The position numbers and the translations under genes were made by a program. Positions 1-39,983 of a DNA stretch of 39,983 bases are shown in pieces (the first letter of the stretch is position 1; every line of letters begins with the position of its first letter). The notes below the pieces were generated by a model that saw only the letters and a list, made by a program, of their open reading frames with translations, was not told the origin of the DNA and did not search any database. This DNA is from a virus (Duplodnaviria; Caudoviricetes). Location: positions 1 to 39,983 of IMG/VR virus record IMGVR_UViG_3300017911_002256, one strand, 5' to 3'.

Positions 1-1167
1 GATAATGAATGGCATTTAGTTGTATGTACTGTTTCAAGTTTCACCGCTGACGATGTTCAGCTTGGTAGAAATGCCTCATCATACGGTAATATAAGACTTG
101 CAAATGTTAAATTCAATGACGGTGTTTTAGCAGAATACCCACTAGCCGAGGGCAGCAGTTCAACTGTTTACGATGTTAGTGGTAACGCTAACCACGGAAC
201 GATGACTAATTTCACTCTCGCAAATGCATGGGGAACTACTCAAAACGTTTATCACTACAATATTAATAACGGGCACTCTTTTGCCGCTAAATTTGACGGA
301 TTGGATGACCGGGTTGATTTTACGAGTGGGTTATCTTTCGCTTCAGGAGATGATTACGTAATAAGCTATCATGCTTTAGGTTTATCATCGAATGTCATTA
401 TTTTTGGCGATAGCGCAGGGACAGACAACTTTGTTTTCCACCGAAACGACTATATCAGAGTTAATGTTAATGGAACGAATTACGACTCAAAAACTGGGCT
501 AGGTTACGACACCTATGTTAACCCCTTTGTCACTATCGAAAGATCGGGTGCTAATATTACATTTTCTGTTTACGACAAAGAAGGTGGGACACTTCAGGAC
601 TCTGATACGATTGCCTACGTTGGGAGTGCTTTTGACATTAATCGAATAGGTGCCAGAATTGTCGATGACTCGTTAAATTTTGATGCTGCGCTAATAAGAG
701 CAAAAATTTCGATCGAAGGGACAACAGAGATTGATTATTATTTCTCAGAAGGACAGGGCACTACAATCGCCGACGAGTCGGGAAATTCAAATGATGGCAC
801 AGCGGTAAACATAACCGAAAGTAGTTTTTGGAGTCATCGAATACCTGCAACAAGCTCGACGCTAGACGCACTTGAGAGGACGTTAAGTCACCCAGCAGGC
901 AACTACCATAACAAGGCCGAAACTACGTATGCTTGCCCAGAAGCTCCAGCCTTAAGAGTAGCAGACGCAGCTAAAACAACACCACGTCTTTACAGTGGAG
1001 CAAACCCAGTTGAATTAAGTTACGATGATTTTGAAGAAGATTTTGACGATGAAGGGTTTTATTTCTCGGACGTTTCAACAGCGAATGAGTATAAAAACTT
1101 ACTAATTTTCGATGAAGAAAAAACTGGATCGGACTTAACAGACATACAAACATTTTTAAACCACTAA
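1..1167 (+). CDS. 5'-truncated LamG/ConA-like virion (receptor-binding) protein; alternative allele of the 3' end of 37083..39974
   Basis: Frame is open from base 1 (DNEWHLVVCTVSS..., identical to residues in the 963-aa ORF). Contains the LamG-type repeat FDGLDDRVDF...YYFSEGQGTTIADESGNSNDGT. The C-terminus (...DLTDIQTFLNH) is identical to that of the 963-aa ORF. Confidence 0.8.
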   Translation, partial: DNEWHLVVCTVSSFTADDVQLGRNASSYGNIRLANVKFNDGVLAEYPLAEGSSSTVYDVSGNANHGTMTNFTLANAWGTTQNVYHYNINNGHSFAAKFDGLDDRVDFTSGLSFASGDDYVISYHALGLSSNVIIFGDSAGTDNFVFHRNDYIRVNVNGTNYDSKTGLGYDTYVNPFVTIERSGANITFSVYDKEGGTLQDSDTIAYVGSAFDINRIGARIVDDSLNFDAALIRAKISIEGTTEIDYYFSEGQGTTIADESGNSNDGTAVNITESSFWSHRIPATSSTLDALERTLSHPAGNYHNKAETTYACPEAPALRVADAAKTTPRLYSGANPVELSYDDFEEDFDDEGFYFSDVSTANEYKNLLIFDEEKTGSDLTDIQTFLNH

Positions 1168-1176
1168 GAGGTATAC
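1..1176 (+). repeat. Imperfect terminal direct repeat, copy A (pairs with 38802..39983)
   Basis: 1-59 = 38802-38860 exactly; 1037-1176 = 39844-39983 exactly (140 nt). Patchy, mostly synonymous divergence over 60-273 and ~880-1036; core ~274-837 is non-homologous. Confidence 0.95.
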
Positions 1177-1659
1177 ATGTTAGTTGAAATAAAAATAGAC
1201 ATTAACAAACTCAACCCACTCCACGCAGACTACGACAACACCTTGTTTGGACTGTGTCAACAAGCTGTAATAAGTGGAGCGACAACAACTTATAAAGACG
1301 GGTATGTTACTTACAAAATTTATTCAGCAAATCTTTCAATGGGGATTGCTCAATCAATTGTAGGGTTAGGAGCTGAAGTTAATAAAATGCCATTCTTTAT
1401 AAAGGTTAGCTCAACAAGTGCAAATGTACCTGTTGGAATTCCTAATAGAGAATACCAAAGTGAAGCTGGTGATCCAGTAGTTCATACCTGGGAGAGCTGG
1501 AAGCGTGATAACTTTGACTTTCACACTTTAACCGATGGAAACACCTATATTGCAGCGGAAGCAAATACTGGTGATGTTGTTAAGTTAAATGATTTCATGA
1601 GCGAAGCATCCAACCTAATCGACACAATGACTTTTAAAAGTCTTCAGCCTACTGAATAA
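1177..1659 (+). CDS. hypothetical protein (possibly tail-associated or a fibre chaperone)
   Basis: 160-aa ORF with an AAGAGG RBS directly after the LamG gene; no recognised motif. Confidence 0.6.
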   Translation: MLVEIKIDINKLNPLHADYDNTLFGLCQQAVISGATTTYKDGYVTYKIYSANLSMGIAQSIVGLGAEVNKMPFFIKVSSTSANVPVGIPNREYQSEAGDPVVHTWESWKRDNFDFHTLTDGNTYIAAEANTGDVVKLNDFMSEASNLIDTMTFKSLQPTE

Positions 1660-1925
1660 TGTTTAAGCATTATTGTGGGGCTGACTATTTTCCTAAATGG
1701 TTAAGGCGCTTATTGAGCTTCCCTCTAAACGAGGCTTGTCGGCTCCATGATAGATTCTACGAGAAGAAAAACTACTCTAAAGTTAAAGCAGATTTAATAT
1801 TCTTCCAGTGCTGCCTTAAATTATCTTTGCTAAACTTAATCAAAGGATTGATTGGTTTAGTGGTAACTCCTTTATATTTTTTGGCAGTCTTATTGTTTGG
1901 GAAAAGATCATGGAAGAACTATTAA
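1659..1925 (+). CDS. small PLA2-like/DUF1353-like protein with hydrophobic C-terminus
   Basis: YCG...ACRLHDRFY...ADLIF matches the secretory/parvoviral PLA2-type C-x-x-H-D-x-x-Y pattern; C-terminal hydrophobic stretch LIGLVVTPLYFLAVLLFG; TAATG coupling to the upstream gene. Confidence 0.55.
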   Translation: MFKHYCGADYFPKWLRRLLSFPLNEACRLHDRFYEKKNYSKVKADLIFFQCCLKLSLLNLIKGLIGLVVTPLYFLAVLLFGKRSWKNY

Positions 1926-2455
1926 TAATAACCCACCTAGCTTGCGTCTTTACAATTGTGTACCGGACTAAAAAAAAGACCTTCAATAAATCTTGCGGTG
2001 GATGTGTAAATTATGCGCCACACGGAGGTATAAGTAACCTTGATAGAATAGAAGAGTTAACAGAAATATTGCTTGAGGATTTCAGCTCTTTCAATAAAGA
2101 AGATCTTATTCAATTACTCGACCTCTCTACTAAGGGTTGGTGGTACTGGAATATCGAAACAGGTTACGACTATTTGTCTAAAGGTTGGTGTGAACAGCTT
2201 GGGTACTCACAACATGATCTTCCTCATCATGTTGATACATGGTTTGAAGTGATGCATCCTGAAGATAGGGACAAAGCTAGCCATGCAATGAATAAGCACT
2301 TATTAACAGGTGAACCGTATGAGTTAGTCGCTAGATATAAGCACAAAGATGGGCACTACGTCACTTTGAGGGATATCGGAAAAGTGATAAAATATAAGCA
2401 AGGAAAACCTTTTATCATGATCGGGCATGAAACGGAGATTGATAATGGAAGATAA
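1910..2455 (+). CDS. stand-alone PAS (PAS_3/PAC) domain protein with N-terminal hydrophobic anchor
   Basis: GWWYWNIETG..YLSKGWCEQLGY...WFEVMHPEDRD...PYELVARYKHKDGHYV...GKV...MIG is a typical PAS_3-PAC signature; no output domain follows. Confidence 0.85.
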   Translation: MEELLIITHLACVFTIVYRTKKKTFNKSCGGCVNYAPHGGISNLDRIEELTEILLEDFSSFNKEDLIQLLDLSTKGWWYWNIETGYDYLSKGWCEQLGYSQHDLPHHVDTWFEVMHPEDRDKASHAMNKHLLTGEPYELVARYKHKDGHYVTLRDIGKVIKYKQGKPFIMIGHETEIDNGR

Positions 2456-2651
2456 CTCATGGAAAGAGTGGAGCCGTTACGTGCTTGAGGAGCTTAAAAG
2501 ACTAAATAGCAAAATGGAAAATATGGAGAAAGAACTTCATGAAATCAAAGTTGAAGTTAACACACTTAAAACAAAAGCCGCTATGTGGGGAACACTTGCC
2601 GGCGTAGTTGTAACAGTCTTAGGATATATCCTAAGTTATCTACAAAAATAG
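2445..2651 (+). CDS. coiled-coil plus C-terminal TM protein (XhlA/holin-like)
   Basis: Heptad coiled coil followed by AAMWGTLAGVVVTVLGYILSYL; GGAG RBS before ATG 2445; located in the lysis region. Confidence 0.6.
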   Translation: MEDNSWKEWSRYVLEELKRLNSKMENMEKELHEIKVEVNTLKTKAAMWGTLAGVVVTVLGYILSYLQK

Positions 2652-2660
2652 GAGAGTAAA

Positions 2661-2855
2661 ATGGATTACAAAGATGAATTAAAAGCAATCGGGCTAGATG
2701 TAACTGAAAAGATCATCATTAAAGTTTTAATTCCTTTCTTAGAGCAGAAAGTTAAAGATTCAAGCAACGTAATTGATGATGCAATTCTTGAAGCACTTAA
2801 GCCTGCTTTAATTGAATTTGTCGATAAATTAGATGGCGAAGAAGATGTTAAATAA
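2661..2855 (+). CDS. small hypothetical lysis-region protein
   Basis: AGGAG RBS; 64 aa; the SSNVIDDAIL pattern resembles small phage proteins found near lysis genes. Confidence 0.55.
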   Translation: MDYKDELKAIGLDVTEKIIIKVLIPFLEQKVKDSSNVIDDAILEALKPALIEFVDKLDGEEDVK

Positions 2856-3033
2856 GATCATAGAGCTGCTTTCTAAGTGGCTCGTCATTCCTTTAATTAT
2901 GGAATGGATTAAGCAGTTCCAAGAAAAGAGACGCCTTAAAAAAGAACACAAAGAAATCGATAAGCAACACGCAAGGAAGCATGATGAGTTTAAAGACAAT
3001 CGCACTAAAGATACTTTTAATAATCTTCCTTAA
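2833..3033 (+). CDS. putative i-spanin (Rz-like)
   Basis: N-terminal hydrophobic segment followed by a charged coiled coil; overlaps a lipoprotein gene. Confidence 0.45.
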   Translation: MAKKMLNKIIELLSKWLVIPLIMEWIKQFQEKRRLKKEHKEIDKQHARKHDEFKDNRTKDTFNNLP

Positions 3034-3280
3034 TGGATGCCAGTCACCAGCTAAGAAACTAAAACTAGTAACTCTTCAATGTGCTATTGTTGTTGAAGAC
3101 GATGGTTCAGCAATTTGTATGTGCCGTGATTATAAATTTAGTTACGAGTACATTGGGGCAACATCAAAACCTTATCCCGAATCTATGGAGTTATGTGAAC
3201 AAATGGTTGGTTACCCAGAGTACGACAAAGTAAGTGCTTTTAATGAGAAAGTATGGAGAGCAATCAGAAATGCAAAATAA
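2981..3280 (+). CDS. lipoprotein, putative o-spanin (Rz1-like)
   Basis: Signal peptide with lipobox-like ILLIIFLNG-C; Cys-rich; overlaps the upstream gene and sits directly before the endolysin. Confidence 0.55.
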   Translation: MMSLKTIALKILLIIFLNGCQSPAKKLKLVTLQCAIVVEDDGSAICMCRDYKFSYEYIGATSKPYPESMELCEQMVGYPEYDKVSAFNEKVWRAIRNAK

Positions 3281-3698
3281 ACAACAGAGTTTAAGGTTCA
3301 AACACAAAAGAGATGAAGAGATGTTCTATAGCCTACACCCTTTATTATGCGGCATTGTTTTTGACATTGCTTATTTTTGCATTCCTTATAATTACACACC
3401 AACAGTTACTGCTACTTTATCCGATATTGAAAAGGATCGTGCCTTAGGAAGAAAGTCAAGTACTCACCGGGAAGGGAGAGCAGTTGACCTAAGAACTCGG
3501 GATATGCCCACTTTGTTAAGAAAAAACCTGATAGAATATTTAACAAAAAAATATGACTCTATTGCCGCCGCGAATAAGATTGGCTTAAAACGCCTAGTAG
3601 TCGATGAGGGAGACCATTTGCATATTCAGATCCATAAAAAATACGCAAAACCAGCATTTGTTAGCTTGTCCTGCGTATTTCCTAAAAGCCCTAAGTAG
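3270..3698 (+). CDS. endolysin, peptidase M15 family
   Basis: SSTHREGRAVDLR...DHLHIQ gives the H-x6-D and H-x-H zinc ligands of M15 peptidases; probable start is ATG 3270. Confidence 0.75.
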   Translation: MQNKQQSLRFKHKRDEEMFYSLHPLLCGIVFDIAYFCIPYNYTPTVTATLSDIEKDRALGRKSSTHREGRAVDLRTRDMPTLLRKNLIEYLTKKYDSIAAANKIGLKRLVVDEGDHLHIQIHKKYAKPAFVSLSCVFPKSPK

Positions 3699-3754
3699 GT
3701 TAAGATTAACCTATGCTTGCAAACGGATTTGCTTCATTTGTCAAAACTCCTTGT

Positions 3755-3782
3755 GGCGGTTTGCTTGAATGAGTAAACCGTC
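3755..3782 (+). other. RNA hairpin downstream of the lysis cassette (terminator or sRNA element)
   Basis: GGCGGTTTGCTT-GAAT-GAGTAAACCGTC; the stem needs G-U pairs, so it folds on the + strand; no U-tract follows. Confidence 0.45.
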
Positions 3783-3933
3783 CTCAAAAAAGAGTAACAA
3801 CAATACTACTCAATCTATCCAGCGTTTACAAGATCAATTAGTTTTAGCTCAGCATGAAGGCAACACAAAGAAAGCCAAGATGATTAAAATAATCATAAAG
3901 AGGTTGGAACACCTGAGAGATCATGGATGGTAA
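3769..3933 (+). CDS. small 54-aa basic protein absent from the ORF track
   Basis: MSKPSSKKSNNNTTQSIQRLQDQLVLAQHEGNTKKAKMIKIIIKRLEHLRDHGW*; fills the gap between convergent modules and overlaps the rusA 3' end by 41 nt. Confidence 0.4.
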   Translation: MSKPSSKKSNNNTTQSIQRLQDQLVLAQHEGNTKKAKMIKIIIKRLEHLRDHGW

Positions 3934-4312
3934 TCTCGCATCGAGGATTTTCCTTATCAACAACCCCAGCGGTATAGAGTGAGTATGTAATAATATCGTC
4001 ATTATCATCTGGTATACAACCAGCCTCAACCATAGCATCACTGAAAAACTTCTCCACTATACACAAGAAATTACTTTTATCACTAATACGATTAGAACCT
4101 TTATAAAGTTTAAACTCAAGTCCTATCTTCCCCGGAAATGTCACACCTTCAAGAAGCGGTATCATAAGTTCATGATACTTCTTCTTAAGATTTGCATTAA
4201 CCCGGTAGTGGTTATTTCGGTATTGGTTAAGATTAAGAGAATAGTTTTTAGCCTTAGCGGTCTTACCTAGTTTTAAATATATAGGGCTAACTATCCTAAA
4301 AGGTTTAGTCAT
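3893..4312 (-). CDS. rusA: RusA-like Holliday junction resolvase
   Basis: D-x-x-N...K...DAMVEAGCIPDDN...ENPRCEITI is the RusA signature. Confidence 0.8.
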   Translation of the reverse strand: MTKPFRIVSPIYLKLGKTAKAKNYSLNLNQYRNNHYRVNANLKKKYHELMIPLLEGVTFPGKIGLEFKLYKGSNRISDKSNFLCIVEKFFSDAMVEAGCIPDDNDDIITYSLYTAGVVDKENPRCEITIHDLSGVPTSL

Positions 4313-4839
4313 AACTCTAATACTTTTATGATCTCTTCAGCCCAAGGACGGCAAGTGATATAGGGTTGGTCTAAGTCATCCAACATATCTTTAACAGCGG
4401 CATCGACTAACTTAGCTACATGAACAGTCTCAAATCTACCTTTCTCATGGAACTTAAAAAGATCCACTCTCTCAAGTAAAACATTAATATGCTCAACACC
4501 ACACTTAGAAGCGTTAGCAAGATCAAACATAACTTGATAAGTGATAGGATCATTTTCCAGATAAAACTTCTGATATACCGCCGATAAGATTAAAGGACTT
4601 TCCGTGATAACATATTCAAACTTACCGTAAAGTGCGGACTCTCTTTTGAGTTGTTGTCCATAAAGTATCGCTTGCCCAAACACTCCAACAGGTTTTTGTA
4701 TGTTCGCCCACTCCTTAGCGTACTCAGCTACAAATTCAACATCACAGCCCTTACGTTTAAGATAGACAAATATCTCACTAGCTACAGTGCTTTTACCAAT
4801 TCCGGAGCCTCCGAGTATATTAATTACTTTGGTTTTCAT
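4309..4839 (-). CDS. P-loop NTPase, NadR/AAA_28-like nucleotide kinase
   Basis: VINILGGSGIGKST Walker A; EYAKEW and ITESPL motifs. Confidence 0.7.
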   Translation of the reverse strand: MKTKVINILGGSGIGKSTVASEIFVYLKRKGCDVEFVAEYAKEWANIQKPVGVFGQAILYGQQLKRESALYGKFEYVITESPLILSAVYQKFYLENDPITYQVMFDLANASKCGVEHINVLLERVDLFKFHEKGRFETVHVAKLVDAAVKDMLDDLDQPYITCRPWAEEIIKVLEL

Positions 4840-4848
4840 TGTTGAATT

Positions 4849-5067
4849 CTACTTTTTCGGAAAAGGTATCTCAAGACAGAAAACCATTCTTTCTTCAACA
4901 TCTTCTTCAGAAGTTACAAGTCTAACTTTAGCAAAGTGCTTGTAATGTCTTGTAGTACTTAGTGTGTATTCAATAAATGTGGCTTCTTCTTTAGGGTGAA
5001 CACCAAGCATTCTTTGACAATAAAACATTTGCTCCGGGGAAAGTTTACACTTATCCCCACGTTTCAT
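4849..5067 (-). CDS. hypothetical protein
   Basis: 72-aa ORF with an ATGA overlap with the upstream gene. Confidence 0.55.
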   Translation of the reverse strand: MKRGDKCKLSPEQMFYCQRMLGVHPKEEATFIEYTLSTTRHYKHFAKVRLVTSEEDVEERMVFCLEIPFPKK

Positions 5068-5633
5068 GCATCAACCCAACGGCATTTCTTGAAGATCCAC
5101 CAACCAGTACAGACTTTAACTTTCTGTGGTTTAGGTTGTGGGAAGAGATAATCATAGCACTTCTCATAAATCTCATTCATCTTATAGGGTACAGAATGTG
5201 ATCTTCTCTTAGTTCTTTTAAAGTCGTGTTTGTAACCTAACTTATGGGAGTATTCATGGAGAATGTTTGAGCCAATCAACTTAGTGGATCTCTTATCAAA
5301 ATATCTAGTGTTAACGAAGATTGTCTTTATACTCGGATAGGTATATCCGATAACTCTCTTCCTACTGAAGTAATCATCAACATAAATATCTAATTCATGA
5401 TCAACTTCGGGGCTTAGAGTTTCAGATCCTCTCATAAACCTTTGATATATCTGCTCAGGTATATCTGTTTTAAAAGCACTAGTCTCACCATGGATGCTTC
5501 CGATGTTGAGTACAGCTTGGCGGAACACATCAGAGTTTATAATCTCTTCCATCTCCTCTCGAACTATATTCAACTTATCTAGTCGGAAATTTGATTCAAT
5601 TTTGGATGCGTCTATTTTGACCTTTATTCTCAT
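5064..5633 (-). CDS. HExxH zinc-metallopeptidase-like protein
   Basis: VIGYTYP...NILHEYSHKLGYKH (HExxHxxGxxH metzincin-type motif)...SVPY. Confidence 0.65.
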   Translation of the reverse strand: MRIKVKIDASKIESNFRLDKLNIVREEMEEIINSDVFRQAVLNIGSIHGETSAFKTDIPEQIYQRFMRGSETLSPEVDHELDIYVDDYFSRKRVIGYTYPSIKTIFVNTRYFDKRSTKLIGSNILHEYSHKLGYKHDFKRTKRRSHSVPYKMNEIYEKCYDYLFPQPKPQKVKVCTGWWIFKKCRWVDA

Positions 5634-5662
5634 ATACTCATATTTTCAGACACAACAGGATT

Positions 5663-5692
5663 AGACAATTCTAAAATATCATTGAGATAATA
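5663..5692 (+). promoter_or_regulatory. putative sigma70 promoter for the 5718-6774 cassette
   Basis: TAGACA-N18-GATAAT-like arrangement in the divergent intergenic gap; coordinates approximate. Confidence 0.35.
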
Positions 5693-5717
5693 AATAAAAA
5701 GCAAAAGGATTTGCGAT

Positions 5718-6074
5718 ATGTATCTTCAATCTCTGACCATTAAGGGCAAGAAATACAAAGTTTACAGGAAGGACATCGAGGGTCACGTTCTCGGCTACTG
5801 TGATAAATACTCCAAGAAAATAGTCATCAATAAATTAACACCGCAAGATAAGATAGTAACAACTTTGGCTCATGAGATGGCACACGCTTATATCCATGAA
5901 TGCTACTTAGATCAAACCTTAGACGCTACTCAAGAAGAAATCATCTGTGAAATAGTGGCGGACTTAGTTGAAAACTATGTTGATTTCCTATCTGATCTTA
6001 AGACTATGGCGGATGAGGAGCCTCATGAAAATAAAGACAGCATTGTTGCTCGGAGATATACACTTCGACGCTGA
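5718..6074 (+). CDS. small HExxH metallopeptidase (ImmA/IrrE/SprT-like zincin)
   Basis: LGYCD...IVIN...TTLAHEMAHA...EEIICE; AAAAGGA RBS. Confidence 0.7.
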   Translation: MYLQSLTIKGKKYKVYRKDIEGHVLGYCDKYSKKIVINKLTPQDKIVTTLAHEMAHAYIHECYLDQTLDATQEEIICEIVADLVENYVDFLSDLKTMADEEPHENKDSIVARRYTLRR

Positions 6075-6774
6075 AGATAAGAACCTTTTAAAGAAGACAT
6101 TTGAAATAGCTAAAGCGGAAAAGGTAGAACATATCTACTTTCTCGGGGATGTGTTAGACGCCTATGCGTTGAGTAGTCATGAAAAGCACCCTAATATTAA
6201 GACAACATTTCAATATGAGATCGACTACACTAAAGAGCAGTTTAGTAAGCTAAGAAAAATGTTCCCTAAGGCGAAGATTACCATCATATTCGGCAACCAT
6301 TGTGCCAGAATTTATAAATATATGGTGAAGAATTGTCCTGAGCTTTATGGTTTCCTTCGTATTGAAGAGTTATTAGAGCTTAAAGAGTTCGGTATTAAAT
6401 GGGTGCCTTTTAACAACAAGCAAGGTGTGGAGATACTGAACACTGATTTGATCGGTCGTCATGTTCCGTACTCCCAAGGACAGAATCATGCACAAGCTTC
6501 CCTAAGAAAAGGGTTACATAGTCTAGTATATGCACACGTTCACACCTATTCTTATGCAATACATGTTAAAAGAAATGGTGAATTGTTAAGAAGTTTCTGT
6601 AACATGTGCTTAGTAGATGTAAACAATCCTAAGTTCAATTACGTAAGTAACTTTCCGAATTGGGTTCAAGGTTTCACATTGATCCACGCCGATAGGAATG
6701 GATCATGGTTTGATGAGAAAGCTATGGTGGTTGACGGTCACTTAAGGTTTAGAAATAAAGCTATAAAGATTTAG
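6025..6774 (+). CDS. calcineurin-like metallophosphoesterase
   Basis: GDIH, GDVLD, GNH, H and AHVH motifs; GAGGAG RBS before ATG 6025. Confidence 0.85.
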   Translation: MKIKTALLLGDIHFDAEDKNLLKKTFEIAKAEKVEHIYFLGDVLDAYALSSHEKHPNIKTTFQYEIDYTKEQFSKLRKMFPKAKITIIFGNHCARIYKYMVKNCPELYGFLRIEELLELKEFGIKWVPFNNKQGVEILNTDLIGRHVPYSQGQNHAQASLRKGLHSLVYAHVHTYSYAIHVKRNGELLRSFCNMCLVDVNNPKFNYVSNFPNWVQGFTLIHADRNGSWFDEKAMVVDGHLRFRNKAIKI

Positions 6775-6958
6775 CTGATCTTCTCCAAGTATCAAGTTCG
6801 TGCTCTAATCTGTCTATCTTCTCATTAGCTTTAACGAGATTATTACTCATCTCAATACCTTCATCCAAAGCGCAATCGTACTTTCTACGTAGCTCTTCAT
6901 TCTCTCTAGCCATTTTACATATAGCTTTTACAAATCTATCAAATGTTTCTTCACGCAT
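6761..6958 (-). CDS. hypothetical coiled-coil protein
   Basis: 65-aa ORF in a tightly packed - strand run. Confidence 0.55.
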   Translation of the reverse strand: MREETFDRFVKAICKMARENEELRRKYDCALDEGIEMSNNLVKANEKIDRLEHELDTWRRSAKSL

Positions 6959-7178
6959 CTAAAAACCCTAACCTCTTTTCTTTATCTCTAACATGCATAT
7001 TCATACCCTTCATCTTAACGATAAAAGTCGTATTAAACTCATCACTTATCTCTAGAGTATAAACACCTTTAGCTTCCTTTACCACTCTCGCCTGTTCTCT
7101 CGCCATAATACCTAACTCTCTTTGAAGTTTTCGTATCTGATCAGTGGAGAGTGCTATCGTCTTCGGTAATATACTCAT
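6951..7178 (-). CDS. hypothetical protein
   Basis: 75 aa; GAGG RBS upstream; overlaps its neighbours. Confidence 0.6.
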   Translation of the reverse strand: MSILPKTIALSTDQIRKLQRELGIMAREQARVVKEAKGVYTLEISDEFNTTFIVKMKGMNMHVRDKEKRLGFLDA

Positions 7179-7323
7179 ACTCTACCTCTTGCGGAGTTAA
7201 ATAATTCTCATGTAATTTATTTAGTTGATTAAGCGCCCACACTTTCAACTCAGCATTCTCAGACTTATGCAGTAAAAGATGCAACCTTTGCAATTCTGAA
7301 TTTATTAAATCCCAATCGTTCAT
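7141..7323 (-). CDS. hypothetical protein
   Basis: Probable start MNDWDL at 7323 after GAAAGGAA; the longer ORF runs to 7398. Confidence 0.5.
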   Translation of the reverse strand: MNDWDLINSELQRLHLLLHKSENAELKVWALNQLNKLHENYLTPQEVEYEYITEDDSTLH

Positions 7324-7394
7324 TTCATTCCTTTCAAAAATAAAATAGTTATATATAGATAAGCACCAAGTAAACGGCGGCGATAATAACCCAA

Positions 7395-7601
7395 TCAATC
7401 ATGATAATATTTCTCCTTGTCACTCTCCGATAACATTTTCTTAGGGATCTTCAAGGCGTAATATTCCATTTCAAAAGTTTCCATACTACAAATAAGCATC
7501 CTAGTTGCTGGGTTCTCCTTAACAAAGATTCGCCTAGGAGGTTGCAAGAGAAGCTTAATACAGTAATCATAGATTTCTTGGTTAATATCTATAGTTTCCA
7601 A
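7395..7601 (-). CDS. hypothetical protein
   Basis: 68-aa ORF in the operon. Confidence 0.5.
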   Translation of the reverse strand: METIDINQEIYDYCIKLLLQPPRRIFVKENPATRMLICSMETFEMEYYALKIPKKMLSESDKEKYYHD

Positions 7602-7885
7602 TTCTCACCCATGTCGCCTAAATCCATGACCTGTTGCTGGAACTGGCTCGGCTCTTCCTTCACAGGTTTACCTTGCAAGTAACCACCTTCAGGTTTATCT
7701 AGAAACTTAGGAACCTCATTTTCAAATATGGCAAGAGCTACAATTAACCCATTAGCCATACCGTGCATGTATTCAGATTGATCCCAATTCCCATTCATAC
7801 TTTGAAGTTGTACCACTTGCCTCAACTCGTTAAGTTTCTTAAGTGTAACCTCTCGTAAATCCTCTAACTCTTGTTCGCTATTCAT
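7589..7885 (-). CDS. hypothetical phage protein
   Basis: 98 aa containing GNWDQSEYMHGMANGLI; overlaps its neighbours. Confidence 0.6.
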   Translation of the reverse strand: MNSEQELEDLREVTLKKLNELRQVVQLQSMNGNWDQSEYMHGMANGLIVALAIFENEVPKFLDKPEGGYLQGKPVKEEPSQFQQQVMDLGDMGENWKL

Positions 7886-8093
7886 TTATTTCTTTCCTTC
7901 GATAATCGTCTAAGATCATCTCGCAATAATGTATTGCCTTCATGATATCTTTAGCGCCGCCTTTAGTTGCGTGCCGGCAGATGTATTTAATTACGTTCCC
8001 TTCTCGGTAAGGTATTCCATTTCTAACGATGAACTCCACTGGCTGAATATCCATCTCATAATGTTTAGGACATTCCTTTAAAGACTCACCCAT
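7878..8093 (-). CDS. DUF3310 protein (T7 gp1.7-like nucleotide kinase family)
   Basis: PKHY..IQPVEFI......EGNVIKYICR...KGG..DI.KAIHY is the DUF3310 signature. Confidence 0.8.
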   Translation of the reverse strand: MGESLKECPKHYEMDIQPVEFIVRNGIPYREGNVIKYICRHATKGGAKDIMKAIHYCEMILDDYRRKEINE

Positions 8094-9276
8094 CAACAAT
8101 CTCCTTAGCTATTTTCGATTTATGTTTAAGTTTATCGTGTATGTACCAATCAAGTTTGGAGGCATACATATAATAGTAAAAGCACGTACTCTTTTGCCCT
8201 ATCCGATGAATTCTCTTCTCAGCCTGCGCCATCTCTGAAGGGGTGTAGTTAAAATCATTAATGATCATGTGGTTACATGATGTGAGATTAACTCCTACGT
8301 TCAAACATGGGATGGTTGCAACGATAACTTTAATTGTACCAGCGTTGAACGCTTTAACAATTTTATCTCGATCCACATTACTCTGACCGTGAATAGGTTT
8401 AACTTTAAAAAGTTCAGCTAATCTCTCACAGGATTTTATATGATCCGTAAAAACGACTAAAGAGTTACCTTCCTCCAAGATCTGGCTACCTAACTCAAAC
8501 GTGGATTGAGCTTTTTCGACGGCATTAACCAACTTGAAACTAGCCATATTCCGAGACAAGGAGTTCTCATTTAAATAAATATCAACTTTAGCTTTAAGCT
8601 CGTCATCGTCGTGATCATCGATGATGATCTCTCGGTAAACCTTCTCCGGGAGGTCGATAACATCTTTAGTCTTTTTCCTAATAGCGCATGTACGTACCAG
8701 ATCACTTAGTTCTTTAGCGCGCTTAAGTCCTTCAAACCTTGTGATCTTGCGCCCTCGGATATTAATAACTTCTTTGTGTGTAAACCTATTACAATACTGC
8801 CAATAGTTGTAGGGCATTTTGTCTTGCAGGACTGTTTTTAGTATCGCCCAAAAATCAGTCACCCTATTTTTAATAGGTGTGCCTGTTAAGCCTATAAAGT
8901 AACGAGGTTTCCCGAGACTTAAGAGAGCGTAAACCCTCTTAGTTCTCTGCGCATCTTTATTTTTACAGTAATGAATCTCATCGACCAGTATTGAATCAAA
9001 ATCATTAGACCTTATTTTCTTTAATCCTTCATAAGATGTGATTGTGAAATTACCGCCTTTAGTCCATTTCTTTATCTCATCTCTCCAATTATTTCGAAGA
9101 AAAGCAGGGCAAACGATTAGAGTTTTAGAACACCCCTTTATGGAATGAAGGGCGACTAAACTTTTCCCGAGACCTTGTTCTGCCATACATAAAGACCACT
9201 TCTTTTCACGATGGAAATTTATAAGTTCTTTCTGGTACGGGTAAGGGTCGCCTATTGGGATAATCCCATTCATCAT
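8086..9276 (-). CDS. SNF2-family (SF2) helicase
   Basis: EQGLGKS, VCPA, DEIH, LTGTPIKN, GVNLT, QAEKRIHRIGQ. Confidence 0.9.
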   Translation of the reverse strand: MMNGIIPIGDPYPYQKELINFHREKKWSLCMAEQGLGKSLVALHSIKGCSKTLIVCPAFLRNNWRDEIKKWTKGGNFTITSYEGLKKIRSNDFDSILVDEIHYCKNKDAQRTKRVYALLSLGKPRYFIGLTGTPIKNRVTDFWAILKTVLQDKMPYNYWQYCNRFTHKEVINIRGRKITRFEGLKRAKELSDLVRTCAIRKKTKDVIDLPEKVYREIIIDDHDDDELKAKVDIYLNENSLSRNMASFKLVNAVEKAQSTFELGSQILEEGNSLVVFTDHIKSCERLAELFKVKPIHGQSNVDRDKIVKAFNAGTIKVIVATIPCLNVGVNLTSCNHMIINDFNYTPSEMAQAEKRIHRIGQKSTCFYYYMYASKLDWYIHDKLKHKSKIAKEIVDG

Positions 9277-10109
9277 GTAGCCCTATCAATCACTTCTATT
9301 TCCGAGTAACACTTACCGTGACATTGACTCCAATACTCACAGGGACGAAAATAGCTATCACAATAGTTAAAGTTTTTTCTCGGCTCAGCTCCTTCGTGGA
9401 GTTCCATAGCACGTGAATGCAGTTGAGTATGTCTTTTAAAAACTTGATCAGGTTTCATATTATTTATAGGTACGAAATAATCATGAAACTTAGCAGAATC
9501 CGCTACTCGTAGAACATAGTCATTGTACCCTTCAGTTTTTTTACGTTTAATTCTTGGTTTTGTAACCACTCGGTATCCGCAACCTTGAAACTTATCAAGA
9601 TCAAGCCCTAGATTTAAAGCGATCTCGGGAGCAAAGTACGCATATAAATTCAATTGTATATTTTGAGGGAGTTTCTTAATTGTGGTGTCATAGATAGCAC
9701 TCGCAGTCTTAAGATCAAAAATAATCCAATTACCCTCAGCATCCTTTGAAATTAAATCGATAAACCCATAGAGAACTTCATGTTTAATTTCAAATTCACA
9801 ATGGACGCATTCGAGTCCATCATCCTTCGTCCCCCGTAAATATTTAAGAACCATACCATGAACAAGTGCAACCTGATCATCAGTTAGCATGTAATCCTCC
9901 TTCACTGTTTCCAGTAAAGGAGCGATTGACTCAGGCTTTTTATGAAGGCTCATCTCTAAAATATAGTGAAAAGCCTTACCGATATTAAACGCTGTATAAT
10001 TATCCTCAAAATCAGGATCTTTTTCAGTCTTAAGAACCTTGTAATGAGCGTACCTCTGCTCACAACCTAGCAAGAGGTTGGAGCTGCTATAGCTTAATGT
10101 TAAACTCAT
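9273..10109 (-). CDS. PD-(D/E)XK nuclease (RecB/Cas4-like exonuclease)
   Basis: LSYSS, GKAFH, E...GFIDLI...IFDLKT, QLNLY; C-terminal Cys residues (C...PCEYWSQC) plus an N-terminal Cys suggest an Fe-S cluster. Confidence 0.85.
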   Translation of the reverse strand: MSLTLSYSSSNLLLGCEQRYAHYKVLKTEKDPDFEDNYTAFNIGKAFHYILEMSLHKKPESIAPLLETVKEDYMLTDDQVALVHGMVLKYLRGTKDDGLECVHCEFEIKHEVLYGFIDLISKDAEGNWIIFDLKTASAIYDTTIKKLPQNIQLNLYAYFAPEIALNLGLDLDKFQGCGYRVVTKPRIKRKKTEGYNDYVLRVADSAKFHDYFVPINNMKPDQVFKRHTQLHSRAMELHEGAEPRKNFNYCDSYFRPCEYWSQCHGKCYSEIEVIDRAT

Positions 10110-10112
10110 GGC

Positions 10113-10547
10113 TTACTCTAAGTTATCAAGATCAGTTGTATCGACTTTAACCTCTGATTTCTCGGACTTAACTTCCGGGATTTCAGCAGATGGCTCAGCT
10201 TCAATAAGAAGTTCAACATTGAATCTATTAACAGGTTTACCTTTATAGATCCCTGAATCTAAAACTTCTTTACCTTCGTAAGTAACTCGAACAACGTCAC
10301 CAACATTAACATTGTTGTTAATAAGGTAATCAAGTTGTCCACTTGAAGGAAGAACGATTATTTGTCGTCCTTTAATTTCAAACTTGTGATTAGGCTTGTC
10401 TTTGTTGAACTTGTTTGGATACTCACCTCTGTAAAACCCAGCTACAAGAACTTGTCCGTCTTCACATTCTGTGTACTTAATGAATTTTGGTGTCCCTAAA
10501 GATGTGCCTTGGATTTCGTCTAGGTTGATTTTGTCTAAATCGATCAT
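10113..10547 (-). CDS. putative single-stranded DNA-binding protein
   Basis: Beta-rich OB-fold-like core with an acidic C-terminal tail, lying between pol and nuclease; AGGGG RBS before ATG 10547. Confidence 0.55.
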   Translation of the reverse strand: MIDLDKINLDEIQGTSLGTPKFIKYTECEDGQVLVAGFYRGEYPNKFNKDKPNHKFEIKGRQIIVLPSSGQLDYLINNNVNVGDVVRVTYEGKEVLDSGIYKGKPVNRFNVELLIEAEPSAEIPEVKSEKSEVKVDTTDLDNLE

Positions 10548-10609
10548 GTGTTCCCCTTTGTTGTTTTGTTGTGTTCGTGTTTCCCTCACAACTTTATATT
10601 AAATTACCT

Positions 10610-12655
10610 TCAGGATTGAAAGTACTTTTTGAATTTTTCATACTCGGATTTTCCCCGAGGGTCTATGTAGATATTTTTAGTTTCAACGGATCTTCCCTTA
10701 GGGGTTTTCACTTCACCTTCCTCTAGTTCTGATCCCCAAGCAACGGGATCAAGTCTCATTAACTGAGTCGCGATAGTGGATAAAGGTTCCTTAAATGGGT
10801 AACCACAGGCTTCTATCATTTTATCGTGAATAGTATCAACTGAACCCCAATCATTTATTTCAACTTCGCAATAAAGAGCATCGTGGAGTGGGAACAAAAC
10901 ATCAATCCCCGCATCCTGACACAACGCTATGGCTCTACGGGCTATCTCTGCACCACAACCTTGGAGTGGAAAGTTACCAACAGATAAAGAGTTGATGTTA
11001 TCTCCAAACATCGTCCAACCATCTGATAGCCTAAGCATCTCATCTTCGGGATACGTTATGTATTTTAGATCTTTAGAAAAATTAGCGTAATTAGGGTAAG
11101 CTTGCATGAAGAGTTCTTTGTATTCTTGTCCTTCCTCCTCACTAACTTCTTTACCGAGTCGTTGACTAAGGTTTACAGCTAAAGACTTAGCACCCATCCC
11201 GTAACCCATGGCAAGGGTTACCGCTTTAAAAAGGTTTCTCTCTTTTGAGTATTTTTCCTTTGTCCCATCCCAGGGAACGGCACCCGCGAGCTTGGCAAAA
11301 TAAAGGTAAACATCCCCAGACTTATAAGCTTTTAACATAGCCTTATCTTTGGAAAGTAAACCTTGAAGTAAAAACTCTTGAGATGCGTAGTCCATCCCAA
11401 CAATCATTTTACCTGGGCGGGGTTGAACTATCCCTCTTGTCCAAGCAGATTTCAAAAATATAAACTGAGCTGCTTTTGGTTGGTATCTACTAGTTTGCGA
11501 GCCATAAGGGTTCAGATATGCTCTACACCTATCGTCGCTCCCTACAAAATCAATAAGGTATTCGGTGTCCTTTGTAGGGCTTTTAGGAGTTCTAAATCCA
11601 CTCATAGATTTAATGAAATGTTTATAGCGCATAAACTGAGCGCCTAGGTTGCCTTGAGGGTAGTCGTGTTTGTAGTTCCAAAACTTCTCGATAACTTCAG
11701 TAGCTAGTGAGTATTGCCCCTCGGGAAACATTTTAGTCGGAGCCGACTTATCCCATTTATCCGCATAGGGTTGAGATTTTATGTAATCTTTAATCGTCCT
11801 CTGTCTTAATTGGTAATCCTTAACGGTAGGTGTTTCCACATTCTTTCTTTTTAAAACAAACGGAGGATTGTCGGGAAATTGAGAGTTTATGTCCTCAATT
11901 ATTTCAAGCTCGAGAAGACCTACGTTTTTAGTTAGGTTAACAACCCAGTCACGATTAACAGGATAACCAAGCCTGGTCATCTTCGCTACACGTGCAACCG
12001 TCTCCCCTCTCCACAATAATTCATCTTTTGAGAGAATGCCTTTTTTCTTATAAAAAGACGCTATCTTAGCAAGGGCAGGTTTTAGGTACTGAACATCATC
12101 CGCACAGTAATCCATTATTATCTTTTTATTCTCTTCAATCTCTTCACGATTAGCTCGAATAATAATATCCCGAACACCTTTATCTAAAACAACACCGAGA
12201 AGGAAATAAACACATCCAGCAAGATTCTTTGGCGGCGGTGAACTATTGTGCGTTTCTTGGTAACGCTCGATTTCCTCTTTTGTATAGTTCCACTTGTTAA
12301 GAGGCGGTGAGGTTTTAACCTTCTTACCTTTAATTAAATGATTCCCATATTCAAATTCATGGTTTTGGTTACAAACCATTTTCCATTCAACTTGAAGATC
12401 GATCCATTTAAACTTTTCATGTTTAAGTCCAAGAGAAATGAAAGAGCCTGCCTCCGCGTCAACATTGAACGCTAAGAAAATATAACCTTGTTCGTTAAGG
12501 TCATTTAACCGACTAACAAGTTTAGCCTTTCCCTCATCACAATAATACGTCCAATAGTTTTCTGTTTTACCTTCAACTAAAAGAGAGCAACAAACCACAT
12601 TGAGAATAGGTTCCGCTGTGTCGTGGAATTCAAAGTCGATTGATACTAACTTCAT
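10610..12655 (-). CDS. polA: family A DNA polymerase with 3'-5' exonuclease
   Basis: Exo motifs IDFEF / FNVDAE / YCADD; SQTSR; motif A MDYASQE; motif B RNLFKAVTLAMGYGMG; NFPLQG; motif C LHDALY. Confidence 0.92.
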   Translation of the reverse strand: MKLVSIDFEFHDTAEPILNVVCCSLLVEGKTENYWTYYCDEGKAKLVSRLNDLNEQGYIFLAFNVDAEAGSFISLGLKHEKFKWIDLQVEWKMVCNQNHEFEYGNHLIKGKKVKTSPPLNKWNYTKEEIERYQETHNSSPPPKNLAGCVYFLLGVVLDKGVRDIIIRANREEIEENKKIIMDYCADDVQYLKPALAKIASFYKKKGILSKDELLWRGETVARVAKMTRLGYPVNRDWVVNLTKNVGLLELEIIEDINSQFPDNPPFVLKRKNVETPTVKDYQLRQRTIKDYIKSQPYADKWDKSAPTKMFPEGQYSLATEVIEKFWNYKHDYPQGNLGAQFMRYKHFIKSMSGFRTPKSPTKDTEYLIDFVGSDDRCRAYLNPYGSQTSRYQPKAAQFIFLKSAWTRGIVQPRPGKMIVGMDYASQEFLLQGLLSKDKAMLKAYKSGDVYLYFAKLAGAVPWDGTKEKYSKERNLFKAVTLAMGYGMGAKSLAVNLSQRLGKEVSEEEGQEYKELFMQAYPNYANFSKDLKYITYPEDEMLRLSDGWTMFGDNINSLSVGNFPLQGCGAEIARRAIALCQDAGIDVLFPLHDALYCEVEINDWGSVDTIHDKMIEACGYPFKEPLSTIATQLMRLDPVAWGSELEEGEVKTPKGRSVETKNIYIDPRGKSEYEKFKKYFQS

Positions 12656-14172
12656 AGCGAATCTATTAGGTTATCAAGGTTAGCATCATCACTAGACGGT
12701 TCAGGGAGAGCAACAAGGTCAGTGTTAACTTTAATTTTAAACTTACCTTCATACTTAACCCATTCACCTAGAAAGTGCTTACCTTCATGAAGATAGTCAT
12801 CAAGAAAATCTTTAACCTTTTTAGGTTTTAGAAACTTATCTGCGTCCTTTCCATTGTCTTTAATGTTTTTCTTCTTAAGTTCCTTCCAATCAAGGTATCT
12901 CTCTTTAGCCTCTAAAACATTTTCAACGACAAAAGACTGCCAACCCCTCAAATTAACCGAAACCGCCTTATGAAAAGTATCAGTTATAAAAGCATCCTCT
13001 TCATTAAAATCAGGGTCATCTTCTCTCTGGATTAACCAATTACCCAACTCCGCTATATTCTTCTTGTTTCTAAAAATATCAACATATTTTCGTATCTTAT
13101 CTTTACCCCAAGTAAGCCTAAGTTTGTCTTTCCCAATTTCAGGGATAAAAAACCGCCTGTCATCAAACTCAATGTAAATGTCATCTAAAGAATTGTTGGC
13201 AATAACTACAGAATAAAAAATACGTTGTTGTTGGGTGTCTTGTCTTTTTTTCTCAATTCCTTGCCAAGCATTAGGTAGTCTCTTTAAATCCTTTTTAGCT
13301 TCATCGTTGGTTGCTTTAATCTCGTCAATAAAAAGCAAACGATTATTTTCCAAAACATCTTGAAACCCACCCTTGAAAAAGTTCTTAGCTGGTTTGGCAA
13401 AATACTCCCTCCCAACAAGGTGGGTTAGGATTTCTTCAACGAATATGTTTTTACCCACACCTTTACCTCCAAGAAGTACAAGCATATGGGATACTCGATA
13501 AAGAATTGCGTGTTTCAAAAAGGTATAAATAAGTGATCTTTCCTTCTCGACAGGAAATAGGAATTCAAAAAACTCTTCATATTCAGGCGCTATTTTAGCC
13601 TCGTAATCCTCAAGCCTCCATTTTGGTGGTCGGTAAGTGTTGAGTTTAACTGCCTCAACCCCGTCGATATTTGTGGTTTGATATAAAGAAAGATCAATAG
13701 GGTCATAGTCTAGATAAGCAGGTTTAAAGAACCCTTCAACTTGCATAGCTGAAATTATCTTAGCGCCATGGATGACCTTAAAAGCCCTATAAGTAGTTTC
13801 CGCTATTTTGTTGCGCTCACTATCCCAGAGAATAACATCTGCGTTACGAACATCAACAAACGGGATTAGTTTATTATTAGAAGCGAATTCTTCAAACTTA
13901 CTAGGCTCAGAATTTTCTTTTTCGAATTCTTCTTGAGCATTGGCAAGATAGTTTAAAACCTTTGATTTAAAATCCGATTTCTTGGACTCTTTAAACACTT
14001 CGGCAGCATCAGGAAACTCCGAGTCCAAGATATAGGCAGCATCGCATATAGTAGAAACTATATTACTGATCATCTTAGGGGTATGTTGAAAGACTATTCT
14101 TTTCTTCCCCACATTAAATTTAATGGTTTTATTGTCGATGAAATACTCGACGTATTTTTCGATAAGATTCAC
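12652..14172 (-). CDS. SF3 (D5/DUF5906-like) replicative helicase
   Basis: Walker A GGKGVGKN, Walker B LLFIDE, motif C IANN, DDRRF; GTG start with a GGGGG RBS. Confidence 0.85.
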   Translation of the reverse strand: MNLIEKYVEYFIDNKTIKFNVGKKRIVFQHTPKMISNIVSTICDAAYILDSEFPDAAEVFKESKKSDFKSKVLNYLANAQEEFEKENSEPSKFEEFASNNKLIPFVDVRNADVILWDSERNKIAETTYRAFKVIHGAKIISAMQVEGFFKPAYLDYDPIDLSLYQTTNIDGVEAVKLNTYRPPKWRLEDYEAKIAPEYEEFFEFLFPVEKERSLIYTFLKHAILYRVSHMLVLLGGKGVGKNIFVEEILTHLVGREYFAKPAKNFFKGGFQDVLENNRLLFIDEIKATNDEAKKDLKRLPNAWQGIEKKRQDTQQQRIFYSVVIANNSLDDIYIEFDDRRFFIPEIGKDKLRLTWGKDKIRKYVDIFRNKKNIAELGNWLIQREDDPDFNEEDAFITDTFHKAVSVNLRGWQSFVVENVLEAKERYLDWKELKKKNIKDNGKDADKFLKPKKVKDFLDDYLHEGKHFLGEWVKYEGKFKIKVNTDLVALPEPSSDDANLDNLIDSL

Positions 14173-14245
14173 GGTTACCCCCTAGTCCCCTGATAACAAT
14201 CTTACGACTGTCATCCGCTAGCGATAGGAGACAACCGTGGAGAGA

Positions 14246-14274
14246 GTTATAGAAAAACGAAGAGCATATGTCAA
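14246..14274 (-). promoter_or_regulatory. near-consensus sigma70 promoter for the replication operon
   Basis: The - strand reads TTGACA-N17-TATAAC, ~75 nt upstream of the helicase start. Confidence 0.75.
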
Positions 14275-14279
14275 AACTG

Positions 14280-14610
14280 AAAAAATGGGAACTTTAAGGG
14301 AATATACTTAGAATTTATGACGCACAAAGTGTTGACTAAACGTAATTTATTACTTATTGTTATTTGCATAACAATAAGTGGCGAAAATAAAAAAACGAAT
14401 CCTAATACATTAAAGTTTTTATATATTATATATTACCTACAAAAACTTTTTTTTGAGAAAAAACTTTTTATTTTTGTGTTTTTTTGCCCCAAACGGTGTG
14501 TCAAAACTGTTTTTAGTGGTAATTTAAATGAATTTTGTGGGATTGTTGCTGAATTTATGTGTGGTAAACTCATAAGAGGATTATACTAAACTCTTTATAA
14601 GTTTACCAAT
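14280..14610. other. AT-rich non-coding region, candidate replication origin
   Basis: Perfect 12-bp inverted repeat ACTTATTGTTAT-ttgc-ATAACAATAAGT (14352-14379), TATATATTATATAT tract, long A/T runs, imperfect hairpin 14562-14608; adjacent to the helicase gene. Confidence 0.5.
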
Positions 14611-14613
14611 CAA

Positions 14614-15477
14614 TCAGAATTGAATATCTAATTTAAGACCTGTGACGATGCCTTCAACTCTTTGGTCTAAACTAATATCCTCTATATCTAAATCAAACTT
14701 AGTTGATTTAATGGCATCCCGATAAAGTGTAATCATGACATCAGGTTTAACTGTAAACTTTAAACCAAAAGTATTGGTACCTATTTGCTCAGAGCTGAGT
14801 GTTTCTCTAATACCATCTTTCTCATAAACTTGTTTACTAGGAGTGATAGCGCCAAAACCTATAAAGGGGGTAACTTTATCAGATAATGAATATTGGGCGT
14901 TAAGATTATACCCACTCATATTATAAGCACTTGAGTACTTGCCTTTAGAAATATCAGCGTAATTGTACTTAAATTGAACCTGAAGAGCTTCTTTAGTGTA
15001 AACGCTACTTAACGATAGCTCAGTACTAGAGAAGTCATTGGAAGCCTTATTCTCGTCGTAAACATCAGCAAATTGATGACTAATATCAGTCTTAAATGAA
15101 AACTCATTAACTTGATGTAAATAAGAAAGTGATAACCCTAAGTTCTCACCTTGTTTCAATGATGAATTTTCAAACAGATCTAGGTTATGCTCATCACCTG
15201 TGACAAGGAACTCTTGCCTATAAGCTTGAGCGTTAATGCCTAGTGAAAAGTTATCTGTGATTCCATAGTTAACTTCTAATCTCTCAGACTTATCAATAGT
15301 TGATGTTTCAGCTAGGTCTATCCCCTTATAAGTTAATTCATAATCAGTAACAGCGGTATACGCATCAATACTTACCTGAGTCTTCTTAGCCTTAGGTTGG
15401 TAGTTGAAATCTCTAAGCCCACTCGCTTGGAGAGTTGAGAGGGTAAGAGGTAAAGCGATTAGTGCTAGTGTTTTCAT
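14614..15477 (-). CDS. outer-membrane beta-barrel protein with signal peptide
   Basis: MKTLALIALPLTLSTLQA signal peptide; alternating amphipathic strands with aromatic residues; C-terminal GLKLDIQF is BAM beta-signal-like; AAAGGA RBS. Confidence 0.75.
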   Translation of the reverse strand: MKTLALIALPLTLSTLQASGLRDFNYQPKAKKTQVSIDAYTAVTDYELTYKGIDLAETSTIDKSERLEVNYGITDNFSLGINAQAYRQEFLVTGDEHNLDLFENSSLKQGENLGLSLSYLHQVNEFSFKTDISHQFADVYDENKASNDFSSTELSLSSVYTKEALQVQFKYNYADISKGKYSSAYNMSGYNLNAQYSLSDKVTPFIGFGAITPSKQVYEKDGIRETLSSEQIGTNTFGLKFTVKPDVMITLYRDAIKSTKFDLDIEDISLDQRVEGIVTGLKLDIQF

Positions 15478-15494
15478 GTTTTGTTGTCCTTTTG

Positions 15495-15656
15495 TTATTT
15501 ATAGAGTTCCTTTTCGATCATATAATCGATAAATCTTTGAACGCTGCCATATTTCTTTATTATCTTCTCTTTATCCTCATCATATATACGTATAGAGGTT
15601 GTCTTCTTCTGATATCTATTAATCTTTTTTAATAATTTAGTGTCTTTGGGATTCAT
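15495..15656 (-). CDS. ribbon-helix-helix (CopG/Arc-like) DNA-binding protein, 53 aa, absent from the ORF track
   Basis: MNPKDTKLLKKINRYQKKTTSIRIYDEDKEKIIKKYGSVQRFIDYMIEKELYK*: beta strand TTSIRI, helix, G-S turn, helix; AAGGA/AGGA upstream. Confidence 0.65.
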   Translation of the reverse strand: MNPKDTKLLKKINRYQKKTTSIRIYDEDKEKIIKKYGSVQRFIDYMIEKELYK

Positions 15657-15688
15657 TCCTATATTCCTTATTGATACAATAATATTAG

Positions 15689-15731
15689 GTATTGAATAAA
15701 AAGCAATACATTTGTATTACATATGTAATAC
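15689..15731. promoter_or_regulatory. palindromic operators in the divergent promoter region
   Basis: GTATTG-N9-CAATAC (15689-15709) and the perfect 18-bp palindrome GTATTACATATGTAATAC (15714-15731); the first overlaps a - strand TTGCTT-N16-TATTAT promoter candidate. Confidence 0.6.
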
Positions 15732-15801
15732 TTTTATGGTGGGATATAAATAGTTTCAAGAGTATAGGTGATGACTCAAGTTGTCACGGTAGGGTGTAAT
15801 A

Positions 15802-16179
15802 ATGAAAACGAGTAAATATAAAAAAGAATACTGCGAACAATTAGTCGAGCACATGGCTAAGGGTTTTAGTTTTATCACCTTTGGGGCAATTATTAATGTT
15901 GGTAAAACTACATTGGAAGATTGGGCACGTAAACATGATGACTTTGCCGCCGCCAAGGAATTAGGGGAGATGAAATCCCAAATCTTTTATGAGGATAAGG
16001 CTCAAAAGAAGGTTTCCGAGCTATTAGATAAAGATAGCCAGGCAACTATTGACGGTCAGATGCTTCAATTTCTTATGCGTAGTCGGTTTAGAGATCAATA
16101 TACAGAACGAAAAGAGATCCATGCCAAGGTTGAAAAGCTTGAAGATTTAATCTTCTCTCAATTGGATAACGATGAGTAG
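15802..16179 (+). CDS. terS: terminase small subunit
   Basis: SKYKKEYCEQLVEHMAKG.S...HTH...W...H.DF..A; overlaps terL. Confidence 0.8.
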   Translation: MKTSKYKKEYCEQLVEHMAKGFSFITFGAIINVGKTTLEDWARKHDDFAAAKELGEMKSQIFYEDKAQKKVSELLDKDSQATIDGQMLQFLMRSRFRDQYTERKEIHAKVEKLEDLIFSQLDNDE

Positions 16180-17584
16180 AAAGGTAGCACTTAAACTAAA
16201 AGAGTGGAGACTTGACCCTGTTTCATTTGTGAAAGACAACTTTGGAGCGACACCTGATAAGTGGCAAGAGAAAGCTTTAAAAGCATTCCCCACTAACCAA
16301 CGGATGGCATTTGTAGCGAGTAAAGGGGTTGGGAAGACAACTCTCCTAAGTTGGTGTATTTGGAACTTCTTAGCGACAAGACCAAGTGCTAAGATTGCTT
16401 CTACTTCTATCTCTTTTGACAACTTATCTGATGGGTTAAGAGCTGAACTTGCTCATTGGCAATCTAAGTCTAAATTCCTATCGAAATATTTTACTTTAAC
16501 TAAAACCCGTCTTTTCTGTAATGAGAAATCAGAGAGTTGGTTCTGCTCTTTTAGAGCATGGTCAAAGAGCGCTGACAGTAACGCTCAGGCTTTAACTCTT
16601 GCTGGACTTCACGCTGACTACATCATGTTTGTATGCGATGAGGTAGGTTCTTACCCAGAGGCTATCGTAGCAACCGCTGAAGCGGCATTAGCTTCAGGTA
16701 TTGAAACTAAGTTACTAATGGTTGGAAACCCAACTGATGTTAATGGTCCACTTTATCGTGTCACTCATAAAGATAAGAAGAATTGGTACATCCAACATAT
16801 TAACTCTGATCCGGAAAATCCTGATAGATCGCCTAGAGTTAGTCTCGATTGGGCGCAAAAGCAAATAGACACCTACGGAAGAAATTCTGCTTGGGTCAAG
16901 GTGAACGTGCTTGGGGAATTCCCTGATGCGGGTCTAAACAATTTATTTAATAGGCAAGAAGTTGAAGAGGCGATGGGTAAGACTGCACCTGCTGATCAAT
17001 ACCAGAACTGGCAAAAGAGGTTAGGCATTGACGTTGCTAGATTCGGAGAAGATTCAACCGTGATTCTCCCTCGACAGGGGAAAATGTGTTTTAACCCGAT
17101 AGTTATGAGAGGAGCTAGAACACAAGAGATTGTGACAAGAGTTGTACTTGCAATGGATAAGTGGGGAGCGCAAGCCGCTTTCGTAGACGGAACCGGGGGT
17201 TTTGGAGCTGGGGTTTGTGATCAATTGGTGGCTCTTGGTCACACTCCTTACGAAATACATTTTAGTCAAAAGGCAAATGATGAAAGGTTTGCCAACGCCA
17301 GAACTGAAATGTATTGGAATTTAAATGAGTGGGTAAAACAAGGTGGTTGCTTACCTGAAATTCAGGAGCTTAAGGAAGAGCTACTCGCTCACACTTATAG
17401 CTTCAACCTTAAAGGACAATTCATTCTCGATCCTAAAGAATCAATCAAAGAGAGATTAGGGAGATCTCCCGATTTAGCTGATGCCTTAGCACTCTCCTTT
17501 TCAATACCGGATGTTGTTAGTAACCCATTACTCGATAAAACGAGGGATTCAAGAATGAAACACGAATATGATCCCTTTCAATAA
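16172..17584 (+). CDS. terL: terminase large subunit
   Basis: PDKWQ, Walker A SKGVGKT, Walker B FVCDE, GNPT, nuclease GIDVARFGED, RSPDLADALAL. Confidence 0.95.
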   Translation: MSRKVALKLKEWRLDPVSFVKDNFGATPDKWQEKALKAFPTNQRMAFVASKGVGKTTLLSWCIWNFLATRPSAKIASTSISFDNLSDGLRAELAHWQSKSKFLSKYFTLTKTRLFCNEKSESWFCSFRAWSKSADSNAQALTLAGLHADYIMFVCDEVGSYPEAIVATAEAALASGIETKLLMVGNPTDVNGPLYRVTHKDKKNWYIQHINSDPENPDRSPRVSLDWAQKQIDTYGRNSAWVKVNVLGEFPDAGLNNLFNRQEVEEAMGKTAPADQYQNWQKRLGIDVARFGEDSTVILPRQGKMCFNPIVMRGARTQEIVTRVVLAMDKWGAQAAFVDGTGGFGAGVCDQLVALGHTPYEIHFSQKANDERFANARTEMYWNLNEWVKQGGCLPEIQELKEELLAHTYSFNLKGQFILDPKESIKERLGRSPDLADALALSFSIPDVVSNPLLDKTRDSRMKHEYDPFQ

Positions 17585-17613
17585 TTGCCAAGAAGTCAAT
17601 AAAAATTGATAAT
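17585..17613 (+). promoter_or_regulatory. putative sigma70 promoter, probably giving a leaderless GNAT mRNA
   Basis: TTGCCA-N17-GATAAT; the ATG at 17620 lies 6 nt after the -10 box with no SD sequence. Confidence 0.5.
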
Positions 17614-17619
17614 GTATAT

Positions 17620-18060
17620 ATGATATACAGCCGGGAGAGGGTAGAAGATATCCTGCCACATTTAAAAGAAATATCTAACTCACATCATGAAGAGGTGAAG
17701 GACTTTAGTAACTTATTCCTCAAGTTGGACGAGGAAACATACTATGAGTACGAAAAGAGCGGATCACTTCTAGCTTACGCTGCTCGAAACGCTAACAACG
17801 AGCCTGTCGGGTACGCATCTTTTTTCATATTTGGTAACCATCATTACGACAACCAAGTGGAAGCTCATCAAGACGCTATCTATATCCTTCCCGATTATCG
17901 AGGTTTCGGTTCTGAATTCGTTGAGTTCATTGATCAAGATTTAAGAAACCTTGGAATAAAGACGGTGTATCATCATGTCAAAGTTGAACATGATTGGTCT
18001 AAGGCTTTAACAAGACAAGGTTACAAACATATAGAGCATATTTACGCTAAACAATTATAA
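17620..18060 (+). CDS. GNAT-family acetyltransferase
   Basis: PVGYASFFI...DAIYILPDYRGFG (acetyl-CoA-binding motif A)...RQGY. Confidence 0.75.
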   Translation: MIYSRERVEDILPHLKEISNSHHEEVKDFSNLFLKLDEETYYEYEKSGSLLAYAARNANNEPVGYASFFIFGNHHYDNQVEAHQDAIYILPDYRGFGSEFVEFIDQDLRNLGIKTVYHHVKVEHDWSKALTRQGYKHIEHIYAKQL

Positions 18061-18072
18061 AGGATTATTCGC

Positions 18073-18519
18073 ATGAGTAGTGGTGGAAAGAAAAAGAAAA
18101 AAAGTCGAACTTTGTTTGATCAAGCAACTGATGTCGCTAGAGTAGGTGTTTCATTAGGTATGGATGAAGGCGCTAGAAAAAGACTTGAAGGTGACGTCAA
18201 AGGTGCCGTCTATACTGCCAGTGGTGGGGAAGCTAGAGAGAAAGAAGCTAGGAGAATAGCTAAAGAGCAAAAAGAATTACTTGAAGAACAAAACCGAATA
18301 CTAGAAGAGCGAAACAAAGCGGAAGCTAAGAGAATAGCTGACGAGAGAAAAGCTGCTCAAGATCAACTCAAAGAGCTTGAAGGAACTGAACGTCGAAAGA
18401 CTGCTAGAGCAAGACAACAAGCTAAAGCTAGAGGCGCTCAAGGTAGACGTTCAACTATCTTAACTGCCGGACAATTGGGCGAATCCCCAAGAGCGAGAAA
18501 AACATTACTAGGGCAATAA
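18073..18519 (+). CDS. pre-portal virion protein (coiled coil)
   Basis: GRRSTILT...KTLLGQ C-terminus, typical of the gene preceding the portal in T7/BPP-1-like podoviruses. Confidence 0.7.
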   Translation: MSSGGKKKKKSRTLFDQATDVARVGVSLGMDEGARKRLEGDVKGAVYTASGGEAREKEARRIAKEQKELLEEQNRILEERNKAEAKRIADERKAAQDQLKELEGTERRKTARARQQAKARGAQGRRSTILTAGQLGESPRARKTLLGQ

Positions 18520-18520
18520 T

Positions 18521-20245
18521 ATGACAATGTTCATGCGTAAGGACTTTGAAATTCTACGAGGACAGCTTGAGAATGAAAGATCATCTTTCACTTCTCATTG
18601 GAGAGATCTATCTGATCATATTCTCCCTCGTCGTCAACGATTCACCACCACCGACACCAATAGAGGTGATAAGAAGAATCAAAAGATAATCGACTCTACT
18701 GCAACACTAGCGGTTAGAACTCTCAGATCAGGAATGATGAGTGGAATTACTTCACCTGCTAGACCTTGGTTCAAGTTGGCTACTCCCGACCCATCTCTTA
18801 ACGAGTTTCAACCTGTTAAGGATTGGCTGACAAATGTAGCTGATCGAATGAGTACGGTTTTCTTAAGATCAAATCTCTATAACGTGCTTCCTATAATCTA
18901 CGGAGACATTGGGACTTTCGGAACTGGTGCAATGCTGATGGAAGAAGATCCTGATGGTGTTGTAAAGTTTTACCCTTTCCCAATTGGGTCTTACGCTTTA
19001 GCTCAAGATTCAACTTTGAGAAGCAATGTCTTCTTCAGAGAGTTTCGTCTAACCGTTCAACAATTAGTTGATAAGTTTGGTGAAACCGATGAGAAGGGAA
19101 ACATTATCTGGGATAACTTCTCTTCCTACGTTAAGGACATGTATCAACAAGGTAGCAAGCAATCTTGGATTGATATATATCACTTCATTTTTCCTAATAA
19201 GCATTATGACGCTAACAAGCTTTCAGCTAAGTTTAAGAAGTTCTCTTCGATATATTATGAGAAAGGAAGCTACACTGGACAGTATGATTCACTTAACGCT
19301 GACAACAGATTTCTAAGACTCTCCGGCTATGACTTCTTTCCTGTGCTAACTCCACGTTGGGAAGTTACCGCTGAAGACGTTTACGGAACTGATTGCCCAG
19401 GCATGACCGCTTTAGGTGATATTAGACAATTACAATTAGGTGAAAAGAGATCGATGCAAGCTATCGATAAGATGGTTAACCCTCCAATGGTGGGACCGTC
19501 GTCGATGAAGAACTCTAAAGCATCTATCCTCCCAGGTGATATCACTTATATCGATGGGAGAGATGCCGGAGCATTTAAAGAAGCACATCAAATCAATTTC
19601 AATATTCAAGCTCTTGAGGGGAAACAGACACAAGTCAGAGAGCGGATAAGAAGATCCTTCTTTGAGGATTTATTTCTTATGTTATCGATGAGTGATCGAA
19701 GACAAATCACAGCAAGAGAGATTGAAGAGAGACATGAAGAGAAACTACTAGCGTTAGGACCTGTTCTGGAGCAACTTAACCAAGATCTTCTTAATCCTCT
19801 TATTGATAACACCTTTAACATCATGGTGGAGCAAGGGTTACTCCCAACTCCTCCAGAAGAGTTACAAGGTCTTGATCTTAAAGTTGAATACATTTCAATC
19901 ATGGCTCAAGCTCAAAAGCTTATCGGTATCGGTGCAGTAGAAAGAACCGTAGGGTTTATTTCACAAATGGGTCAAGTTGATCCAACTGCTCTTGATAAGA
20001 TTGATATTGATCAGACAATTGATGTTTACGGTGACTTAACAAGTACGCCTCCGGGTATCATTCGAAGTGATGAAGCTGTGGCAAACATCCGAGCGCAAAG
20101 AGAGCAAGCGGCACAACAAGCCAGCCAACAAGCTCAAGCCGAGCAAGCTGTTAATAGTGCTAAGACTTTAAGTGAAACAAGTGTTGAAGGTGAGAATGCA
20201 TTGAACGCAATCCTTGCTCAAGCTGAAGCTGGAGAGCTTACATGA
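18521..20245 (+). CDS. portal (head-tail connector), T7 gp8/Bbp21 family
   Basis: DSTATLAVRTL.SGMMSGITSPARPWF, YGTDCPGM.ALGD, TAREIEERHEEKL..LGPVLE. Confidence 0.95.
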   Translation: MTMFMRKDFEILRGQLENERSSFTSHWRDLSDHILPRRQRFTTTDTNRGDKKNQKIIDSTATLAVRTLRSGMMSGITSPARPWFKLATPDPSLNEFQPVKDWLTNVADRMSTVFLRSNLYNVLPIIYGDIGTFGTGAMLMEEDPDGVVKFYPFPIGSYALAQDSTLRSNVFFREFRLTVQQLVDKFGETDEKGNIIWDNFSSYVKDMYQQGSKQSWIDIYHFIFPNKHYDANKLSAKFKKFSSIYYEKGSYTGQYDSLNADNRFLRLSGYDFFPVLTPRWEVTAEDVYGTDCPGMTALGDIRQLQLGEKRSMQAIDKMVNPPMVGPSSMKNSKASILPGDITYIDGRDAGAFKEAHQINFNIQALEGKQTQVRERIRRSFFEDLFLMLSMSDRRQITAREIEERHEEKLLALGPVLEQLNQDLLNPLIDNTFNIMVEQGLLPTPPEELQGLDLKVEYISIMAQAQKLIGIGAVERTVGFISQMGQVDPTALDKIDIDQTIDVYGDLTSTPPGIIRSDEAVANIRAQREQAAQQASQQAQAEQAVNSAKTLSETSVEGENALNAILAQAEAGELT

Positions 20246-20553
20246 GTAAGTCATTAGTGAAAAACGCATCTGATCCAAAACAGGTCAAGAAAGCAAAACA
20301 AAAAGAAAAGTTCAATCGTGATGATGAACTCAAAGACTTAAAAGAGATACTTGCCACGAATGCTGGCAAAAGATTTATTTATAGATACCTTTCTAAGTGT
20401 GGAGTTTTCAAAAGCTCATTCACTGGCAACAGTGAAACATTCTTTAGAGAGGGAGAAAGAAATATAGGACTTCAACTTCTTGCCGATGTTCAAGAAGCGG
20501 ATGTAAACTCATTAATAGATATAATGAAACTAAAAGGGGAAGAGAATGAGTGA
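20242..20553 (+). CDS. Bbp19-like phage protein
   Basis: GKRFIYRYLSKCGVF..SF.GN..TFFREGERNIGL. Confidence 0.75.
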   Translation: MSKSLVKNASDPKQVKKAKQKEKFNRDDELKDLKEILATNAGKRFIYRYLSKCGVFKSSFTGNSETFFREGERNIGLQLLADVQEADVNSLIDIMKLKGEENE

Positions 20554-21175
20554 GGATTCACAAAATCACACTAACGAACAAACTCAAGAATCTTCAATTG
20601 AGGACAAGCTTTATAATCAGGACGCTGAAACCAAAGCTGAAACTCAAGAGGAAGTAAAAGAGGAAGAGACTGTACAAGAAGAACCTAAGACCGAATCTAA
20701 GGAAGAGGTTAAAGAGGAAGAAATCAAGTACAAGATCGAACTTGAGGAATCTGTATTAGAAGAGTCTCAACTAGAGGAGATTGCCAATTTTGCAAAAGAG
20801 CAAGGATTCTCTAACGAGGTGGCTAATAAGATTGCTCAGCGTGAGAACGCTTTACTTTCTAACTTTATGGACGCTCAAGAAAAGAACCATGAAAAAATGG
20901 TTAATGATTGGGCGACTGAAATAGAAGCGGATAAAGATTTTGGAGGCGAGTCATTCAAAGATAATGTCAATAACGCTCATAAAGTCATCAACCGTTTCGC
21001 ATCTGAAGAATTTAAGGAAATCCTTAACTCTTCAGGTTACGGGAATCATCCTGAGCTATTTAAAACCTTTGCTAAAATTGGTAAAGCGATGGCGAGTGAT
21101 GAGACTGTTTTCGGGGGAAATGCAGCTCCAAAAGAGAAATCGATTGAAGAGCTTTTCTACGGGAAACAACAATAA
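20546..21175 (+). CDS. capsid scaffold/assembly protein
   Basis: Very acidic; GNHPEL...KIGKAM.SD...LFY motif; directly upstream of the major capsid gene. Confidence 0.75.
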   Translation: MSEDSQNHTNEQTQESSIEDKLYNQDAETKAETQEEVKEEETVQEEPKTESKEEVKEEEIKYKIELEESVLEESQLEEIANFAKEQGFSNEVANKIAQRENALLSNFMDAQEKNHEKMVNDWATEIEADKDFGGESFKDNVNNAHKVINRFASEEFKEILNSSGYGNHPELFKTFAKIGKAMASDETVFGGNAAPKEKSIEELFYGKQQ

Positions 21176-21224
21176 CTATAATATAAACAGATAGTACTGA
21201 AACTATCATATTTAGGGGGAACTT

Positions 21225-22226
21225 ATGGCTACTTTAGGAGCTAATGTTTTAACTCTTGCTGATTGGGCAAAGAGATTAGATCCACAAGGGAAAGTACCTG
21301 CAATTGTAGAACTACTTTCACAATCAAACGAAATTTTAGGTGATATGGCTTTCAAGGAAGGTAACCTTCCTACTGGTCACCGATGTACAGTAAGAACTGG
21401 ACTTCCAACTGTTTACTGGAGACTTGTAAACCAAGGTGTATCTCCAAGTAAATCAACTACTGCTCAAGTAGATGAGTCTATCGGAATGCTAGAAGCTTAT
21501 AGTGAAGTTGATAAAGATCTTGCTGAGCTTAACGGTAATACAGCAGCTTTTAGATTAACTGAAGCTAGTGCTTTCTTAGAAGCTATGAACCAAGAAATGG
21601 CTTCAACTCTTTTCTACGGAAATAGTTCTTTGAATCCTGAAGAGTTCAACGGTCTTGCGATTCGTTACTCTGATCTTTCAGCTAACAACGCTCAGAACAT
21701 CATCTCTGGTGGTGGTGCTGGTGCTGATAACTCTTCAATCTACCTAATCGGTTGGGGTGAGAATTCTTGTTACGGTATTTTCCCTAAGGGTTCTAAAGCT
21801 GGTTTAATGCACGAAGATCTAGGTCTTGTTACTGTTGAAACTACTGCTGGTATCGCTGGTAACAGAATGAGAGCTTACCAAGATCATTTCCAGTGGAAAG
21901 CTGGTCTTGCCCTTAAAGACTGGAGATATGTTGTTCGTATATCTAACATTGATATCTCTAACTTGGTTGCTAAGTCATCTGCTGCTGATCTTATCGAGCT
22001 TATGATTAAAGCAATCCACAGAATACCTAATCTTGCTTCTGTAAGACCTGTATTCTACATGAACCGATCTTGCTTCCAGATGCTAGACATCCAACGACGT
22101 GACGATGTTATTTCTGGTGGTGGATTACAGTACGATATGGTCGACGGTAAAAGAGTTGCTTCTTTCAGAGGAATTCCTGTGAAAATTTGTGATGCTCTTA
22201 CTGAATCTGAAGCGGCTGTATCTTAA
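21225..22226 (+). CDS. major capsid protein (BPP-1 Bbp17-like)
   Basis: TLADWAKRLDP...RTGLP...N.GV..SKSTT...DWRYVVRI.NID...FRGIP; strong RBS; codon usage typical of highly expressed genes. Confidence 0.92.
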   Translation: MATLGANVLTLADWAKRLDPQGKVPAIVELLSQSNEILGDMAFKEGNLPTGHRCTVRTGLPTVYWRLVNQGVSPSKSTTAQVDESIGMLEAYSEVDKDLAELNGNTAAFRLTEASAFLEAMNQEMASTLFYGNSSLNPEEFNGLAIRYSDLSANNAQNIISGGGAGADNSSIYLIGWGENSCYGIFPKGSKAGLMHEDLGLVTVETTAGIAGNRMRAYQDHFQWKAGLALKDWRYVVRISNIDISNLVAKSSAADLIELMIKAIHRIPNLASVRPVFYMNRSCFQMLDIQRRDDVISGGGLQYDMVDGKRVASFRGIPVKICDALTESEAAVS

Positions 22227-22254
22227 TAAATTTTAACGAAATAGGAGAATAGTC

Positions 22255-22689
22255 ATGATTTTAGACGCTCAAAACCAATTTTCTGACAGCCAAGCATTAA
22301 CTGCAACGGCTGCCTCTACTAACTTAATCGACCTAGGTCTTGATAGAAATATCGGACTTGGTGAGCAATTAGCAGTTGTTGTTAATGTTGAAGTTGCTGC
22401 TGATGACACTAACTCTGATGAGACTTATTCAGTAGCTATTGAAGCTGATGATAATGCTTCTTTCAGTAGTGCTACTTCTGTAGCTTCTTTCTCTATCGCT
22501 AGAGGAACTGCTGCTGGAACTCAATTCGTTCAAGTACTTCCAATGGATTTAACTACTGAGCGATACATCAGAATTAACTACACTCTCGGTGGAACTACTC
22601 CAAGCGTTACAGTTAGCGCTCATTTAGTACCAGCAAACAACGGTGTAGCAGTAATTGCTCATTACGCTGATGGTTTCACTATCTCATAA
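22255..22689 (+). CDS. capsid cement protein (Bbp16-like)
   Basis: MILDAQNQFSD.QA.TATAASTN.IDLG...RYIRINYT. Confidence 0.85.
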   Translation: MILDAQNQFSDSQALTATAASTNLIDLGLDRNIGLGEQLAVVVNVEVAADDTNSDETYSVAIEADDNASFSSATSVASFSIARGTAAGTQFVQVLPMDLTTERYIRINYTLGGTTPSVTVSAHLVPANNGVAVIAHYADGFTIS

Positions 22690-22699
22690 GGACTAGTGG

Positions 22700-22888
22700 A
22701 TGAAAGTTAAAGCATTAAGACTTGGGTATATGTTTGATCGAAGAATCTATGAAGGCGAGGTCTTCGAGCTAAAAGATCCTAAGATGTTCTCTGAACATTG
22801 GATGGAAAAACTCAACCTCGAAAAAGAAACAGAGATCAAGCCAAAACCTAAGAAAAAAGTTAAGAAAGTAAATCGAGACGTGCTTTAA
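22700..22888 (+). CDS. small hypothetical protein
   Basis: AAGGA RBS; KVKALRLGY.....EGEVFE; basic tail. Confidence 0.65.
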   Translation: MKVKALRLGYMFDRRIYEGEVFELKDPKMFSEHWMEKLNLEKETEIKPKPKKKVKKVNRDVL

Positions 22889-22893
22889 TAACC

Positions 22894-22919
22894 GGAGGGG
22901 AGCAATCCCCTCCTCTTTT
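22894..22919 (+). terminator. intrinsic terminator after the capsid genes
   Basis: GGAGGGGA-GCAA-TCCCCTCC (8-bp stem, GNRA loop) followed by TCTTTT. Confidence 0.8.
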
Positions 22920-22933
22920 AATAGGGATCTATC

Positions 22934-22993
22934 ATGCCTAAGAAGAAGGTAAGGAAACCTACGGGCAAACCTACTAAAACCCGAGGTTATTAA
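22934..22993 (+). CDS. 19-aa basic peptide coupled to tail tubular protein A
   Basis: MPKKKVRKPTGKPTKTRGY*; AGGGA RBS; TAATG overlap with 22993. Confidence 0.5.
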   Translation: MPKKKVRKPTGKPTKTRGY

Positions 22994-23601
22994 TGAGTAG
23001 TAATACTGAAATTTGCAACATTGCTTTATCACACTTAGGTGTTGGTAAAGAAATATCCAACTTAGAAACTGAACAGTCTCAAGGGGCTTCAGCTTGTCGC
23101 CGTTTCTACGACACAGCTTTAGAGGAAGTCTTAAGAGACTTCAAATGGGCGTTTGCTACTAAGATAGAAGCATTGGCTCTAATAGAATCCACTCCGAATG
23201 AAGAGTGGGATTATAGCTATCGTTACCCTACTAACTGTATAGCGGTTAGAAGAATCCTCTCAGGATTCCGCAACGATACAAGACAAAGCCGAGTACCTTA
23301 TAAGATCGCTTTTGATGATAGCGGTCGGATAATTTACAGTGATGAGCAAGACGCTAAGATTGAGTACACTTTCCGAGTAGAAGATCCTCAATACTACCCA
23401 AGCGATTTCATCATGGCTTTTAGTTATCGTTTAGCGACTTTGTTAGCTCCTAGGCTAACAGGTGGAGATCCTTTTGCATTAATGGAGAAGACTCAAAAGC
23501 TTTACGATATGCATATTTTCAAAGCTGCTAAGAATTCATTTAATGAAGAACAGCCAGATGAAGAAGTAGAAAGTGAATTCGTAAGAACTAGGGAGGGGTA
23601 A
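22993..23601 (+). CDS. tail tubular protein A / adaptor (T7 gp11-like)
   Basis: ICNIALSHLG...L....WAFAT...W.Y.Y.YP.NC; genomic position. Confidence 0.85.
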   Translation: MSSNTEICNIALSHLGVGKEISNLETEQSQGASACRRFYDTALEEVLRDFKWAFATKIEALALIESTPNEEWDYSYRYPTNCIAVRRILSGFRNDTRQSRVPYKIAFDDSGRIIYSDEQDAKIEYTFRVEDPQYYPSDFIMAFSYRLATLLAPRLTGGDPFALMEKTQKLYDMHIFKAAKNSFNEEQPDEEVESEFVRTREG

Positions 23602-26168
23602 TGACTAACATAGCGATTAGATCATTTACAGGCGGTGAACTCTCACCCTCTCTCTACGCTAGAGTTGATCTAGCTAAATACCAGCAAGGACTTAGAACTT
23701 GTAAAAACTTCCTCGTTCAAAGACATGGGGGAGTTGCTAACCGACCCGGAACTATGTTCGTCGGTGAAGTAAATGACTCAAGTGAAACAGTGAGATTAAT
23801 ACCTTTCATATTCAATGCTGATCAAACCTACGTGCTAGAGTTTGGCGATCAGTACATGAGAGTTATCCAAAACGGAGCGCATCTTACTGAAACCGGGCAA
23901 TCAATAACCGCAGTTACCCAAGCAAACCCAGCGGTTGTAACAATAACAGGTCATGGTTACAGTAATGGCGATGAGGTTTATATCTCAGGCGCTTTAGGGA
24001 TGACCGAACTTAACAATAGAAACTTTAAAGTAGCTAACGTCACAGCGAACACTTTTGAATTAACATCAATGTCGGGTACTAACTTTGATTCAACCTCACT
24101 TGATGCTTATACCTCAGGAGGGCTTGCGTACAAGATCTATGAGATAGTAACTCCATATTTAGAAGCGGATTTATCAGAGCTTCAATTTGTTCAAAGTGCA
24201 GACGTTGTAACTATAGTCCATCCTAGTTACGCTCCAAGGGAGTTGGCTAGAACTGGTCATACATCTTGGACAATAACAACTATAACTTTTGCTCCAACTA
24301 TTGCCGCACCTACAGGTGTGACCAATACAGGCTCCGGGGGTTCTACTTATCGATGGGTGGTAACAGCTATTGAAGAGGACACCTATCAGGAGTCTTTAGC
24401 AAGTGCAGAAACAACAAGTAGTACAAATCCAAGCTCCACTGCCGTCACAATTAACTGGACAGCAGTTACAGGAGCGCAAGAATATAACGTCTATCGATTT
24501 AAAAATGGTGCTTTTGGGTTTGTTGGTATTGCATCGTCTAACACGTTCACAGACGATGGAATAACCCCAGACGCTACAAGCTCTCCACCGATTACGCGAA
24601 ACCCTTTCAACGCAAGTGACGATTACCCAAGTGCGGTAACCTACTTTCAACAAAGACTATGTTTCGCTAATACGAACAATAACCCTGAGAGAGTTTACAC
24701 TTCTAAATCAGGTGCGTTTAAAAACTTCACTATCAGCTCTCCTCTCCAAGATGATGACGCCGTTACCTTTACCTTAGCAGGTAGACAGGTCAACGAAGTT
24801 CGTCACCTACTAGACATTGGTGAATTAATTATCATGACAAGTGGAGCGGAATGGTCAGTCGAAGGTGGATCAGGTGGGGTACTTACTCCAATAGATGTAA
24901 ACCCAAAACAACATAGTTATTCAGGTAGTTCAAACCTCTCCCCAATCATTATTTCTGGTTCAGCTTTATTTGTTCAAGCTAGAGGCAATGTTGTAAGGGA
25001 TCTAGGGTTCGATTTCAATATTGAAGGATATCGAGGGAACGATTTAACAATCTTCTCCACTCATCTATTCGAAGGAAAAACAATTGTTGATTGGACTTAT
25101 CAACAAGTACCTAACTCCGTTGTTTGGTGTGTTCGAAGTGATGGGGTTTTACTCGGGCTAACTTATGTTCGAGAGCATCAAGTCTGGGCTTGGCATCGAC
25201 ATGAATTCACTAACGGGTTAGTTGAGAATGTAACTGTAGTTCCCGAAGGCGATGAGGATTTCTTATATGTTGTAGTAAAAAGAACTGTCGACGGGGAAAC
25301 AAGGCGATATGTAGAAAGATTAAGTTCTCGCTTTGTTGATTCAACAGATCTAGAAGCTTTAACTTATCTAGACAGCTACCTAACTTATGATGGTAGAAAT
25401 ACCGGATCTGAAACGATGACGATAAGTGGTGGGACGACCTGGGCTTATGATGAAACCCTTACCCTTACAGCATCTACCTCAACCTTTGTAGCAGCGGATG
25501 TCGGTAATCAAGTTTTCATCGAAGACGCAGCAGGCGACACAATTAGATTTACAATTGACGCTTACACAAGTGGAACCGTCGTAACAGGACGACCACATAA
25601 AACAGTACCTAATTCACTACGAAATGCAGCGGTAGCTACGTGGTCAAAAGCCGTTGATCAAGTTACAGGGCTTTGGCACTTAGAAGGACAAAATGTATCG
25701 GTTTATGCAGATGGGTTTGTGGTTGCTAACCCTAATAATGATTCTTATGACAGCATTAGCGTATCTAACGGCACAGCTACCTTGGATAAGTCCTATGCGG
25801 TTATTCACGTAGGTTTACCGATAACCAGTGATATGGAAACACTCGACATCGACCAGATTGAAGGTGAATCCATTGCAGATAAGAAAAAACAAATCAACCG
25901 AGTCACACTATTTGTCGAATCCTCCCGAGGGATATTCGCTGGTAATTCAGCGCCTACGGGATCCAATATATTAGAGGGTTTAGAAGAATTAAAAATAAGA
26001 GATGATGAAGGTTACGACGATCCAGTTAACTTGAAGACAGGTGTTGTTGAAGTCAACATAAGACCAGAGTGGAATAGTAACGGTCGAGTGTTTATCAGAC
26101 AAACAGACCCACTACCTTTAAGTGTTCTAGCAATCGTCCCTTCAGGGTCTATTCCAATAAGGAGATAA
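23601..26168 (+). CDS. tail tubular protein B / nozzle (T7 gp12-like)
   Basis: SFTGGELSP.L..R.D...RPGT, YPSAVTYFQQRL, WAWHRH, Q.DPLPL; an inserted ITAVTQANPAVVT..GHG...GD.V.I (FCCH-like) module. Confidence 0.9.
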   Translation: MTNIAIRSFTGGELSPSLYARVDLAKYQQGLRTCKNFLVQRHGGVANRPGTMFVGEVNDSSETVRLIPFIFNADQTYVLEFGDQYMRVIQNGAHLTETGQSITAVTQANPAVVTITGHGYSNGDEVYISGALGMTELNNRNFKVANVTANTFELTSMSGTNFDSTSLDAYTSGGLAYKIYEIVTPYLEADLSELQFVQSADVVTIVHPSYAPRELARTGHTSWTITTITFAPTIAAPTGVTNTGSGGSTYRWVVTAIEEDTYQESLASAETTSSTNPSSTAVTINWTAVTGAQEYNVYRFKNGAFGFVGIASSNTFTDDGITPDATSSPPITRNPFNASDDYPSAVTYFQQRLCFANTNNNPERVYTSKSGAFKNFTISSPLQDDDAVTFTLAGRQVNEVRHLLDIGELIIMTSGAEWSVEGGSGGVLTPIDVNPKQHSYSGSSNLSPIIISGSALFVQARGNVVRDLGFDFNIEGYRGNDLTIFSTHLFEGKTIVDWTYQQVPNSVVWCVRSDGVLLGLTYVREHQVWAWHRHEFTNGLVENVTVVPEGDEDFLYVVVKRTVDGETRRYVERLSSRFVDSTDLEALTYLDSYLTYDGRNTGSETMTISGGTTWAYDETLTLTASTSTFVAADVGNQVFIEDAAGDTIRFTIDAYTSGTVVTGRPHKTVPNSLRNAAVATWSKAVDQVTGLWHLEGQNVSVYADGFVVANPNNDSYDSISVSNGTATLDKSYAVIHVGLPITSDMETLDIDQIEGESIADKKKQINRVTLFVESSRGIFAGNSAPTGSNILEGLEELKIRDDEGYDDPVNLKTGVVEVNIRPEWNSNGRVFIRQTDPLPLSVLAIVPSGSIPIRR

Positions 26169-26172
26169 ACTT

Positions 26173-26661
26173 ATGGGTGCAGCAGCAGTAGCCGCCGCAG
26201 GGATAGCAGGATTACAGCTATTTCAAGGCTCACAAAGTGCAGAGGGCGCTAGACAGAAAGCTAGATTTCAAGCTGATGTTTTAAAACAAAACGCCAAGAT
26301 AGCGGATATGCAAGCCGAAGATGTCTTACGTCGAGGTGAAGAAGCCGTCTTTGAAAAGAGATTGGAAGGTAAAAGAGTTATCGGAGCGCAAAGAGCAGCA
26401 CTAGCAGCGCAAGGAATTGAACTAGGTTCGGGAAGTGCCTTAGATATTCAAGGCGATACCGCAGCTCAAGCAGAGATTGACGCACTAACTATTCGTAACA
26501 ACGCTTTTAGAGAGGCGATGGGTTATCGAATGAGAGCGGGTCAACTTAGAACAGAAGCAAGAGGAACTAGATTATTCGGAAGCTTAACTGCTCAACAAAC
26601 ACTTTTAGGAAGTGGAGTTGCTGCGGCAGGAACTGCTTTCTCAATGGCTGGGAGATCGTAA
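26173..26661 (+). CDS. internal virion/ejection protein (T7 gp14-like)
   Basis: Ala/Gly-rich hydrophobic ends; QRAALAAQG.E..SGSALD motif. Confidence 0.75.
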   Translation: MGAAAVAAAGIAGLQLFQGSQSAEGARQKARFQADVLKQNAKIADMQAEDVLRRGEEAVFEKRLEGKRVIGAQRAALAAQGIELGSGSALDIQGDTAAQAEIDALTIRNNAFREAMGYRMRAGQLRTEARGTRLFGSLTAQQTLLGSGVAAAGTAFSMAGRS

Positions 26662-28352
26662 TGCCACGAGTCCCACGATTTGAGAGAACAGAAAGAACGA
26701 GAGCAATAACTACCTCTCAATTCCGAGATATAGACGCTGACTTCCAAGCCGGAGCGAGACTCACTGGTCAGGTTATTCAAGCGAGTAAGCAAGCAGCCGA
26801 TTACTTCCAAAGAGAAGAGCGTAAAGCCGATAACATGGCAGTAATGAGTGCCAAAGAAGAGCTTGATGGATTTCAATCCGAGTATTTACATAACGCTGAT
26901 ACTGGAGCGCTCAACAAAAGAGGTGAGGATAGCTTTGGTCTACCTGAAGATTATTCCACACAATTTGCAGCGAAGAGACAGGAAATAAGTAAACGCCTCA
27001 ATGAAAGACAACAAGAACAGTTTAACTTATACGCTCAAACTGCAAGTAGAAGAGGAAACGAAACTCTTCAAAAACATATATCAAGAGAGACTAACGCTTT
27101 TAACGAAGGTCGATTAAAAGCAAGAGTAGCAGGACTTCAACAAAGAGTCCTGGACAATGCCTACGACCCGAAAGCCATAGCTGATAATTTAAAAGAACAA
27201 AATGTCGCTATCTTTCAACTTGCTGATGCTAACGGGTTGAGTGATGAGGAAACAACCCAATTAATAAATGAAGCTAACTCCAAGACTCATCGAGGAATAT
27301 TAAACAGCTATCTAACAAGAGGTGAAGACCTCTTAGCTAAAGAATATTACAACAAAATAGCTAAAGATATGAACGCAAGTGATCGCCTATTAGTTGAAAA
27401 GGCAATCGAGCAAACATCTACACTTTCAGAGGGTCAAAGACAAACTGACCGAATAATGGATAGTGGTTTAACTCTAGAAGAATCATTAGAGAAAGCTAGA
27501 GATCTAAAGGATCCAAAGCTTCGAGACATGGTAGTTAAAAGAGTTAAGACTAGATTCTCTGAAGCTAAAGAAATTAAACGTCTACAGGAAGAGGATCTCT
27601 ACTTAGACATCTACAACGATATAGTGGATGGGGATGGGATCGAGACAGTTAACAAAGAAAAGTTAGCACTACTCCCACCTAGCAAACAAAAGTCATTAAT
27701 GGATGCTGCCTACGCTCCAAGGAAAACAAGTAACCTTTCTAAGTTTCAAGACTACGAGGTTATGGCTGCTGATCCTGAGCAAAGAGATAAGTTTCTAATG
27801 ATCGACGCTTCAGTTTTCGCTAAAGACTTGAAAGCAGCAGACGTTCAAAAGATGATTAAGAAACAAACAGATATCAGAAACGGTAATGTTGATGAGTTTG
27901 AAGCGACTGGGATTACTACTAAATCTCAAATGGTAACCTCAGCTCTAGATTCAATAGGGTTAAGTAAAGAAGCTAAGAGAAAAGCCAAGCCTCAATTTCA
28001 ACAATACGTTGATAACGAAGTCATTAGATGGTCAGAGCTTAACAAGCGACCGGGTAAAGACATCCCAAGACAAGAGCTACAAAAGATAATTGATAAAGGT
28101 ATGATCGAAGGTGAAGTCGATGGGTCGGGATTCTTCCTCGATACCGAGAAAAGATTCTTCCAACTAAGCCCTGAAGAGATACCTGATTTCGCAGCGAATG
28201 AAACTGAGAAAGAAAAGCTAATAAAAGAAGCTAAACATTTTGCCGTTATTAGGGCAAGAGTTGAGCAAAGGCTTATCGCTCTAGGTGTTAGCTATACAGA
28301 GCAGGATTTAAACGACGCTACTTCAGAGTCAATAAGGAGGAACGCTAAGTGA
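26661..28352 (+). CDS. internal virion/ejection protein (gp15-like)
   Basis: MPRVPR start; long helical protein between the gp14-like and gp16-like genes. Confidence 0.65.
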   Translation: MPRVPRFERTERTRAITTSQFRDIDADFQAGARLTGQVIQASKQAADYFQREERKADNMAVMSAKEELDGFQSEYLHNADTGALNKRGEDSFGLPEDYSTQFAAKRQEISKRLNERQQEQFNLYAQTASRRGNETLQKHISRETNAFNEGRLKARVAGLQQRVLDNAYDPKAIADNLKEQNVAIFQLADANGLSDEETTQLINEANSKTHRGILNSYLTRGEDLLAKEYYNKIAKDMNASDRLLVEKAIEQTSTLSEGQRQTDRIMDSGLTLEESLEKARDLKDPKLRDMVVKRVKTRFSEAKEIKRLQEEDLYLDIYNDIVDGDGIETVNKEKLALLPPSKQKSLMDAAYAPRKTSNLSKFQDYEVMAADPEQRDKFLMIDASVFAKDLKAADVQKMIKKQTDIRNGNVDEFEATGITTKSQMVTSALDSIGLSKEAKRKAKPQFQQYVDNEVIRWSELNKRPGKDIPRQELQKIIDKGMIEGEVDGSGFFLDTEKRFFQLSPEEIPDFAANETEKEKLIKEAKHFAVIRARVEQRLIALGVSYTEQDLNDATSESIRRNAK

Positions 28353-31300
28353 ATCAATTCGACTCAGATATAGATAAGTTTATTGAAAGCAAACCCCCAG
28401 AAGTTAAAAAACATGACCCTATTGATGATGCAATTAAAGCAGTCATGAGCAATAAAAAGTCAATGTTTAAACTTAACGAGAAGAAAGCAGAACCTGAGCA
28501 ACCTGATCAATATAGCCAATACTACAAAGTGGCTAAAAGAGAGCGCATACCAGTTGAAATGGTAAAGCGTAATTGGGACTTCTACGGAAAGAAGCGGGTC
28601 GAGTATGGCAAGTTGGTTGACGAGTTCCCCAAGACTGCTCGATTCCTCAATGATCCTGAGAAACTAAAACTATTTAAAGATGACGTTGATACTTTCAACA
28701 ACCTTGAAGGACTAACCTCACAGCCTAAAGGGTTAAAGGAAGGTTTAGCGGGTGGCGTTGAGCAAGGATTCCAGAACTTGGAATCTAGCTACATTGCTAC
28801 CGGGATAATAATGGGAGCAATCGACCCTGATGTTGGGGCTGATTTATTAGCTGAAAACAATAAACGATTACAAGAAATAGAATTAAACAAACCTACCTTC
28901 TTAAAAGAATTCGATAAGAAAATTGCTGTAGAAGGTGAAGAGGTTAACGCCGCCGCCTCTCAGTTCATGCAAGGTTTTACCGATATTAAAAAAGATAAGA
29001 CCCTTGAAGGTCTTAAGAATATATCTGTCGGTGGGATTAAAACCTTAGCGGAAGGCGCAGACTTTGTTGGAGAGTATCTTTTTAATCCTAGAGCCACAGC
29101 AGTTGGTATCACTCAAAACTTAGCAAACGCTTTACCTTCATTAATTGGAGCGGGGGCTGGAGCTGGGATCGGTACAGCAACACCACTTCCAGGTGGTGCT
29201 ATCATAGGAGCTACAGCCGGAACCTTTACAGGTTCAGTGATGACCGAGTTTGGTTCTCAGATTGTTAGTGATCTACAAGAAAGTGGAGTCAACTTAGGGG
29301 ATAAAGTAGCAGTCTCTAAAGCTTTTAGAGATCCAGTGTTCCTTGAAAAAGCTAAATCAAGAGCGCTTAAAAAGGGTATCACTACCGCAGCCTTCGACGC
29401 TATGTTCACCGCACTTTCAGGTGGGTTCTTAAAAGGATTGAAGGGAGCAAAGTTTACAACTAAAGCGAAAGCAATTGGTAAGGAACTAGGCGTCCAATCT
29501 TTGGGTGAAGTTGTTTCCGAGGCTGTTGGACAAGCGGCAAGAGAAGGCGACATTGCTAAAGTCGATGTAGCTGAATCTTTGCAAGAAGGTATCCTAAGTT
29601 TTGGGCAATCGGCAGGGGATGTCGTTATCGGCGCTGGAGCTAAGAACGTAAAACTTAGCAAGAATAACCTAGTAAATCTCAAAGAAGGTTTTACCTCAAT
29701 CAAAGAGAGCATCAAGACATTAGAATTTGGTGCAACGATGAGAAAAGCTCAAGAAATGCTCAAAGGTTCTAAGTCATTAGAGCGAGCGCCTGAGATAGTA
29801 GCTCAACATATTGATAATATAACCGATGCTAGCAAGGTTTACTTTCAATCCGATGATTGGGAAGGATTATTCCCTGATAACCCAATAGAAAAAGCTGATG
29901 AGTTATTACCCGGTGGGCGAGAGCAATATCTAGAGTCTAAAGAGACAGGCGTTCCGATGGAAGTTAAGTCCGGCGAATACCTGACTAATATGGCTCAAAA
30001 GGATGAAACGGTTTCAAGTATTATGCGCCAAGAGCCTGACGGGTTGACCGAGTCAGAGGCAAGATTAGCACTTGAAGACGTTGAGAATAAAATAAACGAA
30101 GTAGCTAAAGAAGCTGAAACACAACTTGAAACTGAAAAGAAGAATCAAGAAAGCTTCGAAGCGGTACAAGAAAATGTAGCAAAACAATTTAAAGATTTAG
30201 GCTTTAACCAAAGCACAACTGATGCCTATGTTGCTGCAATGGAGCCAATGAGGGTAATGGCTGAGAGATCAGGTATTGACCCTAAAACACTATTTGATAG
30301 GTATAACTTAAAAATACAAGAGAAGGTTGAAGACGGTCAAAAGATTGTCACCTACAACCAAAAAGAAAAAGGTCGAATAAAGATATCCCCTAAACGTGAT
30401 ATCACTATCGAACTATTTAGAGACGCAGATAAGTCCACATTTCTCCATGAATCTGGTCACTTATTCTTAGAAGTTTTCAAAGATCTAGCGAGTGATATTA
30501 ACGCTCCAAAAGATGTCGTTGAAGATTTTAACACTATACTTCAAGAGTTAGGTGTAACTAGAGGTGAGGACATCAAGACAGAGCAACATGAAAAGTTTGC
30601 TCGGATGTACGAGTCATATTTAGCTGAAGGTAAAGCACCTAGCACTAGATTACAAAAAGCCTTTAGAAAGTTTAGAGTTTTCATGACTGCACTTTACGGG
30701 AAACTACTTAAGCAGAAAGTTAAGCTTAAGCCCGAGATAAGAGAAGTCATGGATAGAATGTTCGCAACTCAAGAAGAAATTAATGAGTTGATGGAAGAAC
30801 AGTTCATCGCCGCTGATGATGTCGAACAATACATCGATGCTTTAGGATTGAATGAGAAAGATACAAAGAAACTCCTAGACGCTCACCGAGAAGCGAGACA
30901 TCAGGTAGAAGAGGAACTCATATCCAAAGAGGTTAAGTTCCTCAACAAGGTGGAGAATAAGAAATTCAAAGCTGCGGAAAAAGAAATAAGAGAACAAGTA
31001 ACAGTTGAGGCTAATGAGATTAGAGTCTACAAAGGATTTGACACGCTCAAAGCTCAAGGCAAAGTAAATACTAAAGAGTTAAGGTCAATCATAGGAGAGG
31101 ATAAATACAAGGCACTCCCTAAAGGGATAACAAGCCCTAAAGGTATGCCAGTAGCTATGGCTCAAGATATGGTTGGCTACAACTCGATTACTGAGTTTGT
31201 GGATGAGCTTATAAACTCTCCTAGTAAGCAACAATTCATTGAAGCTCATACAAGGGTAAGGGTAAGAGAGCGATTAGGGTTTGAAAAACCTTACGAAGCT

Positions 31301-34078
31301 AAAAGAGCTGAAGCCCAAGAAGTAGTTAGTGAAAAGATATCGAACTACAAGAAACTTGAACTTGATATGATGCTAAAGAACGCTAAGCCTGAAATAAAGA
31401 AGGCTATCGAGCGAGTAGCGAGAAGACTACCTAAAGATAAAGAGATAGCAGCTAGAGCTAAAACTAGAGTAGCTAACACTCTTATGAAAAACCTAAAGCC
31501 TAGTGTCTTTTCAAAAATGGAAAACAAGGCAAGAAAGCAAGCGATAAGTAGCCTACTTAAAGGAGACTTTGAAGCAGCTTATGAGGCTAAGTACAGAGAG
31601 CGAGTTAACCATGAAATGTATAAGGAAGCTCGAAAGCTTGAAGTAGAGTTCAACAAGTTTGAACGTAAATACAAAAAACTATTTAGCCGAAAAGAAGAAT
31701 CATTAGCAAAGAACTATGAACTCAACTACATCAACCTCGCCCGAGGGATCTTGAACGACTTCGGCATAATCCCGATGAGTGAGAGACGAGAAGCTAGAGT
31801 AAATGAGTATATGAATACTCTACGTAAAGCTGATCCAGTAGGGTTTGAGAGGGTAGAGGCGGTTAACGATTTACTCTCCGGTATAGCAGCGAGAGAGAAG
31901 AAAGAACTCTCTCTAAGTGAATACGAGGAAATAGTTGAAACTGTTAACGCTATTACAGAAGTAGCGAGAGATGAGAAGAAAGTAGACACTGTTAAAGGTC
32001 GGAAGGATCGAGAAGAAGTTATAAATGAATTCCTAAAAAGATCATCTAAGATTAAGAAGGCGGATATCACCGATGTTCGATCTAAGTGGAATAAAGCTAA
32101 ACAATTAATGCTTGATAGTGCTGCCTCTTTAACAAGGGTGGAGCATTTCATAAACCTCTTAGATGATGGGGATATAAATGGACCCCTTCGAACTGCGGTA
32201 TTTGATCCATTAAAAGACGCTCAAGTTAACTATGATGAATCTCGGTTGGAGAGCATAAAAGAGATTAGCGACATAATAAGAGAGGATTTCAAAGGTGTAT
32301 TTGAAAACAAGACAGAGATTTTACTAGATAACTACTTCCCTAATCAAAGAGGGGAGAAAGTACGGCAGCAAGAAATACTTGTAATGCTACTGAACTCTGG
32401 AAACCAGTCAAACCTAGAGAAGTTATTAGTAGGTAGAGGATGGGGTGACTTAGATGTTGAGGGTAACTTAGATACAACTAAATACGATGCCTTTATTAAT
32501 CGAATGGTTGATCAAGGTATGATCAATAAGGAAATGCTTGAAGGGGTTCAGAAGATCTGGGATCTCTATGAAACCAAGAAACCGGAAATCCAGAAAACTT
32601 ATAAAGCTATAACTGGTAGGTTCATGGGAGAGATTGAGGCTCAAGCTTTTAAAGTACCAGCTCTCGATGTAACACTTAAAGGTGGGTATTATCCTGCCAT
32701 CACCGATGGGGTTAGAGTAGCGGAAGCCGCTAAGCGAGAGAATGAAACTGCATTTGAAATGAATAAAATGCAGTTTACTTACGCCGCAGTACCTAAGGGT
32801 ATGACCAAGGAAAGGGTAGCTAATTATAGAAAAGCATTAAGCCTAGATTTTCTTAATGTTAAATCGACACTTGACTCAAGTATTAGACTTATAACACTTG
32901 GAGAGGCTGTCCATAATGCTCAGAAGATTTTAAAGAATCAACAATTTAGAGATCAAGTCCATAGTATTATCCCTAACTCTCCAGACATTGTTTTCGATGG
33001 ATGGTTAGCAAGGATGAGTTACCAACGAACAATGGAGCCAGCTAAAACGGAAAGTGGTCGGTTTTGGTCTAAGATAGCTTTAGTGTTAAATCAAAGTGCC
33101 TCTGTACAAATCATGTCAGGTAATACACTTAACACGATTGAACAATTAACTGAGATTGTTAAGTATGTTCCCGAGTTTGGTGGGTACAAAAATGCGGGTA
33201 AAAGTCTAATGACCTCCTATAAATCAGCACTTAGCCGACCTATAGAATTCATCAACCAAGTTAAAGAAATGTCACCTTTCATGAAAGAGCGACTAGAGAA
33301 CACTCAAAGAAAGGTGATGGATGACTACACCGACCTAACTATACCTAAGTCTGAAGTAGGGAGAGTACTTAAATCAGTGACGGAACCTATAAAACAACAT
33401 GCCTTCTTTATGCAACAGATGGCGACTTACGCTACCGAGCCAGTTCTTTGGAAAGCAAAGTTCAATGAAGGACTCTCAAAAGGTATGACCGATGCTGATG
33501 CTACCAGATTAGCAGATTCCATGATCAGCAGAATAGGTGGAGGTATTTCACCTTTGACAGTATCAGCTAAGGAATCAGGACCAACCCTACAAAAATTGTT
33601 GATGCCTTTTACGAGCTTTTTCATTAATGGGATGAACCAAGTTATCTACGCTAAAGACAAGCCGATGACATATTTCTACACCGTAGCTCTAACCTCAATA
33701 ACAGGAAACCTTTTAAGAGTAGCTTTTAAAGGCTCATTCGATGAAGAGGATGATGGATACGTTGATGATGCTTTTGACACATTAGCTCTTAGTCAAATCA
33801 GATTCTTGGCGGCTGGGTTTCCTATAGCGAGTCAGGCTCTAAGATTAACAGAAGGCTTTGCCTCTGATCAGTATTGGGATGACCGAGTGAGGTTGTCACC
33901 TTTAGTCGGATCAATTGAAGCAGGTAAAGGTTTTTACAACATCTTTAATAAACCACTTGAAGGCAAAGAGATCACTAAAAGAGATGTACGGGAAGCGTCA
34001 ACATTCCTAGGAACCTTAACAGGAATACCGTTAGCAAGACCGACAAGATTTATTCAAGAGAGATTGGACGAAGAATGA
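28349..34078 (+). CDS. large internal virion/ejection protein (gp16-like, 1909 aa)
   Basis: Gly/Ala-rich membrane-like segment (GAGAGAGIGT...); DKSTFLHESGH...HEKFAR..E.YL.EGKAPS zincin-like motif; C-terminal hydrophobic helices; GTG start. Confidence 0.8.
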   Translation: MNQFDSDIDKFIESKPPEVKKHDPIDDAIKAVMSNKKSMFKLNEKKAEPEQPDQYSQYYKVAKRERIPVEMVKRNWDFYGKKRVEYGKLVDEFPKTARFLNDPEKLKLFKDDVDTFNNLEGLTSQPKGLKEGLAGGVEQGFQNLESSYIATGIIMGAIDPDVGADLLAENNKRLQEIELNKPTFLKEFDKKIAVEGEEVNAAASQFMQGFTDIKKDKTLEGLKNISVGGIKTLAEGADFVGEYLFNPRATAVGITQNLANALPSLIGAGAGAGIGTATPLPGGAIIGATAGTFTGSVMTEFGSQIVSDLQESGVNLGDKVAVSKAFRDPVFLEKAKSRALKKGITTAAFDAMFTALSGGFLKGLKGAKFTTKAKAIGKELGVQSLGEVVSEAVGQAAREGDIAKVDVAESLQEGILSFGQSAGDVVIGAGAKNVKLSKNNLVNLKEGFTSIKESIKTLEFGATMRKAQEMLKGSKSLERAPEIVAQHIDNITDASKVYFQSDDWEGLFPDNPIEKADELLPGGREQYLESKETGVPMEVKSGEYLTNMAQKDETVSSIMRQEPDGLTESEARLALEDVENKINEVAKEAETQLETEKKNQESFEAVQENVAKQFKDLGFNQSTTDAYVAAMEPMRVMAERSGIDPKTLFDRYNLKIQEKVEDGQKIVTYNQKEKGRIKISPKRDITIELFRDADKSTFLHESGHLFLEVFKDLASDINAPKDVVEDFNTILQELGVTRGEDIKTEQHEKFARMYESYLAEGKAPSTRLQKAFRKFRVFMTALYGKLLKQKVKLKPEIREVMDRMFATQEEINELMEEQFIAADDVEQYIDALGLNEKDTKKLLDAHREARHQVEEELISKEVKFLNKVENKKFKAAEKEIREQVTVEANEIRVYKGFDTLKAQGKVNTKELRSIIGEDKYKALPKGITSPKGMPVAMAQDMVGYNSITEFVDELINSPSKQQFIEAHTRVRVRERLGFEKPYEAKRAEAQEVVSEKISNYKKLELDMMLKNAKPEIKKAIERVARRLPKDKEIAARAKTRVANTLMKNLKPSVFSKMENKARKQAISSLLKGDFEAAYEAKYRERVNHEMYKEARKLEVEFNKFERKYKKLFSRKEESLAKNYELNYINLARGILNDFGIIPMSERREARVNEYMNTLRKADPVGFERVEAVNDLLSGIAAREKKELSLSEYEEIVETVNAITEVARDEKKVDTVKGRKDREEVINEFLKRSSKIKKADITDVRSKWNKAKQLMLDSAASLTRVEHFINLLDDGDINGPLRTAVFDPLKDAQVNYDESRLESIKEISDIIREDFKGVFENKTEILLDNYFPNQRGEKVRQQEILVMLLNSGNQSNLEKLLVGRGWGDLDVEGNLDTTKYDAFINRMVDQGMINKEMLEGVQKIWDLYETKKPEIQKTYKAITGRFMGEIEAQAFKVPALDVTLKGGYYPAITDGVRVAEAAKRENETAFEMNKMQFTYAAVPKGMTKERVANYRKALSLDFLNVKSTLDSSIRLITLGEAVHNAQKILKNQQFRDQVHSIIPNSPDIVFDGWLARMSYQRTMEPAKTESGRFWSKIALVLNQSASVQIMSGNTLNTIEQLTEIVKYVPEFGGYKNAGKSLMTSYKSALSRPIEFINQVKEMSPFMKERLENTQRKVMDDYTDLTIPKSEVGRVLKSVTEPIKQHAFFMQQMATYATEPVLWKAKFNEGLSKGMTDADATRLADSMISRIGGGISPLTVSAKESGPTLQKLLMPFTSFFINGMNQVIYAKDKPMTYFYTVALTSITGNLLRVAFKGSFDEEDDGYVDDAFDTLALSQIRFLAAGFPIASQALRLTEGFASDQYWDDRVRLSPLVGSIEAGKGFYNIFNKPLEGKEITKRDVREASTFLGTLTGIPLARPTRFIQERLDEE

Positions 34079-34116
34079 GATTTTTAAGACACTATAATAG
34101 ATTGGAGAAATAAACG

Positions 34117-36084
34117 ATGACGATTTCTAGCACAACAAATAGAAATACGTATACCGGAAACGGAGCGGTAGATACTTACAGTTATACCTTCCGAATCTTT
34201 TCAAATACGGATTTACTAGTAACGGTAAAAGATACGAGTAACGTAGAAACTACCCTAAGTCTCACTACTGACTACACTGTAACAGGTGTTGGGGAAGGAT
34301 CTGGGGGGACTGTAGTTCTCGTCGATTCAGGTCAGGCTTGGCTAGACGGTGACGGAGATCTTCTTACCGATTATGTTTTAACAATACGACGGGTAAGACC
34401 CCTTACTCAGACAACAGATATCAGAAACCAAGGTGACTTCTTCCCTGAAACACACGAAGATGCGTTTGATCATGGAGTCATGATCGGACAGCAACAACAA
34501 GATGAGATTGACCGATCAATCAAACTATCTGAGACAACAGACCCAGCGGATTTTGACGGGGAGTTACCAGCGGCAATAGTTGGGAGTCTTTCAACATCGA
34601 TAGTTACAAATGCAACAGGTGATGGGTTAGCCGTAGGACCAACAACAACAGAGATTAGTAATGCCCAAGGATACGCAAGCGCGGCGAGTGCTAGTGCAAG
34701 CGCAGCAAGTACAAGTGAAACTAATGCAGCAGCGAGCGCGGCAGCGGCAGCTAATTCCGCTGCTAGTGTTATATGGAACGATGTTGTATTTATTACTAAC
34801 GCCGATTCTCCATATACTATTACCAACTCCCAGCGAGGTAAGCTAATAGCTTGTGACTGTACAAGTGGAGCTATTACTTTAACTCTTCCAGAAATTAGTG
34901 GGTTAGACTTAGACGCGGCTTTCGTGGTTGGTATTAAGAAAACAGATAATAGCGGTAACGGACTAACAATAAATAGAAGTGGAACCGACACAATTGACGG
35001 TGCAACTTCTAAGAGTATTAACGTAGCCGATGCAGGTACAGCATTAATACCCGATACTGACCCAAGCCCAGATGAGTGGACAAGTGCAGACTTTGGAGCG
35101 ATCGCTGGTAACTTAACAGTTGATCAATTCAGCGGGGATGGTAGTACAACAGGATTCACTTTAAGCGTAGATCCAGGAACGGAAAATAATACTTGGATCT
35201 TTGTTGATGGCGTTTATCAGGAAAAACAAGCTTACAGTGTAAGCGGTACAACTTTAACATTTACCTCAGCACCTCCAACTGGTTCAAACAATATTGAAGT
35301 AATGATCGGAACTACTTTAACAGTAGGAACTCCAAGTGATGGGGCGGTAACAAGAGCAAAGTTAGCTACCGGAGCTGTAGCAGACTTAAATGTTTCAACT
35401 AAAACAACAACATATACAGCAACAGCAAGCGATAATTTACTTCTTTGTGATGCAAGCGGCGGAGCTTTTACAGTAACACTCCCTACAGCGGTAGGTATCA
35501 CAGGTAAAGCTATCACGATAAAGAAAACAGACGATTCAACTAACCTAGTTACAATCGATGGCGATGGTTCAGAAACTATTGAGAAAGAAGCTTCACTTTA
35601 TCTTAAAGGTGAAGGGCAACAATTCAAAGTCATCAGTGACGGTACTAATTGGGTTCTTGATGGGTTTGTGCCTTACCACTTAGAAGCTAGAAACACGAGC
35701 GCTACCGACATCTCCTCGGAGGCAGTATTAGTTTACGATGAGATAGCAGAAGATCTTTACGATGTTTATAATGAATCTACGGGGGATCTAACTATACCAA
35801 GCTCAGGTTACTATAGTATAAATGTTGATTTTCTTATTGATGAAGGATTTGCGGTAGGTAATAGAATTGTTATTACTTTAGACAACGGCGGCACTGACTT
35901 CTATAAAAATATAGTTGAGCTTCATGCAACGCCTGGAACAGATGTCCTTATAAACCCCTCTATTAGTTTAATAAAGTATTTTGAGGAAGCGGACGTTATC
36001 CGAGTCAAAGGTTTAGGTACCGGAAGTGATATTATTTTACCTAGCTCAACCTACAATAAACTCTTCGTACAAAGGATAGCTTAG
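34117..36084 (+). CDS. tail fibre protein (T7 gp17-like N-terminal anchor)
   Basis: MTISST..R..YTGNG....Y.F.IF...DL.V...; Ala/Ser coiled coil; two T4 gp34-like repeats. Confidence 0.85.
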   Translation: MTISSTTNRNTYTGNGAVDTYSYTFRIFSNTDLLVTVKDTSNVETTLSLTTDYTVTGVGEGSGGTVVLVDSGQAWLDGDGDLLTDYVLTIRRVRPLTQTTDIRNQGDFFPETHEDAFDHGVMIGQQQQDEIDRSIKLSETTDPADFDGELPAAIVGSLSTSIVTNATGDGLAVGPTTTEISNAQGYASAASASASAASTSETNAAASAAAAANSAASVIWNDVVFITNADSPYTITNSQRGKLIACDCTSGAITLTLPEISGLDLDAAFVVGIKKTDNSGNGLTINRSGTDTIDGATSKSINVADAGTALIPDTDPSPDEWTSADFGAIAGNLTVDQFSGDGSTTGFTLSVDPGTENNTWIFVDGVYQEKQAYSVSGTTLTFTSAPPTGSNNIEVMIGTTLTVGTPSDGAVTRAKLATGAVADLNVSTKTTTYTATASDNLLLCDASGGAFTVTLPTAVGITGKAITIKKTDDSTNLVTIDGDGSETIEKEASLYLKGEGQQFKVISDGTNWVLDGFVPYHLEARNTSATDISSEAVLVYDEIAEDLYDVYNESTGDLTIPSSGYYSINVDFLIDEGFAVGNRIVITLDNGGTDFYKNIVELHATPGTDVLINPSISLIKYFEEADVIRVKGLGTGSDIILPSSTYNKLFVQRIA

Positions 36085-36085
36085 T

Positions 36086-36808
36086 ATGACAACATATAGT
36101 AACGCCGCAATTCATAAGCGAGCGATAACAACAAAGACAACAACGTACACCGCTACACTAATTGACGATATCATTTTATGTGACGCTACAAGTTCAGGGT
36201 TTACAGTAACTCTCCCGGCAGCAAGCGGGCTAACAGGTAAACAACTCATCGTTAAGAAAACAGACAGTAGTGTTAACACTGTTATAGTTGATGGGGATAG
36301 CTCAGAGACTATAGATGGGGATACGACCAAAACACTATTCAGCCAATATGATTACATAACTATTGTAAGCGATGGTAGTAACTGGGTTGTAGTCGATAAT
36401 GGAATTAAGAGTAGGTATCAAAGAAGAATTCTTAGTGGTGACGTCACCGCTGATGATACGGACATTACAGATTTGAAGTATACCAATCTAGTGATTGGAA
36501 GAAGATATAAAGTCACTTTAAGACCTCATGTTACATTAGGTACAAGCACCAATGGGTATTTTGTGGCTTTACATGACAGCAGTAGAGTTGCGAGAGTAAG
36601 TTTTTCGACAGATTCAAGTGTGTCAGGTTCTTATGCAGTAACGGGGTATGCCTCTGATTACTTTGTGGCGACAACAACTGAACTTATAATGAGATTTGAA
36701 GAGGTGTCGGGGAATATAAACTTATTAGGTGATGGTTCTTTGATAGAGACTTTTGTGTATCTTGAAGACGTCACAGACAAAAACGTCGAAACAACAGAAT
36801 TAGATTAA
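36086..36808 (+). CDS. secondary tail fibre/spike protein
   Basis: The N-terminal ~100 aa are a paralogue of the repeat in the upstream fibre. Confidence 0.7.
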   Translation: MTTYSNAAIHKRAITTKTTTYTATLIDDIILCDATSSGFTVTLPAASGLTGKQLIVKKTDSSVNTVIVDGDSSETIDGDTTKTLFSQYDYITIVSDGSNWVVVDNGIKSRYQRRILSGDVTADDTDITDLKYTNLVIGRRYKVTLRPHVTLGTSTNGYFVALHDSSRVARVSFSTDSSVSGSYAVTGYASDYFVATTTELIMRFEEVSGNINLLGDGSLIETFVYLEDVTDKNVETTELD

Positions 36809-36820
36809 GGAGAATAAAAT

Positions 36821-37072
36821 ATGTCACAATTAAACAACATCACCCCAGCGGTAAAACCAGTCAATGTTACTCCTCACGATACTAACTACATCGTGGATGA
36901 GATCCCATGTAAAGGTATTCTTTTAGGAGTTGCAGGGGATATCGCAATTAAAGATGTTAACGGTACAACAGTAGTAGTTAGCGGATTAGCTGCTGGAGTA
37001 ATTCATCCAATCAGCACAAATAGAATCCTTTCGACTTCTACAACTGCGACAGATATCTGCGCATTCTTCTAA
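36821..37072 (+). CDS. small virion protein (head-spike base-like)
   Basis: VTPHD......KGILLGVAGDIA....G..V......AG.IHPI...RI..T.TTA.DI pattern resembles GTA/phage spike-base proteins; AAGGAG RBS. Confidence 0.6.
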   Translation: MSQLNNITPAVKPVNVTPHDTNYIVDEIPCKGILLGVAGDIAIKDVNGTTVVVSGLAAGVIHPISTNRILSTSTTATDICAFF

Positions 37073-37082
37073 GGACTCGACT

Positions 37083-39974
37083 ATGGGTTTCATAATTGCA
37101 AACGCCATAAGCGTTGTAAAAACTTTTATAGCTGGAGTTAGTCGCTCAAGCATACTTGCGCTTAGCGGGCTTATTGCTTTCATATTTGATGCGGAAGAAG
37201 GCGTAAGTAGTACTTATGTTGGTGATGCCGCTGGGGATGACCGAACAAGTGGACGAGAGATTCAACCAGGTCGATGCTATGATTTTGACGGGACGAATGA
37301 TTATGTGAATATTGGAGCTATTTCAGCCATTGAAACAGCAGACTTCAGCATAAAATTACGAGTAAAAAACACGGAAACTAACGAAGGTCACTTTTTTTCT
37401 TTAGGTACAGGTGGTTCAGATGGTACATTTCTTCTTAGAAAGCTCGGTTCAGGTGTTGTAAATTGCGCTATATTCTTAAATGGTACCTCAGCTTCGGTGG
37501 GATCCACAACTGTCGTAAACGATGGTGCTTGGCATACAATAGCAGTCTCCGTTGATCGAGATGGCAATTTAACTTTAAATATAAATGATGGTGCTGAGAT
37601 TGCCTCAACAAGCATTTCAAGCTTAAACGGTTTTAGTCTTAACAATGGCAATGGCTGGGCTATAGGCTGCGAAAGAGCGGGTGCCCCAACTCAATTTTAT
37701 GATGGAATAATTCAATACTTAGAAGTCCGAGAAGGAGCAACAATAGACTCTGGAAATTATGTTGCTCTTTACAAAATGGAAGAATCCGCAGGAGCTATAG
37801 CTTACGACTCAAGCGGTAACGCTAATCACGGCACAATAACAAATGCGACACTTTCAACATTTCATGCAACGGATACGGGCGTAACCAAGTCTTATTCAAA
37901 TGATGTTGGATATAATGATGGAAATAATAACTTTCCTGTTTCTTCGGTTACTAGCCCAGGCTGGGTAAATCAACTTACGGGGCTAAGTTTGGTCGATTTC
38001 AAGTCATCTGGTAACTTCGCTTTGCGTTTTACTAACACCGATTTAACAAATGCAGTTCACAGGTCGTATAATATTACAAATATTGTAAATTTTGAGCAAG
38101 ATGATTGGCTTATTGTTTATGCAAAAAACAATGGGTCCCGTTACTTCTCTTATCGTATCACCGGCGGCGGGGTTGCGACTTACGATTTTACAACTGAATC
38201 TTTTTCAACTTTAACCGGGTTTGCCAATCAATCAATCGAAGTCAATGGGGATTGGCACAAACTTACACTTCAGCACAACCAAAGCTTCAGTAACCCAATA
38301 GTCCAGTTTGCCCATTCAGGGACAACTGCATTAACAAGACCAGATATAGCGCACACACCTGATAGTATAACAACAAGTATTGATTTTTTTATAGGCGTAT
38401 TGAAGGAAAACTCAGGTCAAATTGTCCCAACTTTTGGAAGTCAGGTTGTGAATAAGCTAATTCCCAGAAATGAAAGTGATACGGATAACGATATTCTCGG
38501 GAATAATCTAGATTACAGCGGTCGAGTGAAATATGATTTTGATTTAAAATCTTCTAACTGCCTTACGTTTGATGGAGTAGACGATTACGTCGATTGCGGT
38601 GACTTAGGCTCGGTAACGGAAGTAAGTTTTTATATTCAATCGGTTATCGATAATCAAGAAATTTTAACTTTAGATGGAGCTAATTCTGGTCGCATATATG
38701 TTACCGGGGGCGTATTATCTTTTGGTGGGTCACTCACCTCGACGGCTATAACAGTTGATGGTGTTTCGAAGACAGCAAGTGAAGCAGGTGCTTTAATAAA
38801 TGATAATGAATGGCATTTAGTTGTATGTACTGTTTCAAGTTTCACCGCTGACGATGTTCAATTAGGCAGAAATGCTTCGAGTTATGGAAACATCAGGCTT
38901 GCAAATGTTAAATTCAATGACGGTGTTTTAGCAGAATACCCACTAGCCGAAGGTGGTGGCTCAACAGTTTACGACGTTAGCGGAAACGCTAACCACGGAA
39001 CGATGACTAACTTTACGCTTTCAAATGCTTGGGGAACGACTCAAGATGTTTTTCATCACAACATCAATAACGGGTTCACTCAAGGCAAAAACTTTTTTTC
39101 TAACTCTGAAGATCTAAGTCATCCTGACTGGGCGGGATTCAGACTAACTAAAGTACTTGGGAGCGCAGTTGAAGGAATTACTTTAACTAATTTAGAAGCA
39201 AGTGAAACGAATCCAAACGGCTCCGCAACGTTACAAACTTTAAGTTCTCAAGCATCAGGAATGTACACATTTTCTTGTTATGCTAAAGCTAGCGATTCAA
39301 ATTTTGTTTTGTTAAGACCGAGTAATAATGCAAGTTTTGTTGATCGAGTGCAAACTTGGTTTAACCTGTCGACTGGCACAGTTGGTGCCTCTTCTTCCCC
39401 GGGTTCAAGTTTTACGCTTGATAGCACAAGTATCGAACTAATAGGAAGCGACTTATATCGATGCTCAATAACTTTCACGACATCAACTTTATTAGATATT
39501 TCAGCAAGAATTTACCTCACAACCGGTAATAACTCTAACAGCGTTACCATTGGTGATAGTGTAGATGTTGGTGGTATCCAATTTGAAAATGGAGAGCTAA
39601 GTGCTTATCAAAAAACAACTGACATAGCGTTAAACGGTATTAAATTGCCCGTACTTTCAACCGGAAACGACGATGTTTTAAACCTTGGGATTTCAAATCC
39701 ATCTGGAGCTTTCCACAACAACGCTGAAACTATGTATGCTGCACCAGAAGCTCCAGCTCTTAGAGTGGCAGATGACGCAAAACCAACAGCACGTCTTTAT
39801 AGCGGAGCAAACCCAGTTGAACTTGGTTACGATGATTTCGAAAAAGATTTTGACGATGAAGGGTTTTATTTCTCGGACGTTTCAACAGCGAATGAGTATA
39901 AAAACTTACTAATTTTCGATGAAGAAAAAACTGGATCGGACTTAACAGACATACAAACATTTTTAAACCACTAA
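37083..39974 (+). CDS. large LamG/ConA-like repeat virion protein (head fibre or receptor-binding)
   Basis: Two FDG.[ND]DYV...WH...E..G...YD.SGNANHGT LamG repeats alternating with other beta-rich modules. Confidence 0.85.
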   Translation: MGFIIANAISVVKTFIAGVSRSSILALSGLIAFIFDAEEGVSSTYVGDAAGDDRTSGREIQPGRCYDFDGTNDYVNIGAISAIETADFSIKLRVKNTETNEGHFFSLGTGGSDGTFLLRKLGSGVVNCAIFLNGTSASVGSTTVVNDGAWHTIAVSVDRDGNLTLNINDGAEIASTSISSLNGFSLNNGNGWAIGCERAGAPTQFYDGIIQYLEVREGATIDSGNYVALYKMEESAGAIAYDSSGNANHGTITNATLSTFHATDTGVTKSYSNDVGYNDGNNNFPVSSVTSPGWVNQLTGLSLVDFKSSGNFALRFTNTDLTNAVHRSYNITNIVNFEQDDWLIVYAKNNGSRYFSYRITGGGVATYDFTTESFSTLTGFANQSIEVNGDWHKLTLQHNQSFSNPIVQFAHSGTTALTRPDIAHTPDSITTSIDFFIGVLKENSGQIVPTFGSQVVNKLIPRNESDTDNDILGNNLDYSGRVKYDFDLKSSNCLTFDGVDDYVDCGDLGSVTEVSFYIQSVIDNQEILTLDGANSGRIYVTGGVLSFGGSLTSTAITVDGVSKTASEAGALINDNEWHLVVCTVSSFTADDVQLGRNASSYGNIRLANVKFNDGVLAEYPLAEGGGSTVYDVSGNANHGTMTNFTLSNAWGTTQDVFHHNINNGFTQGKNFFSNSEDLSHPDWAGFRLTKVLGSAVEGITLTNLEASETNPNGSATLQTLSSQASGMYTFSCYAKASDSNFVLLRPSNNASFVDRVQTWFNLSTGTVGASSSPGSSFTLDSTSIELIGSDLYRCSITFTTSTLLDISARIYLTTGNNSNSVTIGDSVDVGGIQFENGELSAYQKTTDIALNGIKLPVLSTGNDDVLNLGISNPSGAFHNNAETMYAAPEAPALRVADDAKPTARLYSGANPVELGYDDFEKDFDDEGFYFSDVSTANEYKNLLIFDEEKTGSDLTDIQTFLNH

Positions 39975-39983
39975 GAGGTATAC
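38802..39983 (+). repeat. Imperfect terminal direct repeat, copy B (pairs with 1..1176)
   Basis: See copy A; the window ends exactly at AAGAGGTATAC, the base before the ATG of gene 1177. Confidence 0.95.

Follow-up and report, generated by a model that had tools for sequence, protein, structure and literature searches.

A two-gene phage module that pairs a shared helix carrying interchangeable domains with a small membrane protein

The window, by which we mean the whole 39,983-bp stretch of DNA analysed, is a near-complete phage record encoding a GP7 capsid protein, Bbp16/Bbp19, a family A polymerase and tail genes (Pfam and PHROGs). Its major capsid protein is 59% identical to that of phiV10-like podophages, and a seawater metagenome contig of 38,831 bp (run X1) shows 0 differences from it over positions 1100-3800. 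At the end of the late operon, with a tail-fibre-like gene upstream and oppositely oriented genes downstream, lies an open reading frame for a PAS protein, which we call gene A. The open reading frame that follows it is gene B. The locus comprises the following features.

1659..1925, + strand: small hydrophobic protein with a C-x-x-H-D-x-x-Y pattern, phospholipase A2 (PLA2)-like by eye; matches phrog_6098 (no annotated function)
1910..2455, + strand: gene A, 181 aa, with an optional hydrophobic N-terminus, the module helix and a PAS_3 domain, and no output domain
1919..1963, + strand: marginal hydrophobic segment (residues 4-18 of gene A), followed by a basic patch; lineage-specific, absent in P0003 and L193
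2033..2071, + strand: module helix (residues 42-54 of gene A), common to cupin, GAF, other PAS and helix-only partners; predicted docking element
2117..2437, + strand: PAS_3/PAC core (residues 70-176 of gene A), without the FixL-type heme His, LOV Cys or F-alpha Trp
2445..2651, + strand: gene B, 68 aa from the ATG at 2445, with a conserved N-terminal helix, a coiled coil and a C-terminal transmembrane (TM) segment at residues 50-66
2661..3280, + strand: three small open reading frames, 2661-2855 (phrog_402, no annotated function), 2833-3033 and 2981-3280
3234..3698, + strand: candidate zinc (M15/LAS-type) endolysin

A promoter and terminator scan gave counts not above those of shuffled sequences. 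Three observations elsewhere in the record deserve mention. The window ends, 1-1176 and 38802-39983, are homologous but not identical (1-273 versus 38802-39074 at 86%, 906-1176 versus 39713-39983 at 92%, with a diverged middle), a pattern suggestive of a circular overlap in which a variable tail-fibre gene is represented by two alleles. On the minus strand, 5064-5633 encodes a zinc-metallopeptidase-like protein with weak M35/SprT matches. A small plus-strand island at 5718-6774, with genes for an HExxH protein and a metallophosphoesterase, sits within a minus-strand region.

A preliminary description of this DNA presented gene A as an output-less PAS_3 protein overlapping both of its neighbours, and on both counts it was right. 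The sole Pfam match is PAS_3 (PF08447, residues 88-172, E 1.5e-22, 80.1 bits against a curated cut-off of 25.6), and the protein ends only 9 residues beyond it. Pfam searches found no kinase, GGDEF, HTH or other output domain, and NCBIfam matches are confined to the PAS region. Gene A shares 16 nt with 1659-1925 and 11 nt with 2445-2651. Its AlphaFold2 (AF2) model adopts a PAS fold (mean pLDDT 86.8), with two helices ahead of the PAS core. The closest solved relative in both structure (Foldseek E 1.8e-9) and sequence (profile match E 1.4e-23) is 3mr0, the PAS_3 domain of a Burkholderia thailandensis sensory box kinase. Unlike gene A, 3mr0 comes from a multi-domain kinase, and it has neither the module helix nor an accompanying gene B.

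We searched the gene A PAS domain for known cofactor determinants. As set out in the excerpted part of PMC10468136, LOV domains have a conserved flavin-binding Cys, and the FAD-binding PAS domains of NifL and Aer have a conserved Trp on F-alpha. Gene A has no Cys in its E-alpha region (residues 108-117) and no Trp in F-alpha (residues 117-133). The F-alpha heme His of FixL and DosP is likewise missing, its position, mapped via the L169 partner to DosP and 10jx, being A123/S124; H125, which lies near the heme-ligand position, is not conserved. With these residues missing, we rejected heme, FAD and LOV-type binding, and for the same reason the domain may serve for dimerization only. Among other partners of gene B, the PAS domain at L169 retains the FixL/DosP heme His, as does that at L030 by alignment.

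The preliminary description also remarked on a hydrophobic N-terminus, a basic patch and a CGGC motif, and made the protein membrane-anchored. All three are present in the sequence, and none proved to be conserved. The hydrophobic stretch is marginal, with a Kyte-Doolittle value of 1.81 over 17 aa. We compared 72 solo homologues of at most 200 aa, drawn from the best 77 of 97 PAS matches (the 20 lowest-ranked, mostly multi-domain, were excluded); an N-terminal TM segment occurs in four of the 72, and CxxC in one, the window protein itself. In the close relative L193, where the genes follow one another as in the window, the PAS gene has no TM segment. A membrane anchor and CGGC are thus not borne out as parts of the system, and CGGC was rejected as a redox switch on the same 1/72 count. 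Nor is a link of the PAS gene to the PLA2-like gene, which also gives a weak PHROGs match to a tail assembly chaperone (E 8e-3), supported: in L005 and L006 the PLA2-like gene is relocated behind gene B, with PAS-B adjacency preserved. We place it outside the module because its position varies, although it is kept in the clade.

Gene B has the dimensions of a holin, at 68 aa with a hydrophobic segment at residues 50-66 by hydropathy prediction. Its N-terminal helix carries the motif W-x-E-[WY]-S-[KR]-x-V-L-x-E-L-x-R-L, whose invariance was partly imposed by our search patterns. Profile searches of 47 members gave no consistent Pfam family and only phrog_1103 (no annotated function), in five of them; matches to XhlA (PF10779) or any other holin family in Pfam numbered 0/47 at E 1e-3. 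PDB sequences returned generic coiled coils only. The window protein has weak PHROG hemolysin matches (E ~1e-3), and nearly all of its Atlas look-alikes are viral clusters without a name, one neighbour cluster having 13% XhlA members. XhlA proteins combine a coiled coil with a C-terminal TM segment. Because of this XhlA-like layout, the hemolysin matches, the Atlas cluster, the endolysin matches near 6/44 loci and the candidate endolysin directly behind gene B in L193 (both below), we consider gene B likely to be a holin or holin accessory, with a putative N-in topology.

Gene A and gene B travel together. Scanning viral contigs with the PAS alignment alone recovered 33 loci, largely of one T4-like lineage, and gene B lies directly downstream in 31 of the 33. 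The same holds in the close relatives L005/L006 and L193. Two scans with gene B alignments confirmed 109 and 173 matches, and the best 80 of each were fetched; across all loci examined, including these, gene B is present in 185 of 188. Clustering reduces them to 106 representatives at a 90% identity level, and to 60 clusters when the level is 60%. In genome contigs, the gene B scan found two loci, both on phage-like contigs inside metagenome-assembled genomes (MAGs).

What the partners of gene B share is a short helix with the consensus S-N-L-x-x-L-R/K-E-L-T-x-x-L, which the AF2 model of gene A places at residues 43-57 with a pLDDT of about 60-67. To avoid circularity, we built the helix profile solely from 10 PAS_3-clade sequences and scored it on 90 gene B loci from outside that clade, 12 of which had no called upstream gene. 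In this hold-out, with a threshold of 17 chosen after seeing the background (99th percentile 17.7), the helix was found in 45/78 upstream neighbours of gene B versus 11/791 other genes, and in 4/65 downstream neighbours. Restricting the comparison to one locus per 60% cluster left 25/49 upstream neighbours against 10/352 small genes (Fisher p 1.7e-18). The helix is not a generic pre-PAS linker, as only seven of 234 segments preceding PAS motifs in multi-domain proteins reach the threshold. When family profiles of the PAS and cupin partners are compared, the alignment is confined to the N-terminal part that contains the helix (hhalign probability 82.7). A reciprocal scan with a C-terminal cupin motif yielded 13 loci, eight of them new (seven distinct), and a diverged B-like gene adjoins five of the seven. 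The conserved unit is two genes, a helix with a swappable domain beside gene B. The preliminary description missed this unit, although the tight coupling of the PAS gene to the downstream membrane gene stands.

We assigned partner classes by hand for the 106 gene B representatives. They comprise 16 PAS_3-clade proteins, 13 with other Pfam PAS domains, nine PAS-like proteins without a Pfam match, 16 cupins, one GAF protein, 18 with the helix only and 33 with no or an unclear partner. A partner is present in 39 of the 60 gene B clusters, and a single 60% cluster contains PAS, cupin, helix-only and partnerless loci. The helix of the GAF member precedes the first standard start but is within the same open frame. 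The cupin partners have an H-x-H-x3-E...H metal site that is invariant in 14/14. Sensing is dispensable, since 33/106 loci have no recognizable partner and a further 18 have a helix without a sensor. We have thus shown a pair of genes, both under purifying selection (dN/dS values below), in which the helix is shared and the attached domain can be PAS, cupin or GAF, or be missing altogether.

Several loci have unusual layouts. At L012:4899-5808, tandem helix-PAS genes that have diverged from each other precede a single gene B, and in L016-L021 and L131 the helix-PAS proteins carry an insertion of ~38-50 residues in the N-terminal strands of the PAS domain and are under purifying selection. Long partners occur at L132:2779-3972 (397 aa, helix and multiple PAS domains) and L177:4228-5097 (289 aa, helix and unrecognized domains), neither with an output domain. 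Behind the mini-PAS/B pair (113-aa partner) of L140, L150 and L157 lie genes encoding type IV pilin-like N-terminal methylation sequences. On a phage-like contig in a Woesebacteria MAG, the helix-only/B pair is directly preceded by a gene for ribosomal protein S21 (L194:1952-2188).

We found no module carrier among 50,697 GenBank phages by tblastn with window A, window B, L045 B, L172 B, the L008 PAS protein and the L133 cupin. The sole match was to a chromosome-like GGDEF gene lying in host-type DNA of the Pseudomonas phage Y10 record and was rejected, as was L002, a false match. The Y10 stretch (L003, OQ572411.1:20621-30989) holds host-type phosphotransferase, GGDEF and, by eye, lgt-like genes, and the record is probably contaminated with host DNA. 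In an unrelated 40.5-kb phage (L001:5872-6569), a solo PAS gene overlaps, by ATGA, a gene for a coiled-coil protein with a C-terminal TM segment, and genes for membrane proteins follow. We did not count this locus as a module because the downstream protein is not recognizably gene B (hhalign probability 19.6); its layout is the same as that of the A-B pair, possibly by convergence.

The preliminary description set gene A in a lysis cassette. Behind the pair, the small hydrophobic and lipoprotein-like open reading frames of 2661-3280 are candidates for spanin-like proteins, and 2981-3280 has a lipobox-like LNGC by eye. The candidate endolysin (3300-3698) has an H-x6-D plus H-x-H pattern, invariant in 3/3 aligned homologues, which is the pattern of M15/LAS zinc ligands. 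Its fold comparison gave middling matches to the endolysins Ply500 (Z 5.4, rmsd 3.8, 98 aligned, tied with unrelated folds) and LysB4 (Z 5.1), and searches returned no profile match and no PDB sequence or Foldseek match. A homologue lies directly behind gene B in L193 and L022. Across the open reading frames of 1659-3698, Pfam and NCBIfam gave no named lysis family, and the only named PHROGs matches were the weak ones to hemolysin and tail assembly chaperone.

To survey the setting more widely, we tallied neighbours by hand at 44 partnered loci, scanning one to five genes at each with PHROG searches of low sensitivity. Endolysin matches fall within three genes at six of the 44 (five cupin-type, one PAS). 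At 12 loci, twice the endolysin count, the closest neighbour with a name is a head, portal, terminase or tail gene. The remaining loci have no match or DNA-metabolism neighbours. Most homologous PAS loci come from T4-like large phages and are located there between portal and prohead protease. The module thus belongs mainly to the late region, and only a minority of loci place it in a lysis block. The lysis setting proposed earlier is plausible for the window and supported in part, by the candidate endolysin that follows the pair in the window and L193 and by the endolysin matches at 6/44 loci; the scarcity of lysis blocks among the loci weakens it.

We tentatively favour, at somewhat less than an even chance, a reading in which gene A docks on a holin-like or holin-accessory gene B and modulates it, much as a cytoplasmic antiholin with a swappable sensor would. 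Gene B, inserted in the inner membrane, would expose its N-terminal helix to the cytoplasm and act as a holin or holin accessory. The amphipathic helix of gene A would pack on the conserved helix of gene B and hold or release it, and the fused PAS domain, on binding a ligand, would alter the availability of the helix and so tune lysis timing to an intracellular signal. Helix-only partners would then be constitutive regulators, and sensor-bearing partners signal-gated versions repeatedly recruited from host signalling proteins. We infer the A-B binding, the holin-like role of B and the ligand sensing from sequence and context; a 1:1 complex prediction (A residues 37-181 with B residues 1-47) was uninformative, scoring 0.00 with controls that did not fold.

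The placement of some loci might instead point to a function in virion assembly, with B serving as a membrane tether or chaperone for prohead, portal or tail, A regulating or stabilizing it, and sensing acting on morphogenesis. Gene B lies between terminase and portal in L033, L038, L054 and L173, between portal and prohead protease in the L008 lineage, or beside capsid, neck and tail genes, in keeping with the head- or tail-type neighbours at 12/44 partnered loci. We nevertheless judge this unlikely. The position of B varies (tail end, lysis block, beside primase or ligase), the podo-, Mu-like and T4-like phages that carry it have unrelated assembly pathways, and holin genes are often scattered across late operons.

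Since placement is not lysis-specific, the pair might instead act on the host or on superinfecting phages, B inserting in the inner membrane to block superinfection or a host membrane complex and A gating B or decoying host PAS kinases by heterodimerizing with them. The PAS core does belong to a common kinase/GGDEF subtype, with 24-38% identity to 149 multi-domain proteins and a best core identity of 43% among the nearest multi-domain PAS domains. Cupin, GAF and helix-only versions, however, would be incapable of a PAS-kinase decoy role, and the conserved element is the helix beside B rather than a PAS surface, so we regard this reading, too, as improbable.

The 18 helix-only partners, which are under purifying selection, and the window PAS domain without a known cofactor motif would suit a constitutive toxin/inhibitor-like or holin/antiholin pair, in which the helix alone is functional and the fused domains provide solubility or dimerization, with no sensing. 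Against this stand the recruitment of three unrelated ligand-binding folds, the conservation of the PAS cores, the invariant cupin metal site and the heme His kept in L169 (and, by alignment, L030). We hold a constitutive pair to be decidedly unlikely.

We also considered the age and origin of gene A. Synonymous sites are saturated between gene A and its counterparts in L005 (51% protein identity) and L193 (47%), and in closer pairs dN/dS is 0.06-0.34 for PAS, 0.03-0.25 for B and 0.09-0.13 for helix-only partners. A quick PAS tree of 65 rows, which left out L193, P0216 and 7/45 bacterial rows lacking the anchor motif, groups the window protein in a clade of six rows, including P0201, on a long stem (1.08 changes per column, SH-aLRT 99). 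Because this clade does not join the PAS domains of T4-like phages, separate capture of the two would fit the tree, without being proved by it; a single origin of both is not supported. P0201 itself (271 aa, on a 38,297-bp contig) combines an ETR1_N ethylene-receptor-type membrane domain (E 1e-18) with a window-clade PAS and has no output domain. Saturated synonymous sites in a conserved protein, together with low dN/dS, mark gene A as an old gene maintained by purifying selection. The preliminary description had raised, against its own reading, the possibility of a host kinase fragment that was captured recently and is decaying, and homology to bacterial multi-PAS kinases might suggest one. 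This is contradicted by these values, the intact frame, the long-stemmed six-protein clade and the conserved adjacency to B, and is extremely improbable.

The reading in which gene A docks on a holin-like gene B has partial parallels in known systems, one of them VqmA, a PAS-HTH protein. In the excerpt of PMC8284805 used here, VqmA-Phage of vibriophage VP882 is a phage-encoded sensor that influences the lysis decision. It is a transcription factor with a DNA-binding output, whereas gene A has no output domain and a membrane protein as its partner. The T4 holin T, according to the cited part of PMC11413866, has a cytoplasmic antiholin, RIII, and a periplasmic one, RI, that senses superinfection. 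T and B are alike as single-TM proteins whose N-terminal cytoplasmic part is bound by a small cytoplasmic regulator, with lysis timing responding to a signal (a binding and a response that we predict for A and B). The C-terminal domain of T, as presented there, is periplasmic, B has nothing beyond its TM segment, and we found no sequence relation; where RI senses superinfection, the partner of B carries a swappable cytoplasmic PAS, GAF or cupin domain. The small membrane protein XhlA of Bacillus subtilis PBSX works together with a holin and an endolysin (excerpt of PMC5589764) and resembles B in its late or lysis-region setting and its coiled coil with a C-terminal TM segment; PF10779 is matched by 0/47 B members, the W-x-E-[WY]-S motif is particular to B, and that excerpt describes no sensor partner for XhlA. 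LysF1a and LysF1b of mycobacteriophages form a two-component holin-like pair that sets lysis timing (excerpt of PMC13056207). They too are two small adjacent proteins, one with a single TM segment; unlike A and B, both are membrane proteins, the TM segment of LysF1b is N-terminal, and the cited text mentions no sensor domain. By the tests run, the A-B pair belongs to neither the T4 T/RIII nor the XhlA family.

The module is widespread among phages, and its anatomy is well supported. We found no description of it in the open-access literature searched, and it is real, conserved and apparently undescribed in print. In a broader version of our favoured reading, one docking helix would couple any captured host sensor fold directly to a holin-like B, so that a cue (metabolite, metal, gas or redox) would gate lysis post-translationally, with no need for transcription, in uncultured phages from ~39-kb podophages to >200-kb T4-like phages. 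We think this generalization somewhat unlikely; its folds would include several PAS classes, heme-PAS among them, metal-binding cupins and GAF, and possibly the ethylene-receptor-type membrane domain.

To our knowledge, phages are known to sense host state through transcription factors of the VqmA type or antiholins that detect superinfection. Whether or not B is a holin, it calls for explanation that three sensor folds have been recruited repeatedly onto a single helix, and the module offers small soluble proteins, together with a defined partner, for tests in E. coli. If the proposed mechanism is true, it would represent a new design, in which interchangeable ligand-binding domains act on one membrane protein via a 13-residue helix to gate a late membrane event directly by signal, and it would give a role to many 'PAS domain protein' and cupin genes of uncultured phages.
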